A program made the translations under genes and the position numbers. Below are positions 1 to 64,000 of a DNA stretch of 64,000 bases, piece by piece. How positions within the stretch are numbered: position 1 is the stretch's first letter; the number at the start of each line of letters is the position of its first letter. Under the pieces are notes generated by a model. The model was not told where the DNA came from. It did no database searches and was given only the letters and a program-made list of their open reading frames with translations. This stretch comes from an uncultured Candidatus Binatia bacterium (GTDB lineage Bacteria; Desulfobacterota; Binatia; UBA9968; JAJDTQ01). The stretch lies in NCBI GenBank assembly GCA_965213675.1, contig OZ243916.1, positions 1,792,001 to 1,856,000 on the forward strand. The letters are read 5' to 3'.

Positions 1-1
1 C

Positions 2-1255
2 ATCCCCCACGTCAAGGTGGACGCCTACACGGTCTACACCAACGCCGTGCCTGCGGGCGCGTTCCGGGGTTTCGGCACCTTGCAGGTCACCTGGGCGTAC
101 GAGTCGCAGATGGACATGATCGCGCGCCGCCTCGGCCTGGACCCGCTGGAGTTCCGCGTCCGCAACCTGATGAAGAAGGGCGGCCTCTTCACCAAGGGCG
201 ACAGCCCGGTGGACTGCGACCTGGAGGCGGGCCTGCGGCGCACCGCCAAGGCCCTGGGCTGGGGCAAGAAGAAGAAGGAACCGAACCGCGGCATGGGTCT
301 GGCCTGCTGCATGAAGGACGGCGGCGGCACGTACAAGGTGGCGTCGGCATCCATCAAGCTCAACTCCGACGGCAGCGCGGTGCTGTTCACCGGCACCGTG
401 GAGATCGGCCAGGGGTGCCGCACCGCCTTGGCGCAGGTGGCCGCGGAGGGGCTTTCCCTCCCCTACGAAGCGGTCACCGTGGCCCAGCTCGACACCGACT
501 CGACCCCGTACGACGCCGCCACCAACGCCAGCAGCTCCATGGTCATCATGGGCCTGTGCGTGGAACGGGCCGCCACCGAATTGAAGCGGCAACTGCGCCG
601 GGCCGCCGCCAGGCTGTTCAAGTGCAAGGCTGGGAAAGTCACGTTGAAGAATGGCCACGTCCACGCCGGCAAGGGTAAGCGCCTGAGCTATGAGGAGGTG
701 CTCAACCGCAACTTCGGGGCCAAGGGCGGCGAACTCCTGGCCAAGGGGACCTACCAGGACGTGCACAGCAAGAAGGCCGTGCTGGGCTCGCCCACCACCT
801 TCTGGGAAACGAGCTGGGGCGGCGCCGAAGTGGAAGTGGACCCGGACACCGGCGTGGTCAAGCTCCTCAAATACATCTCCACCGCCGACGTCGGCAAGGC
901 CATCCATCCGCTCCAGTGCGAGGGGCAGGACGAGGGCGGCGTCATGTTCGCCATCGGCCACTCGCTGATGGAGGAGATGCAGTACGACAACGGCCACCTG
1001 CTCAACCCGAACATCATCGACTACCGGCTGCCCACCTTCAAGGACATCCCCGGAACCTTCCACACCATCATGCTGGAAGACGCCAACGGCCCCGGCCCCT
1101 ATGGCTCCAAGGGACTCGGCGAAGGCGGCCTGATGCCCGTCTCCCCCGCCATCGGCAACGCCATCGAGGACGCCGTCGGTGTGCGTGTGCGCGACCTGCC
1201 CATCACGCCGGAGAGGATGTGGCGGGCGCTGCGGGAGAAGCGCGCGCGGGAATGA
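2..1255 (+). CDS. Xanthine dehydrogenase family molybdopterin-binding (large) subunit, 5'-truncated by window edge
   Basis: PAGAFRGFG, TVEIGQG, EGQDEGG and GSKGLGE motifs; frame open from window start. Confidence 0.92.
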   Translation: MPHVKVDAYTVYTNAVPAGAFRGFGTLQVTWAYESQMDMIARRLGLDPLEFRVRNLMKKGGLFTKGDSPVDCDLEAGLRRTAKALGWGKKKKEPNRGMGLACCMKDGGGTYKVASASIKLNSDGSAVLFTGTVEIGQGCRTALAQVAAEGLSLPYEAVTVAQLDTDSTPYDAATNASSSMVIMGLCVERAATELKRQLRRAAARLFKCKAGKVTLKNGHVHAGKGKRLSYEEVLNRNFGAKGGELLAKGTYQDVHSKKAVLGSPTTFWETSWGGAEVEVDPDTGVVKLLKYISTADVGKAIHPLQCEGQDEGGVMFAIGHSLMEEMQYDNGHLLNPNIIDYRLPTFKDIPGTFHTIMLEDANGPGPYGSKGLGEGGLMPVSPAIGNAIEDAVGVRVRDLPITPERMWRALREKRARE

Positions 1256-1546
1256 GTACCCCGTGGGCTGGCGGATTGATCGCTTTCAACGCACCAAGCG
1301 TCCTGCATTCCACGGCACCGGACTCGGAGTATGTCGGGGTAAATATTCGGTATCCCCCACACCGGGGACCGACAGAATTACCGCCCAAGAAATCAAACTG
1401 TCAGGTGGTATATGGATTTCAAGTGAGTGGGAACTGTCCAATGGCTAGTGTTGCGTTCCGAAAATACGTTGAAGATGCGCAGCAATGTCGGATGTGTATT
1501 GCCGAGCCCGGCAGGCGGGCAGGAGCCGGGGCAAGCAGCGGCTGGG

Positions 1547-2311
1547 TCAACCGGCGATCTTGAGGACCAAGGCTTTCGGCCCGGCGCCGTGCCAGGCATA
1601 GGAGCCGAGCGGCGTGTTGTGGACCTGGAAGCCTGCCTCCTCCAGGTGGGCGGCGGTTTCCGGGCAACCCTCCGGCAGGACCACGTTCCGGCCCGCGAAC
1701 AGCGCATTGCATCCCAGGCGCCGCGCATCACCCGCATCGACGGGGTGGGGCCGCGGCACGTGATCCTGGATTTCCTTCCGCGCGGCCGGGTCGAAAGCCT
1801 CCGGAAGAAACAGCGCGCTGCCGTCGCCCACCGGGCACAGGCAAGTGTCCAGGGGCCAGTTCCAGACGCTGGACAGGCCCAGAGAGCGGACCTCGCGGCC
1901 GAATATCCCCGAGACGGCTTCGTGGGCCGCCAAGTCGTCGTCCGAGCGGTATCCCGCGAACATGGTCCCGCCCACGACCACCAGATCCCGCTCGCCCTCG
2001 AAGCGACAGCCTTCCGAGAGCCCCGGCACGGCGTAACCCCGGACCAGAAAGAAGTTCTCCCACGCGTCGGCTTCGGGTCGCCTTGAGTTTTCCCGAAACC
2101 GGCTCACGATGAACGATTCGCCCCACACGAAGCCACCGCTGGCGGCCAGTACGAGCCTGGGCATGTCGGGCCTGGGCTCCAGCAAGTCAACCTCCACGTC
2201 CAGATCGTCGCGCAGGAGGCGGTAGAGGCCGCGCCATTCGGCCAGGACGGCGGAGGCATCCTCGCCGGGGTCGGGCTCGTAATGGAGCGGCGGGCACATC
2301 AGGACCTTCAC
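1547..2311 (-). CDS. Pentein (amidinotransferase/DDAH/arginine dihydrolase-like) protein, catalytic residues apparently substituted
   Basis: LMCPP, FEGERD, LDTCLCP, GCNA and GAGPKALVL motifs; GTG start preceded by AGGAG. Confidence 0.8.
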   Translation of the reverse strand: MKVLMCPPLHYEPDPGEDASAVLAEWRGLYRLLRDDLDVEVDLLEPRPDMPRLVLAASGGFVWGESFIVSRFRENSRRPEADAWENFFLVRGYAVPGLSEGCRFEGERDLVVVGGTMFAGYRSDDDLAAHEAVSGIFGREVRSLGLSSVWNWPLDTCLCPVGDGSALFLPEAFDPAARKEIQDHVPRPHPVDAGDARRLGCNALFAGRNVVLPEGCPETAAHLEEAGFQVHNTPLGSYAWHGAGPKALVLKIAG

Positions 2312-2338
2312 GGTGGACTCTCCTGATCCTGCCAGCCC

Positions 2339-3319
2339 TCAGCAGCCGTTCTCCGGGAACAGCCGGGCCACGTTCCCGCCCAGCAGCTTGCGCTTGACGG
2401 CCGCGCTGGCCTTGACTGCCTTGACGATGGCGACGGCGTCGCCGAGGCGGTCGATGGTTGGGAAGTCACTGCCCATGAGCACCTGATCCTCGCCCACCAT
2501 GTCCATGGCGAAGCGAACCTCGCCCGGACGCCAGAACGGCGGCGCGGTGTCGATGAAGAGGCGGTGCTGGAACTTGTCGAAGTAGCCCTGCTCGCGCTTG
2601 TCCCAGAAGGACGGGTTGAGGCGGTTGCGGAGCGCAAACCAAGCGCCGCCCAGGTGGGTGAAGACGAAGCGCAGTTTGGGGAACTTCTCCAGCGTGCCGC
2701 TCAGCATGAGGCGCACGATGTTGATGGTGTTGTCCATGGCGCGCCCGAGATTGCGGGTGAGGTTGAACTGCTCCATGCCGTGGGGGTGAGCCAGCGGCAA
2801 CTCCGAGGACGGATGCACGAAGATCGGGATGTCCAGATCGGAGACCAGGCGGTAGAAGGGGTGGTAGCGCCGGTCGTCCAGCAGCGCCCCGTGGATGTGC
2901 GTGTTGATGCCCACGCCGCGGAACCCCAGCTTCAACACCGCGCGCTTGAGTTCCCGGCGGCCGCCGGCCTCCAGCGCGGGCACGTGCGCCAGCGGGATGA
3001 TGCGGCCGGGGAACCGTGCCACGAGTCGGGCCATCTCGTCGTTGATGAAGCGCGCCGCGGGAACGTCGATCCAGTCGAGCCAGCAGCCCACGTGAAGCAC
3101 GGCCTGGTCCACGCCCACCCGGTCCATCTCCTCGATCTGCGCGGTCATGTCCGCAGTCATGGCGGGGGGTCCGAAAAGCTGCACCCCTTCCCGGCGGATG
3201 GCGAGCCGGTCCGGCCGCCGCACAACCGTCTCCCCAGCACGGATCAGCGGTTCCGGGTGCCGGTAATGTACCTCGGGCATCCAGTGATGATGCGCGTCGA
3301 TGATCAGCGTCTTCGCCAT
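2339..3319 (-). CDS. Amidohydrolase_2 family protein (ACMSD/decarboxylase-like)
   Basis: IIDAHHH, FVHP, THLGG and MGSDFP motifs; AGGAGG before ATG 3319. Confidence 0.9.
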   Translation of the reverse strand: MAKTLIIDAHHHWMPEVHYRHPEPLIRAGETVVRRPDRLAIRREGVQLFGPPAMTADMTAQIEEMDRVGVDQAVLHVGCWLDWIDVPAARFINDEMARLVARFPGRIIPLAHVPALEAGGRRELKRAVLKLGFRGVGINTHIHGALLDDRRYHPFYRLVSDLDIPIFVHPSSELPLAHPHGMEQFNLTRNLGRAMDNTINIVRLMLSGTLEKFPKLRFVFTHLGGAWFALRNRLNPSFWDKREQGYFDKFQHRLFIDTAPPFWRPGEVRFAMDMVGEDQVLMGSDFPTIDRLGDAVAIVKAVKASAAVKRKLLGGNVARLFPENGC

Positions 3320-3379
3320 GGAGCCTCCTGGGAGCCTGCGCCGCAGGAATTCGCGAAAGCGACAATTCGCCATCGCCAT

Positions 3380-3443
3380 CCCTTCGGCCGGTCGATTGAG
3401 AAAAATATCATGTCAAATTTGACGAAATCGACCGGCCGAAGGG
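3380..3443. repeat. 18-bp perfect inverted repeat enclosing an AT-rich loop with palindrome GTCAAATTTGAC
   Basis: CCCTTCGGCCGGTCGATT (3380-3397) / AATCGACCGGCCGAAGGG (3426-3443); inner palindrome 3412-3423. Confidence 0.8.
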
Positions 3444-3490
3444 GCGGATGAGAGCGGTTCTGCAGCCGTGAATTCCGGCGGCGCAAGCTC

Positions 3491-3655
3491 CTGGTGTGGT
3501 GTCTGGTTAATTCGCGTCATAATCTGCGGGTCTTTTTCGCCGTCGGCTGCGTTGTTCTTCCTCGCGTGGTACACGCCACTGCTCGTCATCGCGCCTTGCC
3601 GACAACAAAAAATCCTCCGCAGATTATGACCCGAATTAACCAGACACCACACTAG
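3491..3655 (-). mobile_element. MITE copy A (165 bp, 35-bp TIRs, CTGG/CTAG ends)
   Basis: TIR TGTGGTGTCTGGTTAATTCGCGTCATAATCTGCGG at both ends (1 mismatch); near-identical inverted copy at 11698-11862; no coding capacity. Confidence 0.9.
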
Positions 3656-4938
3656 GCATCCGCCCCTTTGCTCGGGGCGACGATCCAGATGCACGCCAAC
3701 GATAGCACACACAGCACGATACCGATCCAGCACGAGCTGGCATAGCTGCCTGAGAGGTCGTGGAGGTAGCCCGCCAGCCAAGGGCCGATACCCGCGCCCA
3801 TGCCGATACTGAAAGCCAGAAAGCCGATGATCGAGCCGAAATGCTCGCCATGAAAAATATCCGCGGCGATGGTCGGATAGAGCCCTTGGCGCGACCCGAA
3901 ACCCACGGCGAACAGCGGCGGGTAAAGCGACGCCACGAAAATCTCCGACATCCCCTCGAGGTTGAGGATGAACAGGATGCCGCCCACCAAGGCCAGACTG
4001 CCGATGGTGTAGGCTCGCTCGCTGCCGATGCGGTCCGAGAGCGTTCCCATGCCGATCATGGTGAAGGTGGTGAACAACCCGGTGAGGCCCAGTACCCAGG
4101 CTCCGAACTCCCGCGAGAGTCCGGCGTCCACCATGGCGGCCACCTGATGCACCAACACCATGTGCACGGGGATGGCGCCCAGCACAAACCCCCCGGCCAG
4201 CGCCCAGAACCGGTAGTTGCGCAACGCCGCAGCGAGAGTCACGCCGCCCTCGCGCGCCCGGCGCGGACCTCCGCTTGCCGCGGCCGTGGTCACGCCGAAG
4301 TCCGGCAGCAGTCCCATGTCCTGCGGCCGGCGCCGTTGGAAAAGCACGTTGAGCGGCACCACCGCCGCCACCATCAGGCCGGCCAGCATCAGATACGCGT
4401 TGCGCCAGCCGAATGCGCCGATCAGCCACTCCGCGGCCGGCACCACCAGAAAGATGCCGGCGCCGATGCCCGAAGCCGCAAGGCCCATGGCCATGCCGCG
4501 CTTGCGAACGAACCAGTTGCTGATGACCGTGGCCTGCGACGTCATGGGCAGCGCGGCGAAACCGAAGCCCACCAGAAGCCCCATGCCCAGGTAGTAGTGC
4601 CAGACGGCCTGCGTCATGGCGCTGACGATGAAACCTGCGGCCATGAGACCGGCGCCCGCCGGGAACACGAACCTGGGGCCGAGCCGGTCCAGCATCTGCC
4701 CCCACACCGGCGCGGAAACGGTCCATGCCACCGAGCCGAGGGTCAGCGCGCCCGCGGCCAGGCCGCGGCTCCACTGAAACTCCTCGATAACCGCCACGAA
4801 GAAGAGCGCGAAAGCGGCGCGGCACCCGAAGGCGGCGGCGACGGTCGTGAACGAGATACCAAGGACCACCCACGGGTAGGCGCGGTTGAGCCGTGCCGTG
4901 CGCGCGGCGGGCGCGGGATCGGGATCCCGTGCGCTCAA
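3652..4938 (-). CDS. MFS transporter (OFA/MCT-like, 12 TMS)
   Basis: GQMLDRLGPR and GTLSDRIGSE motif-A loops, NWFVRKRGMAMG; TAG stop lies in the MITE CTAG. Confidence 0.9.
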   Translation of the reverse strand: MSARDPDPAPAARTARLNRAYPWVVLGISFTTVAAAFGCRAAFALFFVAVIEEFQWSRGLAAGALTLGSVAWTVSAPVWGQMLDRLGPRFVFPAGAGLMAAGFIVSAMTQAVWHYYLGMGLLVGFGFAALPMTSQATVISNWFVRKRGMAMGLAASGIGAGIFLVVPAAEWLIGAFGWRNAYLMLAGLMVAAVVPLNVLFQRRRPQDMGLLPDFGVTTAAASGGPRRAREGGVTLAAALRNYRFWALAGGFVLGAIPVHMVLVHQVAAMVDAGLSREFGAWVLGLTGLFTTFTMIGMGTLSDRIGSERAYTIGSLALVGGILFILNLEGMSEIFVASLYPPLFAVGFGSRQGLYPTIAADIFHGEHFGSIIGFLAFSIGMGAGIGPWLAGYLHDLSGSYASSCWIGIVLCVLSLACIWIVAPSKGADA

Positions 4939-4974
4939 CCGACAGTTCCCCCAGCGGCCGAAACAGGCATCCGG

Positions 4975-6054
4975 CTACGCCAGTCTGGGAACAATTTCGT
5001 CGCTCAGGAACCGGATCACAGAGGCGTAGTCGCGGCCGAGCTTGGCGAACGAGATCTGTTGAAACCCGAGGCGCTCGGCCTCGGCGGCCAGCTCCATGAT
5101 GGGCTCCACACAGTCCGAAGGCCTTCCGGCGACGAAGCAGGCGCGCGGCATGGCGTCGGTCACGAGCTCCCGCGAAGCCTGCTCGATGGTCATGCCTGAA
5201 TGAAGCGCCTCGCGAATGCGGTTGACCCGATCATGGTCGATGCCGATGCGTTCGAACTCCTCGGGGCTGTACCCCAGGGCCTGGAGGCTCACCATGTGAT
5301 GGGCCGCGTACTTCCTGGCCTCGGCCAGCGCCTCCTCGGGTTCTTCCGACACCGCGAGGTTGATCTCGCAGACCTTGCGCAGCTTCTTGTCCGGATCCAC
5401 GGCGCGCGCGGCCGCGTCCGCCCCCGCCATGGCCTGCTCCAACCGCCCGAGCTTGTGCATGGAGATGAAGTACCCGCCCATGAGCACCCCTTCCATGGTC
5501 TCGCCCGCTATGGCCAGGAAGCGCGGCCCCACGCCGCCGCCGTAGAAGCGCACGGGCGCCGCCGGCGGCCGCACCAGTTCGATGTGTCCACGAGGGTTCA
5601 TGTGGAAGTAGTCGCACAGGGCAGGATATGCCTCGAACTGGACGTGTTCGCCGCGGAACAACGCGCCGAGGAAACCCACCGTTTCCCGCACGATGCGAAA
5701 CGGCTGCGCCATCTCCAGATACTGCGGCACCTGCCCCTTGCTGCCCTTGGCGATGCCGAGGCTGATCTCACGCCCCTCGGTGAGTTCCGAAATGGCCAGA
5801 ACGGCGTCGGCCACGTCGATGGGATTGCGGAAGTAGGGCACCAGGATGGCGGTGCCGACCTTGAGGGGGGCGCGCGCGGCGATGGCCGTGGCGACGCTCA
5901 GGACGTTGCGGTAGCGGAGCGAATCGCTGAGCCAGACCTGCTTGAAGCCCCTTTCGGCGCCAAGCCCGGCCAACTCCATCAAATCCCTCGTGGTGTAGTA
6001 AGAAGCCGCCTGCAGCACGAACTGGAGTCCGAACTCCCCCGAGAAAATCGCCAT
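4975..6054 (-). CDS. Luciferase-like monooxygenase (LLM) class oxidoreductase, Mer-like (possibly F420-dependent)
   Basis: AERGFKQVWLSD, VGTAILVPYFRNP, GREISLGIAKG and GVGPRFLAIAGE; purine-rich SD before ATG 6054. Confidence 0.85.
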   Translation of the reverse strand: MAIFSGEFGLQFVLQAASYYTTRDLMELAGLGAERGFKQVWLSDSLRYRNVLSVATAIAARAPLKVGTAILVPYFRNPIDVADAVLAISELTEGREISLGIAKGSKGQVPQYLEMAQPFRIVRETVGFLGALFRGEHVQFEAYPALCDYFHMNPRGHIELVRPPAAPVRFYGGGVGPRFLAIAGETMEGVLMGGYFISMHKLGRLEQAMAGADAAARAVDPDKKLRKVCEINLAVSEEPEEALAEARKYAAHHMVSLQALGYSPEEFERIGIDHDRVNRIREALHSGMTIEQASRELVTDAMPRACFVAGRPSDCVEPIMELAAEAERLGFQQISFAKLGRDYASVIRFLSDEIVPRLA

Positions 6055-6208
6055 CCCCTCCCCCTTTCGGCCTGTCACTCGATTCGGGATGTATCCCGAT
6101 TCCCACGCGGCCTGCAAGGCCACGGCCATCGGTCCGGGCCGGGACGACGGGTTCGAATCACGCGGCCGGGATTCACGACACCGGGAGGCGGCAGGATTCG
6201 GGTCCAGG

Positions 6209-6232
6209 GCAGGGGCAACCGGCCGGTCGCCC
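6209..6232 (+). repeat. REP-like palindrome, GYAGGGGCGACCGGCCGGTCGCCC family
   Basis: GCAGGGGCAACCGGCCGGTCGCCC; relatives at 20184, 22135 and 49306. Confidence 0.6.
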
Positions 6233-6323
6233 TTGGGACGGGCGCCCGTACAGGCGTGGCCGGCGCTCGCCCCTGTACGGGTGCCGTGCCTGGCGGCACA
6301 TCCCCGAGTACTGGCGCAAGCTC

Positions 6324-7220
6324 TCAGGTGCCGGCGGCGTGGCGTTCTTCCTGGAGCGCGGCGATGCGGTCCTCGATGGGCGGATGGCTGGCGAACAGCA
6401 TCTTCAGGCCGCCCTTGCGGACACCGGAGATACCCATGGCCGCGAGCTGTTCGGGCATGTGTTCGGGCTCCACGCTCCGCTGGAGGGCCTGCAACGCGCC
6501 GATCATGCTGGCCTTGCCGGCCAGGTAGGCGCCGCCGGCGTCGGCCCGGTACTCGCGCCGTCGGGAATACCAGGAAACCACCATGCTGGCCAGGATACCG
6601 AGCAGGATCTGCGTGACGATCACGGTGACGAAGTAGCCCATGCCGTAGCCCCCTTCGCCGTCCCGGTGGAGCGCACGGTCCACTATGTATCCGATCACCC
6701 GGGACAGGAAGATCACGAAGGTGTTGAGAACGCCCTGGAGCAGGGTCAGCGTCACCATGTCGCCGTTGGCGATGTGGCTCACCTCGTGGCCCACCACGGC
6801 CGCCGCCTGTTCCGAATTCATGGACCGCAAGAGGCCCGTGCTCACCGCCACCAGGGAATTGTTCCGGCTCGGGCCGGTGGCAAAGGCATTGGGCTCCGGG
6901 GAATCGTAGATCGCCACCTCGGGCATGGCGATGTTCGCGGCCCGGGCGTGGTTCTGCACGGTGTTGACAAGCCAGCTTTCGGTGTTGTTCCGGGGTTCAT
7001 CGATGACCGTCAAGCCCATCCATCTCTTGGCTGTCCACTTGGAGATGGCCAGGGAGATGAAGGCGCCGCCCATGCCGAAGATGAAGGAGAACGCCAACAG
7101 TGGCCAGAAGTCGATGCCCTTTTGATGAAGCAGCCCGTCAAGGCCGAGTACACGGAGCGCAACGGCCAACACGAACAGTATTGCAAGGTTGGTGATCAGA
7201 AAAAGAAAAACGCGTTTCAT
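6324..7220 (-). CDS. htpX: Protease HtpX (M48 zinc metalloprotease)
   Basis: MKRVFLFLITNLAI N-terminus, PNAFATG, HEVSH, SRRREYRAD and SHPPIEDRI; true start ATG 7220 lies within the 730-aa ORF. Confidence 0.95.
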   Translation of the reverse strand: MKRVFLFLITNLAILFVLAVALRVLGLDGLLHQKGIDFWPLLAFSFIFGMGGAFISLAISKWTAKRWMGLTVIDEPRNNTESWLVNTVQNHARAANIAMPEVAIYDSPEPNAFATGPSRNNSLVAVSTGLLRSMNSEQAAAVVGHEVSHIANGDMVTLTLLQGVLNTFVIFLSRVIGYIVDRALHRDGEGGYGMGYFVTVIVTQILLGILASMVVSWYSRRREYRADAGGAYLAGKASMIGALQALQRSVEPEHMPEQLAAMGISGVRKGGLKMLFASHPPIEDRIAALQEERHAAGT

Positions 7221-7360
7221 AAACCTGTTCCCTTCCTCTCGCGGATATCCTTCCTGCGTTTCAATCGACAATCTCAATCTACAATGCGGATCGTGCCGGA
7301 TCAATTCGGTGGCGCGGGCGCAGGAAAACCCGACCGTCGCCAACGGCGTATCGAGGCGCC

Positions 7361-8575
7361 CTACTCGATCCCGCGCACCGCCGGCAGACGCGCCAGACCG
7401 TACAAGCCCAGCGCCGCCACCAGGAAACCGCCCAAGGCCACGGCCGTGGGGGCGCCGGCGTACTCGGCCACGGTGCCGGAAATGGCGCCGCCCAGGGGCA
7501 TGAGATCCCAAGTGAGGCCGAAGAGCCCCAGCACCCGGCCGCGCAGGTCGTTGGGCAGGTTCAGTTGGAGGATGGTGTTGATGGACGTGAGATAGATCTG
7601 GTTGAACAGGCCCAGGAAGAAGATCAGGCCAAGGGACAGCGCGAACGACGCGGAGTAGGCGAACAGCATGAGCAGCGCGCCGAAGATCGCCGATCCCACC
7701 AGCACCTGCCAGCCCCGGCGTCCAGCTTGGGCCAGCCAGGCGACGATCAGGGTGCCGATGAGCGCGCCCACGCCGGAGCACGACTGGAGTAGCCCGAAGC
7801 CGCGCGAGTCCACGACCAGGATGGTGCGCGCGAACACCGGCAGCAGGATCACGTAGGACATGCCGAACAGGCTGTTGAAGCACGTGAGCCCGAGCAGGCT
7901 GTAGAAGAGTGGGTTGCGGCGCACGAAATCGAGGCCGGCGAGGATGTTGCGCCACACGCCGCCCTGGGGCTGTCCGGCCACGGGGCGGGACCGGATGAAC
8001 GCCCACAGCGCCACCGCCGCCGCCGAGCTCACGAAACAGGCGATGAAGGTATGGCCCACGCCGAACCAATGGATCAGAAGGCCGGCGAGGCCGGGACCCA
8101 CCAGGCGGCAGGCCTGCCACACCGAACTGCCCAGCGCCACCGCGTTGGCGATTTCCTCCCGCGGCACCATCTCCGGCAGCAGCGCGTAGCGGCTGGGGCG
8201 GTCGAACGACCGCATCAAGCCCGAATTGAATGCGAACACGAGCACGTGCCAGAACGCGACGCGCTCGGTCAGAACCAGCAGGCCCAGCACCAGATAGGCC
8301 AGCGCCAGCAGCGACTGGGTGCACACCATGATGCGGCGCTTGTCGGCGCGGTCGGCGACGGCGCCGCCCACCAGCACCAGCGACACGCGCGGCACCGCGT
8401 AGACGATCCCGGCCACCCCCAGCATCAACGGCGAATCCGTCAGCAGGAACACCAGCCACGCCTGCGCGGCCATCTCCATGTTCAGCGCCAGCACGGAGGA
8501 GAGCTGGCCCAGCCAATAGAGACGGTAGTTGCGGTAGCGCAACCCGGCGAACAGCCGGCGCAGCAGGTCTCCCAT
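7361..8575 (-). CDS. MFS transporter (MFS_3/DUF894-like)
   Basis: LRYRNYRLYWLGQ, GAVADRADKRR and LRGRVLG; ~12 hydrophobic segments; start ATG 8575. Confidence 0.88.
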   Translation of the reverse strand: MGDLLRRLFAGLRYRNYRLYWLGQLSSVLALNMEMAAQAWLVFLLTDSPLMLGVAGIVYAVPRVSLVLVGGAVADRADKRRIMVCTQSLLALAYLVLGLLVLTERVAFWHVLVFAFNSGLMRSFDRPSRYALLPEMVPREEIANAVALGSSVWQACRLVGPGLAGLLIHWFGVGHTFIACFVSSAAAVALWAFIRSRPVAGQPQGGVWRNILAGLDFVRRNPLFYSLLGLTCFNSLFGMSYVILLPVFARTILVVDSRGFGLLQSCSGVGALIGTLIVAWLAQAGRRGWQVLVGSAIFGALLMLFAYSASFALSLGLIFFLGLFNQIYLTSINTILQLNLPNDLRGRVLGLFGLTWDLMPLGGAISGTVAEYAGAPTAVALGGFLVAALGLYGLARLPAVRGIE

Positions 8576-8673
8576 GGCCGGTTCAGTGACCGCGGGCCCT
8601 TGGAGGGTGGGACCCGGCGCGACCACCCCGCGGAGAAATCCGGGGTGCGGACGCGAGTCGTCGGCTGCGGGCC

Positions 8674-8940
8674 TCAGAGCGCATCGTTCGGCCGCGGAGC
8701 AGGGCGCGAGGCGCGCTCCATGCGTCCCAACAACAGCAGCAGGAACGCGGCGCTGAACGATACCGTGGCAATGAGCAGCGCCACGCCCGCCTGCGCCGTG
8801 TGGACCGTGCTTTGGGCACTCAGGGCGACCACCGCCGCGTACGCGCCGTAACCCGCGGTCATCGCGCCCCAGGCGAACAGGACCATTGCCGCGAAAGCCG
8901 CCATGCAGCGGAACGTCACACAAAGGCCCAGGCGAGTCAA
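8674..8940 (-). CDS. Small hypothetical membrane protein (2 TM)
   Basis: 88-aa ORF with two hydrophobic stretches filling the intergenic gap, co-directional with the MFS; TTG start uncertain. Confidence 0.45.
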   Translation of the reverse strand: MTRLGLCVTFRCMAAFAAMVLFAWGAMTAGYGAYAAVVALSAQSTVHTAQAGVALLIATVSFSAAFLLLLLGRMERASRPAPRPNDAL

Positions 8941-9088
8941 TCTGGACCCGCTCGCGCAAACTTGTTAGTGTCCTCTTTCAGACGTTTCCTTCAGGATGCC
9001 GCGCGGCGCGCGCCGCGCCGGCCCTTCGCCGGCCCTTCAAAGGCACGCGAGGAAGACCTCCGGGACATCCGCACCGAGGCTTGAACAC

Positions 9089-10267
9089 ATGGCGGGAACA
9101 CTCGAAGGCATCAGGATTCTGGAACTGTCCAGCTACGTCACCGGCCCATTCGCTTCCATGCTCATGGCGGACCTTGGCGCCGAGGTGATCAAGGTCGAGG
9201 AGCGCGAGCGCGGCGACCCCTTCCGTGGCTGGGGCGGCGGCACGATGTACTCGGCCACCTTTTGCAGCCTGAACCGCAACAAGAAGAGCATCACCCTGGA
9301 CCTGCGCAAGGAAGAAGGTCAGGAAGTGTGCCGCAAGCTCGCCGCCGAGGCGGACGTGCTCATCGAGAACCACCGTCCGGGCGTCATGGCCCGGCGGGGA
9401 CTGGGCTACGATACTCTCCGGGAGTTGAACCCGAAGCTCATCTACTGCTCCATCTCCGGTTTCGGCCAGGAAGGTCCCTACCGCGACCGGCCCGGGTACG
9501 ACACGGTGGGCCAGGGAATGAGCGGCCTCCTGAGTCTGCTGACCGATCCGGACGATCCCAAGGGCATGGGCATCTCCCTCTCGGACCATCTCACCGGAGT
9601 GTACGCGTGCTACGGCGTGCTGGCGGCCTTGGTGAACCGCATGATCACCGGCGAGGGGCAGATCATCGAGACCTCCCTGCTGCGCGCGTCGGTGTCCTTC
9701 ACCGCCGAGAACTGCGCCCGCTACTTCGAGACCGGTGTCGTGCCCAGCCGCGCCGACCGCACCCGCACCGCCGGGGTGTTCGCCTTCGTCGACCGGGACG
9801 GCCGGCCCTTCGTCGTCCACCTGTCCTCGCCCAACAAGTTCTGGCTGGGGCTCGTGAAGGTCGCCGGAAAACCCGAGTGGGGGGAAGACGCGCGCTTCGC
9901 CGACAAGGAAGGACGTACCGAGCACCACGACTTCCTCGAACGGGAGTTCCAGGCCATCTTCGAGCAGGACTCCCGCGACGTGTGGCTGCAGAAACTCCGG
10001 GAGCACGACGTACCCTCCACTCCGCTGAACAACCTCGAGGACATGTTCAACGATCCGCAGGTCAAGCAGTACGGTTTCCCCATCGAGGTGGAGCATCCCA
10101 GGATGGGCAAGGTGAAGCTCGTGGGAAGTGGCGTGAGCATGAGCCGGACGCCGCCCGAGACGCCGACGCCGCCGCCCATGCTCGGGGAGAACACCGACGA
10201 GATCCTGCGGCGAGTCGGCTACACCGCCGAAGCGGTCGATGCGCTGCGCGGCCGGCAGGTCGTCTGA
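9089..10267 (+). CDS. Family III CoA-transferase (CaiB/BaiF)
   Basis: LEGIRILEL, GPFASMLMADLGAEVIKVE, NRNKKSITLDL, ENHRPG and PGYD. Confidence 0.95.
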   Translation: MAGTLEGIRILELSSYVTGPFASMLMADLGAEVIKVEERERGDPFRGWGGGTMYSATFCSLNRNKKSITLDLRKEEGQEVCRKLAAEADVLIENHRPGVMARRGLGYDTLRELNPKLIYCSISGFGQEGPYRDRPGYDTVGQGMSGLLSLLTDPDDPKGMGISLSDHLTGVYACYGVLAALVNRMITGEGQIIETSLLRASVSFTAENCARYFETGVVPSRADRTRTAGVFAFVDRDGRPFVVHLSSPNKFWLGLVKVAGKPEWGEDARFADKEGRTEHHDFLEREFQAIFEQDSRDVWLQKLREHDVPSTPLNNLEDMFNDPQVKQYGFPIEVEHPRMGKVKLVGSGVSMSRTPPETPTPPPMLGENTDEILRRVGYTAEAVDALRGRQVV

Positions 10268-10411
10268 ATATTTGCGTTGATTGTTGGCAACCAAGTCTGC
10301 TAAGTAACGGCTCTCATTCGGATAATTGGCCGACGGCGCCAGCACCGCTGACGCGCAAGGGTCGGTCGGCGGCAATGGGCGCCAAACAGAACGGGATATC
10401 AGGAAATCGTC

Positions 10412-11701
10412 ATGATGCACTCTACGAAAGTTATCGGCCTTGCAGTTGCGTTGTCCCTCTCCCTTGCCGCCTGCGTCTCCACCGACGAGCACGAACGGGT
10501 GAAGCAGGAGCGAGACCAGGCATCGCAGGCGAAGGAACAGGCCGAAGCCAAGGTCGCCGAGTTGACGAAAACCCTGGAGCAACGCGGCCAGGAGGTCGAG
10601 GCTCTCCAGACGAAGGGCCAGGAGATGGAGCAGGCGGCGACGGCGTCCAAGAGCGCTCTGGAACAGAGCGGGAAGGACCTCGCGGCCGCGAACAAGCAAG
10701 TCAAGGAGTTGAACGCGGCGGTGGCCACCCTCACCGGCGAGCGGGACAGTGCGCGCAAGAACGCCGATGACACGGCCCGGCAGCTCGCCGACAAGACCAA
10801 GGCCGCCGATGATCTCGCCGCCCAACTCACCGACAAAAGCAAGACTGCCGACGATCTCGCTGCCCAACTCGCTGACAAAGGCAAGACTGCCGACGATCTC
10901 GCCGCTCAACTCGCTGACAAAAGCAAGACTGCCGACGATCTCGCTGCCCAACTCGCTGACAAAAACAAGGCCGCCGACGACCTCGCCGCCCAACTCGCCG
11001 ACAAAGGCAAGGCCGCCGATGATCTCACTGCCCAACTCGCCGACAAAAGCAAGGCCGCCGATGATCTCACTGCCCAACTCGCTGACAAAAGCAAGGCCGC
11101 CGATGATCTCGCTGCCCAACTCGCCGACAAAAGCAAGACTGCCGACGATCTCGCCGCAGCCAAGGCCGAACTGGAGAAGAACGCCGCCGCGCTATCGGCC
11201 AAGCAGGACGAGTTGAACGGACGGCTGAAGGGACTTGAGCAGCAGATGGCGCAGAAGGACACGTCCCTCGCCGAAGCGCGCGCCCGAGCCGACGGGCTGA
11301 ATGCAGCAAAGCAGTCGCTGGAAGCAGCGGTTGCCAAGCAGACAGCAGCCTCGGCTCAAGCAAACAAGGAACTGGCGCAGGCGAAGCAGTCCCTTCAGCA
11401 GTTCCGGCGCTCACTGGGCCAGACCCGCGCCGAGAAGGACAAGGCGCTCGCTGACATCGCCGCCAGGGACAAGGCGTTGGCTGAAATGGCCACCAAGGAA
11501 AAAGAGGCGGCCAGGAAGCTCGCGACAGCCCAGGCTGCCCACGGCAAGGCGCTTCAGAAACTCCGGCGGCAGCTGACCGAAGCCAACGCTGAGAAGGACA
11601 AGGCCCTTGCCGGTCTCGCCGCCAAGGAGAAGGAGCTGGCCGAGATGGCCGCCAAGGCCCCGGCACCCGCCAGCGAGCCGGGCGGCGCCCAGCAGCCCTA
11701 G
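10412..11701 (+). CDS. Long coiled-coil lipoprotein with 14-aa tandem repeats
   Basis: Signal peptide with lipobox LAAC; A/K/E/Q-rich heptads throughout; TAG stop lies in the MITE CTAG. Confidence 0.85.
   Translation: MMHSTKVIGLAVALSLSLAACVSTDEHERVKQERDQASQAKEQAEAKVAELTKTLEQRGQEVEALQTKGQEMEQAATASKSALEQSGKDLAAANKQVKELNAAVATLTGERDSARKNADDTARQLADKTKAADDLAAQLTDKSKTADDLAAQLADKGKTADDLAAQLADKSKTADDLAAQLADKNKAADDLAAQLADKGKAADDLTAQLADKSKAADDLTAQLADKSKAADDLAAQLADKSKTADDLAAAKAELEKNAAALSAKQDELNGRLKGLEQQMAQKDTSLAEARARADGLNAAKQSLEAAVAKQTAASAQANKELAQAKQSLQQFRRSLGQTRAEKDKALADIAARDKALAEMATKEKEAARKLATAQAAHGKALQKLRRQLTEANAEKDKALAGLAAKEKELAEMAAKAPAPASEPGGAQQP
10781..11158 (+). repeat. In-frame 42-bp tandem repeat, 9 copies (QLADKxK[A/T]ADDL[A/T]A)
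   Basis: Nine consecutive units of about CAACTCGCYGACAAAAGCAAGRCYGCCGAYGATCTCGCTGCC. Confidence 0.95.
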
Positions 11702-11862
11702 TGTGGTGTCTGGTTAATTCGCGTCATAATCTGCGGAGGATTTTTAGTTGTCGGCAAGGCGCGATGACGAGCAGTGGCGGGTACCACGCGAGGAAGAGCA
11801 ACGCAGCCGACGGCGAATAAGACCCGCAGATTATGACGCGTATTAACCAGACACCACACTAG
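11698..11862 (+). mobile_element. MITE copy B (165 bp, CTAG at both ends)
   Basis: CTAG + 35-bp TIR + 87-bp core + TIR + CTAG; about 7 differences from the reverse complement of copy A by manual comparison. Confidence 0.92.
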
Positions 11863-11902
11863 TAGCCTGCGCCGCGATGCGCGGCGCGGTCCGGCCGGGC
11901 CC

Positions 11903-12628
11903 TCAGTGCTTGATCGCGGGCCAGTCGTACAGCAGCTTGCCGTAGCCGGAGATGCTGCAAGAAAAACCCACCCTGGAAAGCATGTACCAGAGCATGGCGG
12001 GATTGCTGGCCACCACCGGTCGCGCCAAGTCGTGCTCGATGCGTTCCATCACCGCCAACGGGTCCAGCACCGCCCCCTGGAAATAGATGGCCTGCACCTC
12101 GGGATTGGCCTGGAAGGCCGTTTCCGTAAGGGCGTACACGTCCGCAGGCGCCACCTCCATGGCATCGCGATAATCGTCGAAGGTGTCGGCTGGCGAGATG
12201 GCCTCGACACCGCAGCCGGCAAGATAATCGCGGATCAGCTTGTTCATGGGCTCCACAAACGGCGTCAGCAGTAGCACCTTGGGGGTCGAGAGCGACTTCA
12301 GGGCCTCCGCGCAGGACTCCAGGGCCGTGGTCACCGGCACGTCCACCGCGTCCTTGAGCCTTCCCAGGAGCCCCGGATTGAGCACCTCCACCGGTGCGCC
12401 GCTGACAATGACGCCCTGCCAACCGCGCTCCCGCGCCAGCCTCGCGGAGGTCTCCACTACATGGTCGCCCGTGCCCCGGAGGCTCTCCAGGGGGCCGCGC
12501 ACGATGCCCAGCCCCTCGAACTCCACCTCCACTTCCGCGGGGATGAACGCCCGGAACGGTTCGAAGTGGGGACTCGAGCTCGAAATGGGCGTCACGAAAC
12601 CGACCTTGACCTTTGTCGCATCTGCCAT
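11903..12628 (-). CDS. Asp/Glu racemase-fold protein (maleate isomerase/arylmalonate decarboxylase-like)
   Basis: VGFVTP, VPVTTALES, VLLLTPF and RPVVASNPAMLW; AAGGAGG SD. Confidence 0.82.
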   Translation of the reverse strand: MADATKVKVGFVTPISSSSPHFEPFRAFIPAEVEVEFEGLGIVRGPLESLRGTGDHVVETSARLARERGWQGVIVSGAPVEVLNPGLLGRLKDAVDVPVTTALESCAEALKSLSTPKVLLLTPFVEPMNKLIRDYLAGCGVEAISPADTFDDYRDAMEVAPADVYALTETAFQANPEVQAIYFQGAVLDPLAVMERIEHDLARPVVASNPAMLWYMLSRVGFSCSISGYGKLLYDWPAIKH

Positions 12629-12680
12629 GGGCACCTCCTTCGAGCAAAATTGGCCTTTCCCTGCCTCTCGCTACGATTCG

Positions 12681-12701
12681 ATTAACCAGACACCACACTA
12701 G
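12681..12701 (-). mobile_element. Solo MITE end (21 bp)
   Basis: ATTAACCAGACACCACACTAG is identical to the MITE terminus and contains the TAG stop of the TraB-family gene. Confidence 0.85.
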
Positions 12702-13897
12702 AATGAACGCGCCGCGATCCAACTGCCGCCGATGAACGTTCCCAAAGTGCTGCCCAGGTTCGAGAAGACCACCACCAGCAGGATGCGTGACACCGGGTTG
12801 CGCCACAGTCCCTTGGGGAACGCGGTCACCACCTCGGACATGCCCTCCAGATCCGCCACGGTGGGCTTCTTGACCCAGGCCTGAACGAACCCCGAGACCC
12901 AGCCCGCGGCGATGGTCGGGTTGAGGCTGGTGACCGGAGCGGCCAGAAAGGCTGCCAGCACGGTGATCGGATGCCCCAGGGCCAGGGCTGCGCCCGCGGC
13001 CGCGAGCACGCCATTCACCAGCACCCATATGGAGAGGGACTCAAGGGAATGGGCGGCCCCGGTGCTGTAGAAACCATACGCGATGATGGCCAGGATCAGT
13101 GCGGGCACCACCCACTTGATGCTCCTGGCCCAGAGGGACGGCTCCGGGACTTCTTCCAGCGCGTCGAGGGAATGTTCCCGTTCAATTGCCCGTGTAATTC
13201 CGGGGACGTGCCCGGCGCCCACCACGGCCACGACACGCTCGCCCTCGGCTTCCCGGATCTTCTGCGCCAGGTAGATGTCACGCTCGTCGATGAGGCTCCG
13301 CTTCACCGCCGGGAAGGCCTTGGCGAACTCCAGCAGGACGTCCTCCAGGCGATCCGCCTGCTTGAGTTCATCCACCGCCTGCCTGTCGACCTCCGGCTCG
13401 GCCAGCGCGCTGCTCAGAAGGACGAACAGCGCCTTGAGCTTGTTCCAGAGGCTCAGACTCCTCCAGGTGCGCTTCAGAGTCACCTGGACATCGCGGTCCA
13501 CCAGCACCAGGTCCACGCCCCGCTCCTGCGCCAAGCGCACGCCTTCCAGCATGTCCGCCCCCGGCCGCACGCCGAGACGGTCGCCCATGCGCTTGTAGAA
13601 GGCCGACATGATCAGATGGCTCAACAGAAGCGCCGCCTTGCCTTCCCTGATGACCTTGAAGACGTTCATCTTCTGCCATGCGTCGGGCCGGGTGAAGGAC
13701 TCGTAGCGGGCCTGGCACAATTCCACGCAGATGGCGTCGGGGTTCACCAACTCGACGGTCCTGCGCACATCGTCGACACTCTCCAGGGATACGTGCGCGG
13801 TGCCGACCAGGTAGACCTCCCGGCCCCGATCGTTCAACCGCCGTGCATACGCGGGCAACCCGCCCACGCCCGGCGCCTTCGAGGCATCGATTTCCAC
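12698..13897 (-). CDS. TraB/PrgY/GumN (Tiki-like) family protein with C-terminal TM region
   Basis: YLVGTAHVS, ICVELC, PGADM, LIDERD and VVGAGH; probable GTG start just after the creatininase stop. Confidence 0.9.
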   Translation of the reverse strand: MEIDASKAPGVGGLPAYARRLNDRGREVYLVGTAHVSLESVDDVRRTVELVNPDAICVELCQARYESFTRPDAWQKMNVFKVIREGKAALLLSHLIMSAFYKRMGDRLGVRPGADMLEGVRLAQERGVDLVLVDRDVQVTLKRTWRSLSLWNKLKALFVLLSSALAEPEVDRQAVDELKQADRLEDVLLEFAKAFPAVKRSLIDERDIYLAQKIREAEGERVVAVVGAGHVPGITRAIEREHSLDALEEVPEPSLWARSIKWVVPALILAIIAYGFYSTGAAHSLESLSIWVLVNGVLAAAGAALALGHPITVLAAFLAAPVTSLNPTIAAGWVSGFVQAWVKKPTVADLEGMSEVVTAFPKGLWRNPVSRILLVVVFSNLGSTLGTFIGGSWIAARSF

Positions 13898-13902
13898 GCG
13901 AT

Positions 13903-14718
13903 TCAGACCTGGGCCACCGGGCCGTTGTAGTTCCTGAGCCAACCGATGAACTGCACGATCTGGTCGACCATGTAGTCGTGGTAGGCCTTGCCCTTCTCGG
14001 GCGACGCCTTGATGGAGGGGCTGAAGGAGCCCGTGGGCACGATGCGGCGCTGTTCCGCGCTGGTCCACGGGATGTCGATGACCTCGTGGGGCGCGGAGAA
14101 GAGGTCGCCGTGGGACCACGGCGAGAAGTTCTTGTCGAAGTCCACCTGCGACGTGGTCAGCTTCTCCGGCTTGACCAGGTGGGGGAATTTGTACCAGCAC
14201 TCCGAGATTTCCAGCTCGCCGCTGTGGTGCTCCTTCGCTTCCTTGAGCTCGTTGGCGATCTTCTTGGCAATCTTTATCGGATCGATGACCGCGAAAAAGA
14301 CTTCGGGCATCTCGTACTCGCGCAGGTTCTTGGTGGCCGCCAGCAGGCCGGGCAGGTTCGCGCCCTTGTGGCCGTTGATGATGAGGATCTTCCGGAACCC
14401 GTGCTTCGCCAGACTGCGGCTCATGTCCTGGATCACCGCCATCAACGTCTCGGTGCGGAGCGAGATGGTCCCGGGAAACCCCAGGTGATGCGGCGAATCG
14501 CCGAACCAGAGGGGCGGCGCGCACACCGTTCCGGTGGCCCGCGCCACGTCCTCCGCCAAGGCGATGGCGATGAGGCAGTCGAGACCGAGGGGTCCGGCGG
14601 GGCCGTGTTCCTCGGTGCTCCCCACCGGGCAGATGATGATATCCGAGTCCTGAAGGTACGCCGCGACGTCCTCCCAGGTCAGTTCCTGGAGCCATACGGA
14701 ACCCGTTTGCTCCGGCAT
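13903..14718 (-). CDS. Creatininase/creatinine amidohydrolase family protein
   Basis: ELTWED, PVGSTEEHGP, SPHHLGFPGT, INGHKGAN and HHSGELE; AAGGAG SD. Confidence 0.92.
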   Translation of the reverse strand: MPEQTGSVWLQELTWEDVAAYLQDSDIIICPVGSTEEHGPAGPLGLDCLIAIALAEDVARATGTVCAPPLWFGDSPHHLGFPGTISLRTETLMAVIQDMSRSLAKHGFRKILIINGHKGANLPGLLAATKNLREYEMPEVFFAVIDPIKIAKKIANELKEAKEHHSGELEISECWYKFPHLVKPEKLTTSQVDFDKNFSPWSHGDLFSAPHEVIDIPWTSAEQRRIVPTGSFSPSIKASPEKGKAYHDYMVDQIVQFIGWLRNYNGPVAQV

Positions 14719-14868
14719 GTTCATCTCCTTGTTTGCGACGTGCGGCCCTCGTCCTTCGAACTTGCCCCTCGAGTTCGTGCTTCGACCCTGACCGGACAGG
14801 CCCGCGGAAGGGCTCGGGACGGGGCTGTCGCAGCGAAATCGAACGACGCCAACCTGTCGTGCCAACGC

Positions 14869-15852
14869 CTACTTGATGGCCAACGGATTCGTGGGCGACC
14901 CCACCGCGCCCGTGACCGGCAGCGCCGGCGCCACGAACATGAACTCATAGCGGCTGTCGTCAGCGCAGTCTTCCGCCAATTCCTCCAGGTGGAAAATCTC
15001 GCCCACCGTCAGTCCCATGTTGGGGATGCTCACCCAGTGCCAGGGTTGCGTCGCGTCACGGGTCTGGTTGGGCCGCACCTCCACCCCCCAAGTGTCGGTA
15101 GCCACGGCGGCCACCTCCCGGTGGTGGAGCCAGTCGAGGGTATCGAACCCGAGGCCCGGCGCGTCCCCGCCGGGATAACCGTCCCAGGACCCGGAGTCCA
15201 GCTTGGCCTTCATCTGTCCGGTCCGCACAAGCAGGTAGTCGCCCCGGCGTACGTCCACACCCTGGGCTGCCAGGGTCTCGTCCAGGTCGTCGCTGGTGAT
15301 GGCGTAGCCGTCCTCCAGCCAATCGCTGCCCTTGGCCCGGGCCACGTCCAGCAGCACGCCGCGCCCGACCATCTTCTCCCGCGTCTTCTCGATGCCGTTC
15401 TTCGCCGCGCCGCCGGAGGTCACCAGGCGGCAGTCATAACCATTGTACATGAAGTCGTCGTAGAAGATGTGCGCCAGGCCGTCCCACTGGGTGCCGGCCT
15501 GAAGCGGCATGATGATGATGTCATCGGCGCCGCGGATGCGCCGGTGGTCGAGCACACCCGACCAAGCGTCCGTGCCGGTGCGCAGCATCAGGTGGATTGG
15601 ATTGAAACGGCCCATGGCCGGGTAGTTGCTCTTGCCGCTTTGCGGACCGGCGGAATCGTAGGCGAGGGCCAGGGAGAACACGCGCCCCGTGCGCACGAGT
15701 CCCGCCGCGGCAACAATGTCCTCGGGCTTGGTGAAGTTGAGAGTGCCGATCTCGTCGTCCTTGCCCCAGCGCCCCCAGTTGCGCAGCCGCTCCGCGGTCT
15801 CCCGAAGCCGTTTCATCGTCAGTCTCGGGCGTCTTCTGGTGGCCAAGCTCAA
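14869..15852 (-). CDS. Cyclase family (kynurenine formamidase-like) metal hydrolase
   Basis: NWGRWGKDDEIGTLN, QAGTQWDGLAH, GRGVLLDV, LVRTG and GAVGSPTNP; start uncertain (15852 or 15816). Confidence 0.9.
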   Translation of the reverse strand: MSLATRRRPRLTMKRLRETAERLRNWGRWGKDDEIGTLNFTKPEDIVAAAGLVRTGRVFSLALAYDSAGPQSGKSNYPAMGRFNPIHLMLRTGTDAWSGVLDHRRIRGADDIIIMPLQAGTQWDGLAHIFYDDFMYNGYDCRLVTSGGAAKNGIEKTREKMVGRGVLLDVARAKGSDWLEDGYAITSDDLDETLAAQGVDVRRGDYLLVRTGQMKAKLDSGSWDGYPGGDAPGLGFDTLDWLHHREVAAVATDTWGVEVRPNQTRDATQPWHWVSIPNMGLTVGEIFHLEELAEDCADDSRYEFMFVAPALPVTGAVGSPTNPLAIK

Positions 15853-15909
15853 CCTCCCGAGCCACTCCCGGGTTGAAAGTCCTGCCGGGATCGCCTATGA
15901 AACTCCGTC

Positions 15910-16173
15910 ATGCCGTCGTTGGCCGACAACGCCCAGGGTCGGAAAGTGATGCTCGGATTCGTGGTGCGGCGTTGCGCCAGGGAACTGGGACACCGCCCCA
16001 CGCCGGACGAGTTCGCCCTCTGGGCCAACAACCAGATACGTGACGGGGAACGTTACCACATCTTCGGACAGGCCATCTCGGCCGAGGCCGCCAGGATCAT
16101 GCTGCGCAGCCTCGACCGGCTCGTCACCGTCCGTTCCCCGGACGTGCTCCTCGGACAGCCCGAAGCTTCTTGA
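15910..16173 (+). CDS. Small hypothetical protein with RELGHRPTPDEFA motif
   Basis: 87-aa ORF filling the gap between two minus-strand genes; GC-rich third positions; protein-like composition. Confidence 0.65.
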   Translation: MPSLADNAQGRKVMLGFVVRRCARELGHRPTPDEFALWANNQIRDGERYHIFGQAISAEAARIMLRSLDRLVTVRSPDVLLGQPEAS

Positions 16174-16190
16174 GGCGCTGTCCCGTCCCT

Positions 16191-17342
16191 TCAGGAAGCC
16201 TTCCTCGCCAGGTCGCTGATGTCCAGGTTGTAGAGCCGGGCGCCGTTGTCCCGCAGGATGCGGGTCTTGACGCTCTCGCTCATGTCCGTGCGCTGCTTGA
16301 GGTAGTCGCTGGACAGCACCTCGCGGTCGCCGTGGGGCATGTCGGAGCCGTACACCACCTGTCCCTCGCCCACCAGTTCCACCACCTGCGGGAGCAGCGT
16401 GTCCTCCACTTCCGCGCTCAGATAGAGGTTGCCCTGCCGGACGTAATCCATGGGCGCCAGCTTGGCCTTGGGCACCGTGTCCGGGAGAATGTCCGCGAGG
16501 AAATTGCCCGAGTGACCGAAGCGGTGGTCGAGGCGGTCGATCATGAAGTGGACCCACTGGCAGCCGGCCTCCAGGAATCCCACGCGCATGGTGGGGAACC
16601 GGTCCAGCAGCCCGCTGTTGATCATGGACGAGAAGCCGAGGAGCACCGGAATCAGGAACGCGTTCACCGAAGACGGATAGATGTGGGTGAAGAGGCCTGA
16701 AATGGCCGGACACGCCCAGCCCACATGAATCGCCAGAGTCAGGTCCCGCTCCACCAGCGCCTCGTAGAACGGCAGGAACGCGGGATCATCGAGAAGCCTG
16801 TCGCCGATGGTGCCCAGCAGCATGACGGCGACCGCGCCCAGCTCGTGGGCTTCCTTCACCTGAGCCACTGCCCCTTCGACGTCGTCGAGATTCACCACCG
16901 CGGCCCACTTGAGCCGCTCATGGGCGCCGATCTGATCGCCCAGGAAGCGGTTGTACGCGGTGCTCATGGCCGTTACCAGTGGCGGGTTCGCGGCCAGCGG
17001 GTACGCCAGGAACAAGGTGGGATAGAGCACCTGGAGCGAGATCCCCTCCTTGTCCATGGCCTCGATCCGTTCCTTGACGCCGTGGATCTCCATGCTGCCG
17101 ATGGTGTCGGACTTCTTCTGCGCGTGGGGCGTCTTCTTGCCCTGGTAGCTCGCCGGCGTACCGAGGTTATGGGCGCCGCGGCCGACTCGGCGCGGGTACA
17201 TCTGCTCCTCGATCATCCAGTAGACCATCTTGTCGACAGCCACGACGCGCGGACGCTGAGCGCGGAACGCCGGGTCGAAGTACTTGTCGCTGAACGTGGT
17301 CTCGCTTTCTTCGACGTGTCCGTCGGCATCCACCAGGTACAT
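16191..17342 (-). CDS. Amidohydrolase_2 family protein
   Basis: VDADGHVEE, LYPTLFL, IHVG, FLEAG and YGSDMPH; GGAGG SD. Confidence 0.9.
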   Translation of the reverse strand: MYLVDADGHVEESETTFSDKYFDPAFRAQRPRVVAVDKMVYWMIEEQMYPRRVGRGAHNLGTPASYQGKKTPHAQKKSDTIGSMEIHGVKERIEAMDKEGISLQVLYPTLFLAYPLAANPPLVTAMSTAYNRFLGDQIGAHERLKWAAVVNLDDVEGAVAQVKEAHELGAVAVMLLGTIGDRLLDDPAFLPFYEALVERDLTLAIHVGWACPAISGLFTHIYPSSVNAFLIPVLLGFSSMINSGLLDRFPTMRVGFLEAGCQWVHFMIDRLDHRFGHSGNFLADILPDTVPKAKLAPMDYVRQGNLYLSAEVEDTLLPQVVELVGEGQVVYGSDMPHGDREVLSSDYLKQRTDMSESVKTRILRDNGARLYNLDISDLARKAS

Positions 17343-17478
17343 AATTTCACCTCCGTGCGTTGGGTCGGTTGGGGTCGGGTCCTGCCATCGCCGCAAGGGC
17401 GACCCTCTGGATGTAGCCCAACCCATGGGGCAGTTCAAGGCTGGCGATGGGCACGGCGAGGCGCGTTGCCGTCGCGCG

Positions 17479-17507
17479 TTGACACGGCGGGAAAAGTTCT
17501 CTACGGT
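17479..17507 (+). promoter_or_regulatory. Sigma70-like promoter of the NitT/TauT ABC operon
   Basis: TTGACA-17 bp-TACGGT upstream of ATG 17574. Confidence 0.6.
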
Positions 17508-17573
17508 TCGGGGCTTTGTGGATGAGTCCGCGTGTCACCGGACGTACTCATGACAACCGACAGGGAGGAAATC

Positions 17574-18539
17574 ATGGTCCGAGTCATTTCGAGCCTGCTG
17601 ATAACCGCCGTGACGCTGGCGGGCGCCGCTGCCGCGCTGGCCCAGAACATGCCCACGGTGCGGATCTCGTCGTTCGACAAGCCGTCCTTCGGCCACACCA
17701 CGGCTTCGCTGATCGAGGCCAACAATTTCGACAAGAAGCACGGCGTGGACCTTCAATGGGTATTCAAGCAGGGACGCGCGGCCAACACGGACTTCGCCAC
17801 CGGCAGGGACAAGCTCACCATCGCATCGGCGCTCCTTTCGGAAGCCAACCGGCGGCTCAAGGGGATCAAGTCCGTCTATCTCTTCAACGTGCTGAATGGG
17901 CACGGTGCGCTGCTGACCATGAATCCCGCCATCAACAGCGTGGCGGACCTGGAGGGCAAGAGCCTGGCGGCAGTAACCGTGACCACCAACTACGCCATGT
18001 TCCGCTACTTCGCGCAAAAGGCGGGCACCGACTTGAACAAGGTGTCGATCCAGTCCACCAACACCGCCGGGCTGGCCACCTTGCTCATGGCCAAGCGCGC
18101 CGATGCCATACACATCTGGGAGCCGAACTATTCCAAGATGCTGGTGAGCAATCCCGGCAAGCTCAAGATGATCGAATACTTCCACCAGTGGGAAGCCATC
18201 CATGGGACGCCTCAGCGCGGTTTCCTGGGCGTGGCCGCGCATCAGGACTGGATCGACGCCAACAAGGAGCTGATCCCAAAGATCTACGCGGCCTTCGGGG
18301 AGCTGGCCCAGTGGCTGCCCACGCACCATGACGAGGCCGCCGCGATCATCGAGAAGGCCGCCGGCGTACCCAAGGAGGCCTTTCTCATGGCGCTGAGCGC
18401 GGCGCGCTATCCGCTGGACGTGGTGCCGGCGGCGGAGATCGAGACGAACATCAAGGCGCTCTTTCAGGCTGGCATCGACAGCGGCTACATGAAGCAGATG
18501 CCGGACGACGGCATCATCTACCGCGGCAAGGTCCGCTAG
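17574..18539 (+). CDS. ABC transporter substrate-binding protein, NitT/TauT (SsuA/NMT1-like) family
   Basis: Signal peptide ending AAALA, SVADLEGK and IWEP; GGAGG SD. Confidence 0.88.
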   Translation: MVRVISSLLITAVTLAGAAAALAQNMPTVRISSFDKPSFGHTTASLIEANNFDKKHGVDLQWVFKQGRAANTDFATGRDKLTIASALLSEANRRLKGIKSVYLFNVLNGHGALLTMNPAINSVADLEGKSLAAVTVTTNYAMFRYFAQKAGTDLNKVSIQSTNTAGLATLLMAKRADAIHIWEPNYSKMLVSNPGKLKMIEYFHQWEAIHGTPQRGFLGVAAHQDWIDANKELIPKIYAAFGELAQWLPTHHDEAAAIIEKAAGVPKEAFLMALSAARYPLDVVPAAEIETNIKALFQAGIDSGYMKQMPDDGIIYRGKVR

Positions 18540-18572
18540 CCCGGCACCCGCGAGACACCTTCACCCGCAGGC

Positions 18573-19412
18573 ATGGAATCCGAGGCAACCCGCACCGAGG
18601 TGTCGCCGGGTCGGGCCCGGGAGGCGTGGCATGTACGCTTCCTGGGCCTGCTGGCCCGCCGCAAGGAGCCCATCATCTCCTTCGGCGTGATCCTGGCGGC
18701 ATGGCAGACCGCATCCTTCTTCGTACCCCCCTACCTGGTCCCCGGCCTCGGCGCCATCGTGGCCGCCCTCGTCGAAATCGTCGTGAGCCTGACGCTGCTG
18801 GGAGACGCCTTGACGACCATGGGGCGCATCTTCCTGGGGCTGGTGCTCGCCTTCATCAGCGGCACGATCCTGGGCGTGTTCATGGGCTTCACGGAGACGG
18901 TGGAGAAGTACACCCTGCCGGTGTTGCACTTCATCATGGGCATCCCGGCGCTCTCCTGGGTGGTTTTCGCCATCATCTGGTTCAGCCACGTGGAGACGCG
19001 CATCGCCTTCATCCTGCTGGCCGGCTGCCTGCCCAACTACGCGCTCATCATCCACGACGGTATCAAGAGCATCTCCAAGGAGTACCTGGACATGCTGCGG
19101 GCCATGCGCCCGACCCGGAAGCAGCTCTTCGCCAAGCTGATCCTGCCGGGCATGATCCCGGCCGTGCTCACCTCCTGGAAAGTGAACCTGGGGCTCGCCG
19201 CGCGCGTGGTCATCGTCGCCGAGCTGGTGGGCGCCACCCGCGGCGTGGGCAACAAACTGCTGCTGGCGCAGGAACTCTTCGAAATGCCCAAGGCCATCGC
19301 CTGGACCCTGGTACTGGTAGCGTTCCTGCTCATTACGCAGTTCGTGATCCTATTTCTGGAGAACAAGCTGCTGCGCTGGCGCCCGGCGAAACAGGGAGGG
19401 ATGGCCACATGA
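18573..19412 (+). CDS. ABC transporter permease, NitT/TauT family
   Basis: IPALSW, degenerate EAA loop, IVAELVGATRGVG. Confidence 0.9.
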   Translation: MESEATRTEVSPGRAREAWHVRFLGLLARRKEPIISFGVILAAWQTASFFVPPYLVPGLGAIVAALVEIVVSLTLLGDALTTMGRIFLGLVLAFISGTILGVFMGFTETVEKYTLPVLHFIMGIPALSWVVFAIIWFSHVETRIAFILLAGCLPNYALIIHDGIKSISKEYLDMLRAMRPTRKQLFAKLILPGMIPAVLTSWKVNLGLAARVVIVAELVGATRGVGNKLLLAQELFEMPKAIAWTLVLVAFLLITQFVILFLENKLLRWRPAKQGGMAT

Positions 19413-20179
19413 ACGCCGCCGGACCCGTGGTTCAGATGCGCGACGTGCAGATGGTCTTCACCTCGGTGGACGGCGACCGCTTCACCGCGGTGGAAGGCCT
19501 CGACCTGGAGGTGGGAAGCGGCGATGTCGTCGCCATCGTTGGCAAGACGGGCTGCGGCAAGTCCACGACCTTCAACCTGCTGCTGGGCCTGGAAAGACCG
19601 ACATCGGGCTCCATCATGCTGCTGGGGCACGATCCGTACCAGGAGTTCGACTGGTTTCGTTCCAAGCTGGGCGTGATCTTCCAGACCGACCGCCTGCTGC
19701 CCTGGCGCACGGCGCTGGAGAATGCCAGAGTCGGCTTGGAGATCCTCGAGTACAGCGAAAAGGAACAGAACGACATCGCCCTGCGGTGGCTCCACAAACT
19801 GGAGCTTCAGGGCTTCGAGGACGCCTACCCCCACGAACTGTCCGGCGGCATGCGCCAGCGCGTGGGCATGGCCCGGGCCTTCTGCCTCACCCCCGAGATC
19901 TTCTTCGCCGACGAGGCCTTCGGCCACCTGGACCAGTCCACCGCCCGGCGCCTGCGCGAAGTCTTCCTGGAACTCGTCACCGAGAGCCAGAAGACCTGCC
20001 TTCTCATCACCCACAACATCCACGAGGCCCTGGAGATCGGCTCCCGCCTGGTGATCCTTGGCCGGCCCGGCCGAGTCCTCGCCGACATGAAGACCCCCAC
20101 CAACGCCAACCGCGCCGAACTGGCCGAATTCGAGGACCGCGTCCTCGACATCATCGAAGCAAACGAAGTCGTGGGGTGA
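19409..20179 (+). CDS. ABC transporter ATP-binding protein, NitT/TauT family
   Basis: GKTGCGKST, LLPWRT, LSGGMRQR and DEAFGHLD; ATGA overlap with the permease. Confidence 0.93.
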   Translation: MNAAGPVVQMRDVQMVFTSVDGDRFTAVEGLDLEVGSGDVVAIVGKTGCGKSTTFNLLLGLERPTSGSIMLLGHDPYQEFDWFRSKLGVIFQTDRLLPWRTALENARVGLEILEYSEKEQNDIALRWLHKLELQGFEDAYPHELSGGMRQRVGMARAFCLTPEIFFADEAFGHLDQSTARRLREVFLELVTESQKTCLLITHNIHEALEIGSRLVILGRPGRVLADMKTPTNANRAELAEFEDRVLDIIEANEVVG

Positions 20180-20233
20180 GTGTCAGGGGCGACCGGCCGT
20201 CGCTCCTGGCCGGTTTCCGGCCACAGACAGGTC

Positions 20234-21547
20234 CTAACCCAGCATCTGGCTCGGCAGCCACAGCGAGATCTGCGGGAATGCCACCAGAACGATCAGGGTG
20301 AACACGTCCATGAGGAAGAACGGCAGGATGCCCTTGAATATGTCTTCAAGGCGCACCATGCCGTGCGCCGCGGCATTCACGGTGTAGACATTCATTCCCA
20401 CGGGGGGCGTGATGAGGCCGATCTCCGACGTCTTGATAACCAGCACACCGAACCAGATGCCGCTGAAGCCCATCTCCACGACGATGGGAAAAACAATGGG
20501 GAGGGTGATGGCCATCATGGCGGCCGGGTCCATGAACATGCCCAGGAACACGTAAAGCAGCAGGAATCCAGCCAGGATCAGGTGACGCGGCATGCCGGAA
20601 TCCACAAGGTAATCGGCCAACTGCGGACCCACATTGGTGATGGCCAGGAACCGGCTGAAGATGTAGGCGCCGATGATGATGGTGAAGAGCATCGTGGTGG
20701 AGGTGGCGGTGTCCAGGACCGTGTTGCGCAGCCTCTCGCGCGAGAACGCGCCCTTGCAAATCATGATGATGAACGCGCCAAAGGCGCCGAAGGCGCCCGC
20801 CTCGGTGGGGGTGGCGATGCCCAGGTAGATGGCGCCCATCACGATGATGGAGAGCGTGACGATGCCCCAGACCCGGTAGAGCGAGAGGAGCTTCTCCCTG
20901 AGCGGCGGCCGCTCCTCGATGATCGGAGCCATCTCCGGGCGGAGCCGGACCCAGCAGGAAATCATGCCCATGTAGATGAGCGCGGAGAGGACTCCGGGAA
21001 TGAAGCCGGCGATGAGCAGTTTACCGATGGACTGCTCGGTGATGATGCCGTAGATGATCATGAGGCCGCTGGGCGGGATCAACGCGCCCAGGGTCCCGGA
21101 GGCCGCGATGGCGCCGGTGGCGATGCGCTTGTCGTAGCCGTATTTGAGCATCTCCGGCAGCGCTACCTGGGTGAAGGTGGCCGCCGTGGCCACGCTCGAC
21201 CCGCAGGCGGCGGCAAAGGCCGCGCAACTCGCGGTGGTGGCCATGGCGAGTCCGCCCCGGACGCGGCCCATCCACTTGTGCACCACCGAGTAGATGTCCG
21301 CGCTCAAGCCGCCGTAGTTGGCGAACTGGCCCATGAGGATGAAGACGGGGATGGCGAAGAAGGTGAAGTTGGCCACCACCTTGTACGGCGTGGTCCGCAA
21401 CAGTCCGATGCCGGCCTCCCAGCTACCGGTGATCATGACGAAGCCCAACACGCCCACCAGTCCCAGCGACACGGCCACGTGAAGGCCGCACAGCAGCAGG
21501 ATGATCAGCACGAAGACGCTGGCGATGGCCAGAAAGGTTGGGTCCAT
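20234..21547 (-). CDS. dctM: TRAP transporter large permease
   Basis: AIPVFILMG, GSSVATAA, LGALIPPS, ATPTEAG and ITPPVGMN. Confidence 0.95.
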   Translation of the reverse strand: MDPTFLAIASVFVLIILLLCGLHVAVSLGLVGVLGFVMITGSWEAGIGLLRTTPYKVVANFTFFAIPVFILMGQFANYGGLSADIYSVVHKWMGRVRGGLAMATTASCAAFAAACGSSVATAATFTQVALPEMLKYGYDKRIATGAIAASGTLGALIPPSGLMIIYGIITEQSIGKLLIAGFIPGVLSALIYMGMISCWVRLRPEMAPIIEERPPLREKLLSLYRVWGIVTLSIIVMGAIYLGIATPTEAGAFGAFGAFIIMICKGAFSRERLRNTVLDTATSTTMLFTIIIGAYIFSRFLAITNVGPQLADYLVDSGMPRHLILAGFLLLYVFLGMFMDPAAMMAITLPIVFPIVVEMGFSGIWFGVLVIKTSEIGLITPPVGMNVYTVNAAAHGMVRLEDIFKGILPFFLMDVFTLIVLVAFPQISLWLPSQMLG

Positions 21548-21554
21548 GTAACGC

Positions 21555-22103
21555 CTACCCCGGGGTGATGAGACTCCGATACCGTTTCCGGGCGTCTCGT
21601 AACAGTTGGATGGCGATGAGGACGGCGCCGAAGGGGATGGCCAGCTTGGGCGGATAGACGGGGATCTGCACCAGTCCGTCGGACGCCTCGCGATATTCCA
21701 GGGCCGACAGCCCCGCGTGCCACGACTGCCAGGCCATCAACACGAAGAACACCGCCGCGATCACGAGCACCACCACCGCAAGTCCATCCGCTACCTTTCC
21801 AGGCAGCCGTTGGGTCATCAGCTCCACGCAGATATGCCGCTTGGTGAGCTGGACGTAGGCCATGCTGAAGAACACCACGAACACGATGAGGAACTCGGTG
21901 AACTCCAGCGTCCCGGGAATGGGGCTCGAAAACACGTAGCGCCCGGTGACGTCCACCGTGATCAGCAGCATCATGAAGAAGAGCACGTAGCCGCTGATTT
22001 CGTTCAGGAGAGTGAGGAACCGGGTGATCAACGTCCGGTCGCCATCCGGCGGAGCGAACTCGGGGTTCGCCCCGGACTCAACGAGATCCTTTGATTTGTC
22101 CAA
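21555..22103 (-). CDS. dctQ: TRAP transporter small permease
   Basis: DVTGRYVFSSPIPG, HICVE, four TM segments; lies between dctP and dctM. Confidence 0.9.
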   Translation of the reverse strand: MDKSKDLVESGANPEFAPPDGDRTLITRFLTLLNEISGYVLFFMMLLITVDVTGRYVFSSPIPGTLEFTEFLIVFVVFFSMAYVQLTKRHICVELMTQRLPGKVADGLAVVVLVIAAVFFVLMAWQSWHAGLSALEYREASDGLVQIPVYPPKLAIPFGAVLIAIQLLRDARKRYRSLITPG

Positions 22104-22134
22104 GAGCGATGAACCTCCTGGCGGGTGATGGGTT

Positions 22135-22168
22135 GTCGCAGGGGCGGCCGTCCGGCCGCCCCTGCGAC
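22135..22168. repeat. Perfect 16-bp-arm palindrome between dctP and dctQ (REP-like hairpin)
   Basis: GTCGCAGGGGCGGCCG-TC-CGGCCGCCCCTGCGAC. Confidence 0.8.
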
Positions 22169-22202
22169 CCGCAATTCAATGGCGAGGAGTGCTTTCCACG
22201 GA

Positions 22203-23234
22203 CTACTTGCCCAGGAAGACTTCCAGCGCCCGCTTGCCGGGCAGACCGAGTTTTTCGACGCTGGCCACCCAGTCGGCAGCGATCTTCTTGACGCCCGGGG
22301 TGTTCTTCCACTTCTCCCGGTCGGAGTCCGAGAACTCGACGATCTTCACACCCTTGCCCTTGAGATACTCCTGGAACTTCAGATCATCATCCTTCATGGC
22401 TTGGGCTTCCCACGCGCCCACGCGCTCGCCTTCTTCCATAAGGATCTTCTGGTGCTCCTTGGACAGCGAGTCCCATTTCCGCTTGTTGATGGTGAACGTG
22501 TTGACGCCGGCGATGGCTCCCAGGCGGATGGTGCTCATGTACTTGGCCACCTCGTAGGTCTTGAACCGCTGGGCTGCCTCGAAAGACAGGATGCGCGCGT
22601 CGATGGTCTTGCGCTGCAGGGCCTCGTACATCTCGCCGCCGGTGGTGCTTACGGGGATGGCGCCCGACGCCTTGATGGCCTTGGGGGCGATACGGCCGAA
22701 CGTGCCGACCTTCTTGCCCTTCAGGTCCGCCAGGTTGCGGATAGGCTCGTGAGCCACGAGCTGGTAGTCCGCCGTCGCGGTCATGCCCACCACGTGGTGT
22801 CCGAACTTGGTCAGTTCCGCCAAGGCCTCCGGCACTTCCCTCAAGACGCGCAGGCCGCCTTTGCGCGCCTCCACCGGATCGCTCACGGAGAAGGGCAATC
22901 CGCCCACCTGCAGCAGACGGACCTTGTCGGAGAAATACCCGATGGCCAGATCGGCCATGTCGGAGGTGCCCAACTGCACCGCTTCCAGGGCCTCCTTGGC
23001 ATGCACCAGCGAGTTGGCCCAGAAGATCTGCACCTCGATCTCGCCGTTGGTCCGCTTGGCCACGCCCTCCTTGAAGTGCACGATGTAATCCGCACGCGGT
23101 GTTCCGGGGCGAGCCGACTGCGTCGCCACCTTCAGGATGATCTTGGACTGGGCGTCCGTCGGTACCGCTACGCCTGCGGCGCACAGCAAGCCGGCCATCA
23201 GGAAGACCGCCAATGTTCTCGAGAGTACTTTCAT
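22203..23234 (-). CDS. dctP: TRAP transporter substrate-binding protein
   Basis: Signal peptide, RTNGEIEVQIF, DLKGKK and EMYEALQR; start ATG 23234. Confidence 0.92.
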   Translation of the reverse strand: MKVLSRTLAVFLMAGLLCAAGVAVPTDAQSKIILKVATQSARPGTPRADYIVHFKEGVAKRTNGEIEVQIFWANSLVHAKEALEAVQLGTSDMADLAIGYFSDKVRLLQVGGLPFSVSDPVEARKGGLRVLREVPEALAELTKFGHHVVGMTATADYQLVAHEPIRNLADLKGKKVGTFGRIAPKAIKASGAIPVSTTGGEMYEALQRKTIDARILSFEAAQRFKTYEVAKYMSTIRLGAIAGVNTFTINKRKWDSLSKEHQKILMEEGERVGAWEAQAMKDDDLKFQEYLKGKGVKIVEFSDSDREKWKNTPGVKKIAADWVASVEKLGLPGKRALEVFLGK

Positions 23235-23315
23235 GCTTTCCCCTTTCTCATGTGACTGTCTCTTGTCGTGCGCGTCAGGCCACCCTGACACCACGCCGCA
23301 CGAAACGAATGAGGC

Positions 23316-23345
23316 ACCCTAAGCGAACCGGCGAAAGGATGTCAA
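23316..23345 (-). promoter_or_regulatory. Possible sigma70 promoter for the TRAP operon
   Basis: Minus strand TTGACA-18 bp-TAGGGT with an AT-rich upstream tract. Confidence 0.45.
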
Positions 23346-23396
23346 GACAGTTGAAATTAATGCGCCGCTATCGAACCCGCAAGTCCGCGGCGGCCC

Positions 23397-24167
23397 TCAG
23401 ATGGCCGGCGCCCTGTCCTTGGGGAAGTTGGACGCCGCGGTGACGCCGCCGTCGCAGATGAGGTTCTCGCCCCACACGAAACCGGAGTCGTCGCTGGCCA
23501 GGAACAGCATGGCCCTGGCCTGATCCTCGGCGGTGCCCAGGCGTCCCGCCAGGTTCTTGAACTCCCGGCCCACGGCGCCCTCGTCCTGGCCCACGGGCGA
23601 GCCCGAGCGGTTGGGGGTGAGGCAGTTCACCCGGATGTTGTACTGCGAGAGTTGCACGGCCATGCCGCGGGAGAGGTTCACCACGCCGCCCTTGGCCGCC
23701 ATGTAGGCAATGGCATCGGTGCGGCCGGAGAGTCCCGACGTGGACGCCACGTTCACGATGACCCCACCCCTGCCCTGCTTCACCATCTGCTCGGCCACGT
23801 AGCGGCCCACCAGGAACGGTCCCTTGAGAGTTACGTCGATGACCAGATCCCATTCCTCTTCCGAGATGCTGAAGATGGTCTCGTGGTCGGTGACAGCGGC
23901 GTTGTTCACCAGGATGTCGACGCCGCCGAAGGCGTCCACCGTGGCCTTCACCATGGCCTTCACGTCTTCGGTGTCGGCGACGTTGCACTTGGCGTAAATG
24001 GCCTCGTGTCCGGCGGCCTTGAGATCGCCGACGACCTTCTCGCCGCGGCCGGGGTCCATGTCCACAATGCAGATCCTGGCCCCTTCCGAGGCGAACAGCT
24101 TGGCGGCGGCCTCGCCGATGTTGCGGCCGGAGCCGGTAATGATCGCCACACGGTCCTTGAGCTTCAT
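23397..24167 (-). CDS. SDR family oxidoreductase
   Basis: TGSGRNIG, NNAA and YMAAK; AGGAGG SD. Confidence 0.93.
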   Translation of the reverse strand: MKLKDRVAIITGSGRNIGEAAAKLFASEGARICIVDMDPGRGEKVVGDLKAAGHEAIYAKCNVADTEDVKAMVKATVDAFGGVDILVNNAAVTDHETIFSISEEEWDLVIDVTLKGPFLVGRYVAEQMVKQGRGGVIVNVASTSGLSGRTDAIAYMAAKGGVVNLSRGMAVQLSQYNIRVNCLTPNRSGSPVGQDEGAVGREFKNLAGRLGTAEDQARAMLFLASDDSGFVWGENLICDGGVTAASNFPKDRAPAI

Positions 24168-24277
24168 GCTTTCCTCCTTCGCCCCGCCACGACGGTGTTG
24201 TTTCGGGGTCGTCTTGTTTTGTTTTCCCGCCAAGGATGTGCTGTCCGGTTACGCCGCACAACAGGCTTCCTGGCGTC

Positions 24278-26590
24278 CTAAACGGTGTCGAGCATCCCCA
24301 GAAATATCTTCTCCGCGGTCACCGGCAGATCCTTGATGCGCACGCCCACGGCGTTGTCCACCGCGTTGGCGATGGAGGGCGCCACCGGGATGAGCGAGGT
24401 CTCGCCGATGCCCTTGGCGCCGAAGGGGCCGTTCTTGTGCGGCACCTCCACCGGAATGGGCGTGATCTCGTCGGGCATGTCCCCCAGAGCCGGGAGCACA
24501 TAGTCCACGAGATTGGGATTCACCAGAACCCCGTTGTCCCACACCATCTGCTCGAACAGCGCCTGCCCCAGGCCCGTGATGGCCCCGCCCACGAGCTGCT
24601 GCTGGCACCCCATAGGCGTGATGACCTTGCCCACGTCCACCGCGGTGACGTGCTTCAGCACCCGCAGCCGGCCGGTGTCCTTGTCGATCTCCACTTCGCT
24701 GCCGCCGGCGCCCACGAACCAGAACGACGAGGTGGTCTTGTCTCCGGTTTTGGGATCCACGGTGCCGGTCTTGACCTCGCCCCGGCCCACCAGCGTGCCC
24801 CCCTGCATGCCGAAATGATTGAACAGCACCTCACGGAAATCCAGCGCGTGCTCGCGGAACAGCACCTTTCCGCCCTCGGTACGGGTTTCCTCGAAGGGCA
24901 CGCCGTGCTCCTCGGAGACGAACCGGCGAAGCTGCTCGCACAGGTCCAGCGACGCCAGCTCCAGCGCCTTGCCCATGTGAAAGGTGGAACGGCTCGACGA
25001 GGTGGTGAGGTCGTAGGGCACCACGTCCGTGTCCACCCCCAGAACGGACACCTGGTCCAGGGTGATCCCCAGGGTATCGGCCACGATGGTCGCCATGGCC
25101 GTGTCCGACCCCTGCCCCATCTCCACCGTGCTGGTGAACACGTTGACGCTGCCGTCCTCGTTGAGCTTGATGGCCGCGCACGAGATGGACGGCGTGATGG
25201 TGGCCTTGATGAGCGCCGCAAGGCCCTTGCCGCGCACCTTGGACGGATCCGCCGGCGCGGCCGCCGGCTTGCCCCATTCCATCTCGTTGGCGACCTTCTC
25301 CAGGCAGCTCTTGACGCCGATGCTCCAGAGCTTCTCACCGGTGACGAACTCGTCGCCCTCGTCGTAGATGTTCTGCATGCGCAGCTCGAAAGGGTCCCGC
25401 CCCAGCGCGTTGGCGATGATGTCGGTCTGGGATTCGCTGGCCCAGGCCGATTGGGACACGCCGAAGCCGCGGAACGCCCCCGCGGGCGGCTTGTTGGTGT
25501 AGACGGACTTGGCGTCGATCTTCACGTGCTTGAACTTGTAGGGGCCAGCCGCGGTGTAGGCGGATTTCTTCGCCACCCGGGGACCGATCTCCGCGAACGC
25601 GCCGGTGTCGAGGAAGACTTCCGCTTCCCGCGCGTGGAAGGCGCCGTCGGCCTTGACCCCGGTCTTCATGCGGATGAACGCCGCATGTTTGGTCACCGTA
25701 TAGAACACCTCTTCCCGGCTCAGCAGGATGCGCACCGGCCGCCCGGCCTTCCGCGCCAGCGCCATGGTGAGGGGCTCGATCTTGGGGTAGACCTTGCTGC
25801 CGTAGCCGCCGCCGAGATACGGCACCATGATGCGGATCTTCGACACCGGCATCTTGAATATGTTGGCGAGCTGGGTGCGCACCACGAACGGGTTCTGGGT
25901 GGTGGACCAAACGTTCACGCGCCCGTCGGGCTGGAACGCGGCAATACAGCCGTGGGGCTCCAGCGCCACATGCTGGGTGGTGGGCAGGATGAAGGTATCC
26001 TCGAAGACATGGGCGCACTCGGCAAAGCCCTGCTCGATATCGCCCTTGCGCAGCTTGAAGTGGGTGCAGACGTTGGTGTTCTCGATGGGCTTCAATTCGG
26101 CCAGGTCGGCGAAGCCGTGCTCGGGAATGCGCACGGTCTCGTGCACCAGCACGGCGTCTTCCTTCACCGAATCGCGCACGTCCATCACCGGCGGCAGATC
26201 CTCGTACTCCACCACAATGCGGCTCGCCGCCTCTTCCGCGGCCTCCCGGGTTTCCGCCGCCACCCCGGCCACCGGGTCCCCCACGTGCCGCACCTTGTCC
26301 GCCGCCACGATGGTCTGGTCCTTGAACACCGGACCATAGTAGGGCTCGATGCCCATGCCCTCGACCACGTCGTCCTTGGTGTAGATCGCCACCACCCCGG
26401 GCACCTTGCGCGCCTCGGACGCGTCCACGTAGCGGATCCACGCGTGCGCCCTCGGGCTCCGCAAAACGGCGCCCTCGCACACCCCCGGCATCTTCATGTC
26501 CGCAAGATACGCGGCCCGGCCCGTCAGCTTGGCCTGGTAGTCCAGGCGCTGTCCGTTGCCCGCGCTCAGCGGCCTCTCGCTTGTCGCCAT
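24278..26590 (-). CDS. Xanthine dehydrogenase family molybdopterin-binding (large) subunit
   Basis: LRSPRAHA, LGGGYGSK, PAGAFRGFG, EMGQG and GAKGIGE; start ATG 26590. Confidence 0.95.
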   Translation of the reverse strand: MATSERPLSAGNGQRLDYQAKLTGRAAYLADMKMPGVCEGAVLRSPRAHAWIRYVDASEARKVPGVVAIYTKDDVVEGMGIEPYYGPVFKDQTIVAADKVRHVGDPVAGVAAETREAAEEAASRIVVEYEDLPPVMDVRDSVKEDAVLVHETVRIPEHGFADLAELKPIENTNVCTHFKLRKGDIEQGFAECAHVFEDTFILPTTQHVALEPHGCIAAFQPDGRVNVWSTTQNPFVVRTQLANIFKMPVSKIRIMVPYLGGGYGSKVYPKIEPLTMALARKAGRPVRILLSREEVFYTVTKHAAFIRMKTGVKADGAFHAREAEVFLDTGAFAEIGPRVAKKSAYTAAGPYKFKHVKIDAKSVYTNKPPAGAFRGFGVSQSAWASESQTDIIANALGRDPFELRMQNIYDEGDEFVTGEKLWSIGVKSCLEKVANEMEWGKPAAAPADPSKVRGKGLAALIKATITPSISCAAIKLNEDGSVNVFTSTVEMGQGSDTAMATIVADTLGITLDQVSVLGVDTDVVPYDLTTSSSRSTFHMGKALELASLDLCEQLRRFVSEEHGVPFEETRTEGGKVLFREHALDFREVLFNHFGMQGGTLVGRGEVKTGTVDPKTGDKTTSSFWFVGAGGSEVEIDKDTGRLRVLKHVTAVDVGKVITPMGCQQQLVGGAITGLGQALFEQMVWDNGVLVNPNLVDYVLPALGDMPDEITPIPVEVPHKNGPFGAKGIGETSLIPVAPSIANAVDNAVGVRIKDLPVTAEKIFLGMLDTV

Positions 26591-26633
26591 GAAACGCTCC
26601 TCTGGAACCTCACGCGGTGCGCCGGCCGCGTTC

Positions 26634-27095
26634 CTATGCCTGGACCACGCCGCGGATGGCTTGCATGATCTCCTGATAGCAGCCGCAGCGGCAGAAATTG
26701 CCACCCATGTAGCTCTTGATCTGCTCGTCGTCGGGTCGGGGATTCTCGTCCAGCATGGCCTTGGCGGTGAGCAGGAAGCCCGAAGTGCAATAGCCGCATT
26801 GAAGCGCCCCATGCGTCATGAACGCCTCCTGCAACGGGTGCAGCCGGCCGCCTTCGGCCAGCCCTTCCACGGTGCTGACCTTGCGCCCGTCCGCGTCCAC
26901 CGCCAGCACCGAGCATGCGCTGACCGGTTTGCCGTCGAGCAGCAGCGTGCACGCGCCGCACACCTGGATGTCGCAGCCCAGTTTGGCGCCGGTGAGGCCC
27001 AACTCATCCCGCACCACGTCCAGCAACGAGCGCCAAGGCTCCACCTCCACTTGCCGCGAAGCGCCGTTGACCTCCATGGTGATGGCCTTCTTCAT
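26634..27095 (-). CDS. 2x[2Fe-2S] small subunit of Mo-hydroxylase
   Basis: GCDIQVCGAC, QCGYC and CRCG. Confidence 0.95.
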   Translation of the reverse strand: MKKAITMEVNGASRQVEVEPWRSLLDVVRDELGLTGAKLGCDIQVCGACTLLLDGKPVSACSVLAVDADGRKVSTVEGLAEGGRLHPLQEAFMTHGALQCGYCTSGFLLTAKAMLDENPRPDDEQIKSYMGGNFCRCGCYQEIMQAIRGVVQA

Positions 27096-27151
27096 GCCGT
27101 GAATTCCTCCCTGTCCGTGCCCGCATTCGGAATGGCGCCAGCGCTCGGATC

Positions 27152-27249
27152 CGTCATTGCCACGGAAGCGGGACTCCAGGTGGCGCGGGGCGGCGACCCA
27201 CGCCCGTCCGTGGCCCTCCCCCTGGATTCACGCTTCCGCGGCAATGACG
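27152..27249. repeat. REP doublet, GTCATTCCCGCGNAAGCGGGAATCCA family
   Basis: CGTCATTGCCACGGAAGCGGGACTCCAGG ... CCTGGATTCACGCTTCCGCGGCAATGACG inverted pair. Confidence 0.8.
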
Positions 27250-27299
27250 AGGTGGGGCGCCGGTACCGTTTCGAGACCTTACCGGAAATGGCCACAGCC

Positions 27300-28175
27300 T
27301 TAACTGCTGCCTTTCGCCTTTTCGTAAACCCTGGGCGCCAGCCGTCGGACCAGCGCCGCCACCATTTCGCGCTTGTAGCGCTCGGAGCCGCGCAAGTCGT
27401 CCATGGGGTCGCATTCGCCGGCGGCGGCACGGGCCGCCGCCTGGAGGTTCTCGTCCGTCAGCGGCTTTCCATCCAGCGCCGCCTCGGCATTGCGCGCGCG
27501 CATGGGCGTGGGCGCAACGCACCCCAAACCGATGCGCACGTCACCGCAGGCGCCGTCGTCCGGGTTCACCGACATGCGCACGGCCACACCGATGCACGGC
27601 TTGTCCACCACCGAACTGCTGGAGAAGCGCACGTAGTCGATGGCGCTATGGGCCGGCAACGGCGGGAGCACCACGTGCGTGAGCACCTCGTCCTCCTGCA
27701 ACTGAGTCTCGTAGTAGTCCACGAAGACAGCTTCCAACGGCAGCGTGCGCCCGCCCGACGTGTTGGCGATGCGTACCGTGGCGTCCAGAGTGATGAACAC
27801 GCACGGCAGGTCGGTCAACGGCTCGCCCGAGGCGATGTTGCCGCCCACCGTGGCCATGTTGCGCACGCGGATGTTGGCCACGTCGTGCTCCAGCTCGCAC
27901 AGCACCGGCAGGCGCTCGGCCAGGAGCGCGGAGGTCTCGATGTCATGATGAGTCACCAGCGCGCCGATGACCAGATCGTCCCCCGACACCTCGATGCGCT
28001 GCAACGCGTCGATCTTCTTGATGTTGATCAGCGCGTCCGGCTGCAGGAATCCCTGCTTGAGCAAGATCGTCAGCGAACTGCCGCCGGCGAACACGCGCGC
28101 GTTGCCCGCGTACTGCTTCAGCAGTCCGCACGCTTCATCCACGGTGCCGGGTTCCAGGTATTCGAAGTGTTTCAT
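27300..28175 (-). CDS. FAD-binding medium subunit of Mo-hydroxylase
   Basis: FEYLEP, AGGSSL and RVRNMATVGGN. Confidence 0.95.
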   Translation of the reverse strand: MKHFEYLEPGTVDEACGLLKQYAGNARVFAGGSSLTILLKQGFLQPDALINIKKIDALQRIEVSGDDLVIGALVTHHDIETSALLAERLPVLCELEHDVANIRVRNMATVGGNIASGEPLTDLPCVFITLDATVRIANTSGGRTLPLEAVFVDYYETQLQEDEVLTHVVLPPLPAHSAIDYVRFSSSSVVDKPCIGVAVRMSVNPDDGACGDVRIGLGCVAPTPMRARNAEAALDGKPLTDENLQAAARAAAGECDPMDDLRGSERYKREMVAALVRRLAPRVYEKAKGSS

Positions 28176-28223
28176 GATCCGCCGGAAGAGTTCTTGGTTG
28201 GTTTGTCCGGGCGCCCCGCCGCC

Positions 28224-29570
28224 TCAGAGGTACTCCACCTTGTCGACGCCGGGCACCACGACCTTGCGGTAGTACTCGTTGTCGTGGAGCGGCATGGTGG
28301 CGTCAATGCCCCACACGGCCGTGGTGCGCGGCGCCGGCGCCGAGGGATCCAGCGTCGACATGGCCAGGTTGGGGACGATGATGACGTCCTTGTCCGGCTG
28401 CACCCGGGTGTTGACGGCCCATTCCACGTCCACCGGATCATTCACGTCGATGTCCTCGTCCACCACCACCACGCGCTTGAAGCCCGCGCCCGTGGCCAGC
28501 AGCGCCAGGATGATGTTGCGCGCCTCGGCGTCGTGGCGCTTGCGCATGGACACCACGGCATGGTGCCGGAAAGTGCCGCCGGCGGTCACGCTGCAGTCCT
28601 TGACCTCCGGGGTGATGGCGGACACCGTGCGGTAGACCAGCGCCGCGTTGGCGCATTCGATCAGCGTGTGGTTCTCGGTCACGGGCATACCCGTGAGGCA
28701 GGTCTCGTAGATGGGGTTCTGCCGCATGGTGATGGCGGTGACCTGTATGACCGGCGCCTGCTTGCTCTCGCTGTAGGTGCCCGGATACTCGCCGTACGGG
28801 CCGTCCGATACCCGCTCCCCGGGAATGGTCACGCCTTCAATCACCACTTCGGCGTGGGCCGGCACGTCCACGTCGATGGTGTCGCACTTGGTCAGTTGCA
28901 CGGGGGCGCCGCGCAAACCGCCCGCCACCGCGAACTCGTCCACGCCGTAGGGCACCCGCGACTGGGAGCCGATGATGATGGCCGGATCCACGCCGATGGC
29001 CGTGGCCACCTCCAGCCCCTCGCCCCGGTCCTCCGCCTTGAGGATCATGCGCCCCAGGTGATGGTCCGCCGGCGCCCACAGGGACAGCTTGTCCTTGCCC
29101 AGCCGCAGCATCCGGTGAATGGATACGTTGGGAATGCGCGTGTCCGGGTCCTTGCCGATCTGCACGCCGATGGTGACGTACGCACCGCAGTCCTTCTCCG
29201 AGTGGACGCAGATGGGCAGCTTCTCGAGGTCGATGTCATCGCCGGTCCAGCGCACTTCCTTGACCGGACCCGTGGCCACCATCTCGGAGGGAATGCGCGC
29301 GTCCTCCAGCGTCAGGTAGCGCTCCAGCAGCTTTTCCTCGGTGACTCCCAGGCCCAGCGCCACCAGCCGCCGGGTGGCGTACAGCGCTCCGAGCACACGC
29401 CAGTCCGGGTGGTCCTTGACGTTGTTGAACAACAACGCGGGGCCGCCCACGTCGGAACTCTTGCGAATGCCGGCAGCGACTTCGAAGCGCGTGTCCACCT
29501 CCCGGTTCACCTCCAGCAACTGGCCCTCGCGCTCCAGCACGTCAAGGAATTCTCGCAGGTCTTGATGCAA
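28224..29570 (-). CDS. UbiD family (prFMN-dependent) decarboxylase
   Basis: DLREFL, NVSIHR, AEVVIEG, DGPYGEYPGTY and VVDEDID; TTG start. Confidence 0.93.
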   Translation of the reverse strand: MHQDLREFLDVLEREGQLLEVNREVDTRFEVAAGIRKSSDVGGPALLFNNVKDHPDWRVLGALYATRRLVALGLGVTEEKLLERYLTLEDARIPSEMVATGPVKEVRWTGDDIDLEKLPICVHSEKDCGAYVTIGVQIGKDPDTRIPNVSIHRMLRLGKDKLSLWAPADHHLGRMILKAEDRGEGLEVATAIGVDPAIIIGSQSRVPYGVDEFAVAGGLRGAPVQLTKCDTIDVDVPAHAEVVIEGVTIPGERVSDGPYGEYPGTYSESKQAPVIQVTAITMRQNPIYETCLTGMPVTENHTLIECANAALVYRTVSAITPEVKDCSVTAGGTFRHHAVVSMRKRHDAEARNIILALLATGAGFKRVVVVDEDIDVNDPVDVEWAVNTRVQPDKDVIIVPNLAMSTLDPSAPAPRTTAVWGIDATMPLHDNEYYRKVVVPGVDKVEYL

Positions 29571-29751
29571 TGCAGAGTCTCCCGTTTATCGCAACTCGGT
29601 TGCTCCCAAGGGGTCCGTCCCCGCTCTCGATCCGGGCGGGAACACCTCGCACTCGCCAAGGGCTACTTACCAAATGGCCCCCGGCGCGTCTACCGGTTTG
29701 ACAAGGCCGGGCCGGCGGAGTAGGCAAGCGGGGAAGCATGGGACCAACCTC

Positions 29752-30867
29752 ATGATTACCATTCGGGGACTACGCAAGGAATTTATCGTCACGGACGGCA
29801 AGGTCGCGGCGCTCAAGAAGCTCGATCTGGATGTCGAGGAAGGTGAATTCTTCGTCATCGTCGGCGCCAGCGGCTCGGGCAAGACCACCCTGTTGCGTTG
29901 CGTGGCCGGACTCGAGACACCCAACCACGGAGAGATCCGCATCGCCGACCGCACCGTGTTCGGCGACAACCCGCCGGTGTGGGTGCCGCCCCAGGACCGG
30001 AACTTCGGCATGGTGTTCCAGTCCTATGCAGTGTGGCCGCACCTGACCGTTTTCGACAACGTCGCCCTGCCCTTGCGCGAGGGCGCCCAGAAGATCCCGC
30101 GACAGCAGGTCGACAACCGGGTGCGGAACGCGCTCCACATGGTGCAGCTCGACGAGCAGATCGAGCGGCCGTCCACACTCCTGAGCGGCGGCCAGCAGCA
30201 GCGGGTGGCGCTGGCCCGCGCCATCGCCGTGAACCCCAAGGTGCTGCTCATGGACGAGCCCCTGAGCAACCTCGACGCGCGCCTGCGCGAGGATGTGCGC
30301 GGGCGCATCCGCGACCTGGCCAAGCAACTCGGGGCCACCGTGCTCTACGTCACCCACGATCAGATCGAGGCCATGGCCATGGCCGACAAGATCGCCCTGA
30401 TGAGCTTGGGCGAGCTGCTGCAGTACGGCAGCCCCATGGACCTCTACCGCAGCCCCAACTGCGCCGAAGTGGCCGAGTTCTTCGGCTCGGTCAACTGGCT
30501 CCCGGGCCGCCGCGTGGAGGACGACCTGGTGGAAACCCGCATCGGCCGCTTCCGCATGACCGGGGGCGCCGACCCCGGCGCCGACGTGTTCGTCGGGTTC
30601 AGGCCCGAATGCATCCAGTACGCCGAACCTTCGGACGGGAAGAAAGAAAACACCTTCGATGCGCGCCTGACATCCAGCGTGTTCCTCGGCGACCAGTTCG
30701 TCTACGACGCCACCGCGGACGATATTCCGCTCACCGGCAAGAGCCGCGCGGTGCCCACCACCCACGGAGACAGTCTCTCGTTGCGCGTGTTGCCCGACAA
30801 CGTCATGGTATTCGCGGCCGACGAGAAGAACACCGCCTTCGTGAACGCCGTCGGCAAGCAGGGCTGA
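29752..30867 (+). CDS. ABC transporter ATP-binding protein (FbpC/PotA-like, TOBE domain)
   Basis: GASGSGKTT, FQSYAVWPH, LSGGQQQR and DEPLSNLD. Confidence 0.93.
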   Translation: MITIRGLRKEFIVTDGKVAALKKLDLDVEEGEFFVIVGASGSGKTTLLRCVAGLETPNHGEIRIADRTVFGDNPPVWVPPQDRNFGMVFQSYAVWPHLTVFDNVALPLREGAQKIPRQQVDNRVRNALHMVQLDEQIERPSTLLSGGQQQRVALARAIAVNPKVLLMDEPLSNLDARLREDVRGRIRDLAKQLGATVLYVTHDQIEAMAMADKIALMSLGELLQYGSPMDLYRSPNCAEVAEFFGSVNWLPGRRVEDDLVETRIGRFRMTGGADPGADVFVGFRPECIQYAEPSDGKKENTFDARLTSSVFLGDQFVYDATADDIPLTGKSRAVPTTHGDSLSLRVLPDNVMVFAADEKNTAFVNAVGKQG

Positions 30868-30944
30868 GACCGCCCCCCCGAGCCCGGCGCCACCGGTCTC
30901 GATCCACGCGCCCCGGCTACCATGCCAGCGTTCACGCCTCTCTT

Positions 30945-30982
30945 CGACAAAGATCGACAAAGCGACAAAGATCGACAAAGAT
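30945..30982 (+). repeat. Tandem CGACAAAG(AT) x4
   Basis: CGACAAAGAT CGACAAAG CGACAAAGAT CGACAAAGAT in the ATPase-SBP intergenic region. Confidence 0.85.
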
Positions 30983-31141
30983 TTAGTCCATAGGTAACAG
31001 CCAGGGCATCGGTCGGGTGAATGGGCAATTGACCGGGTCGACCGCGCTTGCACCGGGTCCGGGAAGTGGTCTACAAGAGTAGCCCGTGTCAGAAAGCCAA
31101 CGCTGTTCGTGTCACGAAACCAACAGTCAAGGAGGAGACTG

Positions 31142-32251
31142 ATGCTCGATGTCAAACGCAACCATAGGTGGGCCGTCGCCCTGGGCGTGGCTCTATGCTC
31201 CCTGTTCCTGGTCGCGGGTGCCTACGCGGCCGACGCTCCCAAGAACCTCAAGGAGCTGGTCGAAGGCGCAAAGAAGGAGACCACCCTTACGGCCATGTGG
31301 TCCAGCCGAAGCCTGAACGGTAGCAAGGGCTTTGCGCAGATCGTCGCCGGCATGAACAAGATGTACGGCACCAACATCAAGCCGAAGTTCACGCCGGGTC
31401 CCGCGATGAACCGAATGATCGGCAAGCTCACCCGTGAGATGAAGGCCGGCCAACCCGCCAGCACCGATGTGTTGTGGGGCAACTCCGGCGGCATGCTCGC
31501 TTCCGCCAAGGTGAACTTGACACGACCCATGAACTGGATGGCCTACCTCGGCAGGCCGATGCTGACGCCGGATGCGGGCTTCGATCCCATCGCTCCCGGC
31601 GGCATCGGGCTCGCCTCGGCGTCCACGCTCGTGGGTATCATGTACAACAGCGACATCGTCAAGGGCGAGGATGTCCCCAAGAGCATGCATGACGTTCTCA
31701 AGCCAAAGTGGAAGGGCAAGATCGCATCCACTCCTTACGCGGCAGGGCTCCGCGAGTTCGCCACGCCCAGTCTCCTCGGCAAGGAGGTCATGATTGATTA
31801 CGCCAAGAAGCTTTCCCAGCAGATCGGCGGCCTGATCCGATGCGGCTCCACGGACAAGCTCACCAGCGGCGAGTTCGCGATGCTGGTGTTCAGTTGTGGT
31901 GACCAGTACGTGAACCAGGGGCTGCGTGACGGTTTGCCGCTGGGCTACTCGGTGGTGAATGAAGCCGTCGTGTCCCATACCCGCTACGGCTCGGTACCGA
32001 CGCATTCTGCGGCGCCCAATGCCGCGGCCCTGTTCGTCGCCTACCTGCACACTCCGGAAGGTCAGAAGTGGATGTGGGACGTCAACGGCTTCGACTTCCA
32101 CCTCTATCCGGAATCCAACGAGCGCAAGATCCTGGCGGACGCCCGCAGCCGCGGAGCCAAGGTGGTGGTGAACTCGCCGCAGTGGCTGGCGAGCGAGAAG
32201 GACTACGTGAAGACCCGCAAGGAAATCGAGAAGATCCTGAAGGGCGAGTAG
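31142..32251 (+). CDS. ABC transporter substrate-binding protein (Fe3+/thiamine/polyamine-type)
   Basis: Signal peptide ending AYA, MYNSD, KPKWKGKI and PNAAALFVAYLHTPEGQ; AAGGAGGAG SD. Confidence 0.88.
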   Translation: MLDVKRNHRWAVALGVALCSLFLVAGAYAADAPKNLKELVEGAKKETTLTAMWSSRSLNGSKGFAQIVAGMNKMYGTNIKPKFTPGPAMNRMIGKLTREMKAGQPASTDVLWGNSGGMLASAKVNLTRPMNWMAYLGRPMLTPDAGFDPIAPGGIGLASASTLVGIMYNSDIVKGEDVPKSMHDVLKPKWKGKIASTPYAAGLREFATPSLLGKEVMIDYAKKLSQQIGGLIRCGSTDKLTSGEFAMLVFSCGDQYVNQGLRDGLPLGYSVVNEAVVSHTRYGSVPTHSAAPNAAALFVAYLHTPEGQKWMWDVNGFDFHLYPESNERKILADARSRGAKVVVNSPQWLASEKDYVKTRKEIEKILKGE

Positions 32252-32270
32252 CGCGCATTCTCATTTTATC

Positions 32271-32302
32271 GCTCAGGGCCATCGCCGAACATGGCCCTGA
32301 GC
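32271..32302 (+). other. 12-bp stem hairpin between SBP and permease (possible mRNA stabiliser/attenuator)
   Basis: GCTCAGGGCCAT-8 nt-ATGGCCCTGAGC. Confidence 0.6.
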
Positions 32303-32431
32303 ACTGGACTCTGAGCCGGGCCGGGTGTGTGTCAAACGGACAGGCGCCCGGCCCGGCGACTCACAAGGACACGACAGAACAACCCAGGCCCGCGATCCGG
32401 ACGTGGCCGGCCGCAACCTCATCGGGTCCCT

Positions 32432-34171
32432 ATGGAAGCTGTCCTGAAACGACCGTGGCGGCGTCTGTTCCGCCCCAAGGCATCACCCCTGATGATGGGG
32501 CTGGCCGTAGTCCCCATGTTCGTGATTCTGGTGCTGGTGGCCGTGCTGGTGTGGATCAGCTTCCAGACAGGCATGTTGGGGACCTCCGAAGCCACCTACA
32601 CGTATCGGAACTATCCGGAAATTCTGGGCGACCCGTTCGTAGCCAAGGTCACCTTCAACACCCTGATATTCACCGTGGCCACGACTCTCGTGGCACTGGC
32701 CATCGGTCTGCCCATCGCTTGGCTCACCGAGCGCACGACCCTGCCGGGCAAGGGCTTGGTCTATACCATCATGACCTTGGGGCTTCTGATCCCGGGGATT
32801 TACACGGCCATGGGCTGGACCTTCCTGGCACACCAGCGCATCGGTTTCCTCAATCGCTGGCTGGTCAGCATGTTCGGGCTTGAGTCCGGACCCATCAACA
32901 TCGCGACCCCTGTGGGCATGGGTTTCGTCCAGGGCCTCAGCTTGGCGGCACTGGCGTTCATCCTCACCGCCCAGATGTTCCGCGCCATGAACCCGTCTCT
33001 GGAAGAGGCGGCGAAGATTCACGGCATGAGCTTCTTCGCCACCATGCGCCGCGTGACGTTGCCACTGGCCTTTCCGGCCATCCTTGCCGCGGTGATCTAC
33101 ATGGTGACCATCGCCATCGCCACCTTCGATATTCCGGCCATCATCGGCCTCGGAAATCGCGTGTATATGCTCAGCACGTTCGTCTACCTCAAGACCAACC
33201 CCGGGGATGACGAGTTCCCCGAGCACGGCATCACCGCGGCCCTGGGCGTTCTGATGATCGGCGTAGCGGTACTGCTCACCTGGTGGTACAGCAGTGTGTT
33301 GCGGCAGGGTCATCGCTATGAGGTCGTGACCGGAAAGGGCTATCGCCCCGCCCTCATCGACTTGGGACACTGGGGTCTGGCGGGCTGGAGCTTCATCGGC
33401 CTTTACATCCTGGCCTCGAAACTTCTGCCGTTGCTGTTGATCGCCTACGTCGCCGTAACCCCGTACCTCGCACCGCCTTCCTGGGCGATGCTCAACCGCG
33501 CGTCCCTCGCGGCCTTCTACAACGTCGACTGGGGCCTCGTATGGCGCGGCCTCCAAAACACCATCCTGCTGGTGGCGGTGGTGCCGACGCTCACGCTTGT
33601 CATCGCGTTCGCCGTTTCCTGGCTCATCGTCCGCTCGGGTTCGCGCTATCGTTATGCCCTGGAATTTGGCGCGTTCCTGCCCCACGCCCTGCCCGAAGTG
33701 ATCCTGGCCATCGCTGCCCTGCTGGTTTCACTGTTCGTGCTCAAGGACTTCATACCGCTCTACGGCTCCATATGGCTGATTGCCATTGTATACGTAGTAT
33801 CCAGGCTGGCCTTTGCCACCCGCGCACTCAACAGCTCCCTGCTGCAAATTCACAAGGAGCTTGAGGAGGCCGCCTATACCGCGGGGCTGTCCGCCGTGCG
33901 CACTTCCTGGCGTATCCTGGTGCCCCTGCTGCGCCCGACGATCCTGTCGGTGTGGATCTGGTCCGCCATCCTGGTCTACCGGGAACTCACCGTTGCCGTT
34001 TTCCTGATCAGCCACGACAACATTACCCTCCCGGCCGTCATATGGAGCTACTGGTTCTCCGGCGGCACCAATCTGGCGGCGGCCGTCACACTCGTAATGA
34101 CGGCGGTCCTGACGCCCCTCATCCTGGTCTTCTGGTGGTTCGGCCGGCGCTCACTGATGCCGGAATCGTAA
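32432..34171 (+). CDS. ABC transporter fused double permease (FbpB-like)
   Basis: Two LEEAA loops, ~12 TM segments. Confidence 0.92.
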   Translation: MEAVLKRPWRRLFRPKASPLMMGLAVVPMFVILVLVAVLVWISFQTGMLGTSEATYTYRNYPEILGDPFVAKVTFNTLIFTVATTLVALAIGLPIAWLTERTTLPGKGLVYTIMTLGLLIPGIYTAMGWTFLAHQRIGFLNRWLVSMFGLESGPINIATPVGMGFVQGLSLAALAFILTAQMFRAMNPSLEEAAKIHGMSFFATMRRVTLPLAFPAILAAVIYMVTIAIATFDIPAIIGLGNRVYMLSTFVYLKTNPGDDEFPEHGITAALGVLMIGVAVLLTWWYSSVLRQGHRYEVVTGKGYRPALIDLGHWGLAGWSFIGLYILASKLLPLLLIAYVAVTPYLAPPSWAMLNRASLAAFYNVDWGLVWRGLQNTILLVAVVPTLTLVIAFAVSWLIVRSGSRYRYALEFGAFLPHALPEVILAIAALLVSLFVLKDFIPLYGSIWLIAIVYVVSRLAFATRALNSSLLQIHKELEEAAYTAGLSAVRTSWRILVPLLRPTILSVWIWSAILVYRELTVAVFLISHDNITLPAVIWSYWFSGGTNLAAAVTLVMTAVLTPLILVFWWFGRRSLMPES

Positions 34172-34215
34172 GCGGTCGCCGGGAGAGGCATTTGAACGGA
34201 CGACACGCCATTCAT

Positions 34216-34326
34216 GTCATTCCCGCGCAAGCTTGCCCTCGACCCCGATCGGGGGCGGGTATCCAGGGGTGGCGGGGGGCCAAACCCGCCCCACGCCACC
34301 TGGATTTTCGCTTGCGCCGGAATGAC
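34216..34326. repeat. REP doublet, GTCATTCCCGCG family, with internal insert
   Basis: GTCATTCCCGCGCAAGC...GCGGGTATCCAGG ... CCTGGATTTTCGCTTGCGCCGGAATGAC. Confidence 0.78.
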
Positions 34327-34358
34327 GGCATTTCAGCTCTCGTTGAGACCGGACCGCG

Positions 34359-36605
34359 GTGATGACCGACTCCAAGATAGTCGGTGCTCCCGTCCTGCGC
34401 GCCGAAGGTCCCGACAAGGTCACCGGACGCACCCGCTACGCCGCGGACATTCCGCGCGAGGGGATGCTCTGGGGCAAGATCCTGCGGAGTCCCCACCCCC
34501 ACGCACGCATCCGCGGCATCGACGCCACGCGGGCCGGAAACGCACCGGGCGTCCGGGCCGTGGTCACGGGGCCGGACATCCCGAACCACTACATGGGCAA
34601 GCAGATCCGCGACCTGCCGGTGCTGTGCTGGGACCGCGTGCGCTACGCCGGCGACCGGGTGGCCGCGGTGGCGGCGGATACGCTGGAGCAGGCCGAAGCC
34701 GCGCTGGCGCTCATCGACGTGGACTACGAGGTGTTGCCCGCAGTGTTCGATCCCGTGGCCGCCACCGCGTCCGACGCGCCGCTGTTGCACCACGACGTCG
34801 CCGCCTACGACGGCGCGCCTCACGAACGGCTGGCCAGCGACGTGCGCAACGGCCTCACCCGCCTGTCCTGGAGCAAGGGGGACGTGGCGCAGGGTTTCCG
34901 CGACGCCGACCTGGTGCTGGAGCACACCTTCCGCATACCCGGCCGCCACCAGGGCTACATGGAGCCCCATGCCGGGCTTCTGGCCATCGATGCCGGCGGC
35001 CGCGTGCAGGTGTGGGCCTCCACCAAGGACCCGTTCCGCACCCGCCGCATGCTCGCCGATACCCTCGGCATGGAGCACCACCGCGTGCGCGTCCATTCGG
35101 TGAACGTGGGCGGAGAGTTCGGCGGCAAGGGCGACGCCCGCGACCTGCCCGTGGCGTACTTCCTGGCGCGGGAGTCCGGGCGGCCGGTGAAGATCGTCAT
35201 GACCTACGCCGAGGAGCTCACCGCCTGCAACCCGGACGAGGCCACGGTCATGACCATCCGCAGCGGCGTCACCCGCGATGGCCGCATCGTCGCCCGCCGT
35301 CTCAAGGCATGGCACGCCGGCGGCGCCTACGGCGGAACCAAGGCCAGCGCGTCCTTCGCGACATGGCATTACGCCGGCGGTCTTTACCGCGTGGAAAACG
35401 CGGAGTTCGAGTTCCTGCAGGTCTACACCAATACCACCCCCGGCGGTTACTACCGGAGTCCCGGCTCCATCCCCACGTTCTTCGCGCTGGAGTCCCACAC
35501 CGACATCCTCGCGCGGGAACTGGGCATGGACCCCGGCGAATTCCGGCTGCGAAACGTGCTGCGTCCCAACGAGAAGGACGCCATCGGCAAGCGCCTTCCC
35601 GGCCTTCAGGTCCACACGGTGCTGGCGCGGGCGCTGGAGGCGGCGGACTGGCGCGCGCCCCGGTCCGGCCCCCACCGCGGCCGCGGCGTGGCGATCTACG
35701 GCCGGCACATCTCCGGCGGCGAGACCGGCATCGCCGTCAGCGCCGGGACCGACGGAACGCTCACCGTGCTGACCCCCACCGTGGACCAGGGAACCGGGAC
35801 CCATACGATTCTGCGCCAGCTCGCGGCCGAGCAGATGCAACTGGAGCTGGAACGGGTGCGCGTGGCCACCGGCGACACCGACACCGTCCCCTACGACACC
35901 GGCGCCCGCGCCAGCCGCGTGACCTACGTCGCCGGTCTCGCGCTGGAGCGCGCCTGCAACGAGCTGCGCGACAAGCTGGCAGCCCACGCCGCGCGCTTGC
36001 TGGAGTGCGACCCCGGGGACGTGATCTACGCCCACGGCGCGTTCTCGCCGCGCACGGAGCCGGGCCAGAGCGTCACCCTGGCGCAGGTGGCGGCCCGGCA
36101 CCCGGACGACCGCACCGTCACCGTGGAAGAAGACTTCCGCTACCCCGACGAGACCACCTACGTGTGCGCGCAGGTTGCGGAGGTGGAGGTGGACCCCGAA
36201 ACCGGCGCCACCCGGGTCGAGCGCATCGTCACCGCCCACGACGTGGGCACTGTCATCAACCCCATCACGCACCAGGGGCAGATCGACGGCGGCGTGGTCA
36301 TGGGCCTGGGCCAGGCGGTGATGGAAGAACTCACCCTGGACAACGGCAAGGTGACCAACGCCAACCTGGGCGACTACAAGCTCCCCACCACCCGCGACAT
36401 ACCGCGCCTGAAAACGGTACTCGTGGAAACGGAGGGCGGACTCGCGCCCCACGGCGGCAAGGCCATCGGCGAGTTCGCCAACAACAACCCACCGGCGGCC
36501 ATCGCCAACGCCGTGGCCGACGCCGTGGGTGTGCGCCTGTTCGAGATGCCGGTGACGGCGGAGAGAGTATACCGCGGGCTCAAGGAACGAAGTCCGGCGA
36601 AATGA
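34359..36605 (+). CDS. Stand-alone xanthine dehydrogenase family large subunit
   Basis: LRSPHPHA, VGGEFGGKG, DQGTG, QGQIDGG and GKAIGE. Confidence 0.93.
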   Translation: MMTDSKIVGAPVLRAEGPDKVTGRTRYAADIPREGMLWGKILRSPHPHARIRGIDATRAGNAPGVRAVVTGPDIPNHYMGKQIRDLPVLCWDRVRYAGDRVAAVAADTLEQAEAALALIDVDYEVLPAVFDPVAATASDAPLLHHDVAAYDGAPHERLASDVRNGLTRLSWSKGDVAQGFRDADLVLEHTFRIPGRHQGYMEPHAGLLAIDAGGRVQVWASTKDPFRTRRMLADTLGMEHHRVRVHSVNVGGEFGGKGDARDLPVAYFLARESGRPVKIVMTYAEELTACNPDEATVMTIRSGVTRDGRIVARRLKAWHAGGAYGGTKASASFATWHYAGGLYRVENAEFEFLQVYTNTTPGGYYRSPGSIPTFFALESHTDILARELGMDPGEFRLRNVLRPNEKDAIGKRLPGLQVHTVLARALEAADWRAPRSGPHRGRGVAIYGRHISGGETGIAVSAGTDGTLTVLTPTVDQGTGTHTILRQLAAEQMQLELERVRVATGDTDTVPYDTGARASRVTYVAGLALERACNELRDKLAAHAARLLECDPGDVIYAHGAFSPRTEPGQSVTLAQVAARHPDDRTVTVEEDFRYPDETTYVCAQVAEVEVDPETGATRVERIVTAHDVGTVINPITHQGQIDGGVVMGLGQAVMEELTLDNGKVTNANLGDYKLPTTRDIPRLKTVLVETEGGLAPHGGKAIGEFANNNPPAAIANAVADAVGVRLFEMPVTAERVYRGLKERSPAK

Positions 36606-36777
36606 CGTCGCTGCATCCGGCGCGGCTCGGACCGGAAGGATTCCACTGCCCTCGCCTTGGGGGCTCGAGAATGGCGCCGCCTCGGAGAAACATCGGAAAC
36701 CGTTGGAGTTGGAATCGTTCAGGCAACCGGCACCGGGTTACGCTTGCCGCAAACCCCATCCGTAAGGGAGGAATGAC

Positions 36778-37521
36778 ATGCTGGAAGGCAAAGTGGTCGT
36801 GGTGACCGGAGGCGGCAAGGGCATCGGACGCCATGCCGCGCTGACGTTCGCGCGGGAAAAGGCCAGAGTCGCGATACTCGACGTGAGCCAGGAATGGCTC
36901 GACAAGACCGGCCCCGAGTTGGGGGAGCTGACCGACGCCCTGGGCATCCACGCCGACGTGCGCGACGAGAACGCGGTGCGGAGCGCCTTCGATCAAGTCG
37001 CTCAGCGCTTCGGCCAGATCGACGTCCTGGTGAACGACGCCGCCATCGTGCCGCACTTCGCCTGGGGCATCCCGCGGTGGCCGCTGATCCGCGACATGGA
37101 CCTGTCCTACTGGAACCGCGTCATCGAGACCAACCTGGGCGGCACCTTCGTGTGCTCCAAGCATGTGCTGGCGCACATGGAGCCACGCCGCTCCGGACAC
37201 ATCATCAACCTGTACGGCGGCGGCGGCGTCTCGCCCGGCGGCGCCTGCGCCTACGTGGTCACCAAGGACGCCATCTGGACGTTCAGCCGCTACCTGGCGG
37301 AAGAAGTCCGTGAATCCAACGTGTGCGTCGTCACCTTCTCGCCCCGCGTACCCATCGTCACCGAGGGCGCCCCGGAGGACGCCTTCACGCGCCTCCCGAC
37401 CCCGGAGGTCCTGGGCCAAGGCTTCGTCCTGGCGGCTCAGGCGCCCATGGAGCAATCCGGGCGACTGTTCTACTACGAGGACGGGAAACTGGTGGAGGGG
37501 AAAGACGGTCGATACGAATAG
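36778..37521 (+). CDS. SDR family oxidoreductase
   Basis: TGGGKGIG, VNDAA and YVVTK; GGAGG SD. Confidence 0.9.
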   Translation: MLEGKVVVVTGGGKGIGRHAALTFAREKARVAILDVSQEWLDKTGPELGELTDALGIHADVRDENAVRSAFDQVAQRFGQIDVLVNDAAIVPHFAWGIPRWPLIRDMDLSYWNRVIETNLGGTFVCSKHVLAHMEPRRSGHIINLYGGGGVSPGGACAYVVTKDAIWTFSRYLAEEVRESNVCVVTFSPRVPIVTEGAPEDAFTRLPTPEVLGQGFVLAAQAPMEQSGRLFYYEDGKLVEGKDGRYE

Positions 37522-37572
37522 AACCCCGCGTCGACGCGGGTATCCGGGCCTGGGGGCCTGCGCCGCGGGCTC

Positions 37573-37806
37573 TCAGGCCCGGCCGCCCGTGCGTTCGATG
37601 ACGGTTTCCATACCCTTGATGATACCCTCCAATGCCCGCATGGCTTCGGTGTGACGGGTATCCTGTGCGCGCATGGCTTCGGCGTGACGGGCGTCCTCGC
37701 GAGCGGCCCGTTGGTCTCCGGCCCGGCGCATCTGCCAGATACCGAACCAAATGGACCCGACGGCGCCGGCGCTGACGATCAGTGACAGGGTTTCGTAGAC
37801 GGTCAT
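37573..37806 (-). CDS. Small single-TM protein with coiled-coil tail
   Basis: N-terminal TM, duplicated D[A/T]RH[A/T]EAMRA; strong GAGGAGGGGGAG SD. Confidence 0.75.
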   Translation of the reverse strand: MTVYETLSLIVSAGAVGSIWFGIWQMRRAGDQRAAREDARHAEAMRAQDTRHTEAMRALEGIIKGMETVIERTGGRA

Positions 37807-37980
37807 GGCATCTCCCCCTCCTCAACTCCTACCACGCCGCAACCAGGAAACAATACCAAGCACGCGGTCGAACTGCCGAACGAACCGGACTTCGTACAGA
37901 CACAAGGTTGAAACGAACACATGGCCGTTGCCCGCTGGACCGAAGCATCGAACGAATGCCATAGGCGATGGCGCCGGCCG

Positions 37981-38901
37981 CTACCTTCCGGCCAGCGACC
38001 CATCCGCCGGCCCAAGGACCGCAACCATGTCCTGGTAGGTGGCGAGGCCGAAACGGGCTTCCATCTCTTCGCGCCAGATGGCGTCCAGAGCTTCGCGCAC
38101 GTCCAGGGGCAGGGTGTTGGCGTGATCGCCCACCCGGCCGCTTCGGACCTTGGACGAGGAGCCACCCGGGGGCAGGCCGGCGGCGGCATTGCGCGCCTCG
38201 CGCACCACGTGGTCGTCGAACCGCGAGCCGTGAGCCTTCATGAAGTCGATGGAGGACTGGCGGACGACGATATCCAGGAGAGCGCCGTCCAGCGGACAGC
38301 CGATGAAGCGGGCGATGCGGCGCACCGTGCCGGCGACGTCGGCCAACGCTGATTCATAGGCCAGCATCAGCACGTCTTCGCGCCCACGTTGCGGCCACCA
38401 CGACGCCACGTGCTTCCAGTAACCCCGGTCCCGCTCCGGGGCCAGGAAGAAGTTGCGGGCGTAGTCGGCCATGGCGATGGCGCCGGTCTCGAAGCGCCAG
38501 CCCTCGTGGAAGTGATAGAGCGACACGAGCACGTCCCTGGGGTCGCGCACCATGGAGATGTAGCGCCCCCCCTTGGGCACGTCGTGCCAGCTCAGGTGGC
38601 TCTTGAAGGCGCGGGGCTCGGCCACTTGGGGTGCCTCGGGGTCGATGCCCAGGTCCTGGGCCAGTTCGAGCCACGGCGCCACCAGGGTAATCTCGTCGAA
38701 GTCCATGGAGCCGCGGGTCCGCAGTCCGTGCACGATCTGTTGCAGCCACGTGGTGCCGCACTTGGGGAAGGTGGCGATGAGAACGTCGGTGGGACGCGGC
38801 CGGAACGCCAGCGCCGCGGCGCGGCTGGCCATGCTGCCGATGCCGCCGCGGTAGGACGCCATCTCGGCCACTGATCGGGCGCGCTTGAGAACGGGTGTCA
38901 C
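37981..38901 (-). CDS. PAPS-dependent sulfotransferase (Sulfotransfer_1, cytosolic SULT-like)
   Basis: 5'-PSB loop TFPKCGTTW, KSHL (catalytic His), 3'-PB RDPRDVLVS and C-terminal RSGRVGD; GTGA overlap with the upstream gene. Confidence 0.93.
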   Translation of the reverse strand: MTPVLKRARSVAEMASYRGGIGSMASRAAALAFRPRPTDVLIATFPKCGTTWLQQIVHGLRTRGSMDFDEITLVAPWLELAQDLGIDPEAPQVAEPRAFKSHLSWHDVPKGGRYISMVRDPRDVLVSLYHFHEGWRFETGAIAMADYARNFFLAPERDRGYWKHVASWWPQRGREDVLMLAYESALADVAGTVRRIARFIGCPLDGALLDIVVRQSSIDFMKAHGSRFDDHVVREARNAAAGLPPGGSSSKVRSGRVGDHANTLPLDVREALDAIWREEMEARFGLATYQDMVAVLGPADGSLAGR

Positions 38902-40325
38902 CAGTCCCGGTTGATGAACGCCAGCATCCGCTCGGCGCCGTCCCTTTCCTGGAACTGCGCGTAGGCGCGCCGCCGCTGGTTGTCCGGGTCGCCGCTCTGC
39001 AGACGCTCGTAGAGTTGCCCGCGCTTGCCGAACGGCGTCATGACGAGATCCGCCGCCACCGCCAGGAGTCTCAGGTGTTCCCGGGTGCTGGGTGCGCAGC
39101 CGCGAAAGAAACGCTCCACCAGCGGCCCCAACTCCTCATCGGCCAGGTCCGAGCCGCCGCCGGTGAGCACCAGCGAACTGGTCAGCAGTCCCTCCATGTT
39201 CTCCACGGCCCGGTCGCACGCCTCGATGCTGTGCACCCGGTAGGCGGGGGTGAGACGCGGCGCCCACATGCCGCCGTCGGTCCGGAACGCGCGCGCCTCG
39301 CCCATGGCCACGCAATCGCGCAGGATTTCCAGGTCCTTGACGAACGAGGCCAGCCGGAGCTGCGCGTTGGGGTTCTTGTGACGGCCGGACCATTCGGTCA
39401 GGAGTTGGGAAACCGCGAGGAACGTTTCGAGCTTGATGATGAGCCGCACCAAGGTGGCGTAGGCCGCCCAGGTCTGGATGCTCCGGTGAAAGCCGGCCAC
39501 AAGGGCGGGCGCGCGGTAGGCGAACACCCGGTTCCACGGCACCAGCACGTCGTCAAAGATGAGCGTGGCGTCCACTTCGTCGAAGCGGGCGGTGATGGGA
39601 AAGCGCTCCGGGTCGGCGTGCTCGGCGTAAAGGTCGCGACAGACGATCTTGAGGCCCGGCGCGTTCATGGGGATGGCGAAGGCCAGGGCGTAGTCCGGTT
39701 CGTCCAGGTCCCGCGGCCGGTTGGGGTACACCAGCGCCTCGTCGGACAGGGGCGCCAGGGTCGCCAGGTTCCGGAGACCGCGCACCACCGGCCCGCCCGA
39801 GGTCTCCCGCACCACGTGCAGAACCAGGTCCGGATCGGGCTGCTCGCTCACCCGCCTGGAGTGGTCGTAGAACTGGTCCTGCAGGGCATGGGTAAGGCAC
39901 AGGTCGCCGGCGATGCAGTGACGATAGTAGGCGCGGGCGTTCTCGCCCCAGCGCGGATCGTGGGCCGCCAACGTGCCGGCGATGTCGAGCATGCCCACCA
40001 CCAACTCGGCGCAGAACTCCGGGTAGCGGCCCATCTGGCCGAAGGTCTCCCGGGACCATAGCTCGATGTTGCCGCGTTTGGCCTGAAGCTCCTCCGCGTT
40101 CACCGGCGGCAGGTAGCTCAGGGAAATGCGTTCACCGTCCCGCTCCACGGTCATGGCGTCGCCGTCTTCCGCGGACGCCTGCCGGTCGTAGAGATCCGCC
40201 AGGGTCCGGATGGAACCCGTGAAGCCGGGATGGACGGTCACGTCCTCGATGCGCTTGCCCGCGTGCCACACCTCGCGGCCGTCGCGCAACGACTCGATGT
40301 AGTTCCTGCCGGTTCGAATGGCCAT
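38898..40325 (-). CDS. 4-hydroxyphenylacetate 3-hydroxylase (HpaB)-like FADH2-dependent monooxygenase
   Basis: RTGRNYIESLRDGREVW, GQMGR, FAIPMNAPGLK, RFDEVDA and FDDVLVPWNRVF; AGGAG SD. Confidence 0.92.
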   Translation of the reverse strand: MAIRTGRNYIESLRDGREVWHAGKRIEDVTVHPGFTGSIRTLADLYDRQASAEDGDAMTVERDGERISLSYLPPVNAEELQAKRGNIELWSRETFGQMGRYPEFCAELVVGMLDIAGTLAAHDPRWGENARAYYRHCIAGDLCLTHALQDQFYDHSRRVSEQPDPDLVLHVVRETSGGPVVRGLRNLATLAPLSDEALVYPNRPRDLDEPDYALAFAIPMNAPGLKIVCRDLYAEHADPERFPITARFDEVDATLIFDDVLVPWNRVFAYRAPALVAGFHRSIQTWAAYATLVRLIIKLETFLAVSQLLTEWSGRHKNPNAQLRLASFVKDLEILRDCVAMGEARAFRTDGGMWAPRLTPAYRVHSIEACDRAVENMEGLLTSSLVLTGGGSDLADEELGPLVERFFRGCAPSTREHLRLLAVAADLVMTPFGKRGQLYERLQSGDPDNQRRRAYAQFQERDGAERMLAFINRDW

Positions 40326-40450
40326 GACCCTGATCTCCTGCCGAGACCCGCGTGAACCACGCGCGCGAATCTGTTTGATCGTTTTCGAGCTGAACGAGAA
40401 GCGGCTATGAAGAATGGGACGAGCGCACACCCGTCGCCGGCATACCCGTC

Positions 40451-41926
40451 ATGACACCCTGGCTCAGAGACTTCATCGACAACCGCATCTTCGGCCCCAA
40501 CCACCGCTGGTGGGCGCTGCTGGTGGTCGTGGTCTCCGTTTTCATCGCCACTACGGATGTCGGCATGCTTACCATAAGCCTGCCGGTCATCATAACCGAC
40601 TTCCGCACGGATATCACTTTCGCCGGCTGGATCGTCTTCGTCTACGCGCTGGTGACGGGCGCCCTCTACCTGCCGTGCGGCCGGCTCTCGGACCTCCTCG
40701 GGCGCAAGCTCACCTTCTCCGCGGGTTTCCTGGTGTACGGCGTGGCCTCGGCGCTGGCGGGCCTGGCGCACGGACCCGCGCCGCTGATGGCCTGCCGCGT
40801 GGGCCAGGCCGTGGGCGCCGCGCTCATGATGACCAACACCTTCGCCCTCACGGCGACCCTCTTTACCGGCGCCGACCGGGGCCGGGCCATGGGCATCTCC
40901 GGCGGCCTGGTCTCGGCCATCGGCTTTACCCTGGGGCCCGTGGTGGGCGGATTCATCACCTTCACCCTGGGCTGGCGCTATATATTCTTCATTTCCAGCG
41001 CCCTCTCCTTCATCGGCTTCGCCGCCGCCCGCCTTCTCCTGCTCGACGACCGCCAGCGCGACAAACCGGCGCACCGGGAGCCCTTCGACTTCGCCGGCGC
41101 CGGCCTGTTCGCCGTGGGCCTGACGTTCCTGCTGCTGGGCATCACCCGGGGCGGCCTGGGCTACGGGGGGTTCGCCCTGAGCGCCGTCTTTCTGGGCCTG
41201 TTCGTCTGGCGGGAAGCCACCTGCCCCTACCCCATCCTCGACCTCGCGCTGTTGCGCATCGTGCCCTTTGCCGCGGGCAACATTGCGCGGCTGTCCACTT
41301 TCGTGGCGCTCAGCACCAACGAGTTGATGATGCCGTTCCTGCTCCAACTCGTGCTGGGCATGGACCCGCTGGAATCCGGCGGTCTGATGACCGCCATCGC
41401 GCTGGTGCTCATGGTGGCATCGCCCTCGGCGGGCTGGCTCACCGACCGGGTTGGCTCCACCCTGCCGGCCGCCGCGGGGGCCAGCGTGGTGGCCGTGGCC
41501 ATGTACTCCATGAGCCTCCTGGGACCCGATTCCACCCCGGCGGAGATCGTGCCGCGCCTGGCCCTGCTGGGCGTGGGGCTGGGGCTCTTTCAGACCCCCA
41601 ACAACCACGGCCTCATCAGCTCCGTGCCGCCCGAAAGTCTGGGCATCGCCTCGTCGGTCATCTCCATCATCCGCAGCGTGGGCCGCTCCCTGGGCACCGC
41701 CGCCGCCACCGCCTTCGTGAGCATGCGGCTGGCCGCGGCCACCAACGCCACCGGACCGCAGGACCTGGCCGCGCTGAATCTCGCAGCCAATCCACGGCTC
41801 CTGGACGCCTTCATGGAAGGGTACGGCAACGCCTACGTCACCGCGGCGTACCTTGGACTGAGCGCGCTGTTGTTCACGCTGATCGCCGCGACGGGGACGG
41901 GAGCGGGCAGGGGCAAACGGGGCTGA
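40451..41926 (+). CDS. MFS efflux transporter, DHA2 (EmrB/QacA-like, ~14 TMS)
   Basis: GRLSDLLGRK, GPVVGGFIT and GWRYIF. Confidence 0.88.
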   Translation: MTPWLRDFIDNRIFGPNHRWWALLVVVVSVFIATTDVGMLTISLPVIITDFRTDITFAGWIVFVYALVTGALYLPCGRLSDLLGRKLTFSAGFLVYGVASALAGLAHGPAPLMACRVGQAVGAALMMTNTFALTATLFTGADRGRAMGISGGLVSAIGFTLGPVVGGFITFTLGWRYIFFISSALSFIGFAAARLLLLDDRQRDKPAHREPFDFAGAGLFAVGLTFLLLGITRGGLGYGGFALSAVFLGLFVWREATCPYPILDLALLRIVPFAAGNIARLSTFVALSTNELMMPFLLQLVLGMDPLESGGLMTAIALVLMVASPSAGWLTDRVGSTLPAAAGASVVAVAMYSMSLLGPDSTPAEIVPRLALLGVGLGLFQTPNNHGLISSVPPESLGIASSVISIIRSVGRSLGTAAATAFVSMRLAAATNATGPQDLAALNLAANPRLLDAFMEGYGNAYVTAAYLGLSALLFTLIAATGTGAGRGKRG

Positions 41927-42035
41927 AACTCCGGGGCTGAAACCCCGAACCGGGCGGGCACGGGATGGAGCATCAGTTCACAGCGAGCGCGAATCGAACC
42001 GCGCAACGATACCAGCGGATCTCGCCGCGGCGCAT

Positions 42036-42812
42036 TCACCCGTTGTGATCGACAAGGGACCGTGCATCATCGAGGAAACCCGGGTGGGCGAGCAGAACCG
42101 GGCCTCCCCGGATCAGGTCCACATCGGGAAAGGCCGACCGGCAGCCGGCCTCATGCCCGATGACGAGGCCCGCGGCGCAGTCCCAGCTCTGGAGGTGCGC
42201 TTCGTAATAGGCGCCCGCCGAGCCCCGGGCCACCAGCGCAAGGCTCAACGCCGCGGAACCGAGCCGCCGGTAGTCGTGCTCGGACCTCACGATCCGGTCG
42301 ACGAGACTCAGATACGCCGCATGATCCGTGCGGTTCGAGCGACCCAGCAGGAACAGATGATGCCAGTCTGAAGCCGCACCGGCCTTCATGGGAACCCCGT
42401 TCAACGTGGCCCCCTGGCCCCGCGCCGCGGCATACATCTCGTCCCGGTCCGGCGCGTAGATCACGCCGAATTCGAGGCGTCCCTCCATGGCGAAGCCCAC
42501 CGAGATCGCCCACTGATCCAGGCCCTCGGCAAAGTTCGTGGTGCCGTCGATGGGGTCGATGATCCAGAGCTTCTCCCCCTCGGCGCTCCCGTGCGTCTCC
42601 TCGGCCAACACCCCGTCCTCCGGGAATGCTTCACGAATCGCCTCCACAAGGCGCGCTTCCACCGCGAGATCGGCGTTGGTCACCCAATCCTGCCGCCCCT
42701 TCCCGGAGATGGCCAGGGTGGACTGTCGCAGCGTCAGCGCCAGGGAACCCGCTTCACCGGCCATGGCCTGGGCGAGGGCGAAGCGTGGACTCAGCAACTC
42801 CCGCGCGGTCAT
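42036..42812 (-). CDS. Inositol monophosphatase family phosphatase
   Basis: VTNAD, AEE, DPIDGTTNF, GSAAL and WDCAAG. Confidence 0.93.
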   Translation of the reverse strand: MTARELLSPRFALAQAMAGEAGSLALTLRQSTLAISGKGRQDWVTNADLAVEARLVEAIREAFPEDGVLAEETHGSAEGEKLWIIDPIDGTTNFAEGLDQWAISVGFAMEGRLEFGVIYAPDRDEMYAAARGQGATLNGVPMKAGAASDWHHLFLLGRSNRTDHAAYLSLVDRIVRSEHDYRRLGSAALSLALVARGSAGAYYEAHLQSWDCAAGLVIGHEAGCRSAFPDVDLIRGGPVLLAHPGFLDDARSLVDHNG

Positions 42813-42958
42813 GTTCCAGCCTCGCGCCGGTGCGCCGATGCAACGGCGGGTTGTTCGCCGGCGCGAATGCGAAGAGAGACGTCCTGAATCACCCGCGTCG
42901 CGCCAAAGGACTTGCTTACGTTTTCGAGTTCGATTTCCGGCATCGCGACTTCCGGCAT
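42809..42958 (-). pseudogene. Internally deleted ABC ATPase remnant
   Basis: MPEIELENVSKSFGATRVIQDVSLRIRAGE is an ATPase N-terminus ending before Walker A; its TGA overlaps the IMPase ATG. Confidence 0.75.
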
Positions 42959-43149
42959 CACACTCCGCCGCTGTTCCCGGCCGCCGCCCCCGGAGCGGTG
43001 GGCCGGAGTTCGTTTTTTCTTCACACTTTCTTCACAGTTTCATAACCCATGCCAGTAGACAAGGCACCCGAAAACGTCCTTACGTCTCAGCCACACGGTG
43101 CCGGCCCCCGGGCCGAAACAAGACCCACGAGGAGGACGCCATCTGGCGC

Positions 43150-43308
43150 TCGCGAGCGTCATTGCCCCTTTTCACCGCCTCGGCCGCCATGGTCGAGAAG
43201 CTGGTGATCGCCGGACGCGACGGCGGATATGCTTCCGCCCTGTCGAAGATGGTGGCGGGCGTGCTGGCGGCGTTCTACGCCACGAGGCTCTTGAAGGGGT
43301 CGTCCTGA
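43150..43308 (+). pseudogene. Probable C-terminal fragment of a membrane protein
   Basis: ...AMVEKLVIAGRDGGYASALSKMVAGVLAAFYATRLLKGSS with genic codon usage but no credible start. Confidence 0.35.
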
Positions 43309-43426
43309 TGAACGGCGTGTCCCCGGGCGGCGGCCCTGTTCCTGCTGCCCCATCGGGCGGATGGCCGGCACGTGGTCCGGCCACCACCTGAACGCCAAAG
43401 GGCATCCATGCCGGAAGGAGCCCGAC

Positions 43427-44170
43427 CTATTTCCCGTCCACCAGCCGCAACTTGTCCACATCCATCACGGACAGTCGGTCACCGGTGGCCCCGGTGTCTC
43501 CCGGACGATAGATTCCGACCTTCAAATGCGGCTCGCCGCAAGCGCGCCGTCGCCGGATCAATTTGTTGGCAACGACCTTCCTCCCGTCAAGGTACAGGTC
43601 GTAGGAGCGCGCGGGGTTGAAGTCGAATCGGACGTCCACCCATTTCCCTCGAATCCCCTGGACCAGGAAGGGAGTTGCCGCGCCCTGAAGCCGCCCATGA
43701 TCGAACTTCACCATGACCAGAGGGCCAACCCGGCAACCGCTGGTATACTGATGGAGTTGCAGAAAATTCTCGCGGTCGTGGTCGAAACCCCTTGCGAACC
43801 TGACCCTGTAGGTCAGCGAGTAGTCACGGCCCTTTTCCAAAGCCGTCGACTGCTTGATCTCCGCCCGCTCCCAATAAGGAGCCCGTGACCTCGAGCGAGC
43901 GTCGCTGCGGCATCCCCCCACCTGCCCGTCTTTCAACGTGAAGCGCAGAAATCTTTCGCCGTTCTCCCGGATCCACTGCGTGGACGAGGAAGCGGGAAGG
44001 TCACAATTCGCATGGAACGCGACGTTCCAGTCGCTGTCCTTGTAGGTCCTCTTGCCGGAGTCGTTGAAGCTCCGGGCAGGGGTGTAGTCGGCCACGGCCA
44101 CATGAACGCCGGTCAGGAGGGACGCCGCCACCAAAAGAATACTTCGCAAGTCAGTCAACTGGCCCGGCAT
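43427..44170 (-). CDS. Secreted polysaccharide lyase-like protein (beta-jelly roll, PL7/heparin lyase-like)
   Basis: Signal peptide ending AVA; ERAEIKQ, FLQLHQ and HLKVGIYR resemble the RxEL, QxH and YFKxGxY motifs. Confidence 0.7.
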   Translation of the reverse strand: MPGQLTDLRSILLVAASLLTGVHVAVADYTPARSFNDSGKRTYKDSDWNVAFHANCDLPASSSTQWIRENGERFLRFTLKDGQVGGCRSDARSRSRAPYWERAEIKQSTALEKGRDYSLTYRVRFARGFDHDRENFLQLHQYTSGCRVGPLVMVKFDHGRLQGAATPFLVQGIRGKWVDVRFDFNPARSYDLYLDGRKVVANKLIRRRRACGEPHLKVGIYRPGDTGATGDRLSVMDVDKLRLVDGK

Positions 44171-44356
44171 GTACCATCAGCCCGGACGCGTGCCATCCGG
44201 CCTCCGGGCCTTCAGCGTTACCCCGTCGCAGCCGGTGAACACCAACGCGCCACATGTCAGCAGCAACGCCGCCGTCTTCCGATTTCCGCGTGTGCCCACA
44301 CCGTCGCCCTCCGTTTCCTGGCGCCCCATTTCCGGGTGTCCCACCCCACTTCTCCA

Positions 44357-45463
44357 CTACAGTCCGTACAACCGCCGGGCGTTGTCGCTGAGGATCTTGT
44401 GCTTGACGTCCTCGGAGAGGTCCGTGCGTTCGCGGAATACCCGGATGGCATCCACGTCGCTGGAGGTGTCGGTGTGGCCGTAGTCGGTGCCGATGACCAA
44501 GCCGTCCTCGCCGGTCTCCTGCACGACGTAGGGCAGGTCGTCGGTGTTTTCGCAGGTGACGAACATGTTGAAATGTTCCATGGGGTTGTCCGGCCACTCG
44601 CGGCCCATGACCCGGTAGCGGTTGCGCACTTCGTGCAGGATCCACGGCAGCCACTGGGAACTGGCCTCGATGAAACCCCAGCGGAGCTTCGGGAACAGCT
44701 CCGGCACCTCGCTGAAGAGCACGTCGGCGAAGCCGCCGACGGTGGGGATGCGGAAACGATGGAAAGTGGCCCCGAGGCGCACGGGATGGCTGTAGAGGTC
44801 GTTGAGCCATGCGCTGCCGTTGGCAATGTGCACGGCGATGGCCATGTCCAGGCGGCTGGCCTCTTCGTAAACCGGGTAGAAATACGGGTCCACCAGCATC
44901 CGGTTGTTCTCGAACGGTCGCATCAGCACGGCGCAGGCGCCGTGCTCCCTGGAAAAGCGGATCTGGTCCAGGGCGTCGGACATGCTCAGGGTGGGAGCCA
45001 GGCACGACCAGCGCAGGCGCCCGTCGGACTGGGACCAGATGTCCGCCAGCCAGCGGTTCCAGCTTCCGCACAGCGCGACTTCCACCGGCGCCCGCTCCGT
45101 CACCTGCTCGATGAACATGGTGTTGTGCAGCACCTGCACGTCCACGCCCGTGGCGTCCATGTGCTCCAGCCGAAGGCCCACGTTGCCCAGCTCCCGGGCG
45201 GCCTGGGCCTCGGCGAACTTGCGCCCCACCCGCTCCTGCCGCCGCTGCAACTCCTCCTCGGAGAACGCGGGGAAGCGGAACCCGCGCACCTTGCCGTCCA
45301 CCAGCCAGAACTGAAGCGCGGCGCCGTCCTCCTCCGGAGACACCAGCGGCACCGGCCGGAACTGCTTCTCCGACCCCTCGAGAAAGTCCCAGGTGCGGTC
45401 GCACTCCACGACATGGGCGTCGGAATCGACGATCAAGGACGTTCCGTTGGCATCTGCGCTCAT
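44357..45463 (-). CDS. Amidohydrolase_2 family protein
   Basis: VDSDAHVVE, WNRWLAD, VHIA and IGTDYGH. Confidence 0.9.
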   Translation of the reverse strand: MSADANGTSLIVDSDAHVVECDRTWDFLEGSEKQFRPVPLVSPEEDGAALQFWLVDGKVRGFRFPAFSEEELQRRQERVGRKFAEAQAARELGNVGLRLEHMDATGVDVQVLHNTMFIEQVTERAPVEVALCGSWNRWLADIWSQSDGRLRWSCLAPTLSMSDALDQIRFSREHGACAVLMRPFENNRMLVDPYFYPVYEEASRLDMAIAVHIANGSAWLNDLYSHPVRLGATFHRFRIPTVGGFADVLFSEVPELFPKLRWGFIEASSQWLPWILHEVRNRYRVMGREWPDNPMEHFNMFVTCENTDDLPYVVQETGEDGLVIGTDYGHTDTSSDVDAIRVFRERTDLSEDVKHKILSDNARRLYGL

Positions 45464-45593
45464 GTTCTGCTCCTTGAGGGTCCGGACCCTTGTTCAAGCG
45501 GGCGCCGCGCGCCCGCGCCGGTTCAATGCGTCACGACTCTCATCCATCGCGCCGAGCCCCGCGACTTCGCTGCGCAAGCCCTCTACGGCACAT

Positions 45594-47207
45594 CTACTGC
45601 AACTCGGCGAAAAAGTCGTTGCCCTTGTCATCCACGATGATGAAGGCGGGGAAGTTCTCCACGTCGATCTTCCACACGGCCTCCATGCCCAGTTCGGGAT
45701 AATCGAGCACATCCACGCGCTTGATGTTGTCCTTGGCCAGCACCGCGGCGGGGCCGCCGATGGAGCCGAGGTAGAACCCGCCGTGCTTCTTGCACGCGTC
45801 GGTGACCTGACGCGAGCGGTTGCCCTTGGCCAACGAGATCAGGCTACCGCCGTGGGCCTGGAACAGGTCCACGTAGGAGTCCATGCGCCCGGCGGTGGTG
45901 GGGCCGAAGGATCCCGAGGCGTAACCCTCCGGAGTCTTGGCGGGTCCCGCGTAGTAGACCACGTGGTCCTTGAAATAGTCCGGCAAGGGCTCGCCCGCGT
46001 CGAGGCGCTCCTTGAGCCGGGCATGGGCCAGGTCCCGGGCCACCACAATGGTGCCGTTGAGGGACAGCCGCGTCTTCACCGGGTGCCGCGAAAGCGTGGC
46101 GCGGATCTCGTCCATGGGGCGGCTCAGGTCGACGCTCACCACCGCGTCCGCGTCGTCCTCCTCGACGAAGTCCGGCAGGTATCTGGCCGGATCCGTCTCC
46201 AGCCGCTCCAGGAATACTCCTTCCCGGGTGATCCGGGCCTTGGCCTGCCGGTCTGCGGAGCACGACACACCGATACCCACCGGACAGGAGGCGCCGTGAC
46301 GCGGCAACCGGATGACCCGCACCTCGTGGGTGAAGTACTTGCCGCCGAACTGCGCGCCCACGCCCATGGCCTGACTGATGGCCTGAACCCGCGCCTCCAG
46401 CTCCAGGTCGCGGAACGCCCGGCCGTACTCGTTGCCGGTGGTGGGAAGGCTGTCCAGGTAGCGCGTGCTCGCGAGCTTCACGGTCTTGAGGTTGAACTCC
46501 GCCGACATGCCCCCCACCACGATGGCCAGGTAGTAGGGCGGGCACGCCGCGGTGCCGATGGTCTTGATCTGCTTCTCCAGGAACGCCACCAGCGACGCTT
46601 CGTTCAAGAGCGCCGGCGTCTGCTGGTACAGGAACGACTTGTTGGCCGAGCCGCCGCCCTTGGTGATGAATAACAATTCGTAGGCGTCGCCCAGCGTCGC
46701 GTACAACTCCACCTGAGCCGGCAGATTGGTGCGGGTGTTGTGCTCCTCGTACATGCTCAGGGGCGCAAGCTGCGAGTAGCGCAGGTTGGTGTTCGTGTAG
46801 ACATCGTGGACGCCGGCGGAGAAGGCCTCCTCGTCGTTGGCGCCGGTGAACACGTTCTCGCCCTTCTTGCCGATGACGATGGCCGTGCCCGTGTCCTGGC
46901 ACGCCGGCAACACTCCGCCGGCCGAGATGTTGGCGTTCTTGAGCTGCTGGAGCGCCACGAAGCGGTCGTTCTTCGACGCCTCGGGATCGTCGAGAATGGC
47001 GCGCAATTTGGCGAGGTGGCTCGGGCGGAACAGGTGGGAAATGTCGTGGATGGCCTCCGCCGTGAGCTTCCGCAGCACCGCCGGCTCCACCTTGAGGATG
47101 GCGCGGCCGTCCAGTTCGACCTCGGACACGCCCTCCTTGCCGAGGCTTCGGTATTCGGTGGTGTCGGGACCAAGCTCGAATATGGGTTGAAACCTGAAGT
47201 CTGACAT
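45594..47207 (-). CDS. fumA: Fumarate hydratase class I (Fe-S)
   Basis: [37 protein letters not shown] and GSIGGPAA; start ATG 47207. Confidence 0.95.
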
Positions 47208-47254
47208 GAAGCGATATCTCCCTTTCCGACGCGCCTGCCCGGCGGCCTCCCCGC

Positions 47255-47283
47255 CCTGGATTCCCGCTTCCACGGGAATGACG
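47255..47283 (-). repeat. Single REP, GTCATTCCC family
   Basis: CCTGGATTCCCGCTTCCACGGGAATGACG. Confidence 0.75.
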
Positions 47284-47375
47284 AAGTGCGGTGAGGCGCG
47301 GCGCTGTGGTCCCTGCGGGGTCCGTGGACGGGTCCGGGATTACGTTGTGTTTCTGGTGAGATTATATCCAAACCC

Positions 47376-47457
47376 TTGACGACAAAGCAAAGTCGAGTAT
47401 GCTTCGAGCAGCGTTGGCGCTGATGTCGCCTACGGGAAGTACGTACGAAGTTCGTAC
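47376..47457 (+). promoter_or_regulatory. Sigma70-like promoter with downstream operator-like palindrome
   Basis: TTGACG-16 bp-TATGCT (47376-47403); GTACGAA-G-TTCGTAC (47443-47457). Confidence 0.55.
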
Positions 47458-47678
47458 AAAAGCTGCGCAGGCATCGTGGTGGAGGCAAGGGACCCTTCGC
47501 GTTCGCTGCACGACACGCGACGGGCGGCAAGACCAGGGGAGCCCTCGGGTCCCTTACGCAGGCGACCGCCGAACGATCCTTGTCACCGCAACCGTGAACC
47601 GCCACCCCAAACGGTGGATGGCCCGTGGCCACCCCGTGCCGGCGGCGCGGAGAAGAACATGCAGGAGTCCCCATACTC

Positions 47679-48872
47679 ATGAGTATACACGGCAACACGG
47701 CCATCGCCGGCATCGGCGAGACCCCGGTGGACCGCCTGGGACGGCGCCCGGGCGAGCGCCGCCGGACCATTCCGGAGTACCTGACCTGGGCGGCGCGCCT
47801 GGCCATGGAGGACGCGGGCCTGACCCGCAAGGACTTCGACGGCCAGGGGCTCGCGGCCATCTACACCACCAACTACCTGCAACCCTTCTGGCCGGAAGAG
47901 ACCGCGTCCATCCTGGGCATCGCCCCGGCGCTGTCCATGGCCAACGCCAACGGCGGCGCCGCCACGGTGTCGGCGCTGGGGCAGGCGGCCGCGGCCATTC
48001 AAGCGGGGTTGGTGGAGCGAGTCCTGTGCGTGGCCGCTTCGTGCACATTCGTGGAAAACCACAACGGGGTGGAGCCGCGGGACGTGCGGGACTTCGAGGT
48101 GCCCTACGGCTTGATGGGCGCCAACAGCGGCATCGCGCTCGTGATGCGGCGGCACATGCACGACTACGGAACCACCCTGGATGCCCTGGGGAACATCGCG
48201 GTGACAGCGCGCCACCACGCATCGCTCAACCCCAACGCCTATCTCAGGAAACCCATGACGCTGGAGGACTACAAGACTTCGCGGCTGGTGGCCGACCCCG
48301 TGCGCCTGCTGGACTGCGTCATGCCGGCCAACGGCGGCAAGGCGTTCATCCTCACCTCCGCGGAACGGGCCGCCGACATGCCGCGCAAGCCCGTCTACCT
48401 CATGGGCTTCGGCGAGCAGGACAACCCCAGCTACGGCCCCCGTACCCACTCCGATGCCACGATCATGGGCATCCGGGACGCCGGCGCCCGCGCCTTCGAC
48501 ATGGCTGGCGTCACCGCCAGGGACATGGACTTCGCCCAGCTCTACGATGACTACGTGATCATCGAATTGATGCAGATGGAGGACTTGGGCTTCTGCGACA
48601 AGGGCGACACGAGCTACTTCGAGTCCACCGACTTCTCGTTCAAGGGGACGCTCCCCATCCAGACCGGCGGCGGCATGATCAACTGCGGACAACCCTCCAC
48701 CGCCGGCGGCATGCTCCACATCCTGGAGTCGGTCCGGCAACTGCGGGGCGACGGCGGCGAGCGGCAGGTGGCGGGCGCGCGCACCGGGCTGTGCACCGGC
48801 CTCGGCGGGCTCCCCTACGGCAAGAACCTCGGCTCCACCGCCGTGGCCATTCTCAGCAACGACAACGGATAG
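47679..48872 (+). CDS. SCP2/Ltp2-type thiolase-fold protein (non-canonical active site)
   Basis: AIAGIGET, NPNAY, LLDC, QLYDDY, QTGGG and ESVRQLRG; followed by DUF35 partner. Confidence 0.9.
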   Translation: MSIHGNTAIAGIGETPVDRLGRRPGERRRTIPEYLTWAARLAMEDAGLTRKDFDGQGLAAIYTTNYLQPFWPEETASILGIAPALSMANANGGAATVSALGQAAAAIQAGLVERVLCVAASCTFVENHNGVEPRDVRDFEVPYGLMGANSGIALVMRRHMHDYGTTLDALGNIAVTARHHASLNPNAYLRKPMTLEDYKTSRLVADPVRLLDCVMPANGGKAFILTSAERAADMPRKPVYLMGFGEQDNPSYGPRTHSDATIMGIRDAGARAFDMAGVTARDMDFAQLYDDYVIIELMQMEDLGFCDKGDTSYFESTDFSFKGTLPIQTGGGMINCGQPSTAGGMLHILESVRQLRGDGGERQVAGARTGLCTGLGGLPYGKNLGSTAVAILSNDNG

Positions 48873-48877
48873 ACACC

Positions 48878-49309
48878 ATGGCCGAAGCACGAACCGAACC
48901 CCGGCGTCCCCTCCCCGAGATCACCGAACTGACCGCGCCCTTCTGGCAGGCCGCACGGGAGGGGCAACTCGTGATGCAGCGTTGCCGCGCGTGCGGCGGA
49001 CTGACGTGGTGTCCGCGCCCGTCGTGCGTGGAGTGCGGCGGCGAAGACCTGGAATGGGCGCCTCTCAGCGGCCGCGCCACCGTCTACTCCTTCACGGTCA
49101 TCCGCCAGTTGGCGGGCCGCGGCGCCCGCGCCTTCGAAAAGGACATCCCCTACGTCATCGCCTGGGTGGATCTGGAGGAAGGCCCGCGCTTCTACACCAA
49201 TATCGTCGAGTGCCCGGTGGACGACGTCGAGATCGGCATGAAAGTGGAAGTGGTATTCGATCCGGTCAGCGACGACATCCACTTGCCCAAGTTCAAGCCC
49301 TGCCCGTAG
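48878..49309 (+). CDS. DUF35 Zn-ribbon/OB-fold acyl-CoA-binding protein
   Basis: PFWQAA, CRAC...CVEC, SGRATVYSFT and VDLEEG. Confidence 0.93.
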   Translation: MAEARTEPRRPLPEITELTAPFWQAAREGQLVMQRCRACGGLTWCPRPSCVECGGEDLEWAPLSGRATVYSFTVIRQLAGRGARAFEKDIPYVIAWVDLEEGPRFYTNIVECPVDDVEIGMKVEVVFDPVSDDIHLPKFKPCP

Positions 49310-49524
49310 AGGTCACCGGCCGGTCGCCCCCGTGCCCCCACGCCAAACGTCCGGCCGCTGACACCGGCGTCCCGTCCCAGTCGTCCCGCATCGAGCCCTC
49401 GCCCCGCACCGCAGATTCCACGCTTGCCTGGGAGCCAATGGCGCAGGCTCCTGGTCAAGCCAGCACCCTTTTGCTAATTCCACACCAGAACACTTGTTGC
49501 ATCCCTTCCAACCCGGAGGACGCC

Positions 49525-50616
49525 ATGGCAGTCATCGACGCCGACACCCACGTGGACGAGACCGAAGATACCTGGGCCTTCATGCCCGACGGTGACGAGG
49601 CGTTGCGGCCCACCACCGCCTATCCCAAGGGCCAGGACGCCAGCAACGCGAAGATGCGCTACTGGATGATCGACGGCAAGCGGCAAATCCGCTTCGTGCG
49701 CACCGACGAGGAAACCCACACCACCGAAGGGGCGCGCGAACTCACGGACGTGCGCCGGCGCATGGAAGACATGGACCGCATGGGCGTGGATTTCCAGGTG
49801 ATGTACCCCACCCTGTTCCTGGTGGAGTTCACCGAGAAACCGGAGGTCGAGCTGGCGCTCCGGCGCAGTTACAACCGCTGGATGGCCCAGCGCTGGGAAG
49901 ACTCCGGCGGGCGGCTCCGCTGGGTCCTGCTGCCGCCCGCCCGGAACATGGACGCGGCCCTGGACGAGATGCGCTTCGCCAAGGAACACGGCGCCTGTGG
50001 CGTGCTCAAGAAGGGCGACCGGGAGGCCGGGGTGTGGGCCAACGACCCCTATTTCTTCCCCATGTACGAAGAGGCGCAGAAGCTCGACATGCCCATCTGC
50101 TTCCACACGGGCTCGGGGGTGCCGGACTTCACCCCCGCGCGCGAGTTCACCTTCAGCCGCTTCTATCGCATCCTGCTGCCGGTGGTGCACGCGTTCCAGT
50201 CCCTCATCGTGCACGGCGTGCCGGAGCGCTTCCCCGAACTGCGCTTCGGCTTCATCGAGGCCACGGCATCGTGGGTGCCCTTCGTGCTCTACGAGATCCG
50301 CCGGCGGCTGGAGAAGAACAAGGAACGGCCCACCAGCGTGCTGCGCTCCACCATGGAGATCGAGGAGATGCCCGAAGACATCCTCAAGCGGAACCGCATG
50401 TATGTGTCGTTTCAGGTGGACGAGGATCTGGACTACCTGCTGCAACATACCGGCGCCGACAACCTGCTGGTGGGATCGGACTACACGCACAACGATTCCG
50501 CCCAGGAGATGGACTTCCTCGGCCTGCTCAAGCAACGCGCCGACAAGGGCGACCTGTCCCCTGAGGCGGTGACGAAGATCACCCAGGACAACCCGCGCGC
50601 CTTCTACGGCATCTGA
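49525..50616 (+). CDS. Amidohydrolase_2 family protein
   Basis: IDADTHVDE, MYPTLFL, FHTG and GSDYTH; GGAGG SD. Confidence 0.9.
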   Translation: MAVIDADTHVDETEDTWAFMPDGDEALRPTTAYPKGQDASNAKMRYWMIDGKRQIRFVRTDEETHTTEGARELTDVRRRMEDMDRMGVDFQVMYPTLFLVEFTEKPEVELALRRSYNRWMAQRWEDSGGRLRWVLLPPARNMDAALDEMRFAKEHGACGVLKKGDREAGVWANDPYFFPMYEEAQKLDMPICFHTGSGVPDFTPAREFTFSRFYRILLPVVHAFQSLIVHGVPERFPELRFGFIEATASWVPFVLYEIRRRLEKNKERPTSVLRSTMEIEEMPEDILKRNRMYVSFQVDEDLDYLLQHTGADNLLVGSDYTHNDSAQEMDFLGLLKQRADKGDLSPEAVTKITQDNPRAFYGI

Positions 50617-50801
50617 CATCGGCTTCTTTCGCCGGCCGGAACGCCGGCGGCGGGCCGGTTGCAAGTCCGCCGATCCGACGGACTCGGACACCGCGCGGGC
50701 AAGGGACGGTGGACCGAGGAGATCATCGCCGTTTTCCATTCGAAGACGGCCGGCTCCCATTCGGATGACCGGCGCCGCCCGTTGGCGCCAGGAGTAGACG
50801 C

Positions 50802-51935
50802 ATGAAGGAATCCCCGGACAAGCCGCTGGCCAGCGACGAAATGGAGAAGCGCCTCTTCCCCGGACCGGGACTCCCGGGCGGCGGCCAGCTCGACGTGCGC
50901 GTGGAGGTGTCGCCGTTGCACCCGGACCCCGACGTGCGGGAGGTGGCGCGGTGCTACCGGCCCTTCAACATCGACAGTTGGCACACCGAGTGGACGCGCA
51001 TGGCCCAGAAGAACGAAGCCCTGGCCGCGGCGTTCGAGGACGAAGGACGCCGCGTCACCGCCCACGATTTCTACCGGCGGGCAGCCGAGTTCCACCGGCG
51101 CGCGCTGGTGTACATGCCTGAAGCCGACCCGCGCATGATGCAGAGCCATTTCAAGCTCAAGGAGACCTTCGACAAGGCCTGGACTCTGGTGACGCCGCCC
51201 TTCGAGCGGGTGCGGATTCCCTACGAGGGGCACCTGCTGGATGCGCTGTTCTATCCGGCTCGGGGCAAGACCGGGACACGGTTTCCGGTGGTGTACAACT
51301 ACGGCGGCGCCGACGGCATCCTGCTGCGCGGACTGGAAGGCGATGCCGTTCAGTACGTGCGCCGGGGCATGTCCTTCATCGACGTCGACGGGCCGGGCCA
51401 CGGCGCCACCCTGCGGGAGAAGCGGCTTTACGCGCCGCCCGACTCGGAACGCGTGGCCAAGGCCGTCATCGACTACCTGGCGGCGCGCCCGGACGTGGAC
51501 CCCGACCGCATCGGCCTCCATGGCTCCAGCATGGGCGGGTACTCCGGACCCCGTTGCGCCACCGAGGAAAAGCGCATCCGGGCCGTGGCCGTGTGGAGCG
51601 GCGCCTACAATCTCGTGGACGACATCTTCGACTTCTACCCGCCCATCCAGGAGCGCCTGCGCTGGCTCATGGGGGCGAAAGACCTGGCCGACGCCCGCGA
51701 GCGCATCCGGGAATTCACGCTCGTGGGAAGGGCGCACAAAATCGAGTGCCCATTGCTGGTCGGCTATAATCACGACGACCGGGTCATGGACCCGCGCGGC
51801 GCCGTGCGGCTGTACGAGAACGCCGTCAACGCGCCGCGGGAGCTGCTGGACGGTGTCGGCCACGGCGAGAAGCGCTTCGACCGACGCACTTTCATCGTGG
51901 ACTGGTTCGCCAGGCAGTTGCGGGCGGAAAGCTGA
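50802..51935 (+). CDS. Alpha/beta hydrolase, 2,6-dihydroxy-pseudooxynicotine hydrolase/FrsA-like
   Basis: N-terminal helical domain, ERVRIPYEG, GGAD, DGPGHG, GSSMGG nucleophile elbow and C-terminal GH. Confidence 0.85.
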   Translation: MKESPDKPLASDEMEKRLFPGPGLPGGGQLDVRVEVSPLHPDPDVREVARCYRPFNIDSWHTEWTRMAQKNEALAAAFEDEGRRVTAHDFYRRAAEFHRRALVYMPEADPRMMQSHFKLKETFDKAWTLVTPPFERVRIPYEGHLLDALFYPARGKTGTRFPVVYNYGGADGILLRGLEGDAVQYVRRGMSFIDVDGPGHGATLREKRLYAPPDSERVAKAVIDYLAARPDVDPDRIGLHGSSMGGYSGPRCATEEKRIRAVAVWSGAYNLVDDIFDFYPPIQERLRWLMGAKDLADARERIREFTLVGRAHKIECPLLVGYNHDDRVMDPRGAVRLYENAVNAPRELLDGVGHGEKRFDRRTFIVDWFARQLRAES

Positions 51936-52035
51936 CCCGGCGGCGAACACCCCTTGGTGCCCGCTTCCCCGGTTGTGCCGTGACTCACGGGGAAGGAACC
52001 CGGCGAAGCGCCATTGCCGCGGGCGCAGGAAGCGA

Positions 52036-52075
52036 CGTCCTTCGGCTTCGCTCCGCGAAGCGAAGTCGAAGGACG
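52036..52075. repeat. Intergenic hairpin (REP-like)
   Basis: CGTCCTTCGGCTTCGCT-CCGCGA-AGCGAAGTCGAAGGACG. Confidence 0.6.
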
Positions 52076-52104
52076 CCATTGCATGACGCTGATTGGAGGA
52101 AAAC

Positions 52105-53136
52105 ATGCTGGCCATCGACGCCGACGCGCACGTGATCGAGACGGAGCACACCTGGGACTACCTGGAGGGACGGGACAAACGCTTCCGCCCGGTGCCTGTA
52201 AGCGTGGACAGCCCCGAGGGCGGCACGCGCAACTTCTGGGTCATCAACGGCAAGCTCATCGGCGGGCGCGACAACATCGGCCTGGACACGCCCAAGGAAT
52301 CCCGCGACATGGCCGACATCGACGCGCGCCTGAAGCACATGGACGAGATCGGCACGGACGTACAGGTGCTTTACCCGACCCTCTTCCTGCGCCCGGTCAC
52401 CGACCGCGCCGACGTGGAACTGGCGTTGTGCCGTTCCTACAACCGGTGGCTGGCGGACATCTGGGCCGCCGGCAAGGGGCGGCTCCGCTGGGCCGCGCAA
52501 CTGCCGCTGCTGAGCATGGACGAGGCCCTGGAGGAACTGCGCTGGGCCAGGGAGCACGGCGCCTGCGCCGTGTTCATGCGCGGCCTGGAAACCCACCATC
52601 CGCTGCACCACCCGCATTTCTTTCCGCTGTACGCGGAGGCCGCCCGCCTCGACGTGCCCATCGGCATCCACTCGGGCATCGGCAACGCCGCGGTGTCGGA
52701 GGCCTTCGGCAACGACCCGTTCCGCACCGCCAAGCTCACGGTCATCGGCGCGGTCCACGCCCTGGTCATGCGCGGCATTCCCCAACGGTTCCCGGGTCTG
52801 CGCATCGGCGCCATCGAGGTGGCCGCCCAATGGGTGCCGCACGTGGTCCGGGACATCACACTGCGCAACCGCAAGCGCGGCGTGGAGCCGGAAGAGGAAC
52901 TGCTGCGCGCCAACCAGGTCTACGTGGCGTGCCAGACGGACGACGACCTGCCCTACGTACTTCAGCACGCGGGCGAGGACATGATCATGATCGGCTCCGA
53001 CTACGGCCACGCCGACAACGCCAGCGAATTGCTGGCCCTCAGGGGCCTGCGTGAGAAGGGCGAGGTGCCGCCCCACGTCATCGACAAGATCCTGAACGAG
53101 AACCCCACGCGATTCTACGGCCTGGCGGACGCCTGA
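52105..53136 (+). CDS. Amidohydrolase_2 family protein
   Basis: IDADAHVIE, LYPTLFL, IHSG and GSDYGH; GGAGG SD. Confidence 0.9.
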   Translation: MLAIDADAHVIETEHTWDYLEGRDKRFRPVPVSVDSPEGGTRNFWVINGKLIGGRDNIGLDTPKESRDMADIDARLKHMDEIGTDVQVLYPTLFLRPVTDRADVELALCRSYNRWLADIWAAGKGRLRWAAQLPLLSMDEALEELRWAREHGACAVFMRGLETHHPLHHPHFFPLYAEAARLDVPIGIHSGIGNAAVSEAFGNDPFRTAKLTVIGAVHALVMRGIPQRFPGLRIGAIEVAAQWVPHVVRDITLRNRKRGVEPEEELLRANQVYVACQTDDDLPYVLQHAGEDMIMIGSDYGHADNASELLALRGLREKGEVPPHVIDKILNENPTRFYGLADA

Positions 53137-53229
53137 CTTGCCGCATGGGAGCGGACATGACAACGACGGACGGCAAGGCGGGACTGCCATCGGGCGTGGG
53201 AAGGCAGCCACGTTGAAGGGAGCCTCGCG

Positions 53230-54351
53230 ATGAGCGACGCATTCGACCTGCTTCTGGTCAACGGCACCGTCATCAACCCGGCCGCGGGCACGCGCCAGGA
53301 ACTGGACCTGGGCATCGCGGACGGCCGCATCGCCGCCATGGGGGAGAAGCTCCCTCGGGAGGGCGCCGGCCGGGTCGTCGACGTGGGCGGCTGCTTCGTG
53401 ACCCCGGGCCTCATCGACTTCCACGTGCACAGCTACTGGGGCGTCAACCCCTACGGCGCCGATCTCGACGCGGTGTGCGGCGCCACGGGCGTCACCACCA
53501 CCGCGGACGCAGGGTCGGCCGGACCCGTGAACTTCACGGGATTCCGGCACTTGGTATACCAGCGGGCGCGCACCCGCATGCTCGCCTTCGTCGCGGTGGC
53601 GCAGCACGGAGTGCTCAACGCCCCCGGCGAGCTCGAGAACCTCGGTTTCGCCGACCCGGAGAACGCCGCCCGAACCGTGCGGGAGAATCGCGACGTGGCG
53701 GTGGGCATCAAGATCCGGCTGCACGTCAAGTCCGTGGGACAGAACGGCCGGGAGGCGCTGCGCATGGCGGTGGAGGCCGGCAAAGCCTCCGGCTCGCCGG
53801 TGATGGTACACGTGGGCGACACCGGCATTCCCATGGAGGAAATCGTCGAAACGCTGCGACCGGGCGACATCGTCACCCACTGCTACACGCCCAAGCAGCC
53901 GGCCATCGTCGATCCGGACGGCCGCCTGCGTCCGGCGGTGCTGGAGGCGCAGCGGCGCGGCGTCCTTTTCGACGTGGCCCACGCCAACGGGCACTTCGAC
54001 TTCGACCTGGTGGCCCGGGCCATGGATCAGGGGCTCCGTCCGGACATCATCAGCACCGATCTCCACCGAATGAGCGGCGCCAGCCCCGTGGTGGACCTTC
54101 CCACCACCCTGACCAAGTTCCTGATGCTGGGATTGGAGTTGGAAGAGATTATCGCCGACTGCACCGTCAACGCCGCCCGCGCCATCGGCTGGGACGACCG
54201 CATCGGCGTGCTCGAAACAGGCCGCGAAGCCGACGTGGCGGTGCTGGAGGTGGTGGATGAGGAAGCCTTGCTGGAGGACAGCGTCGGCAACCGCCGCACC
54301 CACGGTCAACGCATCGTCGCCCGCCACACCATCCGCGCCGGGGCGTTGTAA
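53230..54351 (+). CDS. Dihydroorotase-like amidohydrolase/deacetylase
   Basis: PGLIDFHVH, DAGSAG, GIKIR, MVH, THCY and ISTD. Confidence 0.9.
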   Translation: MSDAFDLLLVNGTVINPAAGTRQELDLGIADGRIAAMGEKLPREGAGRVVDVGGCFVTPGLIDFHVHSYWGVNPYGADLDAVCGATGVTTTADAGSAGPVNFTGFRHLVYQRARTRMLAFVAVAQHGVLNAPGELENLGFADPENAARTVRENRDVAVGIKIRLHVKSVGQNGREALRMAVEAGKASGSPVMVHVGDTGIPMEEIVETLRPGDIVTHCYTPKQPAIVDPDGRLRPAVLEAQRRGVLFDVAHANGHFDFDLVARAMDQGLRPDIISTDLHRMSGASPVVDLPTTLTKFLMLGLELEEIIADCTVNAARAIGWDDRIGVLETGREADVAVLEVVDEEALLEDSVGNRRTHGQRIVARHTIRAGAL

Positions 54352-54394
54352 CACTGACCTCGGAGCTTGCTGACGTGCTCCTGGAGCCTGAACC

Positions 54395-56818
54395 ATGAAC
54401 GAGTGGATTTACCGCCATGACGGCTATGACCCGGCCAAACAAGGCTTGCGCGAGGCTCTGTGCACCTTGGGCAACGGCCGCTTCGCCACCCGCGGCGCCG
54501 CGGAGGAGGCCACGGCCGGTGAAGTGCACTATCCCGGAACCTACCTGGCCGGGTGCTACAACCGCCTGGAGACCACCGTCGGCGACCGCGTGGTGGTCAA
54601 CGAAGACCTTGTCAACCTGCCCAACTGGCTCTGCCTGAGCTTCCGCCTGGAAGACGGCCCGTGGTTCGACCTCGCCGCGGTGGAGATCCTCGCCTACCAG
54701 CAGGAGATCGACCTTCGGAACGGACTGCTCACGCGCCGCATCCGCTTTCGCGACCCGGAAGGCCGCACCAGCTTCATCCGCAGCCGCCGGCTCGTGCACA
54801 TGCGGCAGCCGCACCTGGCGGTGCTACGCTGGACACTGCTGGCGGAAGACTGGGCCGGCAACGTGACCATGAGATCGACCCTGGACGGGGCGGTCGTCAA
54901 TGCCGGCGTCCCGCGCTACCGCCAGCTCAACTCCAGGCATCTGGAAACCCTCGACAAGGGACGGGTCGGAGACGACGGCATTTACCTGGTGGTCCAGACC
55001 AACCAGTCGCGCATGCGTCTGGCGCTGGCGGCGCGCACGCGCCTTTTCCGCGACGATGAGCACGAAGCCGTCGAAGCGCGCATCCTGGAGGAACCGGAAG
55101 CCGTCACCCAGGAATTCACCGTTGCCGTGGGCAGGAAGCACGTGGTCACCGTGGAGAAGAGCGTGGCCCTCTATTCGTCGCGCGACCGGGCCATTGCCGA
55201 ATGCGGCCATGCCGCGCGCATGGCGGTGTCCGCGTCAGGCCGCTTCGTGGAGGCGTTCGAGGCACACGCGCGCGCGTGGCATTCCCTGTGGCGCCGCTGC
55301 GACGTGGAGTTACCGTCACGGCCGGAGGAAGAAAAGATCCTGCGCCTGCATGCCTTCCACATGCTGCAGGCGGCGTCCCCCAACACCGTGGGGATCGACG
55401 CCGGCGTGGGCGCCCGCGGCCTCCACGGCGAAGCCTACCGCGGCCACGTCTTCTGGGACGAGCTGTACATCCTGCCCTTCTACATTGCACGGCTTCCCGA
55501 GATCGCGCGGGCGCTGCTCCTGTACCGCTACCACCGGCTTGACGCGGCGCGCCGGGCCGCCCGCGAAGAGGAAGGCTGCGCCGGCGCCATGTATCCGTGG
55601 CAGAGCGGCAGCGACGGCAGCGAGGAGACCCAGAAACTGCACCTCAATCCCAACTCCGGCCGCTGGATCGAGGACAACAGCCACCGGCAACGCCACGTGA
55701 ACATCGCCATCGTCTACAACTTCTGGCGTTACTACAAGACCACCGGCGACCGTGGTTTCCTGTCGCGTTACGGCGCCGAGACGATCCTGGAGATCGCGCG
55801 CTTCTGGGCCAGCCTGGCGCGGCGCAACGAGGACACCGGGCGCTACGAAATCCATGGCGTCATGGGGCCCGACGAATACCACGACATGTACCCCGGCGCC
55901 GGCACCGGCGGCCTGCGCAACAATGCCTACACCAACGTGATGGTGGTCTGGGTGCTGGAACGCGCCATGGAGACGCTGGACCTGTTGGGCGCGGGGCGAC
56001 GGGCCGAGCTGGCCGAAGAGATTCGCCTCATGCCCGACGAGGAAGAGCGGTGGCGCGAGATCACCCGCAAAATGACCGTGCCTTTCCACGGCGACGGGAT
56101 CATCAGTCAGTTCGAGGGCTACGACGCGCTGCGGGAATTCGACTGGGACGGCTACCGGAAGAAGTACGGCAACATCGAGCGGCTGGACCGCATCCTCGAG
56201 GCGGAGGGCGACACCCCCAACCCCTACAAGGCGTCGAAGCAGGCGGACGTGCTCATGCTGTTCTACCTGCTGCGCGCCGGCGAAGTGCAGGCTCTGTTCG
56301 TCCAGCTCGGTTACGACCTGGACGACGACGCCATCCGCAGGACCGTGGACTACTACAGCGCGCGCACCTCCCACGGCTCGACCCTGAGCCGGGTGGTCCA
56401 CGCCGCCGTATCCGCGCGCACCGACCCGGCCCTGTCCTGGCGCTACTTCACCGAGGCCTTGCAGAGCGACGTCGCCGACATCCAGGGCGGCACCACCCCC
56501 GAGGGCATCCACATGGGCGCCATGGGCGGCCTCGACGACGTCCTGCTGCGGCACTACGCCGGCATCGACACCCTGGGCGAGACCCTGAGCCTCGACCCCT
56601 GCCTGCCCGACGAACTGCCCGCCCTGCGCCTGGCCATCGTCTATCGCGGCCGGCGGGTGGCGCTGGACCTCACGCACGAACGTGTGCGAGTATCGCTGGA
56701 GGACGGCTCCCCGGCGCCGCTGGAAGTGGTCGTGCAGGGGACGCGCCACAGGCTGGACACCGGGGAGAGCGAGATCGCGCTGATCGCGCACGCTCCCGGG
56801 TTCACGCCTGGTACTTGA
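54395..56818 (+). CDS. Glycoside hydrolase family 65 (trehalose/trehalose-6-P/maltose phosphorylase-like)
   Basis: GEAYRGHVFWDE, GPDEYH, KQAD and HGSTLS. Confidence 0.93.
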   Translation: MNEWIYRHDGYDPAKQGLREALCTLGNGRFATRGAAEEATAGEVHYPGTYLAGCYNRLETTVGDRVVVNEDLVNLPNWLCLSFRLEDGPWFDLAAVEILAYQQEIDLRNGLLTRRIRFRDPEGRTSFIRSRRLVHMRQPHLAVLRWTLLAEDWAGNVTMRSTLDGAVVNAGVPRYRQLNSRHLETLDKGRVGDDGIYLVVQTNQSRMRLALAARTRLFRDDEHEAVEARILEEPEAVTQEFTVAVGRKHVVTVEKSVALYSSRDRAIAECGHAARMAVSASGRFVEAFEAHARAWHSLWRRCDVELPSRPEEEKILRLHAFHMLQAASPNTVGIDAGVGARGLHGEAYRGHVFWDELYILPFYIARLPEIARALLLYRYHRLDAARRAAREEEGCAGAMYPWQSGSDGSEETQKLHLNPNSGRWIEDNSHRQRHVNIAIVYNFWRYYKTTGDRGFLSRYGAETILEIARFWASLARRNEDTGRYEIHGVMGPDEYHDMYPGAGTGGLRNNAYTNVMVVWVLERAMETLDLLGAGRRAELAEEIRLMPDEEERWREITRKMTVPFHGDGIISQFEGYDALREFDWDGYRKKYGNIERLDRILEAEGDTPNPYKASKQADVLMLFYLLRAGEVQALFVQLGYDLDDDAIRRTVDYYSARTSHGSTLSRVVHAAVSARTDPALSWRYFTEALQSDVADIQGGTTPEGIHMGAMGGLDDVLLRHYAGIDTLGETLSLDPCLPDELPALRLAIVYRGRRVALDLTHERVRVSLEDGSPAPLEVVVQGTRHRLDTGESEIALIAHAPGFTPGT

Positions 56819-58445
56819 CCTCGCCGCCCACCACCGTCATCGCCACCTGGATGTCCTTGATGCGTTCCCCTGCCACCTCGAAGGGGTCCTCCGCCAACAC
56901 CGCCATGTCCGCCAGCTTGCCCACCTCCAGGGTGCCCTTGAGGTCCTCCTCGAAGCCGGCGAAGGAGGCATGGATGGTGTGGAGGTCGAAGGCGTCCTGA
57001 ACGCTCAGGGCTTCCTCCGGCGCCAGCGTCTCGCCCCACCGCATCTGGCGTGAGACGTAGGCGCCGATGTCGCGCAGCGGGTCCACCGGCCAGTACCCCG
57101 GGGCGTCCGAGCCGCCGGCCATCCTCACGCCCGCCTCCAGCAGCGTCTTGAGCGGGAACGCCCGCTCCAGGCGCTTGGCGCCGATGGCGGCGCGGATGGA
57201 ATCGCCGACGAAGTAACCCAGGGAGATGTTGGGAATGGCCATGACGCCCATGCGCACGAGGCGCGCAATGCGCTCGCGCGACATCAGCCAGTTGCCCATG
57301 TGCTCGATGCGGTGGCGGTGGTCTTCCCGCGGCAATGCGGCCAGCGCCTTCTCGTAGGCCTCCAGCGACATGTCGAAGGCGCGGTCGCCGATGGCGTGAA
57401 CGCAGCAGCGCAGGCCGGCGCGGTGGCAGCGCAGCACGGTCTCGTCCAACTCGTCCTGCTGGATGCGGATGAGTCCGCTGTAACCCGGCGTGTCGAGGTA
57501 GGGTTCGTAGAACAGCGCGTTACGGCCGGTGATGCCGCCGTCGATGCTCATCTTCGCGCCGCCCACCCGCAGCCACTCGTCGCCGAAGCCCGTCTGGAGG
57601 CCGGTCTCCAGCACGCTGTCCGTGCTCATCTCGGACTCGATGACGCGCAGCAGGAGGCTGGATCGCATATGCAGGCCGCCCTCGGCCCTGAGCTCCTGGT
57701 AGGCGCGCACCGCGGACGGGTCCTTGACGATGTCGTGGATGGTGGTCACGCCCCGTTCGAGGGCCTGTTGCACGGCGAAGGCAATGCCCAGCTTGCGCGC
57801 CGTGGCGTCGAAGTCCGGGATCACGCCCGTCACGATGTGCTGGGCGCGCTCGTGCAGAATGCCTGTGGGCTCTCCGGTGCTGGAGTCCCGCTCGATGGCG
57901 CCGCCGGCCGGGTCCGGCGTATCCCCGTCGATGCCGGCGAGGGTCAGGCCCCTTGAATTGGCCACGGTGACGTGTGCGCCGAAGGAGACCGACGTCGGGT
58001 GCTCGGGGACAGCGGCGTCGAGGTCGATGCGGTCCGGGAAGCGCTTGTCCTTCATGCGGAAGTCCTGCATCGGGCTTCCCTGGGCTACCACCCAGTCGCC
58101 CGCCGGCGTCTCCGCGGCCTTCTTGGACAGGCGCGTGAGGACGGTGTCGATGTTGTTCACCGGTCCGTAGAAATCGCGCACATCCACCAACTGCATGTCC
58201 GCCAGCCCCTTGTCCGCCAGGTGCACGTGGGCGTCGGTCAGCCCCGGGATGACGGTCAGGCCCTTCCAGTCCACCTCCCGGGTCCCGGCGCCGCCCAGCC
58301 GCCGCACTTCGTCGGCGGCGCCCACAGCGACGATGCGCCCACCGGAACAGGCCACCGCCTCGGCGATGGGCGCTCCGGGCGCGAACGTGCGCACCTTGCC
58401 GTTGAAGAAAACCGTGTCGGGATAGGGCAAGCGAGTACCAGCCAT
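56802..58445 (-). CDS. Amidohydrolase_3 (YtcJ-like) protein
   Basis: PGLTDAHVH, HAIGD, HRIEH, GSDAP and GKLAD; GGAGG SD. Confidence 0.92.
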   Translation of the reverse strand: MAGTRLPYPDTVFFNGKVRTFAPGAPIAEAVACSGGRIVAVGAADEVRRLGGAGTREVDWKGLTVIPGLTDAHVHLADKGLADMQLVDVRDFYGPVNNIDTVLTRLSKKAAETPAGDWVVAQGSPMQDFRMKDKRFPDRIDLDAAVPEHPTSVSFGAHVTVANSRGLTLAGIDGDTPDPAGGAIERDSSTGEPTGILHERAQHIVTGVIPDFDATARKLGIAFAVQQALERGVTTIHDIVKDPSAVRAYQELRAEGGLHMRSSLLLRVIESEMSTDSVLETGLQTGFGDEWLRVGGAKMSIDGGITGRNALFYEPYLDTPGYSGLIRIQQDELDETVLRCHRAGLRCCVHAIGDRAFDMSLEAYEKALAALPREDHRHRIEHMGNWLMSRERIARLVRMGVMAIPNISLGYFVGDSIRAAIGAKRLERAFPLKTLLEAGVRMAGGSDAPGYWPVDPLRDIGAYVSRQMRWGETLAPEEALSVQDAFDLHTIHASFAGFEEDLKGTLEVGKLADMAVLAEDPFEVAGERIKDIQVAMTVVGGEVKYQA

Positions 58446-58635
58446 TGACATCCTCCAGGGTCGATACCGGGACGCCGGTTGTCCACGGTGCAGGTGGTAC
58501 GAATATAGCCGCGCCGCGGCAACGTCAATCCAGAACGTACCGCCGTTCCCGTCCAGGGTTGACTTCCGACACGACAATTTCATATGTATCGCCGGGTACG
58601 GACAGCATTCTGGATTCCAAAAGGGGGACGGTTTG

Positions 58636-60174
58636 ATGAAACTCGATACAGGTATTCGCGGAAGCATGTGGAAGCGGACCGGAGCAGTGGTCGCAGGCGC
58701 GGCGCTTCTTCTGGGCGTTCTCGTTACCGGCTCCACGTGGGCCGCCTCCAGGGACAAGGTGGTGATCTACCACGCGGGCGGCATCGACTCGCTCCATCCT
58801 TACAACCATAGCCTGAGTCCGGCCTACGGCATCTGGGAGCACATCATGGAGCCGCTGGTGGAGGTGAACGAGAAGACCAACCAGTATGTCCCGAAGCTCG
58901 CCGAGTCCTGGGAGTTCAAGGGCAAGGAGTGGGTCTTCAAGCTCAAGAAGGGCATCAAGTTCCACGACGGCTCGCCCTTGACCGCGCATGACGTGGAGTT
59001 CTCGTTCAACCGCATCAAGACGGACAAGAAGAGCCTGCAGCGGCGGCAACTGCGCGAATTGACGGAGATGCGCGTGGTCGACGACCACACCATCATCCTC
59101 GTGACCAAGACACCCAACGTCGTGTTCCTCGACAAGCTCCAGAGCCGCTTCGTCATGAGCAAGGCGGCCGCCGACAAGCATGGCGAGGACGTGGACAAGC
59201 ATCCCATCGGCACCGGACCCTACAAGTTCGTGAGCTTCAAGCGCGACGGCGACCTCGTGATGGAGCGCAACGACGACTATTGGGGCTCCCCCAAGCCGCA
59301 GGTCAAGACCATGGTATGGCGCAAGGTGACGGAGGAAGCGGCGCGGGTCGCGGCCCTCGAGGCGGGGCAGGTGGACGTCATCAACGCGGTGCCGCCCCAC
59401 GAGGTGGCGCGCCTGGAGAAGAACCCCAAGATCACGATCAAGTCCGTCCCCGGATCGCGCATCTACTTCCTGGCCATCAACCCGGGGTTCAAGCCTTGGG
59501 ACAACAAGCTCGTGCGGCAGGCGGCCAACTATTCCATCGACGCCGATTCCATCGTCAAGAACATCTTCGACGGCCTCGGCTTCGTGGTGCAGGGCGCCGG
59601 CGCCAAACAGTATATCGGCCACGACCCCAACGCCAAGCGCTATCCCTACGACCCGAAGAAGTCCCGCGAGTTGCTGGCCAAGGCCGGCTACCCGGACGGC
59701 GTCTCGGTGAAGCTCTACTACTCCCACGGCCGCTACCCCAAGGATAGCGAAGTGCTGCAGGCCATCGCCGCCCAGATGAAGAAGGGCGGGTTCAACGTCG
59801 AGCTCATCTCTCAGGAGTGGGTGGTGTTCTGGGGCAGGTCCGGGGTCAACGGCGGCAAGATGCCCTTCTACTACATCGGCCGGGGCAGCGTCATCGACGT
59901 CCACACGCATGTCGAGCAATACTTCAAGACCGGCGCCAGCCCGCGGATCGACTACAGCAACCCCGAGCTGGACAATCTCATCGAACAGGAGATGGCGGAA
60001 GCCAATCCGGAGAAGCGCGCCAAGATCCTGCACCAGATCGGCCATATCCTGAAAGAGGATTCACCGTGGGTGCCGCTGTGGAATCTGGCGGACATTTACG
60101 GGTTCACAAGCAGCATCGAGTGGGACCCCCGGTCCGACGAGAGAGTCCGCACTTGGGAGATGACCCCCAAGTAG
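58636..60174 (+). CDS. ABC transporter family-5 (peptide/nickel) substrate-binding protein, Sec signal
   Basis: LAESWE, FHDGSPLT, GTGPYKF and VRQAANY; non-RR signal peptide ending TWA. Confidence 0.92.
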   Translation: MKLDTGIRGSMWKRTGAVVAGAALLLGVLVTGSTWAASRDKVVIYHAGGIDSLHPYNHSLSPAYGIWEHIMEPLVEVNEKTNQYVPKLAESWEFKGKEWVFKLKKGIKFHDGSPLTAHDVEFSFNRIKTDKKSLQRRQLRELTEMRVVDDHTIILVTKTPNVVFLDKLQSRFVMSKAAADKHGEDVDKHPIGTGPYKFVSFKRDGDLVMERNDDYWGSPKPQVKTMVWRKVTEEAARVAALEAGQVDVINAVPPHEVARLEKNPKITIKSVPGSRIYFLAINPGFKPWDNKLVRQAANYSIDADSIVKNIFDGLGFVVQGAGAKQYIGHDPNAKRYPYDPKKSRELLAKAGYPDGVSVKLYYSHGRYPKDSEVLQAIAAQMKKGGFNVELISQEWVVFWGRSGVNGGKMPFYYIGRGSVIDVHTHVEQYFKTGASPRIDYSNPELDNLIEQEMAEANPEKRAKILHQIGHILKEDSPWVPLWNLADIYGFTSSIEWDPRSDERVRTWEMTPK

Positions 60175-60254
60175 AGGCGGAGATTCCAAGGGCGGAGATT
60201 CCCCTGCGTTGTCGCCCGCGCGCGTGACCGAAGGGCGGAACCGGAGGTGCAGCC

Positions 60255-61346
60255 ATGAAGGCCGCGGTGCTGTTGGAACCCAACACCCCTTTGGTGGTGG
60301 AGGATGTGGACATCGAGGGTCCCAAAGCGCAGGAGGTGCAGGTTCGCATCGGCGCCACGGGTATCTGCCACAGCGACCTGCACAACATCAAGGGCGAGTG
60401 GGACAATCAGACTCCGGTGATCCTGGGCCATGAGGGCGCGGGCGTGGTGGAGGCCGTGGGCGACGGCGTGGACCACGTCAGGCCGGGCGACAACGTCATC
60501 CTTTCCTTCCGCGCCAACTGCGGCCGTTGCGAGAACTGCGCCCGCGGGATTCCGGTTCTGTGCAACGGCCACAATTCCCCGCGCCAGCGCATGCACGACG
60601 GCACGGCGCGGGTAAGCCTCAAGGGACAACCGCTGTTCATCTCCGCGCGGCTGGGAACCTGGGCCGAGCACGTGGTGTGTCCGGCGGAGCAGGCCGTGGC
60701 GGTTCCCGGCGACATCCCGCCGGAGGTGGCCGCCCTCATCGGCTGCTGCGTCACCACCGGCGTGTGCGCCGTCACCAACGCCGCCCGGGTGGAGGCCGGC
60801 GACACCGTGGCCGTCATCGGCTGTGGCGGCGTGGGCTTGAACTGCATCCAGGGCGCTCGCCTCGTCGGCGCCAGCACCATCATCGCCATCGACATCCTCG
60901 ACGGGAAGCTGGAATACGCCCAGGAATTCGGCGCCACCCACAAGATCAACAGCGCCCGCGAGGACGCGGCCAGGCGCGTGCGCGAAATCACCGGCGGCGG
61001 CGTGGACTACGTCTTCGAAGCCATCGGCCTCGGACCCACGGTAGAGCAGGCGCTGGAATGCACGCGAGTGGGCGGCACCGTGGTGGTGGTGGGGATGGCG
61101 CCCATGGACCACACCGCGTCCATCAATCCCCTGCGCTTCGTCAGGGAACAGAAAACCCTCACGGGCACGGGCTACGGCAACGCGCGGCAGATCATTGACA
61201 TCCCCAGGATGGTGGACCACTACAAGGCCGGCCGGCTGGACCTGGACCGGCTGGTGTCACACCGCTACAAGCTCCATGAGATCAACGAAGGCGTAGAGCG
61301 GCTCAAGCAGGGAGAAGCGGCCCGGGGCGTGGTTGTGTTCTCATAA
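60255..61346 (+). CDS. Zn-dependent alcohol dehydrogenase (class III-like MDR)
   Basis: CHSD, GHEG, CGRCENC...C, GCC and GCGGVG. Confidence 0.95.
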   Translation: MKAAVLLEPNTPLVVEDVDIEGPKAQEVQVRIGATGICHSDLHNIKGEWDNQTPVILGHEGAGVVEAVGDGVDHVRPGDNVILSFRANCGRCENCARGIPVLCNGHNSPRQRMHDGTARVSLKGQPLFISARLGTWAEHVVCPAEQAVAVPGDIPPEVAALIGCCVTTGVCAVTNAARVEAGDTVAVIGCGGVGLNCIQGARLVGASTIIAIDILDGKLEYAQEFGATHKINSAREDAARRVREITGGGVDYVFEAIGLGPTVEQALECTRVGGTVVVVGMAPMDHTASINPLRFVREQKTLTGTGYGNARQIIDIPRMVDHYKAGRLDLDRLVSHRYKLHEINEGVERLKQGEAARGVVVFS

Positions 61347-61362
61347 TGGAAAGGGGTTCGAC

Positions 61363-62904
61363 ATGAGTGACAAGAGCAGATGGTTAAGCCGGCGCGACGT
61401 GCTCAAGGGAGGCGCGGCCCTTGGCCTCACGGCGATGGTGCATCCTTCCCTCGGGCCATTGGCGCACGCGGCGTCCAGGGACCGGGTGATCGTGTACAAC
61501 GCCAGTTCCATGGACAACCTGCACCCGTACGACCACAGCAGCGGCGCGATATACGGGTTGTGGCAACACATGCTGGAGCCGCTGGTGGAGTTCGACTACG
61601 GCCAGGCCAGGTTCGTCGGGCGGCTGGCGGAGTCCTGGGAGTACCGGGGCAAGGAGTGGGAGTTCAAGCTGCGCAAGGGCATCCAGTTCCACGACGGCAG
61701 CCCCCTGACCTCCGCCGATGTGGCCTTTTCCATCGACCGCATGAAGAACGACAAGCGGAGCCTGCAACGGCGGTCGTTCCGCAATGTCCAGGAAGTGCGG
61801 ACGCCGGACGAGCACACCGTGGTGGTCGTCACCAAGAAGCCCTCGGTCACCTTCCTGTCCCGCGGGGTGCGCAACCGCTTCATCATGAGCAAGACGGTGG
61901 CGGACAAGCACGGCGAGGATGTGGACAAGCACCCCACCGGCACCGGCCCCTACAAGTTCGTCAGCTTCAAGCGTGACGGCGAATTGGTGCTGACGCGCAA
62001 CGACGACTACTGGGGCGAGAAACCCGCCATCAAGGATCTGGTGTGGCGCAAGGTCGTGGAGGTCAACTCGCGCTTGGCCGGCCTGGAGTCCGGACAATGC
62101 GACGTGATGGACAGAGTCCCGGTACACGAGGTGCCCCGGATCAACAAGCATCCCCGTGTCTCGGTGCGGAGCGTGCCGGGCCTGCGCATCTACTTCTTTG
62201 CCCTGAACGTCAATTTCAAGCCCTGGGACAACAAGCTCGTGCGCCAGGCCGCCAACTACTGCGTGGACGCGGACGCCATCGTCAGGGGAATCTTCGACGG
62301 CAACGGCGAAGTGCTCCAGGGACCGGTGGGACCCCGGGTCATCGGACACAATCCCAACATCAAGCGCTACCCCTACGATCCCGGGAAGGCGAAGGAACTG
62401 CTGGCCAAGGCCGGCTATCCCAATGGCGTGGACGTCAAGCTGCACTACTCGCCGGGCAAGTACGACAAGGACACGGAACTGGTGCAGGTGGTGGCCAATC
62501 AAATGGCCAAGGGCGGCTTCCGCGTAGAGATCGTGCCGCAGGAATGGGTGGTCTTCTGGGGACGGGGCGGCGTCAACGGCGGCAAGACCCCCTTCTACTA
62601 CATCGGCCGCGGCAGCGTCCTGGACGCGGACACGCCGCTGTACCAGTACTTCCGCACGGGCGGCTCCAAGCGCACCAACTTCAGCCACGCGGAGTTCGAC
62701 AAACTCGTGGACGCCGAACAGGCCGAGTCCGACGAGGCCAAGCGGCTCGAGATCCTTCAGAAGATGAGCGAGGTCATCATGGAGGAAGCGCCCATGATCC
62801 CGCTCTACCAGCTCCTCGATCACTACGGGTCGGCCCGCAACATCGAGTGGACCCCGCGCCCGGACGAGAAGATCCTGCTGGAGGATATGAGCGTCAAGGC
62901 GTGA
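61363..62904 (+). CDS. ABC transporter family-5 substrate-binding protein, Tat signal
   Basis: SRRDVLK twin-arginine motif ending AHA; close paralog of 58636-60174. Confidence 0.92.
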   Translation: MSDKSRWLSRRDVLKGGAALGLTAMVHPSLGPLAHAASRDRVIVYNASSMDNLHPYDHSSGAIYGLWQHMLEPLVEFDYGQARFVGRLAESWEYRGKEWEFKLRKGIQFHDGSPLTSADVAFSIDRMKNDKRSLQRRSFRNVQEVRTPDEHTVVVVTKKPSVTFLSRGVRNRFIMSKTVADKHGEDVDKHPTGTGPYKFVSFKRDGELVLTRNDDYWGEKPAIKDLVWRKVVEVNSRLAGLESGQCDVMDRVPVHEVPRINKHPRVSVRSVPGLRIYFFALNVNFKPWDNKLVRQAANYCVDADAIVRGIFDGNGEVLQGPVGPRVIGHNPNIKRYPYDPGKAKELLAKAGYPNGVDVKLHYSPGKYDKDTELVQVVANQMAKGGFRVEIVPQEWVVFWGRGGVNGGKTPFYYIGRGSVLDADTPLYQYFRTGGSKRTNFSHAEFDKLVDAEQAESDEAKRLEILQKMSEVIMEEAPMIPLYQLLDHYGSARNIEWTPRPDEKILLEDMSVKA

Positions 62905-62968
62905 TTCGGGAAGCCTTGGGAACGCCACCACGCGGGGCCAAGGCATGATGCCCTCGCCCTGGACAGAC

Positions 62969-63007
62969 AACGGCCGCGCCGAGACACCCGGCGCGGCCGT
63001 TCTTTAT
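62969..63007 (+). terminator. Intrinsic terminator-like hairpin between convergent genes
   Basis: 13-bp stem AACGGCCGCGCCG/CGGCGCGGCCGTT followed by CTTTAT. Confidence 0.65.
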
Positions 63008-63022
63008 CGTGTGGCAAACCCT

Positions 63023-64000
63023 TCAGGCTTCGTAAACCGTCTCACCCCCCACGATGGTCCGCTCCACCGGAATGTCCCGGATGGCCCAGGGGTCCACCGT
63101 CAGGGGATTGTCTCCCAACACCACCAGGTCGGCCAGCTTGCCGGGGGTGATCGACCCCTTGAGCTTCTCCTCGAATGCCGCGTAGGCGGCGTTGATGGTG
63201 TAGGCGCGGATGCCCTCCATGGGGGTGATGCGCTCGTTCTCGCCCAGCACCACGCCCGCCCGGGTCTTGCGGTTCACCGCGCACCAGATGCCGAATAGCG
63301 GATCGGTGGCGAACAGCGGGTCCTTGGGCAGGGCGATGGGGGTGTCGGAGTGGGCCACCGTTATCACGCCCAGATCGATGGCGGTGCGCATGGGGTCCAG
63401 ACGCTGGGCCCGTTCCATGCCCAGGAAGTCGTGGATGTGGCGGTCGCCCCAGTACCACAGGTGGTGCGGGTAGAACGACGCGATGACTCCCAGCCGGCTC
63501 ATGCGCTCCAGCGCCTCACGAGTGACCCCCTGGCAATGCTCGATGCGGTGGCGCGGGTCGGGCCGCGGCGACTCGTTCATGGCATTTTCCACCGCGTCCA
63601 GCGCCACATCCACGCCGCGGTCGCCCTGGGCGTGGATGGCCACCTGGTAGCCCTTGCCGTGGGCTTCGGCCACGAGCTTCTTCTGGTCCTCGGGCGCGTA
63701 CTGGAGCACGCCGCGGGGGTCTTTGGTGGGATCGTCCGTGTCGCTGGTGATGTAGGGGTCGTAGAACGCGCAGGTATGCACCTGGATGGAGCCGTCGCTG
63801 CAGGTTTTGACCGCTCCCAGCCGGAGCCAGTCCGAGCCGAAGCCGGTGCGAAGCCCCAGGTCCCGCTCCAGGTAGAAGCGCTTGTAGGGCAGGTCGTGGA
63901 TCATCAGGTACACCCGCACCTTGAGCCGTCCCTCATCGAGGGTCTCCTGATAGGCGCGGTAGTAGTCCGGCGTATCGCCGGTGCCGGCGTCGTGGGTGGA
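63023..64000 (-). CDS. Amidohydrolase_3 (YtcJ-like) protein, 5'-truncated by window edge
   Basis: HAQGD, HRIEH, HSDTP and PGKLAD; frame open to window end. Confidence 0.9.
   Translation of the reverse strand, partial: STHDAGTGDTPDYYRAYQETLDEGRLKVRVYLMIHDLPYKRFYLERDLGLRTGFGSDWLRLGAVKTCSDGSIQVHTCAFYDPYITSDTDDPTKDPRGVLQYAPEDQKKLVAEAHGKGYQVAIHAQGDRGVDVALDAVENAMNESPRPDPRHRIEHCQGVTREALERMSRLGVIASFYPHHLWYWGDRHIHDFLGMERAQRLDPMRTAIDLGVITVAHSDTPIALPKDPLFATDPLFGIWCAVNRKTRAGVVLGENERITPMEGIRAYTINAAYAAFEEKLKGSITPGKLADLVVLGDNPLTVDPWAIRDIPVERTIVGGETVYEA

Follow-up and report, generated by a model that had tools for sequence, protein, structure and literature searches.

Tenzen and Ohtsubo reportedly found in 1991 that IS630 prefers the TA within 5'-CTAG-3'. 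ISY100 inserts into TA and duplicates it, according to the passages of PMC2170065 that concern its target. Among short repeats, RUP has terminal inverted repeats (TIRs) that match IS630-Spn1, and the portion of PMC3049150 dealing with RUP presumes that it moves in trans. Other portions of that article describe BOX of Streptococcus pneumoniae, for which 36 of the 58 overlapping coding sequences (CDSs) meet the repeat at their extreme 3' end and take their stop codon from it, and also ERIC and Correia, transcribed hairpin transposable elements of the miniature inverted-repeat kind (MITEs) that have orientation-dependent effects on mRNA via RNase E or RNase III (PMC3049150). MITEPsy1 of Pseudomonas syringae is presented in the relevant part of PMC3189936 as an IS5-related element of 100 nt that duplicates 4 nt, CTAG or YTAA. 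A 2024 review of prokaryotic MITEs mentions neither stop codons, IS630, CTAG nor orientation, and our literature search returned no paper that joins Binatia with MITEs.

The element that we describe here is an IS630-type MITE, a known kind of which this family is a new member. Like RUP and other IS630-derived MITEs it is short and non-coding, has TIRs that match an IS630 element, is present in many copies and inserts beside other repeats in clusters. It differs from RUP in that its two ends both replicate the right end, and not the left, of the insertion sequence (IS), in that one 87-nt core is carried on at least four end classes matching different IS630 relatives, and in that its host is an uncultured, G+C-rich genus of the Binatia in which the target is CTAG, not plain TA. 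What we read as insertion into TA with duplication of the TA is shared with IS630 of Shigella sonnei and with ISY100, but these are autonomous, whereas the abundant form here is a MITE. The element also resembles BOX in being a short repeat, scattered through the genome, that contributes or overlaps the stop codons of genes, although BOX is modular (boxA, boxB and boxC), is related to another IS and does not exactly rebuild a stop codon at its target site. ERIC and Correia have no sequence relation to the element, which has no Rfam match. Finally, MITEPsy1 is likewise a MITE that inserts at CTAG, but the element here appears to duplicate TA and matches an IS630-family IS.

Results

The window, by which we mean the whole stretch of 64,000 nucleotides that was analysed, contains two near-identical full copies of the element and a solo end, as the initial annotation had claimed. 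Copy 2 (11698..11862, + strand; 165 bp including both CTAGs) was the reference for all searches, and the element proper occupies 11701-11859 if TA is the duplicated target. It adjoins a called open reading frame (10451..11701, +) that contains a 42-bp tandem repeat and specifies a repeat-rich, coiled-coil-like, lipoprotein-like product whose sole Pfam match is a sub-threshold one to the crescentin rod; the TAG stop of this gene (11699-11701) is the TAG of the left CTAG. Copy 1 (3491..3655), whose core reads forward on the - strand, is 95.76% identical to copy 2, with 7 differences over 165 nt, and its CTAG includes the TAG stop (3652-3654, read on the - strand) of an open reading frame for an MFS transporter (3652..4869, -; Pfam MFS_1, E = 7.6e-40). 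The solo end, 21 nt long (12681..12701, strand not assigned), is a deletion remnant of a MITE, and within its CTAG lies the TAG stop (12698-12700, read on the - strand) of a called TraB/PrgY/GumN-family gene (12698..13897, -; Pfam TraB_PrgY_gumN, E = 4.8e-38). All three stops, at which the reading frames end at 11701 (+), 3652 (-) and 12698 (-), thus sit in a terminal CTAG, as had been claimed. The further claim that CTAG bounds the element holds in general, but not on the left side of copy 1, where the + strand tetranucleotide (3491-3494) is CTGG, decayed from CTAG.

A repeat search returned inverted arms of 40 nt (95%; 3490-3529 and 3617-3656) for copy 1 and of 39 nt (97%; 11698-11736 and 11824-11862) for copy 2, in each case with 87 nt between them, each arm consisting of a 35-nt TIR and the tetranucleotide beside it. 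Three instances of the 21-nt end, 100% identical, are present (3635-3655, 11842-11862 and 12681-12701). The two full copies have opposite orientations on the + strand, and each is forward relative to its own gene. Copy 1 is directly abutted by a second MITE (3332..3490, strand not assigned; CTAG/CTGG flanks) of a family, R, that is unrelated to the first; together the two elements take up the gap that separates the MFS stop from the start of the gene downstream, which encodes an amidohydrolase (2339..3319, -; Pfam Amidohydro_2). This gap measures 11-20 nt in relatives (L113-L117 alignment), as against the approximately 330 nt of MITEs found here. The end motif of the R family also occurs at the borders of many other copies, and chimeric elements that combine an A end with R are present at C1:589196 and C1:1056196 (A being the family of the two full copies).

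A BLASTN search of the whole genome with copy 2, a check that the initial annotation had proposed, returned 77 full-length and 49 partial or variant copies, which is far beyond chance, and the 4.53-Mb genome carries 112 core-bearing copies. None of the 112 lies inside a CDS, a figure that carries no evidential weight because a gene interrupted by an insertion would escape the gene caller. A pattern scan for element ends gave at least 90 loci, from which distant ends cannot be paired; solo ends near C1:294767, C4:31811, C1:1999838 and C1:2002583 have ordinary genes, and no transposase, next to them. The element represents one family, A, of a MITE superfamily that extends across this uncultured Candidatus Binatia genus; it is found in 22 of 24 genomes of the same genus and in 0 of 16 genomes from the order's other families. 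Copies from the other genomes were sampled by their similarity to the window copy and do not amount to a census; 282 of 332 stretches were parsed, 255 of them with both flanks. Family A copies in this genome are 93-100% alike, and their left and right ends have the same sequence. The same 87-nt core is found on at least four TIR classes, plus hybrids, and the classes correspond to different IS630 relatives; from class to class the core consensus agrees at 94-98%, while the ends, judged from the consensus lines, agree at only about 46-66%. Over 103 distinct cores, 76 of the 87 columns reach a uniformity of at least 90%. Inside a family the core does not stand out in this way: diversity is 0.036 in the core and 0.047-0.052 in the ends for family A, and 0.135 and 0.088-0.119, respectively, for family B. 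Among older copies the core has no extra conservation.

The candidate partner of family A is a 1160-bp IS in a congener (genome G022, L111 1578-2737) with a single open reading frame of 360-372 amino acids. Its product matches Pfam DDE_3 (E = 1.3e-20), HTH_23, HTH_28, HTH_29 and HTH_32, and scores 260.2 bits against the NCBIfam model NF033545 for IS630 family transposases (cut-off 100). The first 24 nt of the MITE, counting the CTAG, are those of the right end of this IS (24/24), while the left end of the IS differs at 5 of 20 positions by eye; the stop codon of its transposase frame is a TAG composed of the duplicated TA and the flanking G. Only G022 (three) and G012 (three) have copies of the IS with at least 98% identity, and relatives at 46-51% are found in other congeners, one of them with a B-type end. 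The assembly of the present genome contains no copy, and tblastn with the G022 transposase gave only a 26% match on contig C14; two DDE_3 and 13 DDE_Tnp_1 matches in this genome were also considered as partners, and the ends of none match. The partner is known as an IS630-type element of two congeners, its mobilisation of the MITE in trans is putative, and since no partner IS is assembled here, present-day mobility in this organism is likewise only putative despite the similarity of the family A copies. These findings agree with the initial proposal of a non-autonomous transposable element (165 bp, non-coding and multi-copy, with TIRs that equal an IS630-family IS end). Of the two types that had been named, IS630 and IS5, it is the former that stands, with TA duplicated within CTAG.

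Among 176 copies whose flanks were compared, CTAG stands on both sides in 104 and the outer base varies on one side in 27; in none of these 27 is the variant base mirrored as a 4-bp direct repeat. The flanks fit duplication of TA inside CTAG (C-TA-[G...C]-TA-G) rather than a 4-bp duplication of CTAG. One copy of the IS in G012 is flanked by CTAA on both sides, which is ambiguous and, alone, would suit a 4-bp duplication. With G as its first base and C as its last, the MITE restores a TAG stop exactly when it goes into C-TA-G, and, as had been suggested, insertion on such a stop leaves the reading frame intact because the CTAG is rebuilt at the junction.

We find that the association with stop codons agrees, in this genome, with the availability of targets, contrary to the excess over CTAG availability that the initial annotation implied. 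CTAG is scarce (1143 observed against 4037 expected, or 0.28 of expectation, at 65% G+C); outside the elements, 544 CTAGs are intergenic, 289 are coding and 176 are stops, going by a gene caller of our own making that relies on codon usage (3738 genes, 83% coverage). Of 105 unique copies, 26 (24.8%) are at stops, and stops make up 24.4% of non-coding CTAGs (p = 0.91). The proportion is higher, at 31 of 80, among the copies sampled from other genomes, where scoring a copy as at a stop required 60 or more open codons and a log-odds of 15 or more under this genome's codon table, and it is 86 of 221 over all clusters. The CTAG baseline being that of this genome, there may be a true, modest enrichment at stops in the other genomes.

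The orientation of the copies relative to transcription is biased but not fixed, about 75-80% being co-directional with local transcription. Across 221 independent site clusters, copies at stops are forward in 59 cases, reverse in 22 and both in 5 (p = 4.8e-5), and an independent batch (G003, G013 and G011) gives 16:5. The initial claim of a fixed orientation thus stands for the two full copies in the window, but gives way in general to a ratio of about 3:1 that extends beyond stops. Among tandem genes, forward copies outnumber reverse ones by 31:7 at stops and by 31:8 elsewhere (62:15 overall), from which it follows that the bias tracks the direction of transcription and not stop codons. It is seen in family A (28:6) and in the other families (34:9), and in young copies (37:5) as in old (25:10); tandem (29:7) and convergent (15:7) contexts do not differ significantly (Fisher p = 0.35). 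In this genome family A is co-directional with replication in 20 cases and against it in 34 (p = 0.076), and stop-abutting copies divide 12:0 (forward:reverse) at lagging-strand genes and 7:8 at leading-strand ones. We set aside a link to replication direction, for which the numbers from this one genome are too small to be separated from gene direction.

Two of the three stop codons in the window are polymorphic for the presence of a MITE among relatives, with empty, filled, other-family and remnant alleles. The MFS site is empty in G022, G042, G012 and G015 and holds a different CTAG-flanked MITE in G024; the TraB site holds full MITEs in G013, G003 and G011, an empty ACTAG in G009 and a remnant of about 12 nt in G001. 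The empty CTAG sites that the initial annotation had looked to relatives for are thus seen at both orthologous stops. At the lipoprotein-like site no clean empty site is readable in three relatives, in which the gene ends on TGA and the C-terminus has diverged. Of five runs considered, four, all from one study, contain the stretch as contigs of unrecorded kind; these contigs break at the repeats, and no joint among them corresponds to exact removal of a MITE.

The predicted RNA fold of copy 2 has an energy of -101.1 kcal/mol in the forward direction (z = -14.8) and -91.6 kcal/mol in reverse. Purines make up 64% of the core when read forward (C/G 0.59 forward, 1.68 reverse). The pairings proposed for it, GTCGGC/GCCGAC and GTGG/CCAC, are present, but they are nearly invariant and hence mute on RNA structure; with a near-invariant core there are no co-varying pairs. 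Rfam gave no match within the elements at E <= 1, and for the R element two sub-threshold microRNA look-alikes. A promoter and terminator scan found nothing above shuffled sequences, the only terminator-like feature being a 6-pair stem inside the left TIR (1 found, shuffle mean 0.5), and no T run of the kind expected of a terminator-like (SPRITE-like) repeat follows the whole hairpin. We also note a frame that stays open along the entire element, and a short one that begins with TTG after a GGAGGA; the open frame is not read as coding because it is present in both orientations.

Discussion

We favour, with a probability of roughly 80%, the explanation that this is an IS630-derived MITE whose choice of CTAG as target accounts for its association with stop codons. 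An IS630-type transposase acting in trans would cut the element out and paste it into the TA of a CTAG, duplicating the TA, and where the target is the C and TAG at the end of a gene, the duplicated TA and the first G of the element would remake the stop and leave the protein the same. With about a quarter of non-coding CTAGs being stop codons, stops would be a major harmless landing pad, and the association would be a by-product of target choice together with the loss of harmful insertions. Solo ends beside stops would be deletion remnants that survive since deletions into the gene are not tolerated. We read the orientation bias as purging of antisense copies from transcribed DNA, for which we can offer only a conjectural cause: the antisense core, being pyrimidine- and C-rich and less folded, might admit Rho or an RNase and so cause polarity on downstream genes.

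It is doubtful, though worth stating, that the purine-rich 87-nt core is a functional module that has been repeatedly fitted with different IS630 ends, and that either steers co-directional insertion or is tolerated in transcripts only in the sense direction. Also unlikely is the explanation that orientation is set at insertion, by a complex or a core-bound host factor that senses the direction of transcription or replication. The bias of the youngest copies is at least as strong as that of older ones, which suits a bias at insertion as well as it suits fast selection; the core is common to all TIR classes, as though propagation needs it, and the lean of family A against replication, with the 12:0 ratio at lagging-strand stops, points the same way, albeit in small numbers from this genome only. 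Against this, the ends of family A are identical, and a transposase alone cannot tell the orientation of such an element. We know of no such bias on record for IS630/Tc1 elements.

Distinctly unlikely, in our view, is a third explanation, in which the sense hairpin is selected as an RNA module of 3' UTRs and operon spacers that stabilises, processes or insulates the upstream mRNA, as part of a putative dispersed post-transcriptional system. The sense bias at stops and in tandem contexts, the better folding of the sense strand and the near-identity of the core across TIR classes would all suit such a module, and ERIC, Correia and boxB have orientation-dependent RNA effects in the sections of PMC3049150 devoted to them. 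Yet the proportion of this genome's copies that lie at stops equals availability, conservation within families is no stronger in the core than in the ends, copies erode to solo ends, and relatives have orthologues of these genes that lack the element or bear a different family. Nor does a terminator-like U tract follow the hairpin or Rfam hold a match, and the core varies too little for covariation to be read. It is highly improbable that the element is an IS5-type MITE that duplicates the full CTAG and is moved by this genome's IS5-family elements: CTAG does stand at both ends of many copies, MITEPsy1 is described, in the part of PMC3189936 on its insertion sites, as an IS5-related element that duplicates CTAG, and CTAG-flanked IS5-family elements are present here (a 1.3-kb IS in five copies and one truncated copy, and two on C21), but the ends of these elements are unlike those of the MITE, variant outer bases are never mirrored, and the IS with the matching end encodes an IS630-family transposase.

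The IS630-derived MITE that we propose offers a simple structural reason for cost-free seating on stop codons, namely a TA-in-CTAG target together with a terminal G and C that remake the motif. Where a G+C-rich genome avoids CTAG, its TAG stops would be among the main safe landing pads, and the elements that settle there lengthen 3' UTRs and separate genes that nearly touch in relatives. Two features are out of the ordinary for a MITE: the 3-4:1 co-orientation with transcription, on and off stops, and the nearly invariant core common to end classes that match different transposases. To our knowledge the phylum of the host is known from metagenomes only, and the family gives a first look at its mobile-element biology. 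Should the core indeed prove to be a module, the cargo of these MITEs would be an orientation-sensitive RNA or DNA signal spread across the 3' UTRs and operon spacers of the genus.

Results

The window carries two full copies of a 165-bp MITE (family, or class, A) in opposite orientations on the + strand, copy 1 at 3491-3655 and copy 2 at 11698-11862, and repeat searching recovered a solo 21-nt MITE end at 12681-12701. The full copies are 95.76% identical (7 differences), and the repeat search resolves each into 35-nt inverted ends with a flanking tetranucleotide, the arms being separated by an 87-nt core. The initial annotation had described these elements as bounded by CTAG, which describes the two 165-bp copies and the 21-nt end except that copy 1 has CTGG as its left tetranucleotide. 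It had also placed them on stop codons, and ORF calls bear this out, as all three adjoining ORFs terminate exactly within the terminal CTAG; two have Pfam matches (MFS_1 and TraB_PrgY_gumN) and the third encodes a repeat-rich coiled-coil-like protein. This third gene, which ends on copy 2, contains a 42-bp tandem repeat present 10 times (a 14-residue repeat; 10672-11241). Positions 3332-3490 belong to another MITE family, R, which has inverted ends of its own and CTAG/CTGG flanks and recurs in many further flanks in this genome (G000). Family R elements often directly adjoin family A copies in G000, and chimeric elements with one end from each family are found at C1:589196 and C1:1056196.

In the G000 assembly (4.53 Mb, 65% G+C, 21 contigs) BLASTN returned 77 full-length matches and 49 partial or variant ones; the core is present in 112 copies, or 105 once duplicated loci are removed. 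Of 24 same-genus genomes, 22 have the MITE, against 0 of 16 from the order's other families, and public records with an identical 23-nt end have, among the matches listed, titles naming Candidatus Binatia or related MAG labels. The 96 alignable copies fall into end classes A (59), B (17), D (5) and C (3), with 12 hybrids or others. Read off the class consensus lines, the 87-nt cores differ at 2 (A/B), 3 (A/C) and 5 (A/D) positions, and the 35-nt ends agree at 23 of 35 positions between A and B and at only 16 of 35 between A and C. The 154 cores compiled from G000 and elsewhere comprise 103 distinct sequences, and a hand count puts uniformity at 90% or more in 76 of the 87 columns. When diversity was compared within classes A (core 0.036 vs ends 0.047-0.052) and B (0.135 vs 0.088-0.119), the core was not better kept than the ends, so it is the source copies that have a common core and individual copies decay evenly.

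Several variant forms were seen. Three 44-bp mini-elements in G000 (C1:2573567-2573610, C1:3944527-3944570 and C17:39334-39377) consist of little beyond two joined ends, other species carry longer family A variants with ~186 and ~222 bp between the same ends (stretches L024, L026, L028 and others), and some cores contain a nested small palindrome (L121, L122). In several congeners, elements in L025, L029, L034, L053 and L055 have a full 39-nt end and the first core bases followed by an unrelated A+T-rich interior, and are possibly a larger relative that bears cargo or is associated with an island.

A transposase-bearing element with the MITE end, which the initial annotation had thought worth seeking, does exist. 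We traced it from loci that had a perfect end without the core, one of which had a coding stretch entering the end. This partner (1578-2737 of L111, from congener G022) is a CTAG-bounded element of 1160 bp with a single ORF of 360-372 aa encoding an IS630-family transposase (Pfam DDE_3 and HTH domains; 260 bits against NCBIfam NF033545, cut-off 100). At the right it matches the MITE end in 24 of 24 positions, and its left end is a different but related sequence. Copies at ≥98% identity are present in G022 (three) and G012 (three) and no partner copy was found in G000; some relative at E ≤ 1e-30 occurs in 14 of 27 congeners. G042 has 11 copies of a relative at 48% identity that bears a class B end, so the end classes track different IS630 relatives. 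We also note that the G022 partner ORF reads across the right inverted repeat and that its TAG stop consists of the duplicated target TA and a flanking G, such that the stop is completed only through insertion.

No part of the MITE varies more than the flanking tetranucleotide. It is CTAG on both sides in 104 of 176 copies, and the outer-base variants alter the first base on the left only (11 copies) or the last base on the right only (16 copies), with 4-bp direct-repeat mirroring in 0 of these 27. From sequence, the flanks fit an arrangement C-TA-[G...C]-TA-G in which TA is duplicated and CTAG is completed by the terminal G and C of the element itself; the remaining variants (CCAG, CTGG, CTCG/CGAG) look like later decay. 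IS630-family elements insert into TA, as described for ISY100 (PMC2170065), and a preference of IS630 for TA within CTAG is reported by Tenzen and Ohtsubo (1991), as titled in the references of that paper. The sequence itself shows that after such an insertion a gene ends in C, the duplicated TA and then the element's first base, G, so that the TAG stop is rebuilt with zero residue changes. CTAG is strongly avoided across G000 (1143 observed vs 4037 expected), and it is a landing site common to several unrelated mobile elements there: a 1.3-kb IS5-family element with CTAG-like flanking tetranucleotides has five full copies and one truncated copy (one at C1:940802-942104), and two more CTAG-flanked IS5-family elements lie on C21.

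Empty-site alleles, anticipated in the initial annotation, exist in relatives. The MFS stop is an empty CTAG in G015, is occupied by a different CTAG-flanked MITE in G024, and in G022, G042 and G012 lacks the element and is TGA, with the next start 11 nt on. The TraB stop is an empty ACTAG in G009, carries full MITEs of other end classes in G013, G003 and G011, and retains remnants of ~12 nt in G001 and 21 nt in G000. Three more short solo ends in G000 adjoin stops (C1:1999838, C1:2002583 and C1:2818326). We infer that solo ends at stops are deletion remnants, which may survive because deletions into the gene would not be tolerated.

Occupancy of stops was set against the CTAGs available. Our own codon-usage caller predicted 3738 genes in G000, and TAG makes up 31% of their stops (1157/3738), a share that seems high for a genome of 65% G+C. 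Outside elements, 544 CTAGs are intergenic, 289 coding and 176 on stops, so stops account for 24.4% of non-coding CTAGs. G000 copies lie at stops in 26 of 105 cases (24.8%; p = 0.91), including 18 of 56 class A copies. The initial annotation had named a link to stops no stronger than CTAG availability predicts as grounds against its reading; that is what G000 shows, and target choice accounts for the stop-codon habit. The share is higher in copies sampled from other genomes (31/80) and across all independent sites (86/221), figures for which the 24.4% baseline, derived from G000, is not a measure; copies that survive should in any case lie at 3' ends more readily than in promoters.

Orientation of the core relative to the adjoining gene is a separate matter. 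In G000, copies at stops are 14 forward to 4 reverse in class A and 4:4 in the other classes. To these we added 80 copies with 300-nt flanks among the public matches listed and 80 cut from congener genomes, and then a last batch of 60 more from G003, G013 and G011. Parsing succeeded for 282 of 332 stretches, flanks of ≥200 nt were available on both sides for 255, and clustering by flank similarity left 221 independent sites. At stops these comprise 59 forward, 22 reverse and 5 both (p = 4.8e-5), and the last batch alone gave 16:5. The orientation said to be conserved is therefore a bias: both full window copies are forward relative to their gene, but 22 of the sites at stops have reverse copies only. 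The bias is not tied to stops: in tandem contexts, between co-directional genes, the ratio is 31:8 off stops and 31:7 on them. Split by end class, it is 28:6 for A and 34:9 for the rest, and split by age, 37:5 among young copies and 25:10 among old ones. Non-A copies in tandem contexts in G000 alone are 12:15, which makes the signal uneven. The bias at stops peaks where the next gene is co-directional (29:7), compared with 15:7 for convergent neighbours and 15:8 with no nearby gene; the 29:7 vs 15:7 contrast is not significant (p = 0.35).

Two features of the assembly are also of note. The 3-kb contig C13 (1-2998) repeats window positions 8609-11689 at 96% identity, which, taken with an estimated contamination of 8%, points to another strain among the assembled contigs. 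Many contigs end at window ~9160-9300, where their summed depth lies 5- to 20-fold above that of adjacent bins; this coding segment is repeated or widely shared and has no relation to the MITE.

Discussion

What might cause the bias? As the two MITE ends are alike, the orientation difference must sit in the core, whose forward strand is 64% purine with a C/G ratio of 0.59 (1.68 in reverse); the MITE is predicted to fold at -101.1 kcal/mol forward vs -91.6 reverse. We conjecture that an antisense core in untranslated RNA, being C-rich and less folded, would invite Rho or an RNase, whose action there could harm downstream genes. The main rival is that the bias arises at insertion. In G000, the one genome concerned, a link to replication direction is weakly hinted at. 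Within the MITEs we found no Rfam match, on them no terminator-like tail, and among the 103 distinct cores no usable covariation; any regulatory function of the MITE, such as the post-transcriptional one suggested in the initial annotation, is hypothetical.

The nearest kind to this MITE is RUP/IS630-Spn1 (PMC3049150). The same source describes BOX repeats as supplying the stop at the extreme 3' end in 36 of 58 overlapping CDSs, and effects of ERIC, Correia and boxB that depend on orientation. MITEPsy1 is an IS5-related MITE with CTAG duplicated (PMC3189936). The MITE of the window is a new family of a kind already known. Both its co-orientation with transcription and its common core are real.
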